A DNA stretch of 63,997 nucleotides, the filler included, from Licmophora abbreviata (Eukaryota): assembly GCA_900291995.1 (NCBI GenBank). It is 17 parts of 17 records of this genome, joined end to end, with 100 filler letters (N's around TTAATTAATTAA, not from the genome) between each part and the next. Parts side by side here need not be neighbours in the genome. Positions count along the whole stretch, not along the records: positions 59,980 to 62,894 come from OLMU01002273.1; 16 more parts are not named here. One strand, given 5' to 3'. Positions 1 through 63,997 of this stretch are shown here, one piece after another. The notes under the pieces were generated by a model. The model saw nothing but the letters and a program-made list of their open reading frames with translations. It was not told where the DNA came from and ran no database searches. Each line of letters opens with the position of its first letter. Positions within the stretch are counted from its first letter, which is position 1. The position numbers and the translations under genes were made by a program.

Positions 1-1235
1 CGCTCGAACGCCTCGCGGGCCTCGCGCAGCGGCATCGTGGCCACAGATCCCGCCAGCACCACGCGCCCTTCCTCGGTAGGCGCCTCGGTCTCGCTCGGCA
101 ATTCCCCGGCCTTGATCTCGCCGCCCGCATCGCCCAGGATCAACACCCGCTCGATCATGTTGCGCAGTTGGCGCACATTGCCCGGCCAGTTCATCGTCTG
201 CAGCAGTGCCGCCGCCTCGGTGCTCATCCGCCGCAGCGGCAAGCCTTGCGTGCGGTTCAGCATCTCGATGAAATGCCCGGCAAGCCCCGGAATATCCTCG
301 CGCCGCTCTTCAAGGCTGGGCACCTCGATCGGCACCACGTTCAGCCGGTGATACAGCTCGCGCCGGAACCTGTCGGCGGCGATCTCGGCCTCCAGATCAC
401 GGCTGGTCGAGGAAATCACCCTCAGATCCACCTCGACCTTCTCGCTGCCGCCGACCCGCAGGAAGGTCTGATCCACCAGAACCCTCAGGATCTTCGATTG
501 CGTGCCCGGCGGCATGTCGGCGACCTCGTCGAAATAGATGACCCCGCCATTGGCCTCCTCCAACAGGCCCGGCTCCACGCCGCGCTCGTCGGTTTCGCGC
601 CCGAACAGCACCTCCTCCATGCGGTCCGGCTCGATCGAGGCGCAGCTCACGCTGACAAAAGGCGCCTCCGCGCGCTGCGAATTGGCGTGGATATAGCGGG
701 CCGCCAGCTCCTTGCCCGATCCCGCAGGTCCGCTCAGCATGACGCGCCCGTTCGATTTCGTCACCTTGTCCAGCTGCGACACCAGCGCCCGGAACGCCGC
801 ACTGTCGCCCAGCATCTGCGCAGGCTCCGTCTCGCGGCGCTTCAATTGCTGGTTCTCGCGGCGCAGGCGGCTGGTTTCCATGCCGCGCCGGATCACCACC
901 AGAAGCTGATCTATGTTGAACGGCTTTTCGATGAAATCATACGCGCCCTGCTTGATCGCGGCGACCGCGATCTCGATATTGCCGTGACCCGAGATGATGA
1001 CCACCGGAATTTCCGGGTGATCGCGCTTCACCGCCTTGAGAATGTCGATCCCGTCCATCTGGCTGTCTTTCAGCCAGATATCGAGGATCAACAGCGCCGG
1101 CGCCGCGGCGGTAATCGCGGACATGCACTCGTCCGAGCTGCCCGCCAGCCGCGTGCCATAGCCTTCATCCTCAAGGATATCCCCGATCAACTCGCGGATA
1201 TCTCGTTCGTCGTCCACAATCAGAATATCACTCAT
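1..1235 (-). CDS. ntrX: Nitrogen assimilation response regulator NtrX (3' end beyond window)
   Basis: Manual translation from ATG at 1235: MSDILIVDDERDIRELIGDIL receiver domain, GPAGSGKE Walker A, AAA+ domain; directly downstream of ntrY. Confidence 0.93.
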   Translation of the reverse strand, partial: MSDILIVDDERDIRELIGDILEDEGYGTRLAGSSDECMSAITAAAPALLILDIWLKDSQMDGIDILKAVKRDHPEIPVVIISGHGNIEIAVAAIKQGAYDFIEKPFNIDQLLVVIRRGMETSRLRRENQQLKRRETEPAQMLGDSAAFRALVSQLDKVTKSNGRVMLSGPAGSGKELAARYIHANSQRAEAPFVSVSCASIEPDRMEEVLFGRETDERGVEPGLLEEANGGVIYFDEVADMPPGTQSKILRVLVDQTFLRVGGSEKVEVDLRVISSTSRDLEAEIAADRFRRELYHRLNVVPIEVPSLEERREDIPGLAGHFIEMLNRTQGLPLRRMSTEAAALLQTMNWPGNVRQLRNMIERVLILGDAGGEIKAGELPSETEAPTEEGRVVLAGSVATMPLREAREAFE

Positions 1236-1242
1236 ATTGTTT

Positions 1243-3501
1243 TCACACCGCTTCTCGTTCAATGCCCTGGTCCTCCTGGGCGTTCAGCAGCGGCAGGTGA
1301 ACCACCGCCATCGCCCCTTTATGCGCGCCGTTTGCAAAGGCCGGCGCATCCTCCAGCACGAGGGTCCCCCCGTGCTCCTCGATAATCTTCTTGACGATCG
1401 GCAATCCAAGCCCGGTGCCCTTTTCGCGCGTCGTCACATAAGGCTCGAACAGCCTCGCGCGATCTTCCGGCAGGCCGATTCCGTTATCGGCGATGCGCAG
1501 CACCGCCTGCCCGTTCTCGATCTTGGTCGATACCCGGATCTCCGGGCGATGCCCCTCGGGCACGCCCGCTTCCTGCAGGCTTTCGATCGCCTCGCCCGCG
1601 TTTTTCATCAGGTTGATGAGCGCCTGACTGATCATTGTGGCATCCACGCTTGACCACAGCGCATCCTCGTCCAGATCGGTGACGAAGATCACATCGGGCT
1701 GTCCCGCCTCCTGCAAGAGCGCCGCTTTTCTCACCAGCTCGGTCAGGCTCTCGGGCTTGGCCTGCGGCTCGGGCATCCGTGCAAATTTCGAGAATTCGTC
1801 CACGATCCGGCGCAGATCGTCGGTCTGCCGGATGACCACATCGGTCAATTGCTCAAGATCGGCGGCTTGCTGTTCATCAAGAATACGGCCGAACTTGCGC
1901 TTGATGCGCTCCGCCGACAGCTTGATCGGGGTCAGCGGGTTCTTGATCTCATGGGCGATGCGCCGCGCAACATCGCCCCAGGCCGCCATCCGCTGTGCCG
2001 CCACCAGATCGGTCACATCGTCAAACGCCACCACATAGCCTTCGCGCTTGCCGGATTCGCTGCGCCTTGTGGACATGCGCACCAGCAGGTTTTCCAATCG
2101 CCCGCCCCGGCTCACCTTGACCTCTTCCTGCACAAAGCCACCTTGCACCAGCTTCAGCTTTTCGAACAATGGCCCAAATTCCGGCACCGCCACGCTCAGC
2201 GCCGTCGAGGCCTGATCCTCCTGCCAGTCCAGCAGCCTTTCCGCGGCCCGGTTCACAAAGGCCACCCGGCCCTTCGGATCCAGCCCCACAACCCCCGACG
2301 ACACCGATCCAAGCACCGAATCGAACAGCCTGCGGCGCCGTTCGATCTGCTGGGTGTTGGCCAGAAGCGTTTCGCGCTGACGCTTCAACTGCCGGGTCAT
2401 CTGGTTGAAATAGGTGCCAAGCTGGGCGATCTCGTCATCGCCTTCCTCTTCGCGCACCGTCACGTCCAGATCGCCATCGCCCACGCGCTGCGCCGCACTG
2501 GTCAGGCGCCCAACAGGGCGCGACAGCCGCTCGGCGAACCACATGCCAAGCCAGACCGCCGCCAGAATGAGGATCACCGCAAAGCCCAGATACACCAGCC
2601 CGAATTCGAACAGGACCCGGCCCCGTTCACTTTCGCGCTGCTCATAAAAGCGCGCGGTCTCCTGCGTCTCGTCAAGCAGGTTCAGGATCGCGCCATCGAC
2701 ATTGCGGCTGACATAAAGATACCGGTCCGGGATCGTCTCGAGCGGCAACAGCGCGCGAAACTCGTTATTGTCCCAGTCGCGGATCACGACGACGCCCTCG
2801 GCCACCGATTGTTCGATCTGCGCCTGCGTCGGCTGTTCATAATCGAACAAATACGACCTTTCGCCGCGCGCCCGGATATCGCCGGTGCCGTCGATCACAA
2901 ACGCCTCGCGCAGACCGCGCTGGATCTCGCGCTGGCCGCGCGACAGGACCTGCCGTATGTCACCATCATCCATGAACATCGTGGCGCGCTTGGTGGCGTC
3001 GATCACCGAGGCCAGAACCTGCGCATCCGCCACCAGATCGCGGCGGTGCTCTTCCTCATAGGCTTGGGCTGCCGCGACCGAGCTGTCCACCACCCGGCCA
3101 ACCCGATCCGAAAACCACGCCTCCAGACCCATATTGACCGACAATGTCGCAAAGACCGCCACCGCGATGGTCGGCAACAGCGCCATCAGCGCGAAGACAC
3201 CCGTCAGCCGCAAATGAAGCCGCGATCCCGCCGAGCGTTTGCGCCGGGCCGCGATCATCCGCGCCACGCGCTGCATCACCAGCGCCGCCACCATGATCAC
3301 ATAGACCAGATCCGACAGCAGCACGATCCGCAGCACGTTCGACGACGCGCCCTGATCCAGCGGCCCCATCACCAGATAGGTGAGCACCGCCAGAACCGGC
3401 CCCAGCACCACCAGCCCGAAGGTCGCAAGCGTCTGAAGACGCTTCATGCGCCTCAGCCGATTGACCCGGTCCCATGTCCATCTGCGTGTAGTGACCGCCA
3501 C
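1243..3501 (-). CDS. ntrY: Sensor histidine kinase NtrY
   Basis: TM helices, HAMP, PAS, H-box [14 protein letters not shown]-box GTGLGL; between ntrC and ntrX. Confidence 0.95.
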   Translation of the reverse strand: MAVTTRRWTWDRVNRLRRMKRLQTLATFGLVVLGPVLAVLTYLVMGPLDQGASSNVLRIVLLSDLVYVIMVAALVMQRVARMIAARRKRSAGSRLHLRLTGVFALMALLPTIAVAVFATLSVNMGLEAWFSDRVGRVVDSSVAAAQAYEEEHRRDLVADAQVLASVIDATKRATMFMDDGDIRQVLSRGQREIQRGLREAFVIDGTGDIRARGERSYLFDYEQPTQAQIEQSVAEGVVVIRDWDNNEFRALLPLETIPDRYLYVSRNVDGAILNLLDETQETARFYEQRESERGRVLFEFGLVYLGFAVILILAAVWLGMWFAERLSRPVGRLTSAAQRVGDGDLDVTVREEEGDDEIAQLGTYFNQMTRQLKRQRETLLANTQQIERRRRLFDSVLGSVSSGVVGLDPKGRVAFVNRAAERLLDWQEDQASTALSVAVPEFGPLFEKLKLVQGGFVQEEVKVSRGGRLENLLVRMSTRRSESGKREGYVVAFDDVTDLVAAQRMAAWGDVARRIAHEIKNPLTPIKLSAERIKRKFGRILDEQQAADLEQLTDVVIRQTDDLRRIVDEFSKFARMPEPQAKPESLTELVRKAALLQEAGQPDVIFVTDLDEDALWSSVDATMISQALINLMKNAGEAIESLQEAGVPEGHRPEIRVSTKIENGQAVLRIADNGIGLPEDRARLFEPYVTTREKGTGLGLPIVKKIIEEHGGTLVLEDAPAFANGAHKGAMAVVHLPLLNAQEDQGIEREAV

Positions 3502-3595
3502 GCACCGCCCCTGTCAAATTGGGTCGCCTCTGCGGGCGAACCACAACATTTTGTGTCCCGTGACCTGTTCTCAAAAGCCACAGCATGTTGCAGTT

Positions 3596-4963
3596 TTACA
3601 TCAATTTGCGGCGGCGTGTCACGTGAATATCGAGATCCTTGATCTTCTTGCGCAAGGTATTGCGGTTGATCCCGAGCAGATCGGCACATTTTGCCTGATT
3701 TCCGCCCGTCGCATCCAGCGCGATCTCGATCAGCGGCGTCTCCACCTCGCGCAGGATTCGCCCATGAAGACCCGGCGGGGGCAACATATTGCCATGCAGG
3801 TCGAAATACCGCTTCAGGTGCCGCTGCACCGACGCCGCCAGCTTCTCGCCATTGCCCTGCCCCAGCACCGGCTGCGCCGCGGGCTGGTTGCCAAGGATCG
3901 CCTCCACCTCCGAGCGGCTGATCTCCTCGGCGCGCGCGGTCAGGCCGATCCGGCGCACCGCATTCTCCAGCTGTCGCACATTGCCCGGCCAGCTATAGGC
4001 GCGCATCAGCTCCTCGGCGCCCGCTGACAATTGCCGCGGCGGATTGCCCTCTCGCTCGGACCGCGCCAGGAAATGCTCCGCCAGAAGCGGGATATCCTCG
4101 ACCCTTTCGCGCAGCGACGGCACCTCGATCACCGCCCCCGACAGCCGGTAATACAGATCCTCGCGCAACAGCCCACTTTCCATCCTCTCGGACAGCCGCG
4201 CCTGGCTGGTGGCCATGAAGCGCGGCACGTGATCGCCCGGCGCATCCATCATCCGCACCACGCGCCCCTGCGCCGCCGCATCCAGATCGGCCACCTCGTC
4301 CAGGATGATCGTGCCGCCCTTGGCGCGCGCCATGATCCGCGCCGGCCCCTCCAGATCCGTGAGATCCCCCGGCGACACTGTCACGAAAGGCAGCGTGCGC
4401 CGATCCGAGAAATCATGGATCGCCCGCGCGATCAGCGATTTTCCGGTCCCCGACTCGCCCGTCACCAACACCGGCAGATCGGTGTTCATGATCCGCGCCA
4501 CCACCCGGTAAAGCGCCTGCATCGCCGCCGTGCGTCCGATCAACGGCAAGTCGTCCGGCCGGTCATCCTCGACCTTTCGCGCCGAGGCCGGCATCCTTGC
4601 CCGCGATTCCAGAGCGCGCGCCGTGCGCTTCATCAGATCGGGAAGGTCAAACGGCTTGGGCAGGTAATCATAGGCCTCGGCCTCTTCGGCCTGGATCGCC
4701 GTCATGATCGTGTTCTGCGCCGAGATCACGATCACCGGCAGGCCGGGCCGGTCCTGCGCGATCTTCGGCAGCATCTCCAGCCCGTTGCCATCCGGCATCA
4801 TCACATCCGAGATCACCACATCGCCCTTGCCCTCGCCAACCCACCGCATCAGCGTGGTCAGCGACGAGGTCGCGTGCACCTTGCAGCCTGCGCGCGTCAG
4901 CGCCTGGGTCAGAACGGTTCGGATCGTGCGGTCGTCATCCGCAACCAGTACAGTGCCATCCAT
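3596..4963 (-). CDS. ntrC: Nitrogen regulation protein NR(I) NtrC
   Basis: Receiver domain, [18 protein letters not shown], Fis-type [23 protein letters not shown]; in dusB-ntrB-ntrC operon. Confidence 0.95.
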
Positions 4964-6051
4964 CAGACTTGCTCCTCAATCGTCTCCGGCAGGGTGTCCG
5001 GGGCGCGTTGCAATGAAATGCGAAACACCGTGCGTCCGGGTGCCGAGTTCACGGAAATCCATCCGTCGTGGTCCGAAATGATCTTCGCGGCCAGCGCAAG
5101 GCCAAGCCCGGTGCCGTTCTCGCGGCCCGATACGAAGGGGTCGAAAATATCACCGGCGATATCGGGCGGCAGGCCGGGGCCGTCATCGATCACCTCGATC
5201 TGCAACGGCAAGGACTTGCCGCCGCCGCCGCGCCGCACCCGCAGCGACTGTTCGTAATAGGTGTGCAGCCGGATCACGCCCCCGCCCGAACCCGCCGCCT
5301 CCGAGGCGTTCTTCAGCAGGTTCTGAATGACCTGCAGCAACTGATCCGGGTCCGCCATGGCAAGCGGCAGCGAGGGGTCGTAATCCTCGATGACCGTCAT
5401 ATCGGCGGCAAACCCAAGGATCGCCGAGCGCCGCGCCCGGTCCAGCACGTCATGCACATTGACCGCCCGCATCTTGGGCGCCGTGACATTGCCGAACTGC
5501 TCGACCTGCTCCAGAAGCCCCACGATCCTGCGGCTTTCGCTCACGATGAGATCCGTCAGCTCCAGATCGTCCTTGCTCAGGCTCATCGACAAAAGCTGCG
5601 CCGCCCCGGTGATGCCCGCCAGCGGATTCTTGATTTCATGGGCCAGCATTTCCGCCATGCCGATCGCCGACTTGGCCGCCGACTTCACCGATTGCCCCTG
5701 TGTCACCCGCCCGGCCAATTCGCGCGGCGAGATCATCAGCAGCATGAAGCCATCCTCGCCGCTCAGCGGCGCGAATTGCAGGTTGCACTGAAGCGGCGCA
5801 CGGTCGCCCGTGCCCACATCCACGTCATTCACGAACAGCGGCGAAGCATTCTCGCGCGCCCGTGCAAACGCTTCCTCCAGCGGCGCATCCACCATCAGCT
5901 TGTCCCAGACCGGTACGCCGTTGATCGCCTTGGTCGAAGTCATCAGGAACCCTTCGGCCGCAGGGTTGATCTGCGTGATCCGGTTCTCGCCATCCAGCAG
6001 CAAGGCAGGCACCGGCAGCGAGATCCAAAGCGGGTCGTTCTGGCCGATCAT
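4963..6051 (-). CDS. ntrB: Nitrogen regulation sensor kinase NtrB
   Basis: [21 protein letters not shown]; probable start ATG 6051 (MIGQND) overlapping dusB stop. Confidence 0.93.
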
Positions 6052-7121
6052 GCCGCCGCCCTCTCGCCATCGCGCAGCGCCTCGGGCAGCAATCGCAACA
6101 CATCGCCGGGATCGCGGCTGGTCAGAACCCGCTTGCGCAACGCGGGGCCAGTTCCCGCATCGTCCAGATACCAGCCCATATGCTTGCGGGCGACACGATT
6201 GCCCAACTCCTCGCCGTAAAATCTCAACATCTCGTCGTAATGCCCCATCACGATATCCACCAAATCCCCGGCCTCCGGCGCCTGCGGCACAGGCTGGCCT
6301 GCCAACTCCGCCGCCACCTGCGACAAAAGCCACGGGCGCCCCTGTGCGCCGCGCCCGATCATAACCCCATCCGCTCCCGACAGGCGCAGCGCATCGCGCG
6401 CGCTGCTCGCATCGACGATATCGCCATTGGCGATCACCGGGATTTCCACCGCGTCCTTGACGGCCCGGATCGCCGCCCAATCGGCCCTGCCCTTGTAGAA
6501 CTGGCACCGTGTGCGGCCATGAATCGTAATCATCGCGATTCCTGCGTCCTCGGCCCGCCGCGCAAGCTCAGGCGCGTTCATCAGCCGGTCATCCCATCCC
6601 AGCCGGGTCTTGAGCGTGACCGGAATATCCACTGCGCCCACCACCGCCTCGATCAGGCTCAGCGCATGGTCGAGGTCTTTCATCAACGCCGATCCGCTCG
6701 CCCCGGTTCCGCTGGCGCTGGTCACCTTCTTGGCAGGGCATCCCATGTTGATGTCGATGATCCGTGCGCCATTCGCCGCGACCTTGCGCGCGGCCTCGGC
6801 CATCCAATGCGCTTCGCGTCCGGCAAGCTGCACGGCGGTGTTCTCGATGCCGAACCCCAGCTCGGCGCGTTCGCGCACCCCCGGCTTGGCCTGCACCATT
6901 TCCTGACTGGCGACCATTTCGCTCACCACAAGCCCGGCTCCGAAGCGCGACACCAGATTGCGGAACGGCAAATCGGTGATTCCCGCCAAAGGCGCGAGGA
7001 AAACAGGCTTTGAAAGCAATGTCCGACAGGGTGACGGTGTCACGTGATTAATCCTTGAGCACTTCGACCTATCTAGCGTCTCACCGCGCATTGAACAATA
7101 ATTGCACGGCCTGAAACGCAT
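6048..7121 (-). CDS. dusB: tRNA-dihydrouridine synthase B (NifR3); true start probably ~7040 or later
   Basis: LAPLAGITD, INMGCPAKKV, TIHGRT, MIGRGAQGRPW motifs. Confidence 0.93.
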   Translation of the reverse strand: MRFRPCNYCSMRGETLDRSKCSRINHVTPSPCRTLLSKPVFLAPLAGITDLPFRNLVSRFGAGLVVSEMVASQEMVQAKPGVRERAELGFGIENTAVQLAGREAHWMAEAARKVAANGARIIDINMGCPAKKVTSASGTGASGSALMKDLDHALSLIEAVVGAVDIPVTLKTRLGWDDRLMNAPELARRAEDAGIAMITIHGRTRCQFYKGRADWAAIRAVKDAVEIPVIANGDIVDASSARDALRLSGADGVMIGRGAQGRPWLLSQVAAELAGQPVPQAPEAGDLVDIVMGHYDEMLRFYGEELGNRVARKHMGWYLDDAGTGPALRKRVLTSRDPGDVLRLLPEALRDGERAAA

Positions 7122-7135
7122 CCCTCAGGGCGCAA

Positions 7136-7152
7136 TGATTAAAAATTAGGCA
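7136..7152. promoter_or_regulatory. Possible NtrC autoregulatory site (TGATTAAAAATTAGGCA)
   Basis: 17-bp imperfect dyad with AT-rich core in the divergent dusB/ispDF promoter region. Confidence 0.35.
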
Positions 7153-7200
7153 CTTGAGCGCAGCATTGCGCTTGAGCATCCCTGCGCGTAATCAATTCCC

Positions 7201-8349
7201 ATGACAATCGCCGCCATCATCGTCGCCGCCGGTCGCGGCACCCGTGCGGGGGGGGACATGCCCAAACAGTGGCGCGCCCTCGCCGGACGCCGTGTGATCG
7301 ACTGGACCGTGGCCGCGTTCGAGGCCACGCCCGAGATCAGTCGCATCGTCGTCGTGCTGCATCCCGAGGATGTCGATCTCTTCGCGCCGCGCGACCGGGT
7401 CGAGGTGACGACAGGTGCCGCCTCTCGCGCCGGATCGGTCCGCAACGGTCTCGAATATCTGGACGCCACTCCCGACAAGGGACAGGTTGTGTACACAATG
7501 ATCCATGATGTGGCCCGTTGTTGTACCAAACCCGCGTATGTTTCGTACGTGTCGTACGAGCTCGAAACCCCCGGCACCCGCGCCGTGGCCCCGGCCCTGC
7601 CGGTCACCGATGCGCTTTGGGAAGGCACCGATGGCCATGTCACTGGCAACCGCGACCGGACCGGGCTTTACCGTGCGCAGACCCCGCAAGCCTTTGTCTT
7701 CAAAGATATTCTTGCCGCGCACCGCGCCTTTTCCGGCGATGCCGCCGACGATGTCGAGGTCGCCCGCGCCCATGGCATCCCCGTCCGGATCATCGACGGG
7801 GACGAGTCCAACCTCAAGATCACCCATGCCCCGGATTTCCTCCGTGCTGAAAAAATACTGCGAGATCAAATGGATATACGTATCGGTCAAGGCTATGACG
7901 TGCATCGTTTCGGCCCCGGCGACCACGTCATGCTCTGTGGCGTCGCCATTCCCCACACAAAAACCCTGCAAGGTCACTCCGACGCCGATGTCGGCATGCA
8001 CTCCCTGACCGACGCCATCTATGGCGCCTTGGCCCAAGGCGACATCGGCCGCCACTTCCCCCCGTCGGACCCTCAATGGAAGGGGGCGGAAAGCCATATC
8101 TTCCTGCGGCACGCAGTCGACTTGGCCCGTAAAAAAGGGTTCAAGATCAATAACATGGATGTCACTTTGATTTGCGAATATCCCAAGATCACGCCCCATG
8201 CCGAGGCGATGATCGCCTGCCTGTCGTCCATCACGGGCGTCGCGCAGGATCGCATTTCGGTCAAGGCCACCACCTCTGAACGGTTAGGCTTCACCGGTCG
8301 CGAGGAAGGCATCGCCGCGCAAGCTGCCGTCACATTGGTGCCCGCATGA
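7201..8349 (+). CDS. ispDF: Bifunctional IspD/IspF (MEP pathway)
   Basis: [10 protein letters not shown]...PKQW, AQTPQAF, NLKIT; then [35 protein letters not shown]. Confidence 0.95.
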
Positions 8350-8825
8350 CCCTGTCCCACCTCATCGCCACCTTCTTCGGCACCGGCCACCTCCGCCCCG
8401 CCCCCGGCACCTGGGGATCCCTCGCCGCCATCCCGGCGGCTTGGGCGATCCACAGCCTTGGTGGGCCTTGGGTTTTGATGCTGTCCACGATCGTGATATT
8501 TGCATTAGGGTGGTGGGCTACGCATCTGGAAACAAAAGGAAAAGAGGATCACGATCCATCAGAGATCGTGGTCGATGAAGTGGCGGGACAGTGGCTTGCC
8601 TTCTGGCCCGTGTCGATCGGGGCGGCCCATGTCGGCGCGGACCTGACCGCGCTCTGGCCCGGCTGGATCGCCGCCTTTGTGCTGTTCCGTCTGTTCGATA
8701 TCTGGAAGCCCGGCCCTGTCGGTTGGGCCGATCGCCGCGGCGATGCGCTTGGGGTCATGCTGGACGACATCATTGCCGGGGCCATGGCCGCCGTGGGTGT
8801 CATGGCCTTGGCAGGACTTTCACAT
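8346..8825 (+). CDS. pgpA: Phosphatidylglycerophosphatase A (truncated by gap)
   Basis: [34 protein letters not shown]. Confidence 0.92.
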
Positions 8826-8925
8826 NNNNNNNNNNNNNNNNNNNNNNNNNNNNNNNNNNNNNNNNNNNNTTAATTAATTAANNNNNNNNNNNNNNNNNNN
8901 NNNNNNNNNNNNNNNNNNNNNNNNN
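8826..8925. other. Artificial contig spacer N44-TTAATTAATTAA-N44 (first of 16; others start at 14677, 16246, 31615, 33469, 38123, 41169, 43045, 44456, 46294, 48589, 50314, 54449, 55975, 59880, 62895)
   Basis: Identical 100-nt block containing six-frame stop linker. Confidence 0.98.
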
Positions 8926-8974
8926 AGTGGCGCGCTTTTTCATAGACTGGCGGGAAAAGTTCAAGGGGCTTCCC

Positions 8975-9517
8975 ATGCCGGAACACGCCCACGAGATCGT
9001 TCCCTTGCTGCCGCGCGAGACGATCGCGCTGAGAATAGCAAACCTCGCACGCGAGATTGACGCCGATTTCGCGGGAACGGAACGTCTGGTCGTGATCGTT
9101 CTGCTCAGAGGCGCGTTCATCTTCGCGGCCGATCTGTCGCGGGCGATCACGCTGGATCAGGAGATCGACTTCATGGAAGTCTCGTCCTATGGCAATGCCA
9201 CCACGTCTAGCGGCAAGATAGATATCCTCAAGCAAATCAGAACCGACATCGCCGGGCGCGACGTGCTTGTGGTCGATGACATCTTGGATACCGGCCACAC
9301 GCTTGCCCATGTTCTGGGTCTCCTGAAGGCGCAAAAGCCGGCGAAACTTCGCAGTATCGTGCTTCTGGACAAACCATCTCGCCGCGAGGTCGACATAGCG
9401 GCGGATTGGACAGGTTTTGAAATCCCCGACGCTTTCGTTATCGGGTATGGTATCGACTATGCGCAGCATGGCCGCAATCTGCCTTTTGTCGGAATGGTTC
9501 AGTTCAAAGACACATGA
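8975..9517 (+). CDS. hpt: Hypoxanthine phosphoribosyltransferase
   Basis: LRGAFIF, VSSYG, PRPP loop VLVVDDILDTGHTL, FVIGYGIDY. Confidence 0.93.
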   Translation: MPEHAHEIVPLLPRETIALRIANLAREIDADFAGTERLVVIVLLRGAFIFAADLSRAITLDQEIDFMEVSSYGNATTSSGKIDILKQIRTDIAGRDVLVVDDILDTGHTLAHVLGLLKAQKPAKLRSIVLLDKPSRREVDIAADWTGFEIPDAFVIGYGIDYAQHGRNLPFVGMVQFKDT

Positions 9518-9693
9518 ATATTCGTTGGCTTTTGCGCATGGCCCATTGGGCGCATAATCCGCCAAGTGAACGGCGGGTGAGGTTCGTTCTCGGCATCGTG
9601 GCAATCTGTCTGGCGGTATTTGCGCTCGAATATGTCTTCGGCTGGCCAGAGGCCTTGTCGCCCGATCCAAGAGGACGGTTATGGGCGCCCTGA
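9514..9693 (+). CDS. Small single-TM membrane protein, 59 aa (absent from ORF track)
   Basis: ATGA overlap with hpt stop; MNIRWLLRMAHWAHNPPSERRVRFVLGIVAICLAVFALEYVFGWPEALSPDPRGRLWAP. Confidence 0.7.
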   Translation: MNIRWLLRMAHWAHNPPSERRVRFVLGIVAICLAVFALEYVFGWPEALSPDPRGRLWAP

Positions 9694-9705
9694 GGATCCG
9701 CCGAA

Positions 9706-10488
9706 TTGCAATACGACTGGCACGCCGTGTCCAGTGACGCACCGCAGATATCGCAGATGCCCATGACCCGGCGCATCATGGTTCTGGACGCGCTGCGCGC
9801 CATAGCCCTCATCGGCATGGTGATTTTCCATTTCGTGTTCGACCTGGAACTTTTCGGGCTCGTGCCGCAAGGCACGGCGGGGAGTTGGGGATGGTCCAAT
9901 TTCGCAAAGCTTGTCGCGGGCAGTTTCATCTGTCTTGCCGGCGTCAGCCTTGTGGTCGCGCATGGGGAGGCCGTGCGCTGGACGGCTTTCGCAAAACGTT
10001 TCGTCAAGCTGGTGCTTGCCGCGCTGGCGGTTTCGGTGGCCACCTATGCCATGATGCCGGGTCAGTTCGTCTATTTCGGCATCCTCCATGCCATTGCGAC
10101 ATTCAGCTTGATCGGACTTGCCTTTTTGCGCCTGCCTTTGTGGGTGCTTGGCATCGGGCTTTTGGGGGTCCTCACGGCCCCCGGTCTTTTCCGGTCGGAC
10201 CTCTTCAACGCACCCGCCCTGTGGTGGCTGGGTCTGTCGACGCAACCTGCCCCGTCGATGGATTTCGAGCCGTTCTTTCCATGGTTTGCGGCGTTTTTGC
10301 TGGGCATGATCCTTGCGCGATGGATCAAGGCGCGAGGCGGCTTCACGCGTGCCAAACGATACACGCCCGGCGATCAGAACATGCTCTGGCGGGCTTGGCT
10401 ATGGGCGGGGCGCAATACTCTGGTGCTTTATCTTGTCCACCAGCCCATCCTGTTCACCCTGATATGGGCCGCGACATTCCTGATTTGA
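9706..10488 (+). CDS. DUF1624/heparan-alpha-glucosaminide N-acetyltransferase-like membrane protein
   Basis: RIMVLDALRAIALIGMVIFH, FGILHAI, GRNTLVLYLVHQP. Confidence 0.85.
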   Translation: MQYDWHAVSSDAPQISQMPMTRRIMVLDALRAIALIGMVIFHFVFDLELFGLVPQGTAGSWGWSNFAKLVAGSFICLAGVSLVVAHGEAVRWTAFAKRFVKLVLAALAVSVATYAMMPGQFVYFGILHAIATFSLIGLAFLRLPLWVLGIGLLGVLTAPGLFRSDLFNAPALWWLGLSTQPAPSMDFEPFFPWFAAFLLGMILARWIKARGGFTRAKRYTPGDQNMLWRAWLWAGRNTLVLYLVHQPILFTLIWAATFLI

Positions 10489-10508
10489 CCCGGCCATGGC
10501 CCAAGCGA

Positions 10509-11270
10509 TCAGAATGCCTTGAGCAAGCGTGTCGTTTCGGGATCAAGAAACCCTGCAATCGTCGCCTCGGTCTCAAGGTCGAGCGCCTGTCTCAAGGCTC
10601 CGGCCGTGGTCTGGTTGAGCACGCGTTTCATCGCCCGGACCGACAGGATCGGCAGGCTGGCCAAATGCTCGGCGTGCCTGTGCGCCTCGGCTAGCAAATC
10701 GGCATCCTCCACCACTTTCCACGCCACTCCGCAAGCCTGTAACTCAGCCGCCGAATAACGCTGCCCCAGAAACAGCATCTCGCGCGCCTTGAGAGGTCCG
10801 GTGATCGCGGGCAGAATGGCTGTGACAGCGCCTGTCACGAACAGGTTGAGAGAGACTTCGGGAAAAAACGCCCTGGCGCTTTTCGCCCAGATCGGGAAAT
10901 CACAGTTGATCGCCCATTCAAAGCCACCACCGACCGCCCAGCCATTGATCGCTCCGACGACGGGTTTTTGGCCGAATATGATCGAAACGGTTGCGCGCTG
11001 GATCGCCGTGACCAGATCGCGGGCGCAGGCCTCGCTTTCGGGGTGCTGGTGTTCGTTGCGGTCATCCCCCGCGCAAAAGGCCCGTCCCTGCCCCGTGAAG
11101 ATGATCGCGCGCGTTTCCGGGTCGCGGTTGGCATCGTCGAAAGCCAGCGCCACATCGTCGATCAGGCGCCGGTTCATCGCGTTCAGACAGTCAGGCCGGT
11201 TGAGCGCAATGGTCCGCACGCCGTCGCCTGTCATGCTCGACAGGACCGTATCGTAGGTGAAATCGGTCAT
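10509..11270 (-). CDS. Enoyl-CoA hydratase/isomerase family protein
   Basis: LNRPDCLNAM, GRAFCAGDD, AINGWAVGGGFE, FFPE. Confidence 0.9.
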   Translation of the reverse strand: MTDFTYDTVLSSMTGDGVRTIALNRPDCLNAMNRRLIDDVALAFDDANRDPETRAIIFTGQGRAFCAGDDRNEHQHPESEACARDLVTAIQRATVSIIFGQKPVVGAINGWAVGGGFEWAINCDFPIWAKSARAFFPEVSLNLFVTGAVTAILPAITGPLKAREMLFLGQRYSAAELQACGVAWKVVEDADLLAEAHRHAEHLASLPILSVRAMKRVLNQTTAGALRQALDLETEATIAGFLDPETTRLLKAF

Positions 11271-12571
11271 GAATAGCTCCTGATGACACGTTTGGTCTTG
11301 CCCTCGGTCACAGGCAATGTGCCGGGTTGCAGGATTGTCGCCCGGATCGTCGCGCCAAGCTTGGCCTTGAAGGCCTGTTCCAGCCGGTGCGCCAGCGTGC
11401 CGTCATCGGCCCGGTTTCTGGCAAGTTCGACTTGCACCGGCAGCACATGATGCGGCGGCGGCGTGTCCAGAACGATCCGGTAATCGCCAGAAAGCTCGGC
11501 AAACTCCGACACGACGGCAGCGACCATCGTGGGGAACATGTTCAACCCGCGCACCACGATCATGTCATCGGACCGCCCCACAACGCGAAACCGCATGCCC
11601 GTGCATCCGCAGCGGCACGGCTCGGTCGCGTCGATCGTGATGATGTCCCCGGTGCGAAACCGCACCAGCGGCTGACAGTCGCGTGCCAGATGCGTCAACA
11701 CCAACTCGCCCGTGGCACCAGATGCGATCTGGATGGGGTCGGTGGTTTCGGGGTTGATCAATTCGGCATGCAAGACATCATGCGCCACGAAATGCAGCGC
11801 GGTATCATGCGCGCATTGGGCCGCGAAATTGCAGAACACGTCCGATACACCGTAATTCGAATTGCGCGGCTCCATACCCCAGGTGTCGCGAAACCTTTGG
11901 CGATAGCTGGGATCGTCCAGCCCCGCCTCTCCCCCGAAAAGCCCCAGTTTCAAGCCCAGATCGGCAGGAGAGAGGTTCGCGAATTTCTCGGCGATCACCC
12001 GCTCCAGCACCGGTGGATAGGACGGTGTGCAGGAAATCGCGGTAATCCCAACCTCCTGTATGGTGCGCACCAATAATTCCGTTGCCCCGACGCCGAAGGG
12101 AACGACCGTGGCGCCGGTCCGTTCCAGCGTCATGTGATCGGTAAGCCCACCCATCCACATCTGGTAATTCAGGCAATGCACCACCGTGATGCCCGGCCCC
12201 AGACCGGCGAGCGCCTGCGCGCGGGCGCCGACGATTTCGGTGATCTCGCAATCGCGGGCGCTCATCGCAAGGTTCATCGCCTGCCCGGTGGTGCCGGATG
12301 TGCGGTGCATGCGCGAGACCTTTTCGCGGGGGGCTGCCAGATAATCTCCGTAAGGCGGATGCGCGGGTTGCGACAGCCGAAGCCCCGCCTTGTCCGACAA
12401 GGGCAACTCGGGCAGGTCCTCCAGATCCGCAGGGGGCGCCTTGCCGTCCCAAAGCCGTTGGTAGAAAGCGGAATGGGCCGCCACATGGGCGCTTTGCCGC
12501 GCCCAGGCCTCATGCCTGTGGGACGCAAGATCACTCAGAGCGATGCGGTGGCCATGGTGAACAAGGCTCAT
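11267..12571 (-). CDS. Phenylacetate-CoA ligase (PaaK) family protein
   Basis: HRTSGTTG, YGVSD, RFRTGD, GRSDDMIVVRGLNMFP, GKTKRV. Confidence 0.88.
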   Translation of the reverse strand: MSLVHHGHRIALSDLASHRHEAWARQSAHVAAHSAFYQRLWDGKAPPADLEDLPELPLSDKAGLRLSQPAHPPYGDYLAAPREKVSRMHRTSGTTGQAMNLAMSARDCEITEIVGARAQALAGLGPGITVVHCLNYQMWMGGLTDHMTLERTGATVVPFGVGATELLVRTIQEVGITAISCTPSYPPVLERVIAEKFANLSPADLGLKLGLFGGEAGLDDPSYRQRFRDTWGMEPRNSNYGVSDVFCNFAAQCAHDTALHFVAHDVLHAELINPETTDPIQIASGATGELVLTHLARDCQPLVRFRTGDIITIDATEPCRCGCTGMRFRVVGRSDDMIVVRGLNMFPTMVAAVVSEFAELSGDYRIVLDTPPPHHVLPVQVELARNRADDGTLAHRLEQAFKAKLGATIRATILQPGTLPVTEGKTKRVIRSYS

Positions 12572-13236
12572 TGCGCCATCCCCCGTTTCCAAAGATCCGT
12601 CAGCATATCGACCACTTCGGTACGGTCCTGCGACAAGTCCCGCACCCATGGATCGTCGGTCACAAAAAGCGCTGTCAGATATTGATCGACCATGCCGCCA
12701 AGCGCATAAGCCCGGCGCATCAGATCAGGTCTCGAGCGCGGCGCCCCCTTGTCGGAGCGCATCGCACTGCCGACCACAGCTTCGATCCAGTCATGGTTGA
12801 GCCGCTGGAACGCAGCGCGCGCCTCTGGAAACGCGTCTCCGGCGGCCACGAGGCTTTTCATCAGGGCCGGGTGCGCCTCGAAGACCAGCATATAGGCTTC
12901 CGTCGTGTTTCGCGTCGTATCCCCGGCACATCGCGCCGCCGCGCGCATCTGAAGTTGCACAAAATCGACGAACGCCCCCAGAACCGCGCCCACCAGATCG
13001 TTCCTGTCCTTGAAATAGAGATAAAAGGTCCCGTGCGCCACGCCCGCCACCTTGCAGATCGCCGAGACCGTCAACCGCTCCAGCGGATTGTGCGAAAGAA
13101 AGCTGCTGCCCGCGATCAATAGATCAATCCGGGTTCTGTCTCCCTTGCGCAGCGCCTCGCGGCCTTCGGCCAGCCATTCGCAAAACCCGTCTTCCGACTT
13201 GCCGTTCTGGGCGGCGATTTTCTTGTTTTGAATCAT
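12568..13236 (-). CDS. TetR/AcrR family transcriptional regulator
   Basis: HTH TVSAICKVAGVAHGTFYLYFKDR; ATGA overlap with ligase gene. Confidence 0.9.
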   Translation of the reverse strand: MIQNKKIAAQNGKSEDGFCEWLAEGREALRKGDRTRIDLLIAGSSFLSHNPLERLTVSAICKVAGVAHGTFYLYFKDRNDLVGAVLGAFVDFVQLQMRAAARCAGDTTRNTTEAYMLVFEAHPALMKSLVAAGDAFPEARAAFQRLNHDWIEAVVGSAMRSDKGAPRSRPDLMRRAYALGGMVDQYLTALFVTDDPWVRDLSQDRTEVVDMLTDLWKRGMAQ

Positions 13237-13256
13237 GGCATGCCCTTTAAATACTG

Positions 13257-13278
13257 AAACTGATATCATCATCAGTTT
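13257..13278. promoter_or_regulatory. Putative TetR operator AAACTGAT-N6-ATCAGTTT
   Basis: Perfect 8-bp inverted repeat about 20 bp upstream of the TetR start. Confidence 0.65.
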
Positions 13279-13599
13279 TTGATTGCGTCAAGGCGTCAGG
13301 GAAACTCAGGACTCGGATTTTCGGATCAGGTGACGGGTGGCCGCATCGCCTGCGCCTTGCGACAGCGAAACGGCACGCTTCCCCTGCCCGCCTTCACCCT
13401 CGCCCCCTATCCACCGGCCCCTTCGCCAGCAGGTCGATCCGGGCTTGGCACGATATCTGCATCTGTCTGCTCAACCCAAACTTGCAGAAGGCAAAGTGTC
13501 ATGGAAGCGCCAATTCCTCTTGCGGCATCGAACGATACGGCCCCAGTGGTCGTGCCGCCCCTGCCCCTCGCTGCCCTCATGACGTTCGGGGGGTGAGCC

Positions 13600-16500
13600 A
13601 TGCGGTACACTATGGCGATCAACACAACCGGCAAGACCTATGTCAATCCCGACGAGGTCATTCCTGCCAGCGCCTTTGGCGCCGAATTTCTTGGATGGGA
13701 ACCGTTCTCGAATTTTGTGGCACGGAATGAGGAACTGAACCTGCCTCATATTCGCTGGCCCGGTGGCATCCCGGTTGAAGAAGGCATCAACATCGATGGC
13801 AGCCCGGATGGGTCCCGAGAGCATGTCTTCGATCTGAAGTTCGACAATCTGGTTGAATGGGATCGGAACAATGGCGACCCGCGCGAAGGCATCAAGGAGA
13901 TGTTCGCCTATGCCAACGAGACTGGCGCCACCTTTGCGATGGTGACCCCTACGGCGCGCTACGTGGAAAAAATGTTCAAGCAAGGCGACGAGGCTGGCCT
14001 TGCCGAGGCCCGCGCCGACGCGCGCATCTTCGCGGAAAAGCTGGTCGCCGGAGAATACGGCGCAGTGCCTGCGGGGTTCACCATCGAAGTCGGCAGCGAA
14101 TATTATGCCACTGGCATCTGGAAAGAGAGGACATCAGACGAAAGCGGTCGGCCCTATCAGAAGGATCCCGGCCCACTTGCCGAAAAGTTCGGCAAGGTCT
14201 TTGCCGCAGTCGTCGATGAAATGGGTGAAGTGTTCGCCGACCCCACCCTCAACGTCGATGGAACCGAGGTCAAGCTGGCCGTGCAACTGGCGCGCCATCA
14301 GGCCGATCCCAGCCAGAATGGCGGCGATTTTTCGGACAACGTGGATTTCATCGAGGCGTTCATCGACACTGGCGCCATCGACAAGGTCGATACGCTTCTG
14401 TTCCACAAATACACGCCAACATTCGACAATATCAGCCGCGGCATGGATGAAGATGCAAACGGTTATCGTCTGGATGATGCCTTTGCCCTTTGGGAACAGG
14501 CCAGCGGCGGCAAGGAATTCGAGTTTCTGGGAGGGTATCTTTCACCGTCGGCCGGTTCCGAAGAGCGGCTTGAATACGGCGCACCGGGGCTGACCAACCT
14601 GTTGCAGGTGAATGCCCAGTTTCTGGCCGCGGGCATGGATGTCGGTACGGTCTATGCCATCGGTCACAGCAATGGCNNNNNNNNNNNNNNNNNNNNNNNN
14701 NNNNNNNNNNNNNNNNNNNNTTAATTAATTAANNNNNNNNNNNNNNNNNNNNNNNNNNNNNNNNNNNNNNNNNNNNCTCTCTTGGCTGGCGAGAGGAGCT
14801 GCTGGTGGGAGGCAAATTGTTCGACCTGATGGGCGAAAGCATCCCCGGGAAGTTTCTCTATGACGGGTTTCAGGACAATATTTCGAACGTGGCCGACCTT
14901 GGCAGGTCCTATATCGGCGGCAACCACGTAAACAGCTATGTGTATGGCAATGACACCGAGGTGACCGTCTTTCTTGCGGCCAGCGACTTTACCGGAGAGC
15001 AGCTGGATTACCGACTCAAGTTCGACGAAAGTTTTCTCAACGCCGAGATCACGCATCTCTGGGCCACGGGAGAGCAACTGTTTCATCCCGGCGATGGCGA
15101 GCTGATCGGAAGTTTTGGCGACTCGCTCAGTTACACGATCGACCTGATGTCATCAGAGAGCCCCTCGAGCCTCGATGTCACGTTCGAGCATGATTACGAG
15201 GTGGTGCGCATTGTGCTCGAGAAATCCGAGCCAGTGACGTTTGAAACACTCGTTTTGGATGCGCCTCTCGAGGCGGCGCCTGTCGGGATGCTTCTGGCCT
15301 CGGCTGCGGTTTCGACCTCGGCCTCGGACGCACCCGAGGATGACTTATTGCTCGGGACCGATGCGGCGGACCGGATCAATGGCAAGCTCGGCAATGACAC
15401 GGTCTGGGGCGTCGCCGGAGACGACACGGTGAAAGGTGGCTGGGGTGACGACATTGTCGATGGTGGCGCTGGCGATGACAAGGTCACCGGGGACTGGGGC
15501 AATGACCAGCTGTTCGGCGGGGATGGCAATGACATCATTTTCGGCGGCGCAGGCGACAATGTTCTATTTGGCGGTGCAGGTAACGACCGTCTTGTCGCCA
15601 CGGGGCGGCGCGACATTCTGGACGGCGGTGCTGGCAATGACACGTTCATCGCCGCGGCCCAGACAACCATCCTCAAATTCACCACAGGCCAGACCATCGG
15701 CGCTCGACAGGAAGTCGATACCGTCCATGACTTCGTTTTGGGTCAGGATGTCATCGAAATAGACGGGTTGAATTTCTCGGATCGCGACGACGGGTTTTCA
15801 AGTGCTGACTTCCTGCGTGAGACTGCGAGCATTCGAGGAAAAAATCTCAAGATCGCTCTCAACGAGGGCCATACCATTGTTCTGAAGGATCTGGTCTCGC
15901 AGCTTCCCGGCACGTCGGACGTTGTCGATTTTCGCCAGATTTTCGAAGCCTCAAACACCGCGCGCCAGGAGATCATAGACGAAGTGCCCCAGACACCCCA
16001 TGACTGGATCCATGCCGGTGAAGGCAATGACGTCATGACCGGCAGCGCGGCTTTCGATCGGCTCAATGGTGAGCTTGGTGATGACACGATTTCAGGCGGA
16101 GCCGGAAACGACACGGTCAAGGGCGGCTGGGGCAACGATCGGGTCGATGGCGGGTCTGGCGATGACCGCGTGACAGGCGATTGGGGCGATGACCTTCTGT
16201 TTGGCGGCAGCGGCGATGATACGATCTTCGGCGGCGACGGGTCCGNNNNNNNNNNNNNNNNNNNNNNNNNNNNNNNNNNNNNNNNNNNNTTAATTAATTA
16301 ANNNNNNNNNNNNNNNNNNNNNNNNNNNNNNNNNNNNNNNNNNNNTGTTTGGCGGCAGCGGCGATGATACGATCTTCGGCGGCGACGGGTCCGACAGCCT
16401 CTTCGGAGGTGACGGCGATGACCGGCTTGTCGCATCGGGACAAACGGATTTCCTTGCAGGCGGTGCGGGCAACGACACGCTGGAAGCCGGGGCAGAGACG

Positions 16501-16992
16501 ACGATCCTGTCATTTACCGTCAATAATACACCATTCGGCCCTGTCGAGACCGATATCGTGCATGGCTTCACCTTGGGACAGGATTTTCTCGAGGTCGACG
16601 GACTGGATTTCGACGATGAGAATGGCCAGCAGTCTCGGGAAGAGTTCATGCTCGACAATGCCAGTATTCGCGGCAAAAACCTTGAGATCAGGCTGAGCGA
16701 AGATCATACGGTGATCTTGAAAAACGTCACTGCGCAAATCCCGGGCGATCCGTCAGTGGCTGATTTCCAGCAGATCTTCGGACTTGGCATGTCATCATCT
16801 TCCCCCGAAGATGAGCCGTACTCCCTTAGTAGCTTGCTGACCCAAGAGCCAGCCGAGACCGGCGCTGCATCACTGGAGCTGTTTTTCCTGGAGATGACTG
16901 GGGGACAGCTGGAAACCGCAGCACAGGAGCAGATGGACAAGGAAGCTGAAGACACGACCGCAAACGATCCATGGGCCTTCCTTTTCGCCTAA
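13600..16992 (+). CDS. Large RTX/type I-secreted protein with N-terminal clan GH-A-like domain (split by two gaps)
   Basis: HIRWPGG and IEVGSEYY motifs; many GGxGxD nonapeptides; 48 bp before gap 16246 are identical to the 48 bp after it and the frame runs on to the stop at 16992. Confidence 0.75.
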
Positions 16993-17447
16993 GCTTTGGC
17001 ATCGCGGGTGATTTAGCGAACCATTAAGGGCCTGATCCAGCGACCTGAGATCGAGCCCCCGCATGACACCGCCTGTCGTCGCGTCTGGATTTGTGGGAAA
17101 GGCAGTGGCGCACCGTAGCGGCAGAAGATGAGAAGTGGCAAGTTGTTCTGATGCGGTGAGTGAGATTGCAGGAATTTGCTTGAGTGCCACCCGGCTGAGA
17201 AATCATCGCCGAGAAGGTCGACTTGCCTCGAGCCGCCCGAAGTCGGCCGAGAGTGAAAACCCCGAGCTGATCGACCGCGACGACGAGAACCCGTTCTGAC
17301 AGAATGGGGACACCCCCTCGGGCCCGACGGGGAAACCCGCCGGGTCTTATCGGTCTCGGATCATAACGGATCTTCTGAACCCCTCGGTTCTTAATCGAAT
17401 GCCGCTCGCGAAGTGCATGGCTGAGAATGCGTGACTCAAACCAGCCC

Positions 17448-17753
17448 TTATTTAATGGAGGATGCCCATGCCTGAAAATCCTTGAAAAGCCGCCGAATAC
17501 CTTCGCTGGAAATGACCCAGTCAGCTTTTGACTCTTTGAACCACAAGTCCTCAAGGTCCACATGCTCGTTAGACAACAGTTTGTCGAAAAAAGCATTCAA
17601 TTCACGCACCGCCTCGTCACCATACCTCCGCCGGAAACTCGTGTAGATGTCATGGCGTGCTGTAGGGGAGTCAGCCCCCCAATTCGGATGGACTAAGTCC
17701 ATATCCTGATGGAACTGCAACGTAAAGTCACGGAAGGCCTGCGGCGGTTTCAT
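17448..17753 (-). CDS. Putative immunity protein (CdiI-like)
   Basis: 101-aa helical ORF with FHQD motif starting 1 nt after the toxin stop. Confidence 0.7.
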   Translation of the reverse strand: MKPPQAFRDFTLQFHQDMDLVHPNWGADSPTARHDIYTSFRRRYGDEAVRELNAFFDKLLSNEHVDLEDLWFKESKADWVISSEGIRRLFKDFQAWASSIK

Positions 17754-17754
17754 G

Positions 17755-18813
17755 TTATTCGTCCCTTGGATAGGATGTTGTGATAATGAAGCCGTTCGGC
17801 ATGTCCGGGGCATGGCGAATATATGTTCCCACACCATAGGTTGTCCGCAGCCGAATCGGCGACGAGGCTCTTCGGGTCAACCGATATGCCTCTTGGCCGG
17901 TGATGCTGGAGAAGGTGCTTGTTATGAAAGCGTCCTCCAATCGTCCAGTTGCGACCGCATTCACAATGTCTGCATTGCGGGAAAGGTTCGCATTCGTCAA
18001 CCTCTCGGCGGCCGCGAGCGAGCTGAAGGAACCGTGGCGCCAGCGGTAGACCGTGTAGAACAGCGTCCGGGCTTGCGGCACGGTGACCATGCCGATGAGG
18101 AAAGCCTCGCTCTTGCCGACGTGCAATTCAATCGTGTGCCCGCCCGCGGCCTCATGCTCGGCGAGGTCTTGGAGAGGATAGCCCCCGACTGTGGGAACGT
18201 AATCCACAAGCGTGACATCGTCAGGGGCACTGGGGCTGATCGGCTCTGCATAACACCGACAGTTGTGCGCCTGTCCCGGATGGCCGTCTTCGGGCGGCTC
18301 ATCCCATCGAAACACCTGATCGTCGTATTCGGCGTGGCTGTCGCGCACTTTCGCATCGTCTTGGGAGCGCCAGATGTATCGCTCTATGCCGAGGTCCTGC
18401 TGCCGAAGCTGGTTGATCAGGCCTGCGAAGGCCCGCAGCAGGCGTTCTTCCATTGCGGTTCGCAGGGGGCGAAGGCGCTGCGGATGGGTCTCGTATTCCT
18501 CGAAGATGGCCGTCAACCGCGCATCCCACTGGCGCAGCGCCTCCTCCTTCGCATCCGACACGTCGCGAAGGTCGTCTTCGGACACCCGTGGCACGATGTC
18601 CGGGGGCGTCAGCGCATTCAACAGCATCCGGGTGTTGTCGGCAATCACGCGGTCGAGTTGGTCGGTGAAATCGGCCCGCAGGTCCGTATAGCCGGGAAAA
18701 AGTGACTTGATCGAAATGCCCGCGCGGTAGCCGTACACGGCTCCGTTCTGGCTTGCGAACACGTACTGCCCGCTGCCATCGTGGCGAAGAAATTCCCGTA
18801 GATTGTGCTGCAT
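17755..18813 (-). CDS. MuF (phage head morphogenesis) domain protein with C-terminal RNase A-like CdiA-CT toxin domain
   Basis: MuF motif YIWRSQDDAKVRDSH...HPGQAHNCRC; toxin motif EAAGGHTIELHVGKS...TTSYP; GGAGG RBS before ATG 18813. Confidence 0.8.
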   Translation of the reverse strand: MQHNLREFLRHDGSGQYVFASQNGAVYGYRAGISIKSLFPGYTDLRADFTDQLDRVIADNTRMLLNALTPPDIVPRVSEDDLRDVSDAKEEALRQWDARLTAIFEEYETHPQRLRPLRTAMEERLLRAFAGLINQLRQQDLGIERYIWRSQDDAKVRDSHAEYDDQVFRWDEPPEDGHPGQAHNCRCYAEPISPSAPDDVTLVDYVPTVGGYPLQDLAEHEAAGGHTIELHVGKSEAFLIGMVTVPQARTLFYTVYRWRHGSFSSLAAAERLTNANLSRNADIVNAVATGRLEDAFITSTFSSITGQEAYRLTRRASSPIRLRTTYGVGTYIRHAPDMPNGFIITTSYPRDE

Positions 18814-19190
18814 GGAACCTCCCGCCGACCCGCGCGATGGTTTGTATTGCAGGAGTGTTAAATTACATTCAACCGACGGTGCGTTGCTCCGATCAAGGGT
18901 CATGCTCGCGGACGGCAGCATTCGAAAGATCACCAAAGTGAGAGGCGTGCCGGTTTCCCGGTGAAGGCATGAGGTTTGGGAGAGTGGCTTCCGGCACAGG
19001 TGGGTGGCAGCCGTTTTTTTCATCCGGCCTGATAGCGGGCGGTATCTGTCGGCCGACGATCTCTGGCCCGATGTGACGCCTCGGTCCGAACGCAGCCCCA
19101 TGGAGCTTCCCGGAATCGCCCCTGCAAACGCGCACCGCAAACACACGAGTCTCGCGCAGCAGACACATGAAAAACATGCGAAATGAAAAA

Positions 19191-19267
19191 TGGCGCACCC
19201 AGTAGGATTCGAACCTACGACCTTCGCCTTCGGAGGGCGACACTCTATCCAGCTGAGCTATGGGTGC
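19191..19267 (-). tRNA. tRNA-Arg(CCG)
   Basis: 77-nt cloverleaf GCACCCATAGCTCAGCTGGATAGAG...CT CCG AA...GGTTCGAATCC...GCCA. Confidence 0.97.
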
Positions 19268-19557
19268 CTACTGCTTGCGCAGTGTTTACGCGATCTGTCT
19301 GCGAGTTTAAAGCATAGAACAACAGCCTCGCAAACCATTGTTCAACCGTGTCGGACCAAAGCCTCGCCCACGTCATGCCATTTTGCCACGCCCGTCTGAA
19401 CACCATATGTCCAGCCGAACCATCCGCAAACGCGCACGTCACGGCGTATAGGTCAAAGCACATCACTCTGCAATCGAAAATCCGGCCCTTGGAAGATCGG
19501 CTTGCACAATCCGCCTCATCCGGTCCTTATGCCTGAAACACGAGATAAGGCCTCACC

Positions 19558-21051
19558 ATGACCAAAGCCCCCCTGACGCTGCTGATCTTCCTTCAGGGGG
19601 CCGTTTCGGCCGCCAGCCTCGTCGTTGAGATCGTGGCGGGCCGGATGTTGGCGCCTTATGTGGGCATGTCCTTGTACACATGGACCGCCGTGATTGCCGT
19701 GGTTCTGGCCGGGTTTTCCGTAGGCCACTGGTGGGGCGGCCGGATCGCGGAACGTCCGGCCGATCAAGCACTGCGCCAGACCGGTTGGGCCCTTATGGCT
19801 GCGGCTTTGACCACCGCCGTTGCGGGCCTTTTGCTGCGCGGCAGCGCCGGTCCCTTGCTTGCGGTATTCACCCATCCTGTCTGGGCCATCACCGTTCTTT
19901 GCACGGTGGCGTTCTTCCCGCCCTCGTTTTTCGCCGGCGTTCCCGCGCCGGTCTTTGCGCAAATCGCTGTCACCTCATCGGACCGCGCCGGCCGCGCGCT
20001 TGGCGCTATGTTCGCCTCAGGGGCGATCGGTGCCATTGCCGGAACCTTGCTGGCGGGTTTTCTGTTCATTTCGTGGCTTGGCAGCGCCCTGACTCTGACG
20101 ATCGTGGCTGTCTGCTATGTCATCGCGGCGCTCATTTGCTTTGGGCTGGCCGGGCATGTCCAACGCGGGTTGACGGTTGGCGTCGCGGCCATCGCGCTTG
20201 TGCTGGCGGGCTTCGGTGCGACACTGTCGAGCCCGTGTGACCGCGAAAGCCGCTATTTCTGCATCCGGACCGAGGATATCGCCGCGAATGCCGACCAGCC
20301 GGTCAACCTGATGGTGCTGGATCATCTGGCCCATGGCATTAGTGCCCGCGATCTGCCGCGCGTGATGTTCGGGGATTATTCCGCCATGCTCGACGGGATC
20401 GCCCGGATGCGGATGGGCGATAGGCCGTTCTCGGCCTTCTTTGTGGGCGGAGGGACATTTTCGATCCCAAGGGCCTGGGCGGATCGTGGCATTGGCCCCC
20501 TCACAGTGGCCGAGATCGACCCCGCGGTCACACAGATCGCGGCCCGTGATTTCTGGTTCGACCCCCAATCGGCCACGGTCCTGCACGAAGATGCGCGCCG
20601 TGCCCTGCTGATCCGTCCCGAAGCCCGATATGATGTGATCATTGGCGATGCCTTCACCGATATCGCCGTGCCGCCGCATCTCGTGACGCAGGAGTTTTTC
20701 GAGCTGGTGCGCGACAGGCTTTCCCCCGACGGGCTATTCCTGATGAATGTCATCGATTTCGAGCATCGGATGGACACGCTTGCCGCCCTTTACGCCACGA
20801 TGGACAGCGTATTTCCGCATGTGGAGGTCTGGACCGAGCAACGCCGCCCAGAACCGCAGGAACGCATGGTCTTTGTGCTGGCGGCGTCAGCTGGTCCGGG
20901 GATGTTCGACAGCCTCGAGTTGCCCTCTCCCGAACCCACGCGCTACGGCGTGCTCGCCGACGGCTTCATCCGCTCGCTTGTCGCCGCAAAGTCGCCGGTG
21001 ATCCTTACGGATGATTATGCGCCGATCGACAGGCTTCTCGGCCCGGGCTGA
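19558..21051 (+). CDS. Fused membrane/spermidine synthase-like protein
   Basis: N-terminal TMs (EIVAGRMLAPYVG), VGGGTFS, EIDP, DARR, DAF, C-terminal LTDDYAP. Confidence 0.88.
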   Translation: MTKAPLTLLIFLQGAVSAASLVVEIVAGRMLAPYVGMSLYTWTAVIAVVLAGFSVGHWWGGRIAERPADQALRQTGWALMAAALTTAVAGLLLRGSAGPLLAVFTHPVWAITVLCTVAFFPPSFFAGVPAPVFAQIAVTSSDRAGRALGAMFASGAIGAIAGTLLAGFLFISWLGSALTLTIVAVCYVIAALICFGLAGHVQRGLTVGVAAIALVLAGFGATLSSPCDRESRYFCIRTEDIAANADQPVNLMVLDHLAHGISARDLPRVMFGDYSAMLDGIARMRMGDRPFSAFFVGGGTFSIPRAWADRGIGPLTVAEIDPAVTQIAARDFWFDPQSATVLHEDARRALLIRPEARYDVIIGDAFTDIAVPPHLVTQEFFELVRDRLSPDGLFLMNVIDFEHRMDTLAALYATMDSVFPHVEVWTEQRRPEPQERMVFVLAASAGPGMFDSLELPSPEPTRYGVLADGFIRSLVAAKSPVILTDDYAPIDRLLGPG

Positions 21052-21054
21052 GCG

Positions 21055-22275
21055 TCAGCCGAACAGATCATGCGCCAGTTCGAGCGCATCGATCAAGGCA
21101 TCCACTTCGTCGGTGGTGTTGTACACCGCAAAACTCGCGCGGCAGGTGGCCGTAACACCCAGATGATCCATAAGCGGCCCGGCGCAGTGATGCCCGGCCC
21201 TGACCGCGACGCCCTTCTTGTCGAGAATCGTGCTGATGTCGTGCGCATGGGCCGCGCCGTCCATCGTGAACGAGAAGATCGCCGCCTTGTCCGGCGTCGT
21301 GCCTTGCACATTCAACCAGTTGAGACCTGTAAGGCGCTGTTGCGCATAGCTTGACAAGGCGTCTTCATGTGCGGCGATGTCGTGCATGCCGACATCCATC
21401 ATGTAATCGAGAGCCACGCCCAGACCGATGGTCTGCACGATACCCGGTGTTCCGGCCTCGAATTTCATCGGCGGATCGTTATAGGTGACAGCGTCCTTGC
21501 TGACCTCACGGATCATGTCGCCGCCCCCCATGAAAGGACGCATTTCCGCCAACCGCTCGGACTTGACGAAGATCGCGCCCGATCCTGACGGTCCATAAAG
21601 CTTGTGACCCGTGATGGCGTAGAAATCGCATCCGATCTCATCGACATTGACCGGCATATGCACCGCAGCCTGACTGCCATCCACCAGAACGGGCACGCCC
21701 TTGGCGCGGGCACCCTCGCAGATCGCCTTCACATCAACCTTGGTGCCCAACACATTCGACAGATGCGTCACAGCGATCAGCTTGGTTTTCGGCCCGATGG
21801 CATCCAGCACCTTTTGCGGATCAAGCGCGCCGGTGGCATCCACATCCACCCATTTCAGAACCACGCCCTGTCGTTCGCGCAGGAAATGCCATGGCACGAT
21901 ATTGGCGTGATGCTCCATCACCGACAGGATGATCTCATCCCCGGCTTCCATTCGCGGCATGGCCCAGCCATAGGCGACCATGTTGATCCCCTCGGTCGTG
22001 CCGGAATTCAGAACGATCTGGTTTTCATCCGCGACCCCCAGAAAGCGCGCGATGGTGCCGCGCACGGCTTCATATTTCTCGGTGGCGAGGTTCGACAGGT
22101 AATGCAGGCCCCGATGGACATTGGCGTATTCATGCGAATAAGCCGTGGTAATCGCGTCGATCACCACCTGCGGTTTCTGGGCCGAGGCGCCATTGTCCAG
22201 ATAGACCAACGGCTTGCCATTCACTTCCCGGCTGAGGATCGGGAAATCGGCCCGGATTTTATTGATGTCAAGCAT
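21055..22275 (-). CDS. sufS: Cysteine desulfurase SufS
   Basis: YLDNGASAQKP, EHHANIVPW, TGHKLYGP, RAGHHCA. Confidence 0.95.
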   Translation of the reverse strand: MLDINKIRADFPILSREVNGKPLVYLDNGASAQKPQVVIDAITTAYSHEYANVHRGLHYLSNLATEKYEAVRGTIARFLGVADENQIVLNSGTTEGINMVAYGWAMPRMEAGDEIILSVMEHHANIVPWHFLRERQGVVLKWVDVDATGALDPQKVLDAIGPKTKLIAVTHLSNVLGTKVDVKAICEGARAKGVPVLVDGSQAAVHMPVNVDEIGCDFYAITGHKLYGPSGSGAIFVKSERLAEMRPFMGGGDMIREVSKDAVTYNDPPMKFEAGTPGIVQTIGLGVALDYMMDVGMHDIAAHEDALSSYAQQRLTGLNWLNVQGTTPDKAAIFSFTMDGAAHAHDISTILDKKGVAVRAGHHCAGPLMDHLGVTATCRASFAVYNTTDEVDALIDALELAHDLFG

Positions 22276-22276
22276 C

Positions 22277-22879
22277 CTAGGATACCCCCATGAAAAGGCC
22301 GGCAACAGCCCCGAAGAACAGCGACAAGCCGATGGTCACGCCAAGCAGCGATAAGATCAGCACGCCAACGGCCCTCATCGGGCTATCGAACCCATGCGCC
22401 AAATTCAAAAGCGTGGTCACAGCCCATAGCCACCAGACGAACGCAGCGAGGATCATCAGCGATGTGAGGAAGGGTAGAACGAGCCCTCCTACAAGCAAGC
22501 CCAGCATGATCACGAAAGTGACCGCCTGCAGCCACGTCAGCACGGCCAGCACATCTTCGAGTGGACCACGGCCGCCCATCATCCGGCCGACCCAGAAAAA
22601 GACAAACACAGTCAGGATCGCCCTGCCCCACTGCATCAAGGCAAAGACCAGCGGCGCGCTATAGGCCGGTGAGCCCGAGATGATCTCGCCGAACTGATCC
22701 TGAGGCAAAGGGCCCACGCGCATCAGCCCAGAGAAGACCAATGAGGTCATCACCGAAATCAGCGACAGGCCAATCCAGAGCGCTTGCGCGGGCAGGCGCA
22801 AACTCAGGATATAGTCCCCCGCTTCGCGCGGATTGCGCAAAGTCAGAACAAACAAGGATGCAAGTGCAGACGCCGTCAT
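22277..22879 (-). CDS. Yip1-family membrane protein
   Basis: About five TM helices; position between sufD and sufS. Confidence 0.7.
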   Translation of the reverse strand: MTASALASLFVLTLRNPREAGDYILSLRLPAQALWIGLSLISVMTSLVFSGLMRVGPLPQDQFGEIISGSPAYSAPLVFALMQWGRAILTVFVFFWVGRMMGGRGPLEDVLAVLTWLQAVTFVIMLGLLVGGLVLPFLTSLMILAAFVWWLWAVTTLLNLAHGFDSPMRAVGVLILSLLGVTIGLSLFFGAVAGLFMGVS

Positions 22880-23361
22880 GTTTCGCCCCACCCTGCTTCA
22901 CGCAGGTTCGACAGCCAGAACCAAAGAAAAACCACGAGCCACAAGAAACCCACCAGTTGCAACCCCGCTCCGGGGCCGACAAACCCGGCGACAAGACCAT
23001 TCAACAGCACAAGAGGGCTCGCCGCCAAAAACGCCCAGAACAGCGCAAGTCGACACCGATACCCAGTCGTGCGCGCGCCGGACATTTTGAGCACCAGCAG
23101 ACTGAGCGCCGCCAGAACATAAAGAACCAGCGGCACAATGAACACCCAAGCCAGCAAAGCCCCTGCCAGCAGCGAGTTGAGTTCCTGACCCGACATATGC
23201 GCCTCGCGCGCAAGACGCGGCCATTGGCCAACAAATACCACGACACAGCCCGCCATGGCGATCGCCAGCGACCTGCCCTCGTTTTCGGACAAGGACAGCA
23301 GGCGGCGCATGACAGCGCGCGGCCTGCGATAGCTGGCCGCGATATCTGATGTGACGGGCAT
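22876..23361 (-). CDS. Yip1-like membrane protein
   Basis: Hydrophobic, RLALFW motif, coupled to sufD. Confidence 0.7.
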   Translation of the reverse strand: MPVTSDIAASYRRPRAVMRRLLSLSENEGRSLAIAMAGCVVVFVGQWPRLAREAHMSGQELNSLLAGALLAWVFIVPLVLYVLAALSLLVLKMSGARTTGYRCRLALFWAFLAASPLVLLNGLVAGFVGPGAGLQLVGFLWLVVFLWFWLSNLREAGWGET

Positions 23362-24650
23362 CAGCCGCGCCGACGCTCCAGCCAGCCTTCCAGCCGACCG
23401 ACGATTTCATCGCGCAGCGCCTCGTCCTCGATCTCCTCGACCGCCTCGGCCAGAAAGGCCAGCGTCAGAAGGTTGGTGGCGATGTCATGCGGCACGCCCC
23501 GGGCGCGCAGATAAAACAGGCCCTCCTCGTCGATCGCCCCCGATGTGGAGCCGTGCGAACAGGCCACGTCATCGGCATAGATCTCAAGCTCCGGCTTGGC
23601 GTCGAACTCGCTGTCACCATCCAGAAGCAGCGATTGGCTGATCTGATAGCCGTCGGTTTTCTGTGCGCCGGGCTTCACGAGAATCTTGCCCTGAAACACC
23701 CCTCGCGCACCATTGCGGAGGACTTTCTTGAACACCTGACGACTTTCGCAATTCACTGCATCATGCGTGATGAACACCGTGTCGTCGTGGAGGAAATCCC
23801 CATCGCCCACACAGGCCCCAGCGACATGCGCCGTGGCGTTATCGCCCGTCAGCTCGATAATGCACTCGTTTCTGGTGAGAACGCCATTGGCGGTCAGTGT
23901 GAAGGACTTGAACACGCTTTCCTCGGCCAGACGCGCAAAGACATGCGTCGCCGCCCGCCGCTCGTGATCGCGGCCCTGGGCACGGACGTGATGAAAACGC
24001 GCCCCGTCCGCGACCTCGACTTCCATCACCTTGTTGAACCGCGCCGCCGCAGGACCGTTTTCGAGAACGGTCATCTCGGCGCCGGGATCCATCTTGATGA
24101 CGTGATGCAGCATCGCGTCAGAAGAGGTCGACCGGTGATGATAAATCAGGTTCACAGGCTTGCTGACCGTACCGGTCACATGGATGACGACCCCGTCGGT
24201 GGCCAACGCGGTGTTCAGCGCGGCAAGTGGCCGGGCGACAGGCGTTTGACCACGCTCTTCGAGAACGCCATACAGATCCTTGGCCCAGTGAATATCGACC
24301 GATGCCGCAACCGAAAGCCGCTCGATCTTGACGCCCTCAAGCGACAGATCATCGCTCGCCTCGGCATCGAAAACACCGTCCACGAACACGATCTTCAGCC
24401 GCTCGATGTTGTTGAAAATCGGCGTATCATCCGATAGGAACAATGCCGCTTCGGGCGCATCTGCCTGCACCAAGGTTTTGGGATTGGTGTATTTCCAATA
24501 CTCATCCCGCCGATGCGGCAGACCCGTGTTGCGAACCCGCGCCAGCGCGGCATCGCGCGCCGCGTTCGACCAAGCCGCACCGTCCGGGCGCGTCACGCCG
24601 GACAGGCGCGCTTCGGTCGCGTCAAGTTTCGCCTGGGGCAAAGCCATCAT
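23361..24650 (-). CDS. sufD: Fe-S assembly protein SufD
   Basis: EYWKYT, KPELEIYADDVACSHG, FYLRARG. Confidence 0.95.
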   Translation of the reverse strand: MMALPQAKLDATEARLSGVTRPDGAAWSNAARDAALARVRNTGLPHRRDEYWKYTNPKTLVQADAPEAALFLSDDTPIFNNIERLKIVFVDGVFDAEASDDLSLEGVKIERLSVAASVDIHWAKDLYGVLEERGQTPVARPLAALNTALATDGVVIHVTGTVSKPVNLIYHHRSTSSDAMLHHVIKMDPGAEMTVLENGPAAARFNKVMEVEVADGARFHHVRAQGRDHERRAATHVFARLAEESVFKSFTLTANGVLTRNECIIELTGDNATAHVAGACVGDGDFLHDDTVFITHDAVNCESRQVFKKVLRNGARGVFQGKILVKPGAQKTDGYQISQSLLLDGDSEFDAKPELEIYADDVACSHGSTSGAIDEEGLFYLRARGVPHDIATNLLTLAFLAEAVEEIEDEALRDEIVGRLEGWLERRRG

Positions 24651-25402
24651 GCCACCTCCGCCTTGATATCCTCATAGCCATTCTGCTCGACCTCAAGCGC
24701 AAGCTCCGGCCCGCCGGTCTTGATGATGCGGCCATTCGACATGATGTGCACCACGTCCGGCTTGATGTGATCCAGAAGACGCTGGTAATGCGTGATGACT
24801 AGAAAGCCGCGTCCTTCGTTGCGCAAGGCGTTCACGCCTTCTGCGACCAGCTTCATAGCGTCCACGTCAAGCCCGGAATCCGTCTCGTCGAGAATGCACA
24901 TCTTCGGTTCGAGAAGCGCCATCTGCAGAATCTCGTTGCGCTTTTTCTCACCGCCCGAGAAGCCCACATTGACCGGCCGCTTGAGCATGTCGTTGTCCAT
25001 CTTGAGCGTCGCCGCCTTTTCGCGCACCAGCTTGAGGAAATCCGTCGCACTCATTTCCTCAAGGCCCTTGGCCTTGCGCTGTGCGTTCAGCGCCGTGCGC
25101 AAAAAGGTCATGTTGCCGACACCCGGAATTTCGACCGGATACTGGAACGCCAGGAAAAGACCTGCCGCCGCGCGCTCTTCGGGATCCATATCGAGGATAT
25201 CCACACCCTCGAGCGTCGCCGAGCCTTGGGTCACTTCATAACCGTCGCGCCCTGCCAGAACATAGCTGAGTGTGGATTTGCCCGATCCGTTGGGGCCCAT
25301 GATCGCATGAACCTTGCCGGCCTCCACCGTCAGGTCCACACCTTTGAGGATGGTCTTGTCCTCGCCTTCCAGATCGACGTGCAAGTTCTTAATTTCCAGC
25401 AT
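24647..25402 (-). CDS. sufC: Fe-S assembly ATPase SufC
   Basis: GPNGSGKST, FQYPVEIPGV, FSGGEKKRNE, LDETDSGLD. Confidence 0.97.
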   Translation of the reverse strand: MLEIKNLHVDLEGEDKTILKGVDLTVEAGKVHAIMGPNGSGKSTLSYVLAGRDGYEVTQGSATLEGVDILDMDPEERAAAGLFLAFQYPVEIPGVGNMTFLRTALNAQRKAKGLEEMSATDFLKLVREKAATLKMDNDMLKRPVNVGFSGGEKKRNEILQMALLEPKMCILDETDSGLDVDAMKLVAEGVNALRNEGRGFLVITHYQRLLDHIKPDVVHIMSNGRIIKTGGPELALEVEQNGYEDIKAEVA

Positions 25403-25435
25403 ATTCAGCTCCTCGCTTTCAGTCCTCGACGCGGC

Positions 25436-26038
25436 TCAGGGCCGCGTCATCATTTCAATGATCGACAACAGCCGATCTCCGGGTACGGCCATCGGCATCA
25501 CGTCGAATTCTGCCATACGCCCGGTCATCCTCGGTTCACCGACAAAGGCCTCGACACGGTGATAGTGCCGGCGCCTTGCGTAATCATCCACGAACACCCG
25601 CACCGGGGCTTTCGTCCTGAACGCCGCCGCGAGCACGCAACCGGCGCGAAACCGTCCATCCACCAGCACCACATCCGGCTGGCGCATCTCGGGCAGCTCC
25701 CAGACCTCAAGTGGATAGCGCGCATAGCGTTGCCACTCGCTGTTGCCGGTCGGGTAGCCCCATTCTTTCGTCGGCCCGATATCGGACCAGATGATGTCCA
25801 CCTCTGTGCCGGTGGCGGGCGGCGCTTGATGGAACCAGGCGCGCATCATCTCGACCCAGGATTGATCGCTCTCGACCGTGAAGACCCGTTTTCCCGGCAT
25901 CTCTCCCGCCATCACGGTGGACCCACCGCTGCCATATTCGAGGATCACGCCCGCGTGCTCGTAAGCATCGCGCAACCGTGCCGCCTCGACCTCGGGCAGG
26001 GTCAGCTCGGGCCGCGATATGGTGCCGGTCTCCGTCAT
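25436..26038 (-). CDS. Class I SAM methyltransferase-like hypothetical protein
   Basis: [29 protein letters not shown] motifs. Confidence 0.65.
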
Positions 26039-26355
26039 GCCCTGTCCAGCACCACCGCCGTGCCGCTTGCCGAAACCATAAGCATCGAGTCGCCAACCAC
26101 TTCATAATCCAGATCGACCCCCACGACCGCATCCGCGCCAAGCGCCGCGGCGCGCTCTTCGAGCTCGTGCATTGCGGTATCACGGGCATCCTGCAGCTTG
26201 GATTCGTAAGCGCCCGACCGGCCTCCCACGACATCGGTGATCGAGGCGAAGAAATCACGGAAGACATTGGCCCCCATGATCGCCTCGCCCACGACGATGC
26301 CGCGATACTCGGTGATCTTGCGACCTTCGATGCCATGCGTGGTGGTGATGATCAT
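26035..26355 (-). CDS. YbjQ/UPF0145 family protein
   Basis: MIITTT...GGRSGAYE...[12 protein letters not shown]...ASGTAV. Confidence 0.9.
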
Positions 26356-26389
26356 GAAGCCGTCCCCGGGTAAAGCCTGTCGGCGGGCC

Positions 26390-27913
26390 TCAGCCCACCG
26401 ATCCTTCCAGCGAAATCGCCACCAACTGCTGCGCTTCCATCGCGAACTCCATCGGCAGCGCCTGCAGAACGTCCCGGCAAAACCCGTTGACCACCAACGC
26501 CACGGCCTCTTCCTCGTCCATACCGCGCTGGCGGCAATAAAAGAGCTGGTCGTCATCCACCTTCGAAGTTGTGGCCTCGTGCTCAACACGGCTCGAGTTG
26601 TTCTTGACCTCGATATAAGGCACCGTATGCGCCCCGCATTTGTCGCCGATCAGCAGGCTGTCGCACTGCGTGTAATTGCGGCTGTTGGTTGCCTTGGGGT
26701 GCATCGACACCAGCCCGCGATAGGTATTCTGCGCCTTGCCCGCACTGATCCCCTTGGACACGATGCGCGACTTGGTGTTCTTGCCCAGATGGATCATCTT
26801 GGTGCCAGTATCGGCCTGCTGGAAATTGTTGGTGATGGCGATCGAATAGAACTCGCCCTGACTGTCATCGCCGCGCAGGATGCAGGAGGGGTATTTCCAG
26901 GTCACGGCACTCCCCGTTTCCACCTGGGTCCACATCACCTTGGCGCGATCGCCGCGGCAATCAGCCCGCTTGGTCACGAAGTTGTAGATGCCGCCCGTGC
27001 CATCCTCGTTGCCGGGGAACCAGTTCTGAACTGTCGAGTATTTCACCTCGGCGTCTTCCTCGACGACGATCTCGACCACCGCCGCGTGCAGCTGGCTTTC
27101 ATCGCGCTGCGGCGCGGTGCAGCCTTCGAGGTAACTGACATACGAGCCTTTGTCTGCGATGATCAGCGTCCGCTCGAACTGCCCCGTATTCTCGGCGTTG
27201 ATGCGGAAATAGGTGCTCAACTCCATCGGGCAGCGCACACCGGGCGGCACATAGACAAACGAGCCGTCCGAGAACACGGCGGAATTCAACGTGGCATAGA
27301 AATTGTCGCTGACCGGGACGACCGACCCGAGATATTTCTTGATCAGTTCGGGGTGCTTTTCGATGGCCTCGGAGATCGAGCAGAAGATCACGCCGGCCTT
27401 CTCCAGCTCTTTCTGAAATGTGGTGCCGACAGAAACCGAGTCGAACACCGCGTCCACCGCGACCTTGCGCCCCTCGGCGGGCGCATCCTCGGCGCCTTCG
27501 ATACCGGCAAGGATCATCTGCTCTTTCAGCGGGATCCCGAGCTTTTCATAGGTTTCCAACAGCTTGGGATCGACCTCGTCCAATGACTTGGGCTTGACCG
27601 CCATGCTTTTGGGGCGCGCATAGTAATACTGGTTCTGGAAATCCACCTCGGGATAATCCAGCATCGCCCATTCCGGCTCTTTCATCTGAAGCCAGCGCTC
27701 ATAGGCCTGCAGACGCCATTCGGTCATCCACTCCGGCTCGCCGTTCTTTTCGGAGATGAGCTTCACGATATCTTCGGTCAGACCCTTGGGGGCGTAATCC
27801 ATCTCGATATCGGTGTTCCAACCGTGTTTGTAGGTACCCGCCATCTCGCGCACGGCATCGACGGTTTCCTTGTCGACGCCTTCCTTGACCTGCATGTCAT
27901 CCAGTGCCGTCAT
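26390..27913 (-). CDS. sufB: Fe-S assembly protein SufB
   Basis: [36 protein letters not shown]. Confidence 0.97.
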
Positions 27914-27934
27914 AGTGGCCCCCTCCTTGGTGTA

Positions 27935-28999
27935 TTACGCCGCACGGGCGCGGTGTCTGTTCAGATGCTTCAACCAGCTTTCGGCGAAGCGTGTCACGTC
28001 GTTGCGGGTCGTTTCCGGCCCAAGCGAAACACGCACGGCGCATCCCGCATCCGCCCCGCTGAAGCCCATGGCCTGCAGCACGCCGCTGCTTCTGACCTTG
28101 CCGCTGGAACAGGCCGACCCCGCCGATATCGCGAAACCCGCCAGATCCATCGCCATCACCTGCGTTTCGCCCTTCCATCCCGGAGTGATGAAACACGACG
28201 TGTTGGGCAACCGAGCGCTGTCTTTCCCGACAAAAATAGTCTCATTTGAGCCAGCTGCAATGATATTTTCTAGAATCTTTCTAAATTCGGCAATCCGGTC
28301 CCATGTCCCGGTGGCAATATCCTCGACCGCCGCTTTAGCTGCGGCTCCGAACCCCGCGATTCCAATGACATTTTCGGTCCCGGACCTGCGCCCCATCTCT
28401 TGGCCGCCGCCCCGGATCCGCGCCTCGAGATCGGTTCCACGCTTCACGATCAGGGCCCCCACACCCTTTGGCCCACCCAGCTTGTGCGCCGCACTCAGCG
28501 CCATGCGGCATCCCGACCAGTTGAACGCTACGGGCAACTTTCCGAATGCCTGCGTCATGTCACTGACCTCAAGCCCCTCGGGCAAGTCCTGAATCACCCC
28601 GGTCTCGGAATTGGCCTTCTGCAGGACGGACTGCCCGGGTGACCTGACCGTGACGCGCCCCTGCGCATCGACCGGAAGGTCCGACTCGATCCATGCCTTG
28701 ACCGCATCATGCTCGACCGCGGCCCCATGCAGCCCGCGCCCCGCACAGGCCAGTGCCGCCGCTTCCGTCGCCCCCGAGGTAAAGATCACGTCTGCGCCCT
28801 CTGCCCCGAACGCCGCCGCAACCTGTTCTCTCGCGCGCTCGACAAGCGCCTTGCCTGCGCGCCCTTCGGCATGCACGCTCGAGGGGTTTCCCACCACATC
28901 CATCGCCGCGATCATCGCGTCACGCGCCTCGGGCCGAAGCGGCGTCGTGGCATTGTGATCAAGATAGACGCGGCTCACTGCTCCGCCCTCCTTTTGCAT
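27935..28999 (-). CDS. iscS: IscS/NifS-type cysteine desulfurase
   Basis: YLDHNATTP, GNPSSVH, AHKLGGPKGVG, SAGSACSSG. Confidence 0.88.
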   Translation of the reverse strand: MQKEGGAVSRVYLDHNATTPLRPEARDAMIAAMDVVGNPSSVHAEGRAGKALVERAREQVAAAFGAEGADVIFTSGATEAAALACAGRGLHGAAVEHDAVKAWIESDLPVDAQGRVTVRSPGQSVLQKANSETGVIQDLPEGLEVSDMTQAFGKLPVAFNWSGCRMALSAAHKLGGPKGVGALIVKRGTDLEARIRGGGQEMGRRSGTENVIGIAGFGAAAKAAVEDIATGTWDRIAEFRKILENIIAAGSNETIFVGKDSARLPNTSCFITPGWKGETQVMAMDLAGFAISAGSACSSGKVRSSGVLQAMGFSGADAGCAVRVSLGPETTRNDVTRFAESWLKHLNRHRARAA

Positions 29000-29036
29000 T
29001 CACACCGACAGAGCGCCATGATCGCCTTGGCGCGCA

Positions 29037-29498
29037 TCACTCTTCATCCACCACAGAAAACAGTGTCGGCACCGCCGGGCATGGCGCCAGCGTGTTGGAC
29101 ACCACATCGCTCAACCGGGTCTGGTGCAGGAAGACATAGACCTGCGCGCTCAGTGATTCCCACAGCCTGTTGGTCATGGATTGCGCTTTCGATCCGCTGG
29201 CCGCCCCCGAGGCTCCGGCCCCCTTCTGCAAGGCATTGACCGTTTCATCCACCGCCGCCAGCACATCCACCACCCGGATTTCGGATGCAGGCCGCGCCAG
29301 CCTATAGCCCCCGCCCGGCCCACGCACCGAGGTCACGAGGTTCGCCCGGCGCAATTTGACGAAAAGCTGCTCGAGATAGGGCAAGGATACGTCCTGCCGC
29401 CTGGAAATCTCGCTGAGCGTGACAAGGGACTCGCCATCCTGAAGGGCGATATCCACGAGCGCCACCATCGCATAGCGGCCTTTCGTACTCAGCTTCAT
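29037..29498 (-). CDS. iscR: Rrf2-family regulator IscR
   Basis: MKLSTKGRYA, YLEQLF, SVRGPGGGY; first gene of isc/suf operon. Confidence 0.9.
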   Translation of the reverse strand: MKLSTKGRYAMVALVDIALQDGESLVTLSEISRRQDVSLPYLEQLFVKLRRANLVTSVRGPGGGYRLARPASEIRVVDVLAAVDETVNALQKGAGASGAASGSKAQSMTNRLWESLSAQVYVFLHQTRLSDVVSNTLAPCPAVPTLFSVVDEE

Positions 29499-29577
29499 CA
29501 GGCAAATCCCCTTGAATAGATTGACGTGACGCCATGCAGGGCTTATCTCGGCTGAAACTTCCGGCCCCGGCGGGAAA

Positions 29578-29594
29578 TTTAGAATAGTTCTAAG
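29578..29594. promoter_or_regulatory. Irr box (iron control element) TTTAGAATAGTTCTAAG
   Basis: One mismatch to ICE consensus TTTRGAAYNRTTCYAAA, upstream of iscR-suf. Confidence 0.75.
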
Positions 29595-29597
29595 GTG

Positions 29598-29616
29598 CTT
29601 GATCGATTTCGTCAAG
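29598..29616. promoter_or_regulatory. IscR/Iron-Rhodo-type box CTTGA-N9-TCAAG
   Basis: 19-bp dyad CTTGATCGATTTCGTCAAG upstream of iscR. Confidence 0.65.
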
Positions 29617-29652
29617 AAAGTCGCACACCCAAACCACGGAGATACAGGCCCC

Positions 29653-30306
29653 ATGCCCGAGGTTATCTTTCCCGGTCCCGAAGGCCGTCTTGAAGGACGT
29701 TACCACCCGCAGCGTGAAAAGGATGCCCCGATCGCGATTGTGCTGCATCCCCACCCGCAATTCGGCGGGACGATGAACAACAAGGTGGTCTACAACCTTC
29801 ACTATGCCTTCTACAATATGGGGTTCACGGTGCTGCGGTTCAATTTCCGTGGCGTGGGCCGGTCGCAAGGCGAATACGATCAGGGCATCGGCGAACTCAG
29901 CGATGCGGCCTCGGCGCTCGATTACCTGCAATCCATGAACAGCAATTCCAAGCATTGCTGGGTCGCGGGCTTCTCATTCGGCGCTTGGATCGGGATGCAG
30001 CTACTCATGCGCCGCCCCGAGATCACGGGCTTCGTGTCGGTCTCGCCGCCCGCGAATATGTACGACTTCTCGTTTCTCGCGCCCTGCCCGTCCTCGGGTC
30101 TGGTGATCAACGGCACCGCGGACCGGGTCGCCCCGCCCGCCGACACCACGGCGCTCGTGAACAAGCTTCACGAGCAGCAGGGGATCACCGTCACCCACGA
30201 ACAGGTCGAGGGCGCGGACCACTTCTTCAAAGAGCCGCATATGGACACGATGATCGACACCGTGACCAGCTATGTGAGACGGCGCCTGACCGAAAACACC
30301 CGGTGA
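29653..30306 (+). CDS. Alpha/beta hydrolase
   Basis: HPHPQFGGTM, GFSFG nucleophile elbow, ADHFF; divergent from iscR. Confidence 0.9.
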   Translation: MPEVIFPGPEGRLEGRYHPQREKDAPIAIVLHPHPQFGGTMNNKVVYNLHYAFYNMGFTVLRFNFRGVGRSQGEYDQGIGELSDAASALDYLQSMNSNSKHCWVAGFSFGAWIGMQLLMRRPEITGFVSVSPPANMYDFSFLAPCPSSGLVINGTADRVAPPADTTALVNKLHEQQGITVTHEQVEGADHFFKEPHMDTMIDTVTSYVRRRLTENTR

Positions 30307-30310
30307 CATC

Positions 30311-30565
30311 ATGGGCGTGACCGAGGATCTGGCCGACGAACTGGCGCTCGATGTGCTCAAATACATCGACGCCACGGGCGATGAGCAGATCGTCTCGGAC
30401 GTGGTCAAATTGCTGGGCGCCACCTCTCAGACGGCCGAAGAGGCGTTCCTGACTTCTTTGCGCGTGCGTCGTGCAAACAAGAAAGCCCGCGCCTTGCTCT
30501 TGGATCGCGCAAAGAAATTCCAAGCCGGGCTGGAACAGGGTGACAAAGCCGCCGACGCAGGATGA
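30311..30565 (+). CDS. Hypothetical protein, 84 aa
   Basis: Fills operon slot, overlaps next start codon, host-like codon use. Confidence 0.7.
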   Translation: MGVTEDLADELALDVLKYIDATGDEQIVSDVVKLLGATSQTAEEAFLTSLRVRRANKKARALLLDRAKKFQAGLEQGDKAADAG

Positions 30566-31614
30566 GCCCAACGCCGCTCGATGCCAGAATGGCCTTCCTG
30601 ATCGAGGCGTGCAGGCTCAAATCCGTTACTCGCGGAAATGATCTGATCGATCTCTCACGCCCCGAGAACGTCGCAGAACACAGTTGGCATGTGGCGCTCT
30701 GCGCGCTCATCCTGACCCCGCCTTCCGCCGTGGCGCAGGTGACGCCGCAAAGCCGTGATCGCGCCATCGCCATGCTTCTGGTGCATGATCTGGTCGAGAT
30801 CGACACCGGCGACCAACCCATCCACCTGCCCCACGATCCCGACGCGCTGCGCGCCAGCGAAGAGGCCGCCGCCTTGCGGCTGTTTGCACTGCTGCCCGCC
30901 GATCAGGGGGCCGCTCTGCAGGCATTATGGGCCGAATTCTGCGCGGGGAAAAGCCCGGCGGCCCGGTTGGCGCGGGCGGTCGATCACCTGCAACCGATCC
31001 TCCAAGTGCTCTGCGCCGAAAGACCCCGCCCGGATCATCTGGGCGTCGTGGCCGACAATCTGGCGACGGGCCGCGCCCGGTGGGTCGTAACCGACTGGCC
31101 CGACATGGCCGCTTGCCTCCACGCCCTGCGCCATGGCGCGCCGCTGCCCTGCAGCACGCTGGCGAGCCAGATCACGTCTCTGGCCACCGCCGACCGGCTC
31201 AAATCCGTCACCCGTGCCACCCCGATCTGCGACGGATCGCGCCATGAGAATTCCGCCGAGCACAGCTGGCATCTCGCCCTGTTCGCGCAGGTGCTGGCCG
31301 ATCATGCGCCCGATGGCGCCTGCCCGGCGCGGGTGACGCGGATGCTTTTGCTGCATGACCTCGTTGAAATCGATGCCGGCGATATGCCGATCTACGCTCA
31401 GGCCGACCGCGCGGCCATCGCGCAGGCGGAGATCGCGGCAGCGGATCGTATCTTCGGGCTTCTGCCGGACGATCAGGGGCGCGACATGCGCGCCCTCTGG
31501 GATGAATTCGAGGCCGCCCACACGGCCGACGCCCGCTTCGCCAAGGCGCTTGATCGGTTCCAGCCGCCCAATCTGAACCTCGCCACGGACGGGGTCAGCT
31601 GGCGCGCGCATGGC
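30562..31614 (+). CDS. Tandem HD-domain (YfbR/HD_3-like) hydrolase (truncated by gap)
   Basis: ENVAEHSWH...HDLVEIDTGD and ENSAEHSWH...HDLVEIDAGD. Confidence 0.85.
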
Positions 31615-31744
31615 NNNNNNNNNNNNNNNNNNNNNNNNNNNNNNNNNNNNNNNNNNNNTTAATTAATTAANNNNNNNNNNNNNNNNNNNNNNNNNNNNNN
31701 NNNNNNNNNNNNNNTGCCCCGCCGGTACATCATGCAGCCCGTCC

Positions 31745-33468
31745 TCAAGCATCCTTGGCGACCTGCTTTTTCTTGCGCTCGGCCACGACCTTTTCGGCAA
31801 GATCGCGGGCAATGGCGAAGGCGCCCTTGATCTTGTCGCTTTCCTTGCCCCAATCACGCCGCACGACGATCTTGTTGTCCTTCACCTTGGCCAGACCCTT
31901 CTGGTCGCGGATGAAATCCACCAGCCCCTCGGGCGTGGCGAACTTGTCGTTGTGGAACTGGATCGTCGCCCCTTTCGGCCCGCCATCCAGCTTGGATATA
32001 CCCGCCTTCTTGCACATCGCCTTGATACGCACGATCAGCAACAGGGTATTCACTTCGCGGGGCAGCTTGCCGAACCGGTCGATCAACTCAGCGGCAAAAC
32101 CTTCCAGCTCGACCTTGCTGCTCAACCCGCTCAGTCGGCGATAGAGGCCAAGGCGCACATCCAGATCGGGCACATACTCTTCAGGGATCAGAACCGGCAC
32201 GCCCAGATTGATTTGCGGCGCCCACTGCCCATCATCTTCGGTCAGCCCTTCCAACTCACCGGATTTGATCTTGGCGATCGCCTCTTCGAGCATCGATTGA
32301 TAGAGCTCATAGCCCACATCGCGCATCTGCCCGGACTGTTCCTCGCCCAAAAGATTGCCCGCACCGCGAATGTCCAGATCCTGACTGGCCAGCGTGAATC
32401 CCGCCCCAAGCGTGTCCAGCGACCCCAGAACTCGCAGGCGCTTTTCGGCAGCCGGCGTCAGCCGCGCGCGCGGCCGCGTGGTCAGATAGGCATAGGCCCG
32501 CGTCTTCGAGCGTCCGACCCGGCCCCTGATCTGATACAGCTGGCTCAGCCCGAACATGTCGGCGCGGTGAATGATCATCGTGTTGGCCGTCGGAATATCC
32601 AGCCCCGACTCCACGATCGTCGTGGCCAGAAGCACGTCATACTTGCCGTCGTAAAACGCGTTCATCCGGTCATCCAGTTCGCGCGCGGCCATCTGGCCAT
32701 GCGCGATGACATAGGACACTTCCGGCACCTGCTCGGACAGGAACGCCTCGATCTCCGGCAGGTCGTCGATGCGCGGCACCACGAAAAAGCTTTGTCCGCC
32801 CCGGTAATGCTCCCGCAGTAGCGCCTCTCTGATGGTCACCGGATCGAACTCGCTCACATAGGTCCGGATCGACAGCCGGTCGACAGGCGGCGTGCCGATG
32901 ATCGACAGATCCCGCACGCCGGATAGCGACAATTGCAGCGTACGCGGGATCGGCGTTGCCGTCAGCGTCAGCACATGCACATCCGAGCGCAACTGCTTGA
33001 GCCGCTCCTTATGCGCCACGCCAAAGCGTTGCTCCTCGTCGATGACAAGCAGCCCGAGGTTCTTGAACCGGATGTTCTTGGCCAGAAGCGCATGGGTGCC
33101 CACCACGATATCCACAGTGCCACTGGCCAATCCCTCGCGCGTGAGGTTGGCGTCACGTTGCGAGACGAACCGCGACAATGGCCGCACCGTGACCGGAAAA
33201 CCCCGGAACCGTTCGGCAAAGCTCTGGTAATGCTGGCGCGCCAGCAGTGTGGTCGGCGCCACAACCGCCACCTGCACCCCCGACATCGCCGCCACGAAGG
33301 CCGCGCGCATCGCGACTTCGGTCTTGCCGAATCCCACATCGCCACAGATCAGCCGGTCCATCGGGCGGCCGGCATCCAGATCGGCCAGAACATCCTCGAT
33401 GGCGCGCAACTGGTCATCGGTCTCGGTATAGGGGAATCGCGCCGAGAATTCCTCCCAGGCATGATGTT
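31745..33468 (-). CDS. mfd: Transcription-repair coupling factor, C-terminal part
   Basis: GDVGFGKTEVA, DEEQRFG, TATPIPRT, QIRGRVGRS, TRCF domain. Confidence 0.96.
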
Positions 33469-33568
33469 NNNNNNNNNNNNNNNNNNNNNNNNNNNNNNNN
33501 NNNNNNNNNNNNTTAATTAATTAANNNNNNNNNNNNNNNNNNNNNNNNNNNNNNNNNNNNNNNNNNNN

Positions 33569-34285
33569 CTCATAAAGCGGGTCGTCGGTGCCCGCGGCGC
33601 CGAACTCGATCCGGTAATTCTGCCGAAACCGCGTGATCGCGGCATCGTCAAGGATCACCTCGCTGACCGGGGCCAGCTCGATCTGCTCCAGCTTGTCGGT
33701 GGTGCGCTGTGTCGCCGGATCGAAGCGGCGCAGGCCATCCAGCACGTCACCGAACAGATCCAGCCGCACCGGGCCTGTTTCCCCCGGCGGATAGATGTCG
33801 ATGATGCCGCCGCGCACCGCGTAATCGCCCGGCTCCATCACCGTGGGCGCCTGGCTGAAGCCCATACGCACCAGAAACGCCTTGAGCCCCGCCTCGTCGA
33901 TGCGCTGGCCCACCCGCGCGATGAAGGCCGCCTCTTTCAGAACCTCGCGCGCCGGCACGCGCTGCGTTGCCGCGTTGAGCGTGGTCAGCAACACGAAATG
34001 GCGCGGCATCCCGTGGATCAGCCCCGCCAGCGTCGCCATCCTCGCCGCCGAGATATCAGGATTGGGCGAGATCCGGTCATAGGGCAGGCAATCCCAGCCC
34101 GGAAAGCGGATCACCGGCATATCGGGCGCGAAGAAACGCAGCGCGTCGGCCATCGCCGCCAGCCGCTTGTCGTCGCGCGCCACATGGGCCACCGGCGCGT
34201 CGCGCCGCTCGACCTCGTTCAGAATGAGGCGCGCGTCGAAACCCTCGGGCGCGCCGCCTATGGTGATGTGATCGGATCCGCTCAT
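33569..34285 (-). CDS. mfd: Transcription-repair coupling factor, N-terminal part
   Basis: FPGWDCLPYDRISP, GDYAVRGGIIDI, RRFDPATQRT. Confidence 0.93.
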
Positions 34286-34339
34286 GCCCTGCCCGATACA
34301 ATCAGCTTGCGCAGGGTGCAACCGCCGCTATGTGCCGCC

Positions 34340-34879
34340 TCAGCCACCCAGAACGCCGATGGTCATGTTCTGCAACATGCCCCACATCGCCGTCACGAAG
34401 ATCGAGATCATGCCGATCACCTGCGTCAGCAGCCGGTGGCGATAGAGCTGCTTGTAAAGCGCCTCGCCCTCCAATGCGCGCACCTTGATCTTCTGGGCGG
34501 TCCGCAAGGACAACAGCCCCACGATACTCATCGGAAAGCCCAGCAGAAACAGCGCCTGCGCGAATTCCTTGTGATAGACAAAGCCCAGCAGGAAGGCGAC
34601 CGTGATGGTGAAACACACGAACGCCGCCAGCAACAACCCGGATTCCCGCGCGATATAAAGAATGCGATTGGCGTTGATGCGCACCAGATCATGCAGGTCG
34701 ATCACGGTTTGCGCGTCCTCCGGGCCCTTGGCCTTACGCGCCCGGATCACCACGTCCCAAGGCACGCCAAGCACCCAATGACTTGTCGATGACCACAGCA
34801 CCGCAAGGGCAATCCAGAACCACAGATTGCTGAAACTGCGCATGTCGATGAGTTCGAAAACGGTCTCGTACCAATCCAA
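34340..34879 (-). CDS. Conserved membrane protein
   Basis: IDMRSFSNLWFWI, several TM helices; probable TTG start. Confidence 0.75.
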   Translation of the reverse strand: MDWYETVFELIDMRSFSNLWFWIALAVLWSSTSHWVLGVPWDVVIRARKAKGPEDAQTVIDLHDLVRINANRILYIARESGLLLAAFVCFTITVAFLLGFVYHKEFAQALFLLGFPMSIVGLLSLRTAQKIKVRALEGEALYKQLYRHRLLTQVIGMISIFVTAMWGMLQNMTIGVLGG

Positions 34880-34998
34880 TAGATCATTCCACCTTAATTC
34901 GCCGAACAGTCTTAGCGCCGGCCTCGGGCAATTCCTACCCTTGAGATGCGCGAATTTACGTGCCACTCAAGGAACATAGTTTTCTTCAGGACAGGTCC

Positions 34999-36003
34999 AT
35001 GAAACCCACCCAAGCCGCCTTTCCCGCCACCCGCCTGCGCCGCACACGGTCCACCCCCGCCATCCGCGCCCTTGTTGCGGAAAACACGCTGACCCCGGCC
35101 GATCTGATCTGGCCGGTCTTCGTGCGCGAGGGCGACGGCGTCGAAGAGCCGGTCCCCTCGATGCCCGGCGTGATGCGCCGCAGCGTCGACAAGGTGGTCG
35201 AGGCCGCGCGCGAAGCGCATGATTTGGGCATTCCCGCCATTTGCCTCTTTCCCTATACGGGCGCGGCGAACCGCACCGCCGATTGCGCCGAAGCCTGGAA
35301 CCCCGACAACCTGTCCAACCGCGCAACGCGCGCGATCAAGGACGCGGTGCCCGATATCGTCGTGATGACCGATGTGGCGCTCGATCCCTACTCGGATACC
35401 GGCCATGACGGATTTGTGGTGGATGGCGAGATCGTCAATGACCAGACCGTCGAGGCCCTTGTGCGTCAGGCGCTGTCACAGGCGCAGGCCGGGGTCGACA
35501 TCATCGGCCCCTCCGACATGATGGATGGCCGGATCGGCGCGATCCGCACCGCGCTCGAGGCCGAGGGCCATCAGAACGTCATGCTGCTCAGCTATGCCGC
35601 GAAATACGCCAGCGCCTTCTACGGTCCGTTCCGCGATGCCGTGGGCGCATCAGGCGCGCTGAAGGGCGACAAGAAGACCTATCAGATGAACCCCGCCAAT
35701 ACCGACGAGGCGCTGCGCTGCGTGGCCCGCGACCTGGCCGAGGGCGCCGATATGGTCATGGTCAAGCCGGGCATGCCCTATCTGGATATCTGCCGCCGCG
35801 TGAAGGACGAATTCGCCGCCCCCACCTTTGCCTACCAGGTGTCGGGCGAATACGCGATGATCCAGGCCGCGGCGATGCAAGGCTGGATCGACGGCGAGCG
35901 CGCGATGATGGAAAGCCTGATGGCCTTCAAGCGCGCGGGCTGCGACGGGGTGCTGAGTTATTTCGCTCCGGCGGCCGCGCGTCTCATGCAGAACGGGCGG
36001 TAA
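34999..36003 (+). CDS. hemB: Porphobilinogen synthase
   Basis: DVALDPY, PSDMMDGR, YAAKYASAFYGPFRDA, MVKPG, AYQVSGEY. Confidence 0.97.
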   Translation: MKPTQAAFPATRLRRTRSTPAIRALVAENTLTPADLIWPVFVREGDGVEEPVPSMPGVMRRSVDKVVEAAREAHDLGIPAICLFPYTGAANRTADCAEAWNPDNLSNRATRAIKDAVPDIVVMTDVALDPYSDTGHDGFVVDGEIVNDQTVEALVRQALSQAQAGVDIIGPSDMMDGRIGAIRTALEAEGHQNVMLLSYAAKYASAFYGPFRDAVGASGALKGDKKTYQMNPANTDEALRCVARDLAEGADMVMVKPGMPYLDICRRVKDEFAAPTFAYQVSGEYAMIQAAAMQGWIDGERAMMESLMAFKRAGCDGVLSYFAPAAARLMQNGR

Positions 36004-36124
36004 GCCGCGCGGGCGCAAGGCCAACGGGCGTTGAGGCGTGACATGCGGCGAGAACCGGCCTATACTTCGCATCACCGGCGCATAAGAAAACCGGATTGAT
36101 GTCAGGCAACGAACAGGCAACACC

Positions 36125-36685
36125 ATGAGCAAACTCACTCGACGCGCCTTCACGCTCGGCGCTATGGCAGGCACGCCCCTTCTGGCCGCCTGCGGCAACG
36201 GCGTAGGCTCCAACAACGCGCAGAAGATCGACGCCCGCGTCGACACGACGCTGAACTATCTTTACACCACATATCCCAATACCCGCGATCTGGCCTCGAA
36301 ATCGACCGGGATGCTGATCATGCCGCTGGTCACCGAAGCGGGCTTCCTGTTCGGCGGCGGCTATGGCCGCGGCGCGTTGCGGATCAACAACAGTACCGTG
36401 GATTATTATTCCGCCACCAAGGGCAGCGTCGGGCTGCAGATCGGCGCGCAGCAATTCGCCCATGTGCTGTTCTTCATGACCGAAGACGCGCTAGAGCGCT
36501 TCCGCCGGTCCTCGGGCTGGGTGGCCGGCGCCGATATCGAATACGTCTTCAATGATCGCGGCGAGAATATCCGCGCCGACACGACCACCAGCACGGCCCC
36601 CGTGGTCGCAGTGATCTTCGGTCAGGCGGGCGCCATGGCCGGCGCATCGCTCGAAGGCATCAAGTACACGCGCATCATCCCCTGA
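36125..36685 (+). CDS. Tat-exported lipoprotein, YSC84/SYLF-like
   Basis: TRRAF twin-arginine, LAAC lipobox, GGGYGRG, GLQIGAQ, GASLEGIKY. Confidence 0.85.
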   Translation: MSKLTRRAFTLGAMAGTPLLAACGNGVGSNNAQKIDARVDTTLNYLYTTYPNTRDLASKSTGMLIMPLVTEAGFLFGGGYGRGALRINNSTVDYYSATKGSVGLQIGAQQFAHVLFFMTEDALERFRRSSGWVAGADIEYVFNDRGENIRADTTTSTAPVVAVIFGQAGAMAGASLEGIKYTRIIP

Positions 36686-36730
36686 TCCGCCCCCGATACG
36701 CCCCTGATACGTCCGGTGGCAAGACAGACT

Positions 36731-36808
36731 TGGGGGCCCTGCCCCCGCCGTTGAAATCCCTCAAGGGGGATTTCAACGCCTCCCCCGGGATATTTCAGGC
36801 CGGAAGAA
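36731..36808. repeat. REP-like palindromic element / bidirectional terminator
   Basis: 12-bp stem CGTTGAAATCCC (36749-60) / GGGATTTCAACG (36767-78), flanked by GGGGG..CCCCC and CTCCCCCGGGATATTT, between convergent genes. Confidence 0.65.
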
Positions 36809-36824
36809 ACGCCAAGCGCGGCGC

Positions 36825-37094
36825 CTAATGCAGGGTAAATTCCCCGACGACCTGACGCCATTCCCCCGGAGCGATCAGTTTGCGATGGGTGAACTTGACC
36901 GAATGCAGCGGGCCGTCGATCTCGTCCTGCCAGAACTCCACGAATTTGAACAGGCGCGGATGATCGGGGGCCGTGTCGTAATCCTGCCAGATGAAGGTGT
37001 TCAGCACATGGGTGTAATCGGGCATGCGGTAATAGAATTCCGCCGTGGTCAGCCCGTAGCCTTTCAGCATCATTTCGGTCTCGCTCATCACCAT
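36825..37094 (-). CDS. usg: Usg family protein
   Basis: GYGLTTAEFYYRMPD, WQDYDTAPDHPRL, DGPLHSV. Confidence 0.85.
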   Translation of the reverse strand: MVMSETEMMLKGYGLTTAEFYYRMPDYTHVLNTFIWQDYDTAPDHPRLFKFVEFWQDEIDGPLHSVKFTHRKLIAPGEWRQVVGEFTLH

Positions 37095-37297
37095 GGATCT
37101 GCTCCTGTTGGTCGCCGTTTCTTGATTGTATGAGAATCATGCCTGAAAAATTTTACTTTTCAATAAAAACAGTGTGTTAGCACATGCATATGCTGGCTGC
37201 CAAAGGCGGGCGGGAACAGGCATTGCACCCAATATCCGCGCTCTGATATAGTTCTGACACCAATATCTAGAGCATACAGGACAGGACGGGCCAGCAC

Positions 37298-38122
37298 GTG
37301 AACGATACGCCGCAACCACCTGAAGACATGGAAGAAAATACTCCAGAGCGTCCGCAATACGGCGGGCCGACGATTTCGATCGAGGACGAAATGAAGACGT
37401 CCTATCTGGATTACGCCATGTCGGTGATCGTCAGCCGGGCGATTCCCGATCTGCGCGATGGTCTGAAGCCGGTGCATCGCCGCATCCTTTATGCGATGCA
37501 CGAAGGCGGCAATACGCATGACAAGCCCTATCGGAAATCGGCCCGTGCTGTGGGCGATGTGATGGGCAAATACCACCCCCATGGCGACAGTGCGATCTAT
37601 GACGCGCTGGTGCGCATGGCACAGGATTTCTCGATGTCGCTGCCGCTGCTGGACGGCCAGGGCAATTTCGGCTCCATGGATGGCGATAACGCCGCGGCGA
37701 TGCGCTATACCGAAGTGCGCATGGACAAGCCCGCGGCGGCCCTGCTGGCCGATATCGAGAAGGACACCGTCGATTTTCAGGACAATTACGACGGCAAGGA
37801 TCTCGAACCCACCGTTTTGCCAGCGCGGTTTCCCAACATGCTGGTCAATGGCGCAGGCGGCATCGCCGTCGGCATGGCCACCAATATCCCGCCGCATAAC
37901 CTTGGCGAAGTCTGTGATGCCACGCTGGCACTGATCGAGAATCCCGATCTCGGTTCGGAAGACCTGATCGACTACATCCCCGGGCCGGACTTTCCCACCG
38001 GCGGCATCATGCTGGGCCGCTCGGGCGCGCGAAAGGCCTATATCGAGGGTCGCGGCAGCGTCGTGGTCCGGGCGAAAACCCGGATCGAGGAGATCCGCAA
38101 GGACCGCTATGCCATCGTCATC
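37298..38122 (+). CDS. gyrA: DNA gyrase subunit A (5' part)
   Basis: [35 protein letters not shown]. Confidence 0.95.
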
Positions 38123-38372
38123 NNNNNNNNNNNNNNNNNNNNNNNNNNNNNNNNNNNNNNNNNNNNTTAATTAATTAANNNNNNNNNNNNNNNNNNNNNN
38201 NNNNNNNNNNNNNNNNNNNNNNGATGGTGCATGACCATGTGGGTCAGGCGGATATGGCGCTCTATCGCCCCTTCCCCGATCCCGAACGCGCCGAACGCGT
38301 GGCGCTCATCTGATGGTCCTGTCCGTCAGCACGGCCTGTGTACCGGCAGTTTTGCGCGCGCGTCTCCCGGAC

Positions 38373-39590
38373 TCACAGGGTCTCCACCGTTCCGGTCACC
38401 CCCACGAGTGTGCCCAGAAGCCCCAGGATCGAACGCACCGCCGAGACCGGCGATTCCGTCGCAAGCAAGGTGTCGCCGGGATGGATCTGGAACTGGCGCG
38501 CCGCGAACAGCCCGTCGGCACTGGTCAGATCCAGGGTGAACACCACCTGCCGCATGTCCGGCCCGGCCATGCCCGGTTTCAGGTCCTTTGCCTTGTAGTC
38601 GCGCAGCACCAGAATGCCTTTCGGATTGGCCCGCGACGCCTGCAGCCCGCCCATCACCGACAGCGCCTCCATGGCACTCATCGTATCGCGCTCGAAATAC
38701 ACCAGCTGCTGCGTGCCAGCGGCCCCCAGCACATTGAAACTGCGGTCATCCTCGATGATCGTGATCTGGTCGCCACCGCGCAGACGCACGTTGCGGGCGG
38801 GCGCGCGCAGCAAGTCGGCCGCCAATATGTCATATCCCCGACCGTCGCGCTGCAAGCGCACCAGCGGGTTGCGCAGCCCCGGATCGATGCCACCGCCTTG
38901 CGCGATCACGCTCAGGATCGTCGTGGCGCGGCTGTCGAGCGGATATCGTCCCGGCGACGCCACCCCGCCCACCAGATCGACCGCATTGTTGCGCCCCGGC
39001 ACCACGGAAAGCTGCACCTGCACCGACGGGGCGATCTCTTCCAGCCGCGATTGCAACACATTGCGCGCAGCCCCCGTGGTCATGCCGCGCACCTCTACAT
39101 CGCCCACATAAGGCACGAAAACTGCGCCATTTTCGGACACAGTCATCCGGGGCAGCTCGGTCATCTTGCTGCCGACCCCCGCAAGAAGCGAATTTTCCTG
39201 CGATTCCCAAACCGCCATCTCCAGCGTGTCACCGGTCAGGATCACGCCCGAATCCGGGCCTGTGTCCTTGGGCAGCCAATGATAATGCCCGGACCAGCCC
39301 GTGACGGGCCATTGCGCCAACTGCGGTGTGGTCTCGCGGGTCACCGCGACCACCTGAAAACCGGGCGTTTCGGACTGTTGTTCCGTCAGGATCTCGGATT
39401 GCAGCGCCGCACCGCGCGGCAGCGCGCATGCCGACAAAAGAACCGCGCAGACAAGCTGCATCACAACCAACCGGATCCGACCCAAGGCACTCACCCCAAA
39501 CACATGCTCACCACGGCACAATCTTAGACACCGCAGAACCGCAAATGAAACCCTCTTTAGTTGTCCCCGCTTGGAGCGATCCTCGACCAT
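38373..39590 (-). CDS. Polysaccharide export lipoprotein (Wza-like); start uncertain
   Basis: LSAC lipobox, GDTLEMAVWE, FVPYVG, SLBB repeats. Confidence 0.88.
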   Translation of the reverse strand: MVEDRSKRGQLKRVSFAVLRCLRLCRGEHVFGVSALGRIRLVVMQLVCAVLLSACALPRGAALQSEILTEQQSETPGFQVVAVTRETTPQLAQWPVTGWSGHYHWLPKDTGPDSGVILTGDTLEMAVWESQENSLLAGVGSKMTELPRMTVSENGAVFVPYVGDVEVRGMTTGAARNVLQSRLEEIAPSVQVQLSVVPGRNNAVDLVGGVASPGRYPLDSRATTILSVIAQGGGIDPGLRNPLVRLQRDGRGYDILAADLLRAPARNVRLRGGDQITIIEDDRSFNVLGAAGTQQLVYFERDTMSAMEALSVMGGLQASRANPKGILVLRDYKAKDLKPGMAGPDMRQVVFTLDLTSADGLFAARQFQIHPGDTLLATESPVSAVRSILGLLGTLVGVTGTVETL

Positions 39591-39749
39591 GCCGGATATG
39601 TCACATCAGCCCTTGGTCCACCTGACCGGCTCGAAACGCCGCATCTGCTCTGCGCTGACAGGCCTAAGCCTTGTCAGCCAGTCGCGCCTACCCGCGTTCT
39701 TGAACGCTCAAACGCGCTTGTCGCAGGAGCGCCAAGGCATGGCCCCGGC

Positions 39750-40451
39750 ATGACGCCCGGCAAACGGATCTTCGATTTGCTCCTCGCGCTGGTCCTCGTG
39801 CTGGTGCTTTTGCCGGTGATGGGCCTCATCGCCGCGTTGATCGCGCTTTGCGACGGCAGGCCGGTGTTCCACCGCTCCGAGCGTATGAAAACGCTCGATC
39901 ATGGCTTCATCCTCTGGAAATTCCGCAGCATGCGCCCCAGTGCCGAACCCGATGGGGCCACCGGGGGCGACAAGGCCGCGCGCATCACGCCCTTGGGCCT
40001 CACCCTGCGCCGCACCCGGCTTGATGAACTGCCGCAGCTTTTCAACATCCTGCGCGGCGACATGAGCTTTGTCGGATCCCGCCCGCCCCTGCGCCGCCAT
40101 GTCAACGATCATCGCAGCCTCTATGCCCGCGTCCTGCGCAACCGCCCCGGTCTCACCGGCCTTGCGACACTGCGCTTTCACCGCATCGAGGACCGGCTGC
40201 TCTCGGCCTGCCGCACAGCGCATGAGACCGAGCATGTCTATGCCACCCGCTGCATCGCGCGCAAGGCGCGCCTCGATCTTCTCTGGGCGCGCCATACCAG
40301 CCTGCGGGTCGATCTGTGGATTTTGGTGCAAACCGTCTCGAGCCTCTGGCTCCGACCTGCCGTCACCCGGGATAAAGATCGCCGAATTTCTCTTCGAGAT
40401 AGGCCATCAGCGGCGCCGCCGACGGCGCCTGCCCGCCGCAGGCCCGGGTGA
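39750..40451 (+). CDS. Bacterial sugar transferase (polyprenyl glycosylphosphotransferase)
   Basis: KRIFD, KFRSM, LDELPQLFNILRGDMSFVG, RPGLTG. Confidence 0.88.
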   Translation: MTPGKRIFDLLLALVLVLVLLPVMGLIAALIALCDGRPVFHRSERMKTLDHGFILWKFRSMRPSAEPDGATGGDKAARITPLGLTLRRTRLDELPQLFNILRGDMSFVGSRPPLRRHVNDHRSLYARVLRNRPGLTGLATLRFHRIEDRLLSACRTAHETEHVYATRCIARKARLDLLWARHTSLRVDLWILVQTVSSLWLRPAVTRDKDRRISLRDRPSAAPPTAPARRRPG

Positions 40452-41908
40452 TCGTCTCGCGCGGGCTGTGCAAACCGCCATGCCGCTGCACCGCCGCACG
40501 CAGCCAATCCGTCGCCGGGGTCGGATCGCCCTGCGCCAGATGGTCGTCCAGATCCGGAACCGCGCGCCGCAACGCCTCGTGCAGGCACCCGGCATAGACA
40601 TTGCCCAGACTATAGGTCGGAAAATACCCGAACAGCCCCACCGACCAATGCACATCCTGCAGCACACCATGCGCGGGCCGGTCCACCGGATAGCCGAAAT
40701 CGGCGGCAAAGCGGTCGTTCCACGCCGCCTCCAGATCGCGCACCTGCAGATCGCCTGACACCAGCGCCCGCTCCAGATCAAAACGCAGCATGATATGCAG
40801 GTTATACTGCACCTCATCGGCCTCGGTCCGGATATAGCCCCGGTGCAGCCGGTTCACCGTGGCATAGAACGCATCCTCGTCCTGCACCCCGATCTCGCCA
40901 AAGGCATCCCGCATCCGCCCGTATAGAAAATGACAGAACGCCCGGCTCCGGCCCAACTGGTTCTCATAGATGCGGCTCTGGCTTTCATGCACGCCCATCG
41001 ACACGCCATGCCCCACCGGCGTCAGATGCCAGTCGCTGTCGATCCCCTGCTCGTAACAGGCATGACCGACCTCGTGGATCGTGGAATAGAGGCAATTGAA
41101 CGGATCATCCGCGCTTGTGCGCGTCGTGATCCGCGCATCATCCCCCGACCCCGACGAGAACGGATGCANNNNNNNNNNNNNNNNNNNNNNNNNNNNNNNN
41201 NNNNNNNNNNNNTTAATTAATTAANNNNNNNNNNNNNNNNNNNNNNNNNNNNNNNNNNNNNNNNNNNNAATCATAGCCGAACCTTTCGGCCAGTTCGCGC
41301 GACAGCCGCATCTGCGCCGCCTCATCGAACGTGCCACGGATCGCCCTCAGCTCCGGCCCCTCCAGCGCGCGCAACCGCAGCCGCACCAGCCCCTCGCGCA
41401 TCTCGTCGAACATCGCCTGCAACTCGGCCGCCGTCGCCCCCGGCTCGAACGCATCGAGCAGCGCATCATAGACATCGCCGCCCCCGGCCAGGGCCGCCCC
41501 TTCCTCGCGCTTGAGCGTCAGAACCTCGGTCAGGACCGGGGCGAAGGCCGCAAAATCATTGGTCTCGCGCGCTTCGGCCCATACGCCTTGCGACCGGCTG
41601 GTCAGCCGCGCCAGCGCCGTGGCCAGATCGGCCGGCACGCGCACCGCGCGCTCGTAACTCCGCCGGATCAGCCGCAGCTGTGCCGCCCCCGCCTCGTCCG
41701 GCGCCTGCGCCCGCGCCAGCCAGTCGGCCACCCTCGGATCGGTGCGCCGCGCGTGCAGCACACTTTCCATGGCGCCCATTTCCTCGGCCCGTTGCGCGCC
41801 CGCGCCGCGCGGCATGACCGTTTCCTGATCCCATGACAGCCGGCCCGCCACCTGCGCCAGCGCCTCGGTCTCGCGGGTGAACGCCATCAGATCATCGAAC
41901 GCCGCCAT
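40363..41908 (-). CDS. M32 carboxypeptidase (split by gap 41169-41268)
   Basis: WDQETVMP, HPF, HEVGH, HESQS, IRTEADE, QDVHW, GYFPTYSLG. Confidence 0.93.
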
Positions 41909-41911
41909 ATC

Positions 41912-43044
41912 TTACCCTCTTACGGATTGCGCCAGCGGATACAGGCTCAGGAACCGTGCCCGCAGGATCAACACCCATAATAGCACAGCCAGAAGTTGAT
42001 GCACGATAGCAACCTGCCATGCGGCAATGTAAAGAACAGTGACGATTCCAAGCACGATTTGCCCGCATAGCGCGATAAAGGCCGCGTTGAAGGCTGTCCG
42101 CGTCGCCGCGTTGGCGCTGCGCCGCCCCTTCAGCCAGACCACGACAGAAAAGGCCAAAAGCACATAGCCCACCGTGCGATGCACGAATTGCACCAGTCCG
42201 GGGTTCTCGAAGAGGTTCCGCCAGCCCAGATCGGCCATCCAGAAATCAGGCGGCAGGATACCCCCCGCCATCAGCGGCCAGTCGGTATAGCTGCGCCCGG
42301 CATCGATCCCGGCGACCAGCGCACCGATCAGGATCTGCACAAAGGCGAAATGCAGCCAGCCGGTCGACAACCCATAAAGCTTGCCTTCCTTGCCGCGCCT
42401 TGCCTGCAACAGCTCGCGCTCCTCGCGGCCAAGCGCCATCACATACCACGCGATCAGGCCCAGAATGACAAAGGCCAGCCCCAGATGCGTTGCAAGCCTG
42501 TACGAGGCCACATCGAGCATCTCGCCTTGCAGCCCCGAACTGACCATCCACCAGCCGATCGCGCCCTGCGCGCCGCCCAGAACCCCAAGGAAAAACAGCC
42601 GCCCGGTCCAGCCCGGCGGGACTTGCCGCGTCGCCAGGAACCCGAAAAAGCCCGCGGCCCAAACCAGCCCGATCACCCGCCCAAGCTGCCGGTGGCCCCA
42701 TTCCCACCAATAGATCACCTTGAACTCGGCCATGCTCATGCCCTTGTTCTGCAACTGGTATTCGGGGATCTGCCGGTATTTCTCCAACTCGACATCCCAT
42801 TCGGCCGCAGACATCGGAGGCAGCGCGCCGGTCACCGGCTTCCATTCGGTGATGCTCAGCCCGCTATCGGTCAAGCGCGTCAGTCCGCCCACCCCGATCA
42901 TCAGCACCACAAGCGCAAAGAGCACGATGAGCCATGCCCGCACGAGCCCGCGCGCACCCCTTCGCCCGGCGTCGATCATGCCGCCCTTCGGCCCCTCAGG
43001 CCGCGGCCCGGCCTCGGCTACATCTTCGAAAATGCTGCGTTTTT
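41912..43044 (-). CDS. ctaA: Heme A synthase (5' end in gap)
   Basis: GGLTRLTDSGLSITEW, WEWGHR, RLATHL, QFVHR. Confidence 0.93.
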
Positions 43045-43144
43045 NNNNNNNNNNNNNNNNNNNNNNNNNNNNNNNNNNNNNNNNNNNNTTAATTAATTAA
43101 NNNNNNNNNNNNNNNNNNNNNNNNNNNNNNNNNNNNNNNNNNNN

Positions 43145-43180
43145 CAGCACAAAGGCGGGCTGTGGAGTGTCGGTTGGCAT
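43145..43180 (-). CDS. First 12 codons of a gene, possibly a TrmJ-type RNA methyltransferase
   Basis: GAGG RBS then MPTDTPQPAFVL before the gap; product inferred from a very short stretch. Confidence 0.35.
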
Positions 43181-43306
43181 GGTGATCTCTCCTCGCGGCT
43201 CTGCGGCTCTCATAGCCGGGCCGTCACAGGCTGAAAAGCCCCGGCTCCCGCCTTCCGGCCTGCCGCGCAACGCGCGCCCTGGTTCACCGATGGCCTGACC
43301 GGCCCC

Positions 43307-43350
43307 GATACCGACGCGATACCGACGTGATACTGACGCGATACCGAAGC
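43307..43350 (+). repeat. 4 x 11-bp tandem repeat (GATACCGACGY family), copy 1
   Basis: GATACCGACGC GATACCGACGT GATACTGACGC GATACCGAAGC. Confidence 0.9.
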
Positions 43351-43397
43351 GGTTTTGCGCCGTTAACCAAGGCAAAACCGGGTGATTCGACGACCCG

Positions 43398-43655
43398 TTA
43401 ACGATCGGGTGGCGCCGCGCGGTCCTTGTCCCTGTCCTCGGGCACCGGATCATAGCCGCACCCGCCCCAGGGGTTGCACCGCAGGATGCGCCTCAGCGCC
43501 AGCCACCCGCCCTTGATCCCGCCATGGGTCTCAAGCGCCTCGAGCGCATATTGGCTGCAGGTCGGCTGATAGCGGCAATTATGCCCGACCCATGGCGAAA
43601 AGATCAGCCTATAGGCCTTGACCGGCCATGACAGAATACGCGCCAGCGGTGTCAT
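43398..43655 (-). CDS. yidD: Membrane protein insertion efficiency factor
   Basis: [28 protein letters not shown]. Confidence 0.93.
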
Positions 43656-44053
43656 TTTGTCTTGCTGTGCAAATGGGTTAGCGCCGCGCGCAAATCGGAT
43701 TTCAGCGTCTCGAAGGGCAGCGCGGCGGTGACGTTGGCCCGTCCGATCAGCACATAATCCCAGCCCGGCCTTGCCGCATCCGGCAGCACCGCGCGCGCCA
43801 CTTCCCGCAAACGGCGCTTGGCGCGGTTGCGCGCCACGGCGTTGCCGACCTTCTTGGAACAGGTAAAGCCCACCCTCACAGTGGCCTCCCCGTCCTTGCG
43901 GTCGCGGGCCTGCACCACCATCGAGGGCATCGCCTTCCACTGCGCGCGCGCCGCCCTGAGAAAGTCAGAGCGCTCCACAAGTGTCTGAAGACAAACGGAA
44001 ACCGCCGGGGGCTGGTTCCCCGCATCGCTGTCGGGGGCCTCCGGCGGTACCAT
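43652..44053 (-). CDS. rnpA: RNase P protein component
   Basis: [25 protein letters not shown]. Confidence 0.93.
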
Positions 44054-44076
44054 GTTCGTTGTCCTTGACCCGTGGA

Positions 44077-44211
44077 TCAGGCGCTCAGCGATTTCCGACC
44101 GCGCGCACGACGTGCGTTCAGGATCTTGCGGCCAGCCTTGGTGGCCATACGCGCACGGAAACCATGGCGGCGCTTGCGAACCAGGTTCGAGGGTTGGTAG
44201 GTGCGTTTCAT
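44077..44211 (-). CDS. rpmH: 50S ribosomal protein L34 (absent from ORF track)
   Basis: [44 protein letters not shown]. Confidence 0.97.
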
Positions 44212-44611
44212 CGCTCCGTCTCCGGTCTTGTCGGGCGGCACCTTGCGGGAATCGCGGCCAACCCGTGTATAGGTTTGAGGCCCGGTCTATAGTGGCCCCT
44301 TTGGCGCAAGTCAAACCCGCCCGACGCCTTTTGAAACAAAAACATGCACCCGACCACCCCGGCCTGTCACAATCGCGTTCAAACCAGTGCTAAAACCGGG
44401 TTTTTCAATCACCCTGCATCACCCCCGCGTGAACCCTATGGCCAAGACCCCGCGCNNNNNNNNNNNNNNNNNNNNNNNNNNNNNNNNNNNNNNNNNNNNT
44501 TAATTAATTAANNNNNNNNNNNNNNNNNNNNNNNNNNNNNNNNNNNNNNNNNNNNTTTTCTGCTGGACCCCCTTGCATTGCCCGGCGGCAAAGTCTAAAT
44601 CCCGCCCTCAC

Positions 44612-44688
44612 GGACCGATAGCTCAGCTGGATAGAGTACCTGACTACGAATCAGGGGGTCGGGGGTTCGAATCCTCCTCGGTCCGCCA
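44612..44688 (+). tRNA. tRNA-Arg(ACG)
   Basis: 77-nt cloverleaf GGACCGATAGCTCAG...CT ACG AA...GGTTCGAATCC...GCCA. Confidence 0.97.
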
Positions 44689-44810
44689 TTTCCTCACAGG
44701 AAGACGTAGATTTTACGTCTGCGGCACTTATAAAATCTTAAAGTTATATGTACTGCATTTACCGTAGCTCTCATAATGTTACGGAAATCAACGAGTACTA
44801 TGGAATCAAA

Positions 44811-45281
44811 ATGCTCGATACATTTCTTAGCGGCGCTGCTATTGCGATTGCAGGTGCAGCCCTTCTGCTTTCATGGCGTTCTTACAAGCGAACAGACCAA
44901 CTTCGTGCTGAAGAAAAAAAGTATCAAGCTGATAAACTTAACACCGAAATTTCTTACGAATTAGCGTCCCTTTCTAGAAAAAACTCAAACCTACAAAATG
45001 GGCAAATTGCTCTTCACGCTGCGAGGAATACCTACAACTCCGGCTCAAGGATAAAAGACGACGCCAATAGGCAGAAAATCAACGAGCGCTTAGATAAGAT
45101 TCGGGAATTTCGCGAAGGTTTAGCTCAGAAGACAAACAGAATTAAAGCACAGGAACTAACTAACCACATTGCTGACCTAGAAACTGTTCTCTCAATGCTG
45201 AGAGATGTGCGAGAAATCATCGAGGATGATGAAACAGAACTAGAGGCGCGCAAATTGGAATTTAATTCAGCGCCGCGTTAG
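44811..45281 (+). CDS. AT-rich hypothetical protein (N-terminal TM plus coiled coil)
   Basis: Uninterrupted 156-aa ORF in AT-rich DNA; MLDTFLSGAAIAIAGAALLLSW anchor. Confidence 0.7.
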   Translation: MLDTFLSGAAIAIAGAALLLSWRSYKRTDQLRAEEKKYQADKLNTEISYELASLSRKNSNLQNGQIALHAARNTYNSGSRIKDDANRQKINERLDKIREFREGLAQKTNRIKAQELTNHIADLETVLSMLRDVREIIEDDETELEARKLEFNSAPR

Positions 45282-45638
45282 TAGCCTAAAAAGACGCGCA
45301 GTAAAACTACGCAAACAATCATTATTAAGTGCTTTGGTGGTGTTCAATCAGTCTCGAAGTCTGGTCTGCAAAAGAAGAAACTTTATATCCACAAAATCCA
45401 TTCCTACGACGAGCCAGTCAGTAAAGACAGTAAGTGACAAGGGGTCGTAAGGTTGCGGCTTACTAAACAAGCCAAAGCTGCTCCACTTGCATTCGGTCGT
45501 GCCGGAGAGTGTTCTGTGTAACGGGATTGTCGCGCGTCGCCACGGTGCTTGTTCCATATGCCCTCATGTCACCCGTTCTGGAAAATGCGGCGTCACCGCT
45601 TACCTACGATTACAACCATATCCGACCGGGGCTTGCGC

Positions 45639-46103
45639 ATGAAATTGACCGTCGACGGCACCGACCACGAGCTCGACATCGAATCCGAGATGCCGCTTTT
45701 GTGGGTCTTGCGGGATGAGCTTGGCCTCACCGGTGTGAAATACGGCTGCGGGATCGCCCAATGTGGTGCCTGCACGGTGCATATCGACGGGCAGGCTGTG
45801 CGCTCCTGTCAGGTTGCCGCGGGCGACGTCTCGGGCCCTGTCACCACCATTCACGGGCTCGGCACCCCAGAGACGCTCCACGCCGTGCAGGCCGCATGGA
45901 TCGCGCATCAGGTGGCGCAATGCGGCTACTGCCAATCCGGTCAGATCATGCAGGCCGCGGCCCTTCTGGCCACAACACCTGCGCCCAATGATGCCGATAT
46001 CGACGACGCGATGAGCGGCAACCTGTGCCGCTGTGGCACCTACGCGCGCATCCGCGCCGCCGTCAAAACCGCCGCCGCCAAGCTGGCAGAGGCCTCGAAA
46101 TGA
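45639..46103 (+). CDS. Isoquinoline 1-oxidoreductase-type 2Fe-2S small subunit
   Basis: [26 protein letters not shown]. Confidence 0.92.
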
Positions 46104-48333
46104 GCCGCGCTGCAAAGATCGCGCGCCGCAGTTTCCTGATCGGCTCGGCCGCCGTCGCAGGCGGCGTGGCCTTCGGCGTCGTCCTTTACCGCCGCCCCCA
46201 TGACAATCCCTTGCTGGACCGGCTAGAGCCCGGGCAGGCCGCCCTCACCCCATATGTTCTTGTCACAGCCGACGGCGTGACCCTGATCACGCCNNNNNNN
46301 NNNNNNNNNNNNNNNNNNNNNNNNNNNNNNNNNNNNNTTAATTAATTAANNNNNNNNNNNNNNNNNNNNNNNNNNNNNNNNNNNNNNNNNNNNCGGCCTA
46401 TTACAACACCGCACTCGCAGGCGACACCGTGCCGTTCCCGGCCACCGATGACGGATTTCTCGCCCGGACCAGCCGCGCGGTGATGGACGCGCCGATGAAA
46501 TTCATGGGTATTCAGATCACCGGCGGCTCCACCACCGTGCCCGACGCATGGGACAAACTGCGCCATGCCGGCGCCGTGGCGCGCGAAACGCTCAAGGCGG
46601 CTGCCGAGGCCAAGACCGGCACGCCGCGATCCGCAATGCGCACCAAAGATGGCGCCGTGATCCTGCCCGATGGCAGCCGCCTGCCCTATACCGATCTGGC
46701 ATCAGAGGCCGCCGCTCTTGAGCCGGTGACAGATGTAACCCTTCGCGATCCCGCGCAATGGCGTCTGATCGGACAGGATATGCAGCGCCTTGATATCGTG
46801 GCCAAATCCACCGGCACCCAAAGATATGGCATTGATCTGCAATTCGACGACATGCTCCATGCCGCCGTGCGCAGCAATCCGCGTCCGGGCGGTGCGATGC
46901 TGGCGCATGACGCCACCACCGCGCGCGCGATGCGCGGCGTGCAGCAGATCGTCCCGATCACCGGCGGCATCGGCGTTCTGGCCGACAACAGCTGGCGCGC
47001 GATGCAGGCGGTGCAAGCCATCGAGATCGACTGGGGCCCTGCCCCGTTCCCACCCGAGATGGACGCGCATTGGCAGGCGCTCGCCGACAGTTTCACCGAC
47101 GACCGGATCGACAGCCGCAACCGCGACGACGGCGATGTTGACGCGGCCCTTTCCACGTCCGATCAGGTCACCGCCGAATACCGCGCGCCCTACCTCGCCC
47201 ATGCCCCGCTCGAGCCTGTCAACGCCACCGTGCGCGTGACGCCTGAGCGCGTCGATGTCTGGACCGCCACGCAGATCCCCCGCTTCGTGCAGACCCATGT
47301 GGCCGAGATCACCGGCCATGACCGCGCCGACGTGCATCTCCATGTACAGATGGCCGGCGGCAGCTTCGGTCACCGGCTCGAGGATCTGGTAGTGCGACAA
47401 GCGGCCGAGCTTGCCAAGGCCGCACCCGGCCGTCCGGTCAAACTGACGCTCTCTCGCGAAGAGGACATGGCCCATGACTACCCCCGTCAGATCGCCATGG
47501 CGCGGGGGCGCGGCGCGGTTGCCGATGGCCGTGTGGTGGCCTGCGATCTGGGCATCGCCATGCCCTCGGTGATCGCCTCGCAGATGGGGCGCCTCGGCCT
47601 GCCCGTGGCCGGGCCGGACCTTCAGATCGTGGCAGGCGCATGGGATCAGCCTTTCGCGATCCCCGACTACCGCGTGACCGGCTACCGTGCGCCCGCGCTT
47701 GCTCCGATCAGCTCGTGGCGATCGGTGGGTGCCTCGACCAACGGGTTCTTCCACGACTGCTTTCTCGATGAACTGATCCATGCCGCCGGTGCCGACCCGC
47801 TTGAGGAACGGCTGCGCCTGTGCACGCACGCCCCCTCGCGCAAGGTGCTCGCAGCGGTGGGCCGGATGTCGAACTGGGGATCGCCACTGCCCCAAGGACA
47901 AGGGCGCGGCGTCGCCTATTGCCTCTCCTTCGGCGTGCCCTGCGCCGAGGTGGTCGAACTCACCGCCACACAGGACGGCATTCGCATCGACAAGGTCTTC
48001 GTCGCAGCCGAAGTGGGCCGTGTGATCGACCCGGTCAATTTCGAAAATCAAGTGCAGGGCGGCGTGATCTGGGGGCTTGGCCATGCCATCATGGCCGAAA
48101 CCACCTTCTCCGATGGCCAGACGGAACAACGCAATTTCGACAGCTTCCCGTTCTTGCGCCAATATCAATGCCCCGAAATCATCGTGCTCGGGCTTGAGAA
48201 TGACAGTCGTGTGCGCGGCGTCGGCGAACCCCCGGTGCCCCCCGCCGCCCCCGCGCTCGCCAATGCCATCTTCGACGCCACCGGGCAGCACCTGCGTGAG
48301 ATGCCGTTCAACCGACATATCGATTTCGTCTGA
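46100..48333 (+). CDS. Isoquinoline 1-oxidoreductase-type molybdopterin large subunit (split by gap)
   Basis: ARRSFL Tat-like start, [25 protein letters not shown]. Confidence 0.9.
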
Positions 48334-48363
48334 CGGTCAAGGGCTTGCCCTGCCCCGCGCGCG

Positions 48364-49029
48364 GTGCTTCATGGTGGTATGCAGCACCCGGTCACCACAT
48401 CCGCCCTGTTATGCCTTTGCTCCACCGGCGCGTTTGCCGCGCAATGGGCGGGCCTGCCGCTGCCGTTCCTGATCGGCCCCCTGCTGGTCAGTGCGACGAT
48501 CGCCACCGCCGGTGGCCGGCTCCTGCCCGAAGGGTATGGCTTTCCGAACTGGCTCCGGGTGACGTTCATCACGGTGATCGGGTTGATTNNNNNNNNNNNN
48601 NNNNNNNNNNNNNNNNNNNNNNNNNNNNNNNNTTAATTAATTAANNNNNNNNNNNNNNNNNNNNNNNNNNNNNNNNNNNNNNNNNNNNTGGTGAACATCG
48701 CACAGATCGTGGTCGGCACGGCGCTTGGCATGCGCTTCACCGGGCTTGGGCCTGCGGTGATCCTGCGCGGCGCGCGCCTGTCGTTCATCTCGGTCGGGGG
48801 GATGCTTCTGATGGCGGCGGTCTTTGCCGAGGCGCTGCATCTGTTCATGGGCGAGCCGTTCGATGTCATGCTCATCAGCTTCGCCCCCGGCGGCGTCACG
48901 GAAATGGCGCTTGTCGCCCTGTCGCTGCAAGCCAACCCCGCGCTCGTGACCCTGCATCACATCTGGCGCATCCTCGTGACAGTCATCGGCCTGTCGATCA
49001 TTGGACGCCTGTTGCGCCGTCACCTTTGA
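48364..49029 (+). CDS. AbrB-family membrane protein (split by gap, middle missing)
   Basis: GLPLPFLIGP, AQIVVG, FAPGGVTEM, HHIWR. Confidence 0.8.
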
Positions 49030-49052
49030 CAGACGGCGCCGCCTGCGATATC

Positions 49053-49066
49053 TGAACATATGTTCA
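49053..49066. promoter_or_regulatory. Perfect 14-bp palindrome TGAACATATGTTCA, putative operator
   Basis: 27 bp upstream of the SDR start. Confidence 0.55.
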
Positions 49067-49093
49067 TTTAATTCAAGCGGGGGGCTTTCCGGA

Positions 49094-49849
49094 ATGCGCA
49101 TCGACCAGACCTCAGCCATTGTCACCGGGGGCGCCTCGGGCCTCGGCGAAGCGACCGCCCGCCATTTCCGCCAGCACGGCGCACAGGTCACCATCCTTGA
49201 CCGTGATGCGACGCGCGGCGCCGCCACCGCCAGCGAGATCGGCGCAACATTCGTGGAAACCGACGTCACCGACGAGGCCTCGGTCGCCCATGCCATAGCC
49301 ACCGCCAAGGCCCATATGGGGCAGATCACGGCAGCGGTGAACTGCGCCGGGATCGTGAGCGGCGAAAAGACCCTCGGTAAAAGTGGGCCGCATGATCTTG
49401 CGGCTTTCCGGCGTACCATCGACATCAACCTGATCGGCAGTTTCAACGTGGCCCGCCTTGCTGCCGCCGAAATCGCGCAAAACGCACCCGGTCCCCATGG
49501 CGCGCGCGGCGTCATCATCAACACCGCCTCGGTCGCCGCTTTCGACGGCCAGAAAGGTCAGACTGCCTATGCCGCCTCCAAAGGCGGTATCGTCGGCCTC
49601 AGCCTGCCCATGGCGCGCGATCTTGCGCGGGAGGGCATTCGCGTGATGGCCATCGCGCCGGGGATATTCCTAACTCCGATGATGCAGGGCTTGCCGCAAG
49701 AGGTGCAGGACGAGCTGGCGCAGGATGTGACCTTTCCGAAGCGTCTCGGCGATCCGGCGGAATATGCCGCTCTCGCACGCTTCATCGTGGAATGCGACTA
49801 TCTCAACGGCGAGGTGATCCGCCTTGACGGCGCCCTGAGGATGCAGTGA
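49094..49849 (+). CDS. SDR oxidoreductase, 3-hydroxyacyl-CoA dehydrogenase type II-like
   Basis: TGGASGLG, NCAG, YAASKGG, RLDGALRM. Confidence 0.92.
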   Translation: MRIDQTSAIVTGGASGLGEATARHFRQHGAQVTILDRDATRGAATASEIGATFVETDVTDEASVAHAIATAKAHMGQITAAVNCAGIVSGEKTLGKSGPHDLAAFRRTIDINLIGSFNVARLAAAEIAQNAPGPHGARGVIINTASVAAFDGQKGQTAYAASKGGIVGLSLPMARDLAREGIRVMAIAPGIFLTPMMQGLPQEVQDELAQDVTFPKRLGDPAEYAALARFIVECDYLNGEVIRLDGALRMQ

Positions 49850-49861
49850 CCGCCGCCCCCT

Positions 49862-50686
49862 TCAAATTGCGCCTTCCGTCTCGATATTCAGCTCTTCTCC
49901 GCAATGCTTGCAGTGGATCGCATCCACATCATGCTTGATCAGACCGCAATTCGGGCATTTGTGCTTGACCTTCGCAGGAGAAAAGATCGCCCTGACCAGT
50001 TGCAGGAACAGGCCAACCCCCACCACCATGATCCCTACGGACAGCAACCGTCCCGCAGTTGTTGTCATGGTGATATCGCCGAATCCCGTGGTGGTCAGCG
50101 TCGCAACGGTGAAATAGAGCGCATCCACATAGGTATTGAGGCCCGGCTCATCCCCGCCGCGCAGCGCAAAGACCAAGGCTGTCATCGCAAAGATAAAGAC
50201 CGTCAGATTCATCGCCGCGATGATCGTGTCCTCGTGTCGGCGAAAGAACAGCACATCGCGTCGCAGATCGCGCAGCAGGTGATAGGAATGGATCAAGCGC
50301 AGCGACCTGAGCANNNNNNNNNNNNNNNNNNNNNNNNNNNNNNNNNNNNNNNNNNNNTTAATTAATTAANNNNNNNNNNNNNNNNNNNNNNNNNNNNNNN
50401 NNNNNNNNNNNNNCACGATGTCCACCAGGATATGGACCCGCCGCAGCAGCCGAAGGCGATCCTTTGAAATCCAGAACCGCGCGCCCAGATCCAACGCGAT
50501 CAGAAGGCCGATCACGATATCCGCTAGAAGGATCCACGGCGCAAAAGCCATTGAGGCTGTGGCGAGAAAGAACAGGATCGTGACAAAATCGAAGATCAGC
50601 AGCCCATAGCGGAACCGCGTGGCGCGCTTGCTGCGACCCTCGTAAAGCAGCCTGACCTCGTCCTGAAGTGACCTGTTTTCCGTCAT
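49862..50686 (-). CDS. Potassium channel/ion transport protein (split by gap)
   Basis: Pore filter TTTGFGD; C-terminal CPNC...CKHC. Confidence 0.88.
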
Positions 50687-50689
50687 GAC

Positions 50690-50733
50690 AGCACCGACGT
50701 TATACCGACGTGATACCGACGCAAGACCGACAC
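50690..50733 (+). repeat. 4 x 11-bp tandem repeat, copy 2
   Basis: AGCACCGACGT TATACCGACGT GATACCGACGC AAGACCGACAC. Confidence 0.85.
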
Positions 50734-50739
50734 GCCGAT

Positions 50740-52575
50740 TCAGCCCAGATTTTCGGCTTTTTCCTCAAGCGCCATCCACTCGTCCTCGGCGGCACTCAGC
50801 GCCGCCTGACGGCTGGTCAAAGCATCGGTCGCCTTTTGAAACTTGACCGGTTCGCGGGTGAAAAGCTCCGGATCGGCCAGCAGGCTCTCCAGCTTGGCGA
50901 TCTCGGCTTCCAGTCGCGCGATCTCGTCGGGCAGCGTCTCGAGCCTGTGCTTTTCAGTAAAGGACAGCTTGGATTTGGCAGAGTTTCGCGGGGTGGACGT
51001 CTCTTGCTTTGCCGTTGTTTTTGTGGGCTTTTTAGGCTCTGCCGGGGATTCTTTCCCGGCCATGGCCTCAGCCCTTTGGGCGCGGTAGTCCGACCATCCC
51101 CCGGCATAGACCGTCGCCTGCCCGTCGCCTTCCATCGCGATGGTCGTGGTCGCGATCCGGTCAAGGAAATCCCGGTCGTGACTGACCAGAAGGACCGTCC
51201 CATCGTAATCGTCCAAGAGTTCCTGCAACAGGTCCAGCGTTTCGATATCGAGATCGTTGGTCGGTTCGTCCAGCACCAGAAGATTGCTTTCCCGCGCCAT
51301 CAGCTTGGCCAACAGCAACCGCGCTTTTTCCCCGCCTGACAAGGACTTAACAGGCGCTCTTGCCTGCCGCTCATCGAACAGGAAGTCCTTGAGATAGCCC
51401 ACCACATGCCGCGGCTGTCCACGTACCATGACCTGATCCGCCTGCCCGGACACGCGCATGTCCTTGTCACCGGTCAGACTGTCCCAGAGCGTCATTTCCG
51501 GATCAAGCTGTGCGCGCGCCTGATCGAAGACAGCGGGCATCAGGTTGGTGCCATGCTCGACCGTGCCGGTATCCGGCTCGACTTCTTTCAGAAGCATCTT
51601 CAGGAGGGTGGTCTTGCCCACCCCGTTGGGTCCGACAAAGGCCAGACGCTCGCCGCGCAGGATCCGGATCGAGAAATCGCGCAGGATCGGCTTTCCATCG
51701 TAAACCTTTAAAATTTCACGCGCTTCAATAACACGTTTGCCTGATTTCTGCCCGGCTTCCAGCCCCATGGCGGCGGCGCCCTGACGCCTGATCTGGGCCG
51801 ATCTCTCGGCGCGCATGGCTTGAAGGTTTCGGACGCGGCCCTGATTGCGTTTGCGGCGGGCGCTGATTCCCTCGACCGCCCAACGGGCTTCGGCCTTGAT
51901 CTTGCGGTCGAGCTTGTGGCGGGCCTGGTCCTCTTCGTCCCATACCTTGTCGCGCCAGGCTTCGAACGCGTCGAAACCCTTTTCCTGACGAAGTATTTTT
52001 CCCCTGTCTATCCAGAGGGTTGCACGGGTAAGTTCACGTAAAAACGCGCGGTCGTGGCTGATCAGGACAAAGGCCGCGCGGGTTTGCGTCAACTCGGCCT
52101 CGAGCCAGGCGATCGCTTCGATGTCGAGATGGTTGGTCGGCTCGTCCAGCAGCATCAGGTCCGGCGCTTCGGCCATCAATTTGGCCAGTGCCGCGCGGCG
52201 CCGTTCCCCACCCGAGGCGGTTGCGACGGGGGTTGACGGGTCGAACTTGAGACCCTCCGCCGCCATCTCGACACGGTAGTGCTCGGCCGGATCAAGCGTG
52301 CTGGCGGCAAACTCTCCCAACGTGGAAAACCCTTTCATTTCAGGGTGTTGCTCCATGTATCCAACACTCGTTCCGGGCGGCACAACACGGTCGCCCTTGT
52401 CCGCCTCGACAAGACCGGCCATGACCTTCATGAGCGTCGATTTGCCCGATCCGTTCCTCCCCACCAAGGCCACCCGATCCCCCGGCTGAATGACCAGAGA
52501 GACCCCGTCGAAGATCGGCCCTCCGCCGAAGGTGAGCGAGATATCCGAGAGCTGGAGAAGCGGTGCGCGTGCCAT
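50740..52575 (-). CDS. uup: ABC-F family ATPase, Uup type
   Basis: Two ABC domains (GRNGSGKST, GPNGVGKTT, LDEPTN twice), ARRKRNQGR linker, C-terminal coiled coil. Confidence 0.88.
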   Translation of the reverse strand: MARAPLLQLSDISLTFGGGPIFDGVSLVIQPGDRVALVGRNGSGKSTLMKVMAGLVEADKGDRVVPPGTSVGYMEQHPEMKGFSTLGEFAASTLDPAEHYRVEMAAEGLKFDPSTPVATASGGERRRAALAKLMAEAPDLMLLDEPTNHLDIEAIAWLEAELTQTRAAFVLISHDRAFLRELTRATLWIDRGKILRQEKGFDAFEAWRDKVWDEEDQARHKLDRKIKAEARWAVEGISARRKRNQGRVRNLQAMRAERSAQIRRQGAAAMGLEAGQKSGKRVIEAREILKVYDGKPILRDFSIRILRGERLAFVGPNGVGKTTLLKMLLKEVEPDTGTVEHGTNLMPAVFDQARAQLDPEMTLWDSLTGDKDMRVSGQADQVMVRGQPRHVVGYLKDFLFDERQARAPVKSLSGGEKARLLLAKLMARESNLLVLDEPTNDLDIETLDLLQELLDDYDGTVLLVSHDRDFLDRIATTTIAMEGDGQATVYAGGWSDYRAQRAEAMAGKESPAEPKKPTKTTAKQETSTPRNSAKSKLSFTEKHRLETLPDEIARLEAEIAKLESLLADPELFTREPVKFQKATDALTSRQAALSAAEDEWMALEEKAENLG

Positions 52576-52628
52576 GAAAGCGGGCTATCCCGCGGCCAAG
52601 GTGGCGTCAAGCGGTGGCGCGAAAACGC

Positions 52629-52672
52629 ATGTCGGTATCACGTCGGTATTACGTCGGTATCGCGTCGGTGCA
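52629..52672 (-). repeat. 4 x 11-bp tandem repeat, copy 3 (inverted)
   Basis: Reverse complement TGCACCGACGC GATACCGACGT AATACCGACGT GATACCGACAT. Confidence 0.88.
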
Positions 52673-53432
52673 TCACGGGGTCGCCGGAGGGGGCCGCCAC
52701 GGCGCGCAACAGCCGCTTGCGCGCATCCGGAATTGCGGCGATTTCCAGCCCGGTGAACACATGCAGCGTATCCAGCTGAAGATCGACCACGGCGTGATCG
52801 CTGACCCACCCGCCCATCAAGAGATAGGTCCGCAGCAAGGGCGGCATCCGCAGCATGGCCAACTTTGTGTCGGGCCGGCGGCGGGCCAGCTTTTGCGCGA
52901 ATCGAAAGACCGAGGGTGCCTTGATCCGGGGCAGCCAGCGACGCGGCGCGATATGGCGGGCCGCAAGCATCGCGAAGGCATCCTGATAGGTTTCGGCATC
53001 GACGCCTTGAAAGGACGAACAGCCAAACAGCATCTCGACCCCGTGCTGATCGACATGGCGCGTAATGGCCCCCCATGCGACGCGCAGGATATCGGGATCG
53101 CGCATGTCTGGATGGATGCAGAATCGCCCCAGTTCGATCATCGGACCCTCAAAGGCGGACAAGGCCGACAATTCATAGAATTGCGCCGAATAGCTGCGCT
53201 CGATCTCGGCGCCGCCTGTCAGATGCAGCAGACGAAAGCAGCACACCAGACGGCCGCTATGCTGCTCTTCGACCATGAAATGCGAGCAGGTCGCGTCGAA
53301 CGGATCGCGGTCCAGCCGGTCGGGATCGGTGGATTTCAGAAAGGTCAGCGCCCTGAGCCGCTGGCAGGCAACCAGATCGGCCGCACTCTGTGCGATCCGT
53401 GCCGAGTAGCGCCCCTTGTTCAATGCCGTCAT
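52638..53432 (-). CDS. olsB: Ornithine-lipid N-acyltransferase-like GNAT protein
   Basis: DPFD, YSAQFY, ELGRFC, FGCSSF, PPLLRTYL. Confidence 0.75.
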   Translation of the reverse strand: MTALNKGRYSARIAQSAADLVACQRLRALTFLKSTDPDRLDRDPFDATCSHFMVEEQHSGRLVCCFRLLHLTGGAEIERSYSAQFYELSALSAFEGPMIELGRFCIHPDMRDPDILRVAWGAITRHVDQHGVEMLFGCSSFQGVDAETYQDAFAMLAARHIAPRRWLPRIKAPSVFRFAQKLARRRPDTKLAMLRMPPLLRTYLLMGGWVSDHAVVDLQLDTLHVFTGLEIAAIPDARKRLLRAVAAPSGDPVMHRRDTDVIPT

Positions 53433-53510
53433 CAGGCCAAACCCCAAGTCACGCCGAAAGTTACTTGGGTATCACGTATCACACAAGCCGTGACGCAGGC
53501 ATGACGGGCA

Positions 53511-53972
53511 TCAGTTGAAGATGTCGCCCGGATCGATATTTCCGATATTGCTGAGCAACTGGCGCAGGAAATTGTTGTTGACCACGGAGGAATCAGTCAC
53601 CCGGCGCGAGAGTGGCACGACCACGCCATCCTCGAGACCGAACCGCTCGATATTGGCGATCGTGTCGGTACTGTCGAAGCTGATGGCGAGCACCTGGCGC
53701 TCGACCACCTCGGGGCGGTACATGCCGTATTCACGGATCCGGCTGCGCACATAGTAGTAATCGCCCTGTTCCAGAACGCCCGAGGTAGAGGGCGGGCCGA
53801 TCACATCATCGACGGTCGCGCGCGTGTCGACGCCCACGACAAGCTGTTGGAGGTCTTCCTCGGGCGGGATATAGCCGTGGTTCTGGTAGGTCGCGGAACA
53901 GGCGGAGAGGGCAAGAACGCCAAGCGCAAGCATGGTGCCGCGCAGTCGCTGTCTGATACCAATCATGTCCAC
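53511..53972 (-). CDS. bamE: Outer membrane assembly lipoprotein BamE
   Basis: LSAC lipobox, HGY, IGPPS, LLSNIG. Confidence 0.85.
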   Translation of the reverse strand: MDMIGIRQRLRGTMLALGVLALSACSATYQNHGYIPPEEDLQQLVVGVDTRATVDDVIGPPSTSGVLEQGDYYYVRSRIREYGMYRPEVVERQVLAISFDSTDTIANIERFGLEDGVVVPLSRRVTDSSVVNNNFLRQLLSNIGNIDPGDIFN

Positions 53973-54052
53973 CCTCTTGATCTTGGCACGCTTTGCCTTT
54001 TATCCCGCTTACAACAAGGTGGGCCACAGGTTCAAGAAAGGAAGAGAGTACC

Positions 54053-54448
54053 TTGACGCAAGACAATGTCTCCAACAAGACGGTTTACCGCGTGAAGGAC
54101 CTTTCGTCCCACAGCCCGACGCAGTTCAATCTACGCCCTTCAAGGGACGAGACTGAAGCGATCTGCGGGCAACTGGGGCTTCTTGGGTTGCGCAAATTGT
54201 CATTCACCGGCGAGATACGCTCGGTCGGGCGGCGCGACTGGCAGCTTGACGCGCGGCTCGGGGCGACGGTCGTGCAGCCTTGCGTGGTGACGCTTGAGCC
54301 TGTGAAGACGCGGCTGGACGAGGACATCACCCGGCTGTTCCTGGCCCAGATGCCAGATGAAGCACTCGCCGAAGAGCAGGAAATGCCGCAAGACGACACG
54401 CAGGAGCCGTTGGGAGACGTGATCGACGTGACCGCGGTGATGATCGAG
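54053..54448 (+). CDS. DUF177/YceD family protein (truncated)
   Basis: QPCVVTLEPV, IDV; upstream of plsX. Confidence 0.82.
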
Positions 54449-54548
54449 NNNNNNNNNNNNNNNNNNNNNNNNNNNNNNNNNNNNNNNNNNNNTTAATTAA
54501 TTAANNNNNNNNNNNNNNNNNNNNNNNNNNNNNNNNNNNNNNNNNNNN

Positions 54549-55522
54549 TCGGCTTCATCCTGCATGGCCCGAAAGAGGTTCTGGAACCTCTGGTGGCCAA
54601 GCGGAGCACCCTAGCGGGGCGCTGCGAGATTAGGCATGCCGCTGATGTCGTGCAGATGGAGGACAAGCCCAGCCACGTGCTACGCAACGGGCGCGAGACC
54701 TCGATGTGGTCGGCACTGGAATCGGTGCGCAATGGTGAAGCGACGGTCTGTGTGTCCTGCGGCAATACCGGCGCGCTGATGCTGCTGTCGGTGATGCGAC
54801 TGCGCAAGCTAGGCGGCATTTACCGGCCCGCCATCGCGGTGATGTGGCCCTCGCGCAACCCGCAAGGGTTCAACATCATGCTGGACGGGGGCGCGGATAT
54901 CCGGGCCGATGCCAAGGACCTGATGCAATATGCGCTGATGGGAACCTCGTATGCGCGCAATGGATTCGGGCTGGAGCGGCCGAGGGTCGGGCTGCTGAAT
55001 GTCGGTACCGAAGAGCACAAGGGCCGCGCCGAGCTGAAAGAGGCATATGACCTCATTTCCGCCAATGCGCGCCATGCGGATTTCGAATTCGTGGGCTTCG
55101 TAGAGGGGCGCGATTTGCCGGGCACCGTGTGCGATGTGATCGTGACCGACGGCTTCACCGGCAATGTGGCTCTGAAGACCGGCGAAGGGATCGCGCAACT
55201 GATCTCGCAGCTGCTGCGCGAAGCGTTTCGGTATTCGCCGCTGTCCCGGCTGGCGTCAGTGCTGGCCTACACGTCGCTGCGGCGGCTGAAAAAGCGGATC
55301 GATCCGCGCCGCGCGAATGGCGGCGTGTTCCTCGGGCTGAACGGAACGGTGGTGAAATCACACGGGTCGGCCGATCCGACCGGGGTTTCGTCGGCGGTGA
55401 AGCTGGCCTATGAGCTGGCGCAGAAGGGCTTTTCGGAAAAGCTGGCTGCAAGGGTTGCATCCGCGAACATGCTTGACCAAGATACCCCAGCAGAAACAAG
55501 AAATAACGGTGAAACCGAATGA
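54549..55522 (+). CDS. plsX: Phosphate acyltransferase PlsX (5' end in gap)
   Basis: SCGNTGA, NVGTEEHKG, DGFTGNVALK, KSHG. Confidence 0.95.
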
Positions 55523-56567
55523 CGCTTCGTGCCGTCGTTGAAGGCGTCGGGCACTACCTGCCGGACCGTATCGTCCCGAACTCCGAGTTTGAAAAGACGT
55601 TGGACACGTCGGACGAGTGGATCAGAACGCGGTCAGGTATCGAGCGGCGCCATTTTGCGGCAGAGGGTCAGACGACCTCGGATCTTGCGGCGCGCGCGGC
55701 GCGTGCGGCGCTGGAGAATGCGGGTCTTGATGTGGATGCGATAGACGGGATCATCGTTGCCACCTCGACCCCGGATCTGACCTTTCCGTCGGTGGCGACG
55801 ATGGTGCAGCGCGATCTTGGCATGACACGCGGGTTCGGCTTCGACGTGCAGGCGGTCTGCGCGGGATTCATCTATGCGCTGACCAACGCCAATGCGCTGA
55901 TTCTCGCCGGACAGGCCAAATGTCTGCTGGTGATCGGCGCCGAGACTTTCAGCCGGATCATGGACTGGACCGATNNNNNNNNNNNNNNNNNNNNNNNNNN
56001 NNNNNNNNNNNNNNNNNNTTAATTAATTAANNNNNNNNNNNNNNNNNNNNNNNNNNNNNNNNNNNNNNNNNNNNTGGCGCAGGCGCGGTGGTGCTGCGCG
56101 CGCAGGAAGGTGACGGCACCAAGGCGGATCGCGGCATTCTGTCGGCGGATCTGAATTCCGACGGTCGGTATCGCGACATGCTTTATGTGGATGGCGGGGT
56201 ATCAAGCACCGGACATGCCGGCAAATTGCGGATGCAGGGCAATCCCCTGTTCCGGCAGGCGGTAGAAAAGCTGACCAGCACCGCCGAGACTGCGCTGGAC
56301 AAGATCGGGCTGACGGGAACGGATGTGGACTGGATCGTGCCTCATCAGGCCAATATCCGCATCATTCAGGGCACGGCCAAGAAAATGGGTCTGTCGATGG
56401 ATCAGGTCATCGTGACGGTGCAGGATCACGGGAACACATCGGCTGCCTCGATTCCGCTGGCCTTGTCGGTGGGGGTGGCCGAAGGCCGGATCAAGCGCGG
56501 CGATCTCGTGTTGTCGGAAGCCATCGGAGGGGGGCTCGCCTGGGGCGCGGTTGTCCTACGCTGGTGA
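55519..56567 (+). CDS. fabH: Beta-ketoacyl-ACP synthase III (split by gap)
   Basis: [28 protein letters not shown]. Confidence 0.95.
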
Positions 56568-56670
56568 TGGCAAATCGTGCGATATCCGCTTAAAGATACC
56601 TCTTCAAGTACTTGAGATTGACTCGGAAATTCCTTCCGACCTACAGTCATTGCAAACCAGAGGGATAGAG

Positions 56671-56973
56671 ATGAGCGAAAAGACACTTACCAGAATGGAC
56701 CTGAGCGAGGCAGTGTTCCGCGAAGTCGGGCTGTCTCGAAATGACTCCGCAGAGCTTGTGGAAAGCGTGTTGGCCCATATGTCGGATGCTTTGGTCCGTG
56801 GCGAACAAGTCAAGATTTCGTCCTTCGGAACATTTTCCGTGCGCGAAAAATCGGCGCGCGTCGGCCGCAATCCAAAGACCGGAGAAGAGGTTCCGATCAA
56901 CCCCCGCCGGGTGCTGACCTTTCGTCCCTCTCATTTGATGAAAGATCGGGTTTCGGCCGGCAACAAAAGCTAG
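56671..56973 (+). CDS. ihfA: Integration host factor alpha
   Basis: [19 protein letters not shown]; follows fabH. Confidence 0.95.
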
Positions 56974-56987
56974 GATAAAAGCGGGAT

Positions 56988-57872
56988 ATGGCCAAATCCG
57001 CCGACGCTTTCCGCACCATCAGCGAAGTGGCCGACTGGCTGGAAACGCCAGCGCATGTTCTGCGTTTCTGGGAAAGCAAGTTCAGCCAGGTGAAACCCGT
57101 CAAACGGGCTGGCGGGCGTCGGTATTACAGACCGGCGGACATGGAGCTTCTGGGGGGGATCAAGAAGCTCCTGCATGATGACGGCATGACCATCAAGGGC
57201 GTGCAGAAAATCTTGCGCGAAGAAGGCGTAAAGCATGTGGCGGCCTTGTCCCAACCTGTGGATGGCGATTTTGAGGGGTATGTTGACGCAACGGCCCATG
57301 ATGAGGCGCCTGACGATCACCCACAAGACAGCGCGCAGATGGTGGCCATGACGCCCGACATTGAGGTTGCCGAGGCCGCGCATCGCGAACCTGCTGCCGA
57401 GGAACTCACGTCTGTAAGCGTTGAGCCGGACGAGCCAGTGGCGGAAACGCAAGAGGCGGACGGTCAGAACAGCCAAAAAGACGACAGAGCTATTGCGGAC
57501 GACCCGCCCGAGACTGCGCCCGAAGAAATCGAAGCGCCGGCCCCCGTCATACCCAGCTTCAGCCAGCGCAGGGATGTCGAGGACATCGACCAGCCCGCTG
57601 AGTCTGAAGCAGAAATTGAGGCTGAGGCTGAGATCGACCCTGGCGCGCCCGCCGAGGCAGCACCGGAGCCACCTGCCCCGCCCGCACCCAAACCGGCTGT
57701 GATCACCCTGCCCGACGATCCCTCCGATGACATGGCGACCGCCCCGGGCCTTCTGTCTCGATTGGCCACGCTGACTGCGCCCGCCACCGAGGAAAAACGC
57801 CACCGGGTCAGGACCCTGATGGCGCGTCTGCGAGAGGTCACGGACCGCCCGGAAAATAGGCGCGATAGCTGA
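56988..57872 (+). CDS. MerR-family regulator with long acidic Pro/Ala-rich tail
   Basis: [21 protein letters not shown]; follows ihfA. Confidence 0.88.
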
Positions 57873-57932
57873 GAGGAAAATTCCAAATTCCTCTTGTTCC
57901 CGTTCTCAAAACAGGTATGTAACACCCCAAGT

Positions 57933-58009
57933 CGGGCTATAGCGCAGTCTGGTAGCGCGTCCGTCTGGGGGACGGGAGGTCGTAGGTTCGAATCCTGCTA
58001 GCCCGACCA
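57933..58009 (+). tRNA. tRNA-Pro(GGG)
   Basis: 77-nt cloverleaf CGGGCTATAGCGCAG...CT GGG GG...GGTTCGAATCC...ACCA. Confidence 0.96.
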
Positions 58010-58100
58010 AATAATCCGTCCCCACTCTTGCTTGTCGACGCTGACCATCGGCGCGCATTCTGCCCGGTCCTGTTCGGCACGGGCAATCAGAGGGGACGAG

Positions 58101-59177
58101 ATGACCGGTGTTTTGGCCAGCCAGCAGATTTCGGCTCTGATTGCCGATGGACGGATTTCAGCGACAACAGGCGTTTCCCCGGAACAGATTCAACCCGCCA
58201 GCCTTGATTTGCGCCTTGGCGATGTGGCCTACCGCGTGCGCGCGTCGTTTCTTGCTGGTCACGGGTGCACGGTGGCCGACCGGCTGCCCGAATTCGAGAT
58301 GCACCGCATCGATCTGACGCAAGGCGCTGTTCTGGAGAAGGGCTGCGTCTATGTCGTGCCCCTCATGGAATCGCTGGACTTGCCCGACAGCCTGCAGGCG
58401 GTGGCCAATGCAAAATCTTCGACCGGGCGGCTGGATTTGCTGACACGGACGATCACCGATGGCGGGACCGAGTTCGATCGCGTTCCGATGGGTTATGCTG
58501 GCCCGCTTTATGCCGAGATTTGTCCGCGCTCGTTTTCCGTTCTGGTGCGGCCCGGTATGAGACTCAACCAGATTCGCTTTCGCGAGGGTCAGGCCGTGCT
58601 GGATGACGCGGCGTTGCGCCAGCTGCATGAGGATACCCCGCTTGTCGATGGCGACGCGGTCATCAGCGATGGTCTGGGGTTTTCGGTCGATCTTAGGCCG
58701 ACTGCGGGCAGTCTGGTGGGATATCGCGCCAAACCCCATACAGGGATCATCGATCTGGACAGGATCGGCGGCTATGATCCGGCGGAATACTGGGAAGAGG
58801 TACATTCAAGCAAGGGGCGCATCATCCTTGATCCCGGTGCGTTCTATATCCTTGTCAGCCGCGAGGCGGTGCATATCCCGCCGGCCTATGCCGCTGAAAT
58901 GGCGCCCTATCTGGCCATGGTCGGTGAATTCCGGGTGCATTACGCGGGCTTTTTCGATCCCGGTTTCGGCCATGACGCGGCGGGCGGCGCCGGGTCACGC
59001 GGCGTGCTCGAGGTGCGCTGCCACGAGGCGCCTTTCGTGCTGGAACATGGGCAGATCGTCGGGCGGCTGGTGTACGAACGCATGAGCGAGGTGCCTGACC
59101 AGCTTTACGGGTCAGGCATCAAGTCCAATTATCAGGGACAGGGCCTCAAGCTCAGCAAGCATTTCCGAGCGGCTTGA
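58101..59177 (+). CDS. dcd: dCTP deaminase, long alphaproteobacterial form
   Basis: QPASLDLRLG, KSSTGRLD, HYAGFFDPGFG, SNYQGQ. Confidence 0.92.
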   Translation: MTGVLASQQISALIADGRISATTGVSPEQIQPASLDLRLGDVAYRVRASFLAGHGCTVADRLPEFEMHRIDLTQGAVLEKGCVYVVPLMESLDLPDSLQAVANAKSSTGRLDLLTRTITDGGTEFDRVPMGYAGPLYAEICPRSFSVLVRPGMRLNQIRFREGQAVLDDAALRQLHEDTPLVDGDAVISDGLGFSVDLRPTAGSLVGYRAKPHTGIIDLDRIGGYDPAEYWEEVHSSKGRIILDPGAFYILVSREAVHIPPAYAAEMAPYLAMVGEFRVHYAGFFDPGFGHDAAGGAGSRGVLEVRCHEAPFVLEHGQIVGRLVYERMSEVPDQLYGSGIKSNYQGQGLKLSKHFRAA

Positions 59178-59194
59178 GCGGCGGGGAAACCGGA

Positions 59195-59395
59195 TCAGAA
59201 CCGACCGAAGCGGCGACCGATCTTGAGTGCCTGACGGGCACGTTGTTGTGTCTTGCGGGTATCTGGACCCGGTGCCGATTCTCCATCGGCGTCATTGCGT
59301 TTGCTCATGGCGTTGATGCCCGCATTCATGCCCTTGCTGACGACGGTTCGCATGACCATGCGCAGGATCATCGTGACGATGCTGTTGACGTTCAT
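59195..59395 (-). CDS. Small hypothetical protein, 66 aa
   Basis: GAGG RBS; basic amphipathic MNVNSIVTMILRMVMR. Confidence 0.65.
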   Translation of the reverse strand: MNVNSIVTMILRMVMRTVVSKGMNAGINAMSKRNDADGESAPGPDTRKTQQRARQALKIGRRFGRF

Positions 59396-59486
59396 AACTG
59401 CCTCACTCGTGTTTCAGTGTACCCGTGGTTCATCATATAACATGAAATCACGGCGTTTTCAGGGCTTGCAACCCAAGAGCCTCACA

Positions 59487-59879
59487 TCAATCCTCGAAGA
59501 GCTCGCTTTGACCTTCGGAGGATTGCTCGTCCGCATCGCTGTCGCCCTCGCCCATTTGAGGCATGGCGCCGGGAGCGGGACGGTTTTCCAGCAAGCCGGC
59601 GGCGCGCAGTTCCTTGAGGCCCGGCAGATCGCGGGCCGATTCGAGGCCGAAATGATCGAGGAAGGACTGAGTGACCACGAAGGTCACGGGGCGACCCGGC
59701 GTCATCTTGCGGCGGCCGAAGCGGATCCACTCCATTTCAAGCAGTTGATCCACCGTGCCACGGCTGACGGAGACGCCGCGGATCTCTTCGATCTCGGCGC
59801 GGGTGACGGGCTGATGATAGGCGATGATGGCAAGGGGTCTCGACCGCGGCGCGGCTGAGTTTGCGGGTCTCAACGGTTT
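59487..59879 (-). CDS. scpB: SMC-Scp subunit ScpB (3' part, apparent 1-nt frameshift at 59834-59837)
   Basis: LAIIAYHQPVTRAEIEEIRGV, PGRP, FLDHFGL..DLP. Confidence 0.9.
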   Translation of the reverse strand, partial: KPLRPANSAAPRSRPLAIIAYHQPVTRAEIEEIRGVSVSRGTVDQLLEMEWIRFGRRKMTPGRPVTFVVTQSFLDHFGLESARDLPGLKELRAAGLLENRPAPGAMPQMGEGDSDADEQSSEGQSELFED

Positions 59880-59979
59880 NNNNNNNNNNNNNNNNNNNNN
59901 NNNNNNNNNNNNNNNNNNNNNNNTTAATTAATTAANNNNNNNNNNNNNNNNNNNNNNNNNNNNNNNNNNNNNNNNNNNN

Positions 59980-60506
59980 CAGATATAGCGCGCCGCCAAC
60001 AACGATACCGTGCCGAGCAGGGCCGCCAGCAACGCCACGACATGCCCAAGGCCAATGGACGACAGGCCCGAGGGAAAGAGGACCAAGACACCCATGCTGG
60101 CAAGAGCAAGACCGCCCCATGCCTGCGGGCGCACCGGCTCGGACAGGACAGGGCCGGACAGGATGCCGGCAAAGATCGGGATGAGCGCGATGAACAGAAA
60201 CACCTCGGCGAATGGCAAAAGCCGAAAGGCATGGAAAAACGCGACCGCCCCGGCCACCGTCGCCACCGAGCGCAGCGCCATGGCGCGCGGTGCATGCGTG
60301 CGCACGCCCCTGTCATCACGCAAGACGCGCGTGGCCAAAAGGCTCAGCCCGGCCACGATGCCGCCCGACACCGCAAAGAGTTGCGGCGCGGCATAGGAGG
60401 CGGCAAAGACCTTGGTGATCGCATCAGCGCCCGTGATCAGCAGCGTGTAGAGCACCATCAACCCCGCCCCGATGGCGGCGGGGGCGGCCAGCGGCACGCG
60501 CTTCAA
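59980..60506 (-). CDS. EamA/DMT family transporter (truncated by gap)
   Basis: DAITK, LPFAEV, PVLSEPV, multiple TMs; TTG start overlaps upstream TGA. Confidence 0.88.
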
Positions 60507-61588
60507 GACCGGTCTCCGCCAAGGCGGGCCAGACCCGTGCGGGCAAATCCGGCGAAGAAGGCATCGAACCTGTCGGTTGCCGCCTCGGCCAGAGCAAGGA
60601 CGGACCGGGCTTCGGACGAGAGTTTGTCATGGATCGCCGCTTTCATCACAAGCCAGTCCGCGCTGCGCCTGTCGCCCAGGCCATACATGCACTCGGACAA
60701 TTCCCGCAACGGGCCTTGCCCCGAAGGGACATGACGAAACGCAAGCGGGCCCTCGGGCACGGCAAGCGAAAACCCACCCTGCCCGGCCAGCGCCAGATGC
60801 CAGTTGACCATCAGAAAGGAGTGATAGTCGTCCGGCCCGGCCGCAGCGTCGACAGCGTTGATGCGGAACCGCGCCGCCTGATCGCGGATCCAACGCTCCC
60901 ATATGTCCGGTGGAGTGGCCCCGGCAAAGCGCAGCGCGATACAGATTTCGGACAAAAGATCGAGGTTCATGTCGAGGAAGGCCAGCGTTCCGGCAAAGAA
61001 CAGGCTGTCCAGGAACACCTCATCCAGCCCGGGATCGCAGCGGCCATATTCGGAGAGGTAAAAAACGATATGCGTCAGCTCATAGGCTGCTTTCTTGTTG
61101 GGCATGGCAAATGTTGCCGAACGCCGCGCAAAGCCCCGCAAACGGTCATTCAAACCAGCATCATGCGGCAGCGGATCGACTCCGCGTCGCAGGCAAAGCC
61201 GCCGAGCCTCGGCGCGCTGGAGGTCTGAAAGCTCGGCCTCGGCAAGACCCTCGGTCACGACCCAATGGACAAGCTTCTCGCCCTTTTCCCCACCGATCCC
61301 GATGTCTTCGAGATCGAGGCAGATGGACAGCAGGAAACGATAATATTGCGGAAAAAATCCAAGACGGTTTTCGATGTCTTCATAAAAGTCGCGATGAACC
61401 GCAACCGCGTCTGGCTCGGGCAGAGAGCCGGTTGTCTCGAGCACGTTGAGTAATTCGGCGTTTTCCTTCATCCAGAAAACGTCGTCTCGGTGGCGGCGCT
61501 GCGTTGCGAAGGTCGTCACAAGCGCCGCCTGTCCCGACATCTTGGCGGGTTGGCGAAACGGAACATTCAGTCGAACGATATCTCCCAT
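60503..61588 (-). CDS. Uncharacterised 361-aa protein, candidate peptide-modifying enzyme
   Basis: Long ORF with host-like codon use and AAGGGA RBS; motifs WMKENAE, FFPQYYRF, YELTHIVFY, SEI, DDYH; no signal peptide or clear TM. Confidence 0.8.
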   Translation of the reverse strand: MGDIVRLNVPFRQPAKMSGQAALVTTFATQRRHRDDVFWMKENAELLNVLETTGSLPEPDAVAVHRDFYEDIENRLGFFPQYYRFLLSICLDLEDIGIGGEKGEKLVHWVVTEGLAEAELSDLQRAEARRLCLRRGVDPLPHDAGLNDRLRGFARRSATFAMPNKKAAYELTHIVFYLSEYGRCDPGLDEVFLDSLFFAGTLAFLDMNLDLLSEICIALRFAGATPPDIWERWIRDQAARFRINAVDAAAGPDDYHSFLMVNWHLALAGQGGFSLAVPEGPLAFRHVPSGQGPLRELSECMYGLGDRRSADWLVMKAAIHDKLSSEARSVLALAEAATDRFDAFFAGFARTGLARLGGDRS

Positions 61589-61640
61589 GGGCTCTATCCC
61601 TTGTAAGGCAGGTTGATGAAGGATCCGTTTCGCCCATGGC

Positions 61641-61937
61641 TCAGATGCTCGAGGTGAACGCCTGAACCAGATCGCCAAGCGCGGCCTCGCCCGTGGTGAC
61701 GGGACCGATGGAGGAGGTGAACGCCTCGACCGCGTCGCCACGGATGGCTTCGCCGGTGGTGATCGGGCCGATGGACGACGTGAACACGTCGACCGCATCG
61801 CCGGCGAACATATTGGCACTTGTCACAGGACCGATGGACGAGGTGAATGCCTCAACGGCGGAGCCGTCATGCGGGTTGGCGACGGTTTCGTCGACATGGG
61901 CCAAGGTTTCGATTTCGAGGGTTTTCAAAGCAAGCAT
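61641..61937 (-). CDS. 98-aa repetitive peptide, candidate multicore RiPP precursor
   Basis: GGAGA RBS; 24-aa leader then four G(D/S)xVxxFTSSI(GP) units at 21-aa period, with synonymous codon variation between units. Confidence 0.85.
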   Translation of the reverse strand: MLALKTLEIETLAHVDETVANPHDGSAVEAFTSSIGPVTSANMFAGDAVDVFTSSIGPITTGEAIRGDAVEAFTSSIGPVTTGEAALGDLVQAFTSSI

Positions 61938-62019
61938 GTCATTCTCCCAGGTTAGGTTGCAGCCCCCTGACGATTGCACGTTAAAATTGTTTTTCAATTG
62001 GAAATTCTACCTACCCGAG

Positions 62020-62131
62020 TTTTCCACAGGCTGCTTTCCCGAATAGGGTGCAGCAAAATCCTGAATTTGTTCAGAAAATCCGACTGCCTAAATATTGTAT
62101 ATAAAGTTATCCACACCCCCAGATGTCGTGG
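62020..62131 (+). promoter_or_regulatory. Two DnaA-box matches and an NrdR-like box in an AT-rich divergent promoter
   Basis: TTTTCCACA 62020-28, TTATCCACA 62107-15, CCCCCAGATGTCGTGG 62116-31. Confidence 0.5.
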
Positions 62132-62263
62132 ATTTCGGAGCCATTACGGCCGAAGGCCCCCGAATCAACCTATGCTTGATTCCATGTCGCGCGTCACGGT
62201 CGGACCCTTGCCTCGGGCGGTAAGCTGCGCAATAGAGGGGACGGACAAGCGGGGGCCGACCAG

Positions 62264-62894
62264 ATGAAAATTGCCAGTTTCAACATCAACGGCATCAAGG
62301 CCCGTTCGCAGGCCCTTACCGATTGGCTGGACGAGGCGCAGCCTGATGTCGTCGTCCTGCAGGAAATCAAGTCGGTCGATGAGGGCTTCCCCCGCGAGCT
62401 TTTCGAGGATCGTGGCTACCGGGTGGAAACGCATGGCCAGAAAAGCTTCAACGGCGTGGCGATCCTGTCGCGGCTGCCGCTGGAGGATGTCACCCGCGGC
62501 TTGCCCGGCGACGATGAGGACGAACAGGCGCGCTGGATCGAAGGCACCGTAATCGGAGACAAGACCGCCGTCCGGGTCTGTGGGCTTTACCTTACCAATG
62601 GCAATCCCGTACCGGGGCCGAAATATGACTACAAGCTGGCGTGGATGGAGCGGCTCAAGGCCCGCGCCGAGGCGCTGTTGGCCGCTGAGGAACCAGCACT
62701 CATGGCGGGGGATTACAACGTGATCCCTCAGGACGAGGACGCCAAACGCCCCGAGGCTTGGCGCAAGGATGCCCTTGCCCTGCCCGAAACCCGCGCGGCG
62801 TTCCGCCGGATCGTGAATCTGGGGTTCACCGAGGCCTTCCGCACCCTCCATCAGGGGCCTGGCCATTACACGTTCTGGGATTATCAGGCCGGCG
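62264..62894 (+). CDS. xth: Exodeoxyribonuclease III (truncated)
   Basis: SFNINGI, LQEIK, NGVAILS, GDYN, YTFWDY. Confidence 0.95.
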
Positions 62895-62994
62895 NNNNNN
62901 NNNNNNNNNNNNNNNNNNNNNNNNNNNNNNNNNNNNNNTTAATTAATTAANNNNNNNNNNNNNNNNNNNNNNNNNNNNNNNNNNNNNNNNNNNN

Positions 62995-63284
62995 TTGTAG
63001 TGGAAATGGATGTCGGCCACGATCGGCACCGGGCTTTCGGCGACGATCTCTTTCAGGGCCTTGGCGCTCGCCTCGTCAGGCACCGAGATGCGCACGATAT
63101 CGGCGCCCGCCTCGGCGGCGGCCTGCACCTGCGCCACGGTGGCGGCGACATCGGTGGTGGCCGTGTTGGTCATGGTCTGCACGCTGATCGGCGCATCGCC
63201 TCCCACCGGCACGCTGCCGACCATGATCTGGCGGCTTTTGCGGCGGTAGATATTGCGCCAAGGGCGGATATGGTTCAGCGACAT
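62995..63284 (-). CDS. ispG: HMBPP synthase IspG (5' part)
   Basis: [32 protein letters not shown]. Confidence 0.95.
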
Positions 63285-63378
63285 CGCATGTTCCCCGGGG
63301 TGTTCGCGTCAGAGCGGGTGGATTGGTGACAGGCGCAGGATAAGCGCCAAAGCGCCCCGCTGCAATCACTGGCTGCGA

Positions 63379-63997
63379 TCACTGCTGTGGGGCCACCGCC
63401 GGCTGGAGTTCGGCCACGTAGCGCAGAAGATCCTCGTCCTGGGTCAGGTCCGCCACCTCATAGGCCGCCGTCAGCGCCTCGGCATCGAGCGCAAGCCCCG
63501 AGGTGACCGATCCGCTGGCACCCGCCGGGCCGTAATGCTGGCCGTTCACCGTGAAATAGACCGCACCGGATTCGCCCACGCGGATCGTCGGCGGCTCTTC
63601 GGTGGTGGGCACGTCATAGGTGTCGCCGGCATTCATCACGCCTTCGAAGATCACGCTGCCATCGCCCGCGCGCACCCGTACCCATGCCGGGCGCACCGCC
63701 ACGACGCGCACGCCGGGCAGAGGATCTTCCACCACTTGCGGCGTGCCGGGGACCGCGTTCGGCTGATTGCCCGCAAGGGCGAAGCTGCTCGAGCGGTCAG
63801 TTTGCGGCAATTCGGGGCGCAGCGTGCCCACCTGCGCCGGATCCAGCGTTGAAATCGGGGCGTCGCGCGCCACCATGACGGGTACATCCAGCGCCTCGGG
63901 CCGGTAGAGCCGGTCGATGCTGTCGCTCTCAGGGCGGCAGGAAACCACCGGCGGTCCGGACCGGATCGCTGTCGCCATCGGGGGTCGAGTGATCGCG
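63379..63997 (-). CDS. rodZ: RodZ-like protein, C-terminal DUF4115 part
   Basis: PAWVRV..DGSVIFEG, GAVYFTVNG; upstream of ispG. Confidence 0.7.
   Translation of the reverse strand, partial: AITRPPMATAIRSGPPVVSCRPESDSIDRLYRPEALDVPVMVARDAPISTLDPAQVGTLRPELPQTDRSSSFALAGNQPNAVPGTPQVVEDPLPGVRVVAVRPAWVRVRAGDGSVIFEGVMNAGDTYDVPTTEEPPTIRVGESGAVYFTVNGQHYGPAGASGSVTSGLALDAEALTAAYEVADLTQDEDLLRYVAELQPAVAPQQ

Follow-up and report, generated by a model that had tools for sequence, protein, structure and literature searches.

A three-gene cassette of a repeat peptide, a DUF6902 protein and an EamA/DMT transporter as a candidate RiPP-like system

Precursor peptides that carry several copies of a short core are known from a number of RiPP classes, including the cyanobactins, microviridins, thiovarsolins and the fungal dikaritins. 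In PQQ, mycofactocin and pearlin-type pathways the ribosomal peptide is instead a scaffold, from which a metabolite is excised, and the precursors of the bufferin type have Sec signal peptides. Epimerisation of ribosomal peptides is represented by MslH, an enzyme with a calcineurin-like fold. The work cited for MslH concerns the C-terminal epimerisation of the lasso peptide MS-271 (Feng et al. 2021; Nakashima et al. 2023), and the title of a reference-list entry gives the enzyme as metal-dependent. In addition, the title of a recent paper (Shi et al., ACS Catal 2026 16:1757) names a member of the Pfam family DUF6895 as a lasso-peptide epimerase.

One contig of the window, i.e., the whole 63,997-nt stretch of DNA that was analysed, was found to have three co-oriented genes that encode, in order, a repeat peptide, a DUF6902 protein and an EamA/DMT transporter, all on the minus strand (Table 1). 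The gene anatomy that had been reported in the initial annotation was reproduced in full, with the repeat peptide of 98 aa followed after 52 nt (peptide stop to DUF6902 ATG) by the protein of 361 aa. The start of the transporter gene at TTG 60506 means that it overlaps the DUF6902 stop as TTGA, and the end of the contig at 59980, in a run of N with the ttaattaattaa linker, leaves just 175 aa of the transporter. The divergent xthA-like gene is the upstream boundary of the cassette and lies outside the cassette itself. We consider it rather probable that these genes form a chromosomal operon for a small, exported, peptide-derived product made from a ribosomal multicore precursor, and that the system is RiPP-like and previously undescribed.

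Table 1. Positions in the window of the cassette genes, the repeated cores and the adjacent boundary gene.
Feature	Position	Strand	Remarks
Multicore precursor-like peptide, 98 aa	61641..61937	-	ATG 61937, stop 61641-61643
Putative core, unit 1, FTSSI, residues 31-35	61833..61847	-	computed from ATG 61937
Putative core, unit 2, FTSSI, residues 52-56	61770..61784	-	
Putative core, unit 3, FTSSI, residues 73-77	61707..61721	-	
Putative core, unit 4, FTSSI, residues 94-98	61644..61658	-	peptide C-terminus
DUF6902 protein, 361 aa, candidate peptide-modifying enzyme	60503..61588	-	ATG 61588, TGA 60503-60505
EamA/DMT transporter, N-terminal 175 aa only	59980..60506	-	TTG start 60506; Pfam PF00892
xthA-like exodeoxyribonuclease III	62264..62905	+	divergent from cassette; cut by next contig end

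The peptide has a leader-like N-terminus of 24 residues and then four units of ~21 aa, each of the form G-D/S-x-V-x-x-F-T-S-S-I followed by G-P and a spacer, with the stop codon immediately after the fourth FTSSI. Tandem Repeats Finder detected the repeat in the DNA with a period of 63 nt (21 aa), 2.4 copies and 79% matches. Orthologous peptides upstream of DUF6902 genes were observed to carry between 2 and 20 units, and across these peptides a unit of 13 residues, G-[DE]-x-[VT]-x-x-F-[TS]-S-x-x-x-P, was conserved between variable spacers. In a logo of the unit made from 47 peptides and 373 cores, the most conserved positions were G at -6 (96%), F at 0 (94%), S at +2 (91%) and P at +6 (75%), and entropy in the spacers was high. 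The core was uniform inside one genome and different between genera (FTSSM/L/I, FTTSL, FSSGS, FTSGS, FTSGL, FTSWS, FSSCS, FTCGA, FPSWS and FTSAS were seen), with the variation by genus residing at positions +1, +3 and +4. The proposal in the initial annotation that the peptide is a multicore precursor gains from this behaviour, i.e., its unit is conserved, its spacers vary, and its core is genus-specific and the same throughout each genome. In 34 of 43 relatives the precursor ended exactly at the last core, which suggests cleavage after the fifth core residue and also makes the final core C-terminal, a point of comparison with the C-terminal epimerisation cited for MslH.

Profile searches with the peptide returned YbgU (E 0.28) as the sole Pfam row at E <= 1, so that the family suggested for it earlier, DUF6749, was not found at that threshold, and NCBIfam gave chance-level rows only. 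Like the multicore RiPP precursors, the peptides have a repeated short core with conserved flanks and a copy number that varies between strains, and the order of precursor, enzyme and exporter genes is also shared. The window cassette differs from those systems in having no PatA/PatG, ATP-grasp ligase, YcaO or DUF3328/UstY-type oxidase, in having a DMT exporter rather than an ABC exporter, and in having a single candidate enzyme, which belongs to an uncharacterised family.

That enzyme candidate, the 361-aa protein, had been described as having no recognisable family. This was incorrect, as the protein matches Pfam DUF6902 (PF21843) over its full length (515.5 bits relative to a curated cut-off of 27 bits, E 7.7e-155, with residues 1-351 aligned to all 351 profile positions), a family that the same annotation had offered as a lead. 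A second match was to DUF6895 (PF21836) with 71 bits and E 1.4e-19 (residues 28-231, profile positions 18-235 of 289, curated cut-off 23.8 bits). Since this match is partial and its score is far below that for DUF6902, on profile evidence the protein is a relative of DUF6895 and not a member; it also has an extra C-terminal part. There was no NCBIfam match. The nearest named clusters to the protein in the ESM Atlas were those of DUF6895, and single-sequence hhalign aligned YELTHxxFY and DLLxE of DUF6902 with a true DUF6895 protein, although weakly (probability 9%). The two families have in common detectable homology, the YxLxH..F and DL..E motifs and, at the two true DUF6895 loci inspected, small peptide ORFs directly upstream.

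In comparison to the DUF6895 lasso epimerase, as that protein is presented in its title, the window locus has no lasso B or C gene nearby and its partner is a linear multicore repeat peptide. Genes for a lasso B protein (leader peptidase/RRE) and a lasso C protein (Asn-synthetase-like cyclase) were absent from ~10 kb on each side of the cassette in relatives. That a related family includes a protein titled as a peptide epimerase fits the proposal in the initial annotation to look for epimerisation. MslH is comparable in its possible chemistry only, i.e., a D-residue in a ribosomal peptide as its cited titles have it; no homology between it and DUF6902 was seen, and the predicted fold of the latter is an alpha/alpha toroid. 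In full-text searches, neither DUF6902 nor PF21843 was named by any paper and no description of such precursors in Rhodobacteraceae came up, and literature searches with core-motif strings returned unrelated acronyms only.

An alignment of 44 DUF6902 sequences from >30 genera has 79 invariant columns. Many of these are polar, with K41, E45, R84, D122, T172, H173, D210, E214, C216, Y255 and H256 among the polar invariants. Zn-dependent alpha/alpha toroids such as LanC-like proteins and prenyltransferase beta subunits have a Cys/His/Asp zinc site; of the DUF6902 residues of these kinds, C216, H173, H256 and D210 are invariant in the Rhodobacteraceae-type set, but the divergent set does not conserve C216. 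The AlphaFold2 model of the protein (pLDDT 89.4, pTM 0.88) has a predicted fold that is all-helical, an alpha/alpha toroid followed by a helical C-terminal part. The top structural matches from VIA-align (Z 12.7) were class II terpene cyclases and prenyltransferase beta subunits, and Foldseek produced no match to the model in the PDB at E <= 0.001. The model fold class is also that of AGE-type sugar 2-epimerases, with Z values for the toroid enzymes of 12.7-8.2 over ~225-245 aligned residues, but sequence identity to them is 6-14% and the Z values may stem from helical architecture alone. The fold thus says little on chemistry, because shared architecture can by itself bring helical proteins to a Z of 12.7. 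A prediction of the complex of DUF6902 with peptide residues 57-98 scored 0.02 relative to a mark of 0.34 and, having been run with no alignment or controls, is no evidence either way.

The trio of genes is common to many marine alphaproteobacteria. DUF6902 was found in 104 of the 401 genomes sampled from one alphaproteobacterial family (103 of 400 genera), and there was one weak match in 397 other genomes of the class; the cassette is therefore no oddity of a strain, particularly as 44 of 46 loci had it at one fixed place, with xthA on one side and erpA/dgt on the other. Among 47 loci examined, all 46 with upstream DNA had the repeat peptide upstream (in the one other locus, L017, a contig end removes this DNA). 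In 42 of these the peptide was detected by a first pattern, 36-87 nt upstream of DUF6902, and in the remaining four it had variant cores. The six more divergent loci also had a repeat peptide upstream, each one of them. Homologues that mostly occur without a repeat peptide had been named in the initial annotation as what would speak against its reading; within the family, 52 of 52 loci carry one. A leader and four conserved units beside a candidate enzyme gene are what a RiPP precursor is generally expected to show, and the pairing is kept in all of these loci.

The identical gene order recurs in relatives, so the arrangement is far beyond chance. The occurrence of 44 loci at a single chromosomal place reflects vertical inheritance, and for that reason linkage cannot be counted as independently observed at each locus. 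The identity of the boundary gene was supported in one relative (L028), in which the xthA orthologue has a Pfam Exo_endo_phos match. More generally, the neighbours in relatives are housekeeping genes (xthA, erpA, dgt-like HD, KefB-like, argS, nagZ and scpA/B), and we rejected an origin in a mobile element because the place between these genes is fixed across genera.

Five genomes of the same genus that are without DUF6902 (99-100% complete) provided an additional comparison. No EamA orthologue was found in them at E <= 1e-20, the peptide was also not found, and in four of the five xthA directly abuts erpA/dgt. As a control, the peptide query matched all five of five cassette-positive genomes, and did so at the cassette only. 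The EamA gene was located downstream of DUF6902 in 45 of 47 loci and in two of six divergent loci (47 of 53 family loci in total; six were without it), and the stop of DUF6902 and the start of EamA had a 4-nt overlap in 32 of 45. The idea that the three genes are one unit is well served by the conserved order, this overlap and the joint absence.

EamA/DMT transporters normally have two domains and ~10 TM helices. The 175-aa fragment in the window has one PF00892 domain (33.5 bits, curated cut-off 28.2), and the second half is present in orthologues of 300-305 aa, including that of the nearest genome (305 aa, G001). NCBIfam gave weak rows for the fragment, to a carboxylate/amino acid/amine transporter and to YddG.

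Proteins with known roles in RiPP maturation were not evident near the cassette. PatA/G, ATP-grasp, LanB/C/M, YcaO and radical SAM proteins were absent when the three cassette proteins were scanned with Pfam and NCBIfam and when 23 proteins encoded near the cassette in relatives were scanned with Pfam, and neither those scans nor the complete relatives had a peptidase or second maturase in or beside the cassette. The initial annotation had suggested that a protease lies in the assembly gap or acts in trans. The gap was rejected as a location, as complete relatives have no protease between xthA and erpA/dgt; as the cassette is bounded by these genes, any protease acts in trans, in keeping with the other half of the suggestion. 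Of the earlier RiPP-like reading as a whole, the conserved unit and the multicore precursor behaviour were retained, and the lack of a family, DUF6749 and the protease in the gap were not.

We hypothesize that the cassette works as follows. F-T-S-S-I would be the core, and the flanking residues G-D-A-V-E-x before it and x-P after it may be elements for recognition or cleavage. DUF6902, as a cytoplasmic alpha/alpha toroid, would bind the units and modify each core, as is suggested by its adjacency to the peptide gene and its homology to DUF6895; our leading guess for the chemistry is a cofactor-free acid/base reaction such as epimerisation. Peptidases encoded elsewhere might then free the cores, and the coupled EamA/DMT carrier probably exports the product, based on its translational coupling and its loss together with the other genes.

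Not every DUF6902 protein has these partners. A search with a 7-sequence alignment of divergent DUF6902 found loci in Caulobacterales MAGs, which form the sister clade, where DUF6902 is paired with a non-repeat protein of 83-105 aa that has a Sec-type signal peptide, is located beside a ~545-aa protein without a Pfam match, and is not accompanied by EamA. It follows that the DUF6902 family does not everywhere have a repeat peptide and an exporter as partners. In this clade only, there is a similarity to bufferin-type systems, as a small signal-peptide protein is encoded just before a cytoplasmic enzyme. The loci differ from bufferins in that there is no MNIO/DUF692 enzyme, and the window precursor is without a signal peptide.

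Other explanations for the cassette were considered. The peptide could be a scaffold, with one or two residues per unit (e.g., the invariant Phe and Ser) giving rise to an exported metabolite or cofactor derived from amino acids, and not to a peptide. This has some appeal in that the typical substrates of EamA/DMT carriers are amino acids and small metabolites, in line with the weak NCBIfam rows, that F at 0 and S at +2 are the only nearly invariant residues of the core, and that there is no dedicated protease or ABC/peptidase exporter. We think it unlikely, however, as the known scaffold pathways depend on enzymes of the radical SAM, MNIO or PEARL type, none of which is in the cassette. Moreover, the other three core positions are genus-specific yet uniform within a genome, suggesting that the whole pentapeptide matters, and the termination of precursors exactly at core residue 5 also counts against a scaffold. 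That the peptide ORF is an artefact, a frame left open by chance in a DNA tandem repeat, was given next to no credence. The DNA is indeed a 63-nt tandem repeat and spurious ORFs are numerous in high-GC DNA, but across >30 genera the frame has been kept together with its start region, its unit motif and the stop that directly follows the final core, while spacer codons diverge, and the peptide was found only where DUF6902 is present.

The cassette could also be non-biosynthetic, in which case the peptide would be a small unprocessed protein (a disordered binder or regulator), DUF6902 its non-catalytic partner (e.g., chaperone, receptor or immunity-like) and EamA an unrelated neighbour. The Caulobacterales loci favour this, as do the family loci that are missing EamA and the vertical inheritance at a housekeeping locus, which is dissimilar to many strain-specific gene clusters. 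Against it are the numerous acidic, basic, His and Tyr positions at which DUF6902 is invariant and its homology to DUF6895, a family that, going by a title, includes an enzyme. A unit number that varies while the unit itself is kept is easier to reconcile with altered product dosage than with alteration of a folded or binding protein, and EamA is translationally coupled in most loci and was lost together with the other two genes. Overall, we regard a non-biosynthetic role as quite improbable.

If the preferred reading, an exported product from a multicore precursor, is correct, it would provide the first function for Pfam DUF6902 and a second activity for the DUF6895/DUF6902 superfamily (taking the title of the DUF6895 paper at its word). 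It would also represent a new minimal design for RiPPs, in which a multicore precursor is served by a single enzyme and a DMT exporter. The bacteria with the cassette are abundant marine organisms, and their algal symbiosis and chemical signalling are subjects of research. A more speculative possibility, which we would put forward only tentatively, is that DUF6902 defines a new RiPP class ancestral to a large marine alphaproteobacterial family. Its toroid, in which no cofactor-binding signature was seen, might then perform an unprecedented modification (epimerisation or other) of a five-residue core, F-T/S-S-x-x, copied 2-20 times, and the DMT-exported pentapeptides might be a genus-specific signal or public good among roseobacters.

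A search for sequencing runs that contain the stretch listed DNA runs and no RNA run. Scans of positions 59980-62300 gave no promoter-like sites and four terminator-like sites, relative to an expectation of 3.5, and the RNA fold of the 52-nt intergenic region had a z of -0.74, i.e., no attenuator signal. A Shine-Dalgarno-like motif, GGGAGA, was read in the sequence preceding the ATG of the peptide.

Short contigs joined by runs of N make up the window, which is a scaffold, and the cassette, comprising the repeat peptide, the DUF6902 protein and the EamA-type transporter, lies on a contig of ~2.9 kb. The initial annotation had described these three genes accurately in every detail, including their coordinates, the 52-nt gap between the peptide and enzyme genes and the TTGA overlap. 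In the peptide, four 21-aa units (a period of 63 nt in the DNA) come after a leader-like N-terminus; FTSSI occupies residues 31-35, 52-56, 73-77 and 94-98, and its last copy forms the C-terminus. The contig order in the window (ScpB fragment, cassette, xthA, IspG-like fragment) agrees with the synteny of relatives.

Features in the window and in related loci (L) and genomes (G)
Feature	Location	Strand	Remarks
ScpB fragment	59487-59873		
Contig junction	59880-59979		N run with ttaattaattaa linker
EamA-type transporter	TTG at 60506	minus	175 aa, then contig end; start overlaps DUF6902 stop
DUF6902 protein	ATG 61588, TGA 60503-60505	minus	361 aa
Repeat peptide	ATG 61937 to stop 61641-61643	minus	98 aa
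Contig junction	about 62906-62960		N run with ttaattaattaa linker
IspG-like fragment	62943-63284		putative name, read by eye from the N-terminus
Peptide match with in-frame TGA	G011:C1:172686-172910		L006
ORF in xthA-erpA gap	L036:2271-3400		G007, lacks DUF6902
Caulobacterales-type trio (example)	L072:3988-7059		
DUF6895-associated small ORFs	L086:751-1350; L087:2407-2838		common motif G-x-L-V-G-P-W-[YF]-V

Comparison of 47 loci from the family of the nearest genome (17 hits in its genus plus, among the other genera, the 30 hits with the highest scores; 104 genomes were positive in total) revealed that the three genes are linked. In 42 of the 47, a first search pattern placed a multicore peptide 36-87 nt ahead of DUF6902, and four that it missed carry the variant cores FTSGA, FSSCS, FTCGA and FPSWS. 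The peptide was therefore present in 46/46 loci with upstream DNA, the remaining locus ending at a contig edge, as well as in 6/6 more divergent family loci; as the loci are related by descent, these counts measure conservation rather than independent trials. EamA followed DUF6902 in 45/47 family loci and in 2/6 divergent ones. Of these 45 family loci, 32 have a first EamA start codon that overlaps the DUF6902 stop by 4 nt and 2 have one that overlaps it by 1 nt; for the others, either the EamA match was incomplete or our rule selected an in-frame start further upstream. In several loci (L049, L053, L055, L065, L070 and L090-L092) EamA was absent after DUF6902 or only partially matched, with erpA directly following DUF6902 in L065, which means that some lineages do without the exporter or have replaced it.

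The cassette was flanked by xthA and erpA/dgt in 44/46 loci, and its wider surroundings hold housekeeping genes for DksA, a KefB-like exchanger, ArgS, NagZ, ScpA and ScpB. In five genomes of the genus that lack DUF6902 and are 99-100% complete, neither the repeat peptide nor, at E <= 1e-20, an orthologue of the cassette EamA was found; the control was positive, the peptide query matching 5/5 cassette-positive genomes at the cassette only. The three genes have therefore been gained or lost together, and the co-occurrence that the initial annotation proposed to check was borne out within this family. In four of these five negative genomes xthA adjoins erpA/dgt directly. In the fifth (G007) the gap is filled by an unrelated ORF of ~320 aa, in which a putative Hint (intein-like) domain can be read by eye, and the xthA-erpA site is therefore variable.

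An alignment of 373 cores from 47 peptides, each peptide weighted equally, defined the repeat unit. Numbering the core phenylalanine as 0, the upstream flank was G at -6 (96%), D/E at -5 (85%), A/G at -4 (81%), V/T at -3 (92%), E/Q/G at -2 (82%) and M/A/L at -1 (97%); the core was F (94%), T/S at +1 (95%), S at +2 (91%), G/S/W at +3 (98%) and S/L/M at +4 (91%), followed by A/G/S at +5 and P at +6 (75%). Each unit was followed by ~6-7 variable residues. The five-residue core was nearly uniform inside one genome, with differences among genera at +1, +3 and +4, and copies ranged from 2-3 up to 20 per peptide. The protein ended exactly at core residue +4 in 34/43 peptides, and W-type variants (FTSWS-GP) retained a short tail. 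Taken together, the conserved flanks, hypervariable spacer, genome-specific core and variable copy number are, as judged from sequence, the signature of a multicore precursor. Some genera have cysteine-bearing cores (FSSCS and FTCGA, in L044 and L053), and thiol chemistry or metal binding may occur in those products. In one genome (G011) a single in-frame TGA falls within the peptide match, and the peptide called there has just 3 units (FTTSL/MTTSL); this precursor may be shortened or in decay.

The initial annotation had assigned the 361-aa protein to no recognizable family, but a Pfam search identified it as a full-length DUF6902 (E 7.7e-155, profile positions 1-351 of 351); NCBIfam had no model for it. 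Of the two families that the annotation named, DUF6902 was thus correct and DUF6749 was absent from the Pfam searches, the sole row for the 98-aa peptide being YbgU (E 0.28). The transporter fragment matched EamA above the Pfam cut-off. Among 44 aligned DUF6902 proteins from >30 genera, mean column identity was 65%, and the 79 invariant columns include K41, E45, R84, D122, T172, H173, D210, E214, C216, Y255 and H256. AlphaFold2 with this alignment gave a confident all-helical model (pLDDT 89.4, pTM 0.88), for which Foldseek gave no PDB match at E <= 0.001. In VIA-align, alpha/alpha-toroid enzymes ranked first, led by class II terpene cyclases (Z 12.7, rmsd 3.7 over 225 residues), then prenyltransferase beta subunits and squalene cyclases, with AGE-type sugar 2-epimerases lower (Z 9.8 to 8.2); because Z values of this size are common among helical proteins, we took only the fold class from these matches, and the model predicts an alpha/alpha toroid. 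The protein also matched DUF6895 above that family's cut-off (E 1.4e-19), and it is on this Pfam HMM score that we base the predicted homology of the two families. DUF6895 clusters were nearest to DUF6902 in the ESM Atlas (scores 0.88-0.87, below the 0.9 level and a lead only), and a profile-to-sequence comparison with a true DUF6895 protein aligned YELTHxxFY and DLLxE with low probability (9%).

We consider it fairly probable that the units of the upstream peptide are the substrate of DUF6902, that peptidases encoded elsewhere free the cores, and that the product is exported by EamA. Neither a peptidase nor a second maturase was found in the cassette neighborhood of relatives. The sequencing runs listed for this stretch were all of DNA. 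Epimerization by acid/base residues is a guess, and rather doubtful; it draws on the invariant His, Asp, Glu and Tyr and on the title of a paper that calls a DUF6895 member a lasso-peptide epimerase (Shi et al., ACS Catal 2026 16:1757). Among the alternatives, the peptide could be a scaffold from which a small metabolite is derived, which seems unlikely, or a small protein with no biosynthetic role, acting with a binding partner, which we regard as quite improbable. That the peptide ORF is an artefact is barely credible. Unit processing by DUF6902 followed by export would be a known kind of design, a multicore RiPP-like operon, but with an uncharacterized enzyme family and an unusual DMT exporter. 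Our literature search returned no paper naming DUF6902 or PF21843 and no publication on this system, although subscription journals, and the ACS Catal paper itself, may hold relevant information.

DUF6902 was found in 17/37 genomes of the genus sample and 104/401 of the family sample (103/400 genera). Outside the family it was found in 0/24 sampled genomes, and the class sample yielded a single weak, sub-threshold match in 397 genomes. A search of 1.84 billion representative proteins gave only 209 matches at E <= 0.001, and all 22 distant full-length matches scanned with Pfam were DUF6902. A profile of these distant members detected 14 loci (L072-L085) in species genomes, all from marine Caulobacterales-type MAGs titled Hellea, Robiginitomaculum, Algimonas, Hyphomonadaceae or Maricaulaceae. 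In these 14 loci, the gene immediately before DUF6902 codes for a protein of 83-105 aa that carries a Sec-type signal peptide, has no tandem repeats and conserves the motifs F/L-Y/H-x-G-D-F-Q and L/M-Y-x-G-x-G, and no EamA comes after DUF6902. This gene is preceded by one for a ~545-aa protein without a Pfam match, which, from its N-terminus, resembles a winged-helix regulator that has a membrane segment. Two true DUF6895 loci, found in other proteobacterial genomes of the phylum sample, are likewise immediately preceded by small ORFs, in one case two paralogous ~65-aa peptides ending ...LVG(R/P)W(Y/F)V... and in the other a 143-aa protein with the same motif twice. The constant of the superfamily is thus a small peptide gene followed by a predicted toroid protein, and only the Rhodobacteraceae-type clade has the repeats and the DMT carrier. 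The DUF6895 loci suggest that the superfamily has further undescribed peptide-enzyme pairs.

Follow-up and report, generated by a model that had tools for sequence, protein, structure and literature searches.

On the minus strand of the window, by which we mean the whole 63,997-nt stretch of DNA analyzed here, an open reading frame at positions 61641-61937 probably encodes a multi-core precursor peptide and forms part of a three-gene cassette belonging to an undescribed RiPP-like pathway of marine Rhodobacteraceae. Because the peptide carries four copies of one motif and stands in one unit with an enzyme-like protein of the Pfam family DUF6902 and with an exporter, it probably supplies the starting material for an enzyme-modified peptide produced by many marine bacteria of the Roseobacter group. 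The window is made up of short contigs with N44-TTAATTAATTAA-N44 linkers between them; the contig relevant to this study spans 59980-62894, and the linker beside it occupies 59880-59979.

Translated from the reverse complement, the frame opens with an ATG at 61937-61935 and closes with a TGA at 61643-61641, giving a precursor-like product of 98 amino acids that consists of a 24-aa leader, four 11-aa modules and three 10-aa spacers. The leader (residues 1-24, MLALKTLEIETLAHVDETVANPHD) is encoded at 61866-61937 on the minus strand, and the modules follow on the same strand as GSAVEAFTSSI (residues 25-35, 61833-61865), GDAVDVFTSSI (residues 46-56, 61770-61802), GDAVEAFTSSI (residues 67-77, 61707-61739) and GDLVQAFTSSI (residues 88-98, 61644-61676), the last running at once into the TGA. 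All four modules fit the pattern G-[S/D]-x-V-x-x-F-T-S-S-I. Each of the three spacers starts with GP, which is therefore what follows modules 1-3, while module 4 is followed by the stop codon. According to the codon table of the four modules, FTSSI is spelled with TTC, then ACC or ACG, TCG or TCC, TCC or AGC, and finally ATC, and any two blocks have between two and four positions at which an identical residue is encoded by a different codon. At the DNA level, Tandem Repeats Finder reports a repeat at 61650-61802 with a period of 63 nt, 2.4 copies, 79% matches and a score of 185.

The translation contains no Cys, Trp or Tyr, and its N-terminus is not hydrophobic. In these respects the gene is exactly what the first-pass annotation had described: a 24-aa leader and four units with the last ending in FTSSI and a stop, FTSSI in four of four units and GP in three of three, the synonymous differences between units (ACC/ACG, TCG/TCC, TCC/AGC), and the lack of a signal peptide, Cys, Trp and Tyr. 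Searches of Pfam and NCBIfam placed the precursor in no family (best E values of 0.28 and 0.022, both far below the cut-offs), and the plus-strand frame of 61641-61937 is a meaningless reading and not the gene.

The precursor frame is a real gene, with purifying selection on its modules. We compared its codons with those of a relative (locus L014) whose DUF6902 protein is 82% identical to that of the window. The modules differ by 14 synonymous changes and 1 non-synonymous change in 44 codons, the spacers by 6 synonymous and 4 non-synonymous changes in 30 codons, and the leader by 2 synonymous and 10 non-synonymous changes in 24 codons. The 14 synonymous changes against a single non-synonymous one in the modules mean that selection acts on the module protein sequence in this frame, so the earlier proposal that the protein rather than a DNA repeat is under selection holds. 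A Shine-Dalgarno-like GGGAGA lies at 61943-61948 on the minus strand, 5 nt 5' of the ATG, and its GGG block is kept in the upstream alignment. The conserved ORF, the Shine-Dalgarno sequence and the purifying selection together provide the ribosomal precursor gene that the general definition of a RiPP calls for. The repeat architecture is also far beyond chance, as it recurs 5' of DUF6902 at all 12 loci of the genus and, in the wider family, at 78 of 80.

It might still be argued that there is no gene here, only a 63-nt DNA tandem repeat that is open in this frame by chance in a GC-rich genome. The region does hold many overlapping spurious ORFs, and gene callers hardly ever annotate such peptides: the window precursor used as a query found no relative among 5.8 billion proteins, and a 197-aa homologue from R. 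nubinhibens found only 2 similar proteins in the same number, neither with a function name. (An exact look-up of the window's two proteins, which are absent from a collection of 15 billion proteins, is uninformative either way.) A chance frame, however, would have to coexist with module codons in which 14 changes are synonymous and 1 is not, with repeats that differ from one another at synonymous sites within the gene, with a conserved Shine-Dalgarno sequence and conserved upstream blocks, and with an amino-acid motif that is kept across genera whose DNA has diverged. The present data already contradict this explanation, and we assign it a vanishingly small probability.

Read along the minus strand, the cassette runs from the precursor across 49 nt to the DUF6902 gene (60503-61591, minus strand), a presumed tailoring enzyme of 362 aa, and from there through a 4-nt overlap into an EamA/DMT-type exporter (59980-60506, minus strand; Pfam EamA, E 8e-08), of which the first ~175 codons are present before the contig ends. 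The overlap in the window is TTGA, in which the TTG start of the exporter shares bases with the TGA stop of DUF6902. The exporter has weak NCBIfam matches to amino-acid exporters, and a full-length EamA orthologue (L013) measures 305 aa. The closest named genome is that of Roseovarius litoreus DSM 28249. Its DUF6902 is 97% identical to that of the window, and it has the entire cassette, with an EamA of 305 aa. R. nubinhibens ISM, culturable like R. litoreus, also carries the cassette. Across the related loci, EamA lies directly 3' of DUF6902 in 69 of the 78 that can be assessed (57 by Pfam and 12 by tblastn, leaving out L066 and L077, which lie at a contig edge) and is absent from the other 9; the 4-nt start/stop overlap was counted in 54 loci in addition to the window. 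On the other side, a divergent exodeoxyribonuclease III gene, xthA (62264-62894, plus strand, cut by the contig end; TIGR00195, E 7.5e-55), lies upstream. The same divergent xthA is found in 74 of 80 loci, and in each of the six loci without a hit the sequence before the DUF6902 match is shorter than about 1.1 kb.

The limits of the cassette emerge from genomes in which it is missing. In five of five Roseovarius genomes without DUF6902, the xthA flank joins sequence resembling that of L013 from about its position 8050, the EamA stop in that locus being at 8003. All five of these empty sites lack both DUF6902 and EamA and retain xthA, and the gap between the flanks is about 40-150 nt in four of the genomes and about 1.1 kb of other DNA in the fifth (L116). 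The precursor, DUF6902 and EamA, about 2.7 kb in all, therefore form a clean presence/absence unit: its three genes are found or missing together, and xthA is a conserved neighbor outside the cassette. DUF6902 is a candidate for the adjacent modifying enzyme expected of a RiPP locus; it adjoins the precursor in 78 of 80 loci, and the three genes are gained and lost jointly. Within 5 kb on either side of the R. litoreus cassette, the flanking genes with a Pfam match are of housekeeping types, with DUF2927, an AAA ATPase, DksA, an FAD monooxygenase and xthA on one side and an HD phosphohydrolase and a Kef-type antiporter on the other. The same Pfam search of these ±5 kb found no protease, ATP-grasp, radical-SAM, lasso or lanthipeptide family, and the cassette itself contains no protease gene.

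Precursors at the other loci define the motif more closely than the four copies in the window. All 12 loci of the genus Roseovarius have a repeat peptide directly 5' of DUF6902, with 3-8 core copies and with the peptide ending at the core in each case; their cores read FTSSI, FTSSL, FTSSM or FTTSL, and the window peptide is the Roseovarius FTSS[I/L/M] subtype of the DUF6902-paired precursors. Among the 80 related loci, all taken from named genomes, 78 have such a peptide directly 5' of DUF6902 (77 by pattern, plus the divergent L091), and the remaining two cannot be assessed, L046 being cut by a contig start and L090 being masked. The peptide ends 26-125 nt 5' of the DUF6902 match, or 342 nt in the single case of L059. 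Among the 73 peptides with a complete 5' end, the number of motif hits ranges from 3 to 16, counts that include a few stray matches per peptide in spacers or leaders; what is kept across this variation in copy number is the core F-[T/S]-S-[S/G]-x.

The precursor ends exactly at the core in 73 of 77 cases (72 by pattern and L086 by eye). The other four (L041, L047, L059 and L066) carry 5-9 extra residues after the last core, so a C-terminal motif is the rule and not a requirement. The homologues thus bear out, in their repeat numbers and C-termini, the conserved core on which the first-pass annotation had based its reading. Its claim that the terminal unit defines the C-terminus of the core would fit the 73 precursors that stop there and does not extend to the four with tails. 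The cleavage between I and GP that it had also proposed is compatible with the C-terminal rule. The 8-residue units described below, which do without G-D-x, speak against the details of its proposal, in which GDAV was a putative recognition sequence. As a whole its interpretation is partly supported.

From 581 modules we obtained the consensus G (94%)-[D/E] (85%)-[A/G]-[V/T] (91%)-[E/Q]-[M/L/A] (98%)-F (98%)-[T/S] (97%)-S (94%)-[G/S] (95%)-x, after which comes A (56%) or a stop (12%), with P in the next position in 72%. The acidic positions are not strict, as D or E occurs in 85% at position -5 and E in only 50% at position -2. In 32 of 505 cases the gap between cores is only 3 residues, which produces 8-residue units such as VQM-FTSGL; these do without the G-D-x part and have just [V/T]-[E/Q/A]-[M/L] left ahead of the F, and for this reason we place the minimal conserved unit at about 8 residues. 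The leader keeps only two parts across genera, an N-terminal M-x-A-[L/Q]-[R/L/K]-K and a junction [S/N]-L-[H/F/L]-D-G. The junction Leu of the relatives is replaced by Pro in the leader of the window, and R. litoreus has Leu.

Roseobacters are abundant marine bacteria that interact with algae. Of 25 genomes sampled within the genus, 12 have DUF6902. In the family to which Roseovarius belongs, sampled with one genome per genus, 77 of 301 genera have it, and it is absent from 16 genomes sampled outside the family. At 50% identity, a set of 1.84 billion proteins yields only 178 DUF6902 clusters. More distant members, with 35-51% identity to the query alignment, were found with a subset of 7 DUF6902 sequences in Caulobacterales, among them Hellea, Robiginitomaculum and Algimonas; each of 20 distant members scores far higher on DUF6902 than on DUF6895, a second Pfam family discussed below. 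All 14 Caulobacterales loci have an ORF of 83-105 aa that ends 17-77 nt 5' of DUF6902, and these small ORFs have a signal-peptide-like N-terminus and no tandem repeat. In two Caulobacterales loci, a protein of ~540 aa without a Pfam match lies upstream, and there is no EamA downstream. By eye, the C-termini of the small proteins bear some likeness to the modules, but homology was set aside as unsupported: an HMM built from 394 distinct Rhodobacterales modules gave a best score of 0.0 on them, versus 8.1 on shuffled copies used as a control. As far as their sequences indicate, the Caulobacterales loci have no more in common with the others than a small ORF paired with DUF6902.

The product of the middle gene matches Pfam DUF6902 (PF21843) with E 7.8e-155 and 515.5 bits, where the gathering score is 27 bits, and residues 2-352 cover positions 1-351 of the 351-position profile. 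A longer overlapping ORF, which would lengthen the protein to 438 aa, can be dismissed as spurious, since the Pfam match already starts at residue 2 of the 362-aa form. The same protein also matches DUF6895 (PF21836) with E 1.4e-19 and 71 bits (cut-off 23.8) over residues 29-232, corresponding to profile positions 18-235 of 289; because the profile is covered only in part and the score is 71 against 515 bits, we do not regard the protein as a DUF6895 member. DUF6902 and DUF6895 are related families, and the nearest clusters outside DUF6902 in the ESM Atlas are DUF6895 (score 0.88). In an alignment of 64 DUF6902 sequences, the residues present in at least 90% include K42, E43, E46, R85, E120, D123, R126, E128, R150, Y170, T173, H174, D211, E215, W231, D254, H257 and W264. 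No Cys is conserved in this alignment, which argues against a zinc site of the LanC or prenyltransferase type.

An AlphaFold2 model of DUF6902 built from the 64 sequences has a pLDDT of 94.4 and a pTM of 0.92. A search of the PDB by sequence gave no match with E < 0.4, and Foldseek with the model found nothing in the PDB at E <= 0.001. An exhaustive VIA-align search matched residues ~13-273 to alpha/alpha-toroid proteins, with Z scores of 12.5-8.2 over 197-255 residues and an rmsd of mostly 3.6-5.0 Å; Z scores below 13 on helical proteins are moderate evidence, since a general arrangement of helices can match. Almost all of the 50 listed entries are, judged by their titles, of the alpha/alpha-toroid or barrel type. 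Among the matches listed are class II terpene cyclases (Z 12.5-11), prenyltransferase beta subunits (Z 11.9-9.8), the LanC-like domain of CuvL (8car, Z 10.1), AGE-type sugar 2-epimerases (Z 8.2-9.8), C3d/TEP thioester domains and six-hairpin glycosidases. The model thus supports placing residues ~13-273 of DUF6902 in the alpha/alpha-toroid (six-hairpin) fold class. After the predicted toroid comes a small helical C-terminal part; folded alone, these ~90-94 residues (pLDDT 80.9) gave a best Z of 4.6, with no recognizable fold and no RRE found. The truncated name of a UniRef homologue ("Iron-containi...") had raised the idea of a haem-oxygenase-like di-iron enzyme, which we rejected: the fold matches listed are toroid-type and none is haem-oxygenase-like.

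Several known systems resemble the cassette in part, and the closest resemblance in sequence is to DUF6895. A DUF6895 protein is a lasso-peptide epimerase according to the title of a recent paper (Shi et al., ACS Catal 2026 16:1757, cited in PMC13352647 and PMC13453073), and DUF6902 is connected with that family by the profile match at E 1.4e-19 and by its nearest ESM Atlas neighbors; both would work on ribosomal peptides as stand-alone proteins. The DUF6902 cassette differs in having no lasso cyclase or leader peptidase and in its substrate, which would be a linear multi-core peptide instead of a lasso. Most of the DUF6895 clusters listed come from Actinomycetota, whereas DUF6902 was found here only in Alphaproteobacteria. 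Nor is the window peptide a lasso peptide by its neighborhood, as the cassette and the ±5 kb around it in R. litoreus contain no Asn-synthetase-like cyclase and no B-type peptidase or RRE.

The precursor itself is closest in layout to multi-core RiPP precursors, examples of which are graspetides such as plesiocin, cyanobactins and fungal repeat-peptide precursors. These share with it a leader followed by several copies of a short core with spacers, and in the window family the copy number varies among relatives. The difference is that the cassette and the R. litoreus ±5 kb contain no ATP-grasp ligase, no PatA/PatG-type protease and no Kex2-type signal. With no ATP-grasp domain in the cassette or its flanks, and with acidic module positions that are only partly conserved, the peptide falls outside the graspetides.

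In predicted fold class, the enzyme resembles LanC cyclases and prenyltransferase beta subunits (CuvL, Z 10.1; beta subunits of GGTase and FTase, Z 9.8-11.9). LanC-type and prenyltransferase enzymes act on short peptide motifs, the prenyltransferases on a C-terminal tetrapeptide. DUF6902 differs from them in having no conserved Cys, and hence no Cys/His zinc site, and no sequence similarity to any solved structure; the window peptide also has no Cys. With no Cys in the core, no LanB, LanM, LanKC or LanL dehydratase, and a resemblance to LanC at the fold level only, the system is not a lanthipeptide pathway. A further likeness is to PqqA and MftA, the precursors of PQQ and mycofactocin, in that each is a small ribosomal peptide with a conserved C-terminal core, an adjoining enzyme gene and a chromosomal locus. 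Those pathways have radical-SAM enzymes, RRE chaperones and a single core, all of which are absent here.

The region upstream of the precursor carries sites that resemble DnaA boxes. The sequence TTATCCACA, which we take to be the consensus DnaA box, occurs at 62107-62115 on the plus strand (TGTGGATAA in the direction of the precursor) and starts 178 nt 5' of the ATG. No other perfect match exists in the 64-kb window, and this one falls within the 326-nt region 5' of the precursor. A second box with one mismatch, TTTTCCACA, lies at 62020-62028 on the plus strand, 87 nt from the first, and occupies the place of a second perfect box in many genera. Of 58 loci with a full flank, 40 have at least one match to T[T/G]ATCCACA, in either orientation, within the 1.1 kb that precede DUF6902. 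Measured from the ATG across the 55 leaders listed, most boxes fall at about 171-195 nt, with a few near 220, and/or at about 96-119 nt, and many genera have both, about 76 nt apart. No box was found in 10 xthA loci from 5 genomes without the cassette. Binding of DnaA to these candidate boxes, which we infer from their sequence, would tie expression of the cassette to this regulator. Other signals were searched for on the contig: Rfam matched no RNA family, and the scan found no sigma-70-like promoter and terminator-like sites no commoner than in shuffled sequence.

We propose that DUF6902 binds each module of 8-11 residues, [G-D/E-x]-[V/T]-[E/Q]-[M/L/A]-F-[T/S]-S-[S/G]-x, and modifies it in a reaction that would probably proceed without ATP. 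Because of the homology to the DUF6895 family, epimerization at a C-alpha within the F-T-S-S core would be the most likely reaction; this link runs through a paper title and a match between related but distinct Pfam families. AGE epimerases use a two-base mechanism, and by analogy the conserved His, Asp, Glu, Tyr and Arg residues of DUF6902 would fit such acid/base chemistry. The unconserved leader and spacers would then be removed by peptidases encoded elsewhere. Given the free drift of the spacers and a cassette devoid of protease genes, general peptidases probably carry out the release, with the modified core surviving. A short modified peptide of about 5-8 residues ending at I would finally be exported by the DMT transporter, although DMT proteins are, to our knowledge, not the usual exporters of RiPPs. 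With its core conserved, its leader drifting and its position on the chromosome fixed, the system fits a single conserved product, be it a signal, a cofactor or a metabolite, better than a variable antibiotic. In its most specific form, this route has the toroid enzyme mark the cores with a D-residue or another cofactor-free change, ordinary peptidases clear the rest, making a dedicated protease superfluous, and the DMT protein export the product as a DnaA-tied cell-cycle or growth signal or as a public good; we put forward this complete version tentatively and consider it rather unlikely to be right in every part.

Some observations count against the RiPP-like reading in general: the cassette has no protease, the exporter is missing from 9 of 78 loci, repeat peptides are missing beside the distant DUF6902 genes of Caulobacterales, the resemblance to toroids is confined to the fold level, and the C-terminal part of DUF6902 has no match.

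Two other accounts take the gene as real and assign the peptide a different fate. The repeats might be a disposable scaffold on which DUF6902, perhaps with unlinked enzymes, makes an amino-acid-sized molecule from one or two core residues that is then excised and exported, many cores serving to raise the yield. There are precedents in PQQ, made from PqqA, and mycofactocin, made from MftA, and a conserved core with a drifting leader, the reverse of most antibiotic RiPPs, would suit such a product, as would the single chromosomal site beside xthA in 74 of 80 loci and the peptide end at the core in 73 of 77. The typical cargo of EamA/DMT carriers, amino acids and small metabolites, agrees with a small molecule, as do the weak NCBIfam matches to amino-acid exporters. 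The cassette, however, has no oxidase, radical-SAM or other cofactor-using enzyme, and the conserved stretch of 8-11 residues is longer than a one-residue product needs, so we think a scaffold unlikely.

We judge it quite improbable that the peptide instead stays uncleaved, as a disordered protein serving as a multivalent ligand with docking motifs, an adaptor or a regulator that binds DUF6902, regulates it or is presented by it. A cassette without a protease is what one would expect in that case, alpha/alpha-toroids also occur in binding proteins (C3d/TEP, cobalamin carriers), and the Caulobacterales DUF6902 pairs with a small non-repeat protein that has a signal-peptide-like N-terminus. On the other hand, the near-invariant H174, H257, D211, E215 and Y170 and several Arg look like an active site, a translationally coupled exporter of small molecules would be left without a role, and a range of 3-16 copies within one genus-level group suits yield better than a fixed scaffold.

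Our preferred reading remains that of a multi-core precursor modified by DUF6902, and a literature search retrieved no paper that names this family (supplements and subscription journals lay outside its scope). Among the matches listed, PF21843, MFSSGS and MFTSGS did not occur, and those to FTSS* were unrelated words. By title or abstract, there was no relevant paper on a Roseobacter RiPP repeat precursor and none on a lasso epimerase or DUF that dealt with such a system. The analysis of the window adds the FTSS[I/L/M] subtype of Roseovarius, the evidence from empty sites, the 8-residue minimal unit, the counts and positions of the upstream boxes, and the non-repeat variant in Caulobacterales.

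As the precursor genes are almost never annotated by gene callers, standard genome mining misses the family. If the proposed pathway is correct, it would represent a new RiPP-type class with three defining components: one alpha/alpha-toroid enzyme for tailoring, a precursor with several copies of a conserved core, and export by a DMT protein. It would also give DUF6902 its first function and extend peptide chemistry of the DUF6895 type beyond lasso peptides, and about a quarter of the genera of Rhodobacteraceae (77 of 301 sampled) would carry the pathway.

The window's short contigs are connected by 16 linkers of the form N44-TTAATTAATTAA-N44 that span positions 8826-62994 (for instance, 59880-59979 and 62895-62994), and gene order across any of these linkers is therefore not real. 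Accordingly, the ScpB-like ORF at 59487-59873, which lies across a linker from the cassette (the repeat-peptide precursor, the DUF6902 protein and the EamA/DMT exporter), is no true neighbour of it. Residue 22 of the precursor (61869-61871) is a Pro, so that the window reads NPHDG against NLHDG, with Leu, in R. litoreus; the conserved leader junction is [S/N]-L-H-D-G, with L, M or I at this position in nearly all genera. The Pro could reflect either genuine variation or a mistake in the assembly.

Upstream of the precursor, we find two DnaA-box-like 9-mers, TGTGGATAA in the gene's direction, at 62107-62115 and 62020-62028. Such 9-mers recur among the cassette relatives (loci L013-L092), mostly at ~171-195 and ~96-119 nt 5' of the precursor ATG, and 40 of the 58 loci with full flanks carry at least one match; none was found in five genomes that lack the cassette.

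In Caulobacterales, a conserved ORF of 83-105 aa precedes the DUF6902 genes (L093-L106, at ~3700-4000 in each locus). Its N-terminus resembles a signal peptide and it contains no repeats, and homology of this small protein to the repeat modules was unsupported when the module profile was compared with shuffled controls. In the two Caulobacterales loci examined, a protein of ~540 aa that matches no Pfam family lies upstream, and there is no EamA gene downstream of DUF6902. As for DUF6902 itself, the UniRef name of one homologue (P0039) starts with "Iron-containi...", and a haem-oxygenase-like fold was not indicated by fold search.

Sulfitobacter-type loci L077, L080, L083 and L087 combine two core types within a single precursor, FTSGS first and then FTTSC or FTTSI. 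The EamA gene is absent downstream of DUF6902 in these mixed-core loci (L080, L083 and L087; L077 ends at a contig edge), and likewise in L076 and L086, the other Sulfitobacter-type loci where its presence could be assessed. A Hint-domain protein (PF13403, E = 1.8e-54; L039:1474-2424) takes the exporter's place after DUF6902 in one metagenome-assembled genome. In the FTSSM subgroup (L015, L016, L068, L082 and L001, L004, L008, L009), Cys is confined to the terminal module, which reads GDGCE[I/M]FTSSM or GDGCHMFTSSM, and the internal modules are Cys-free.
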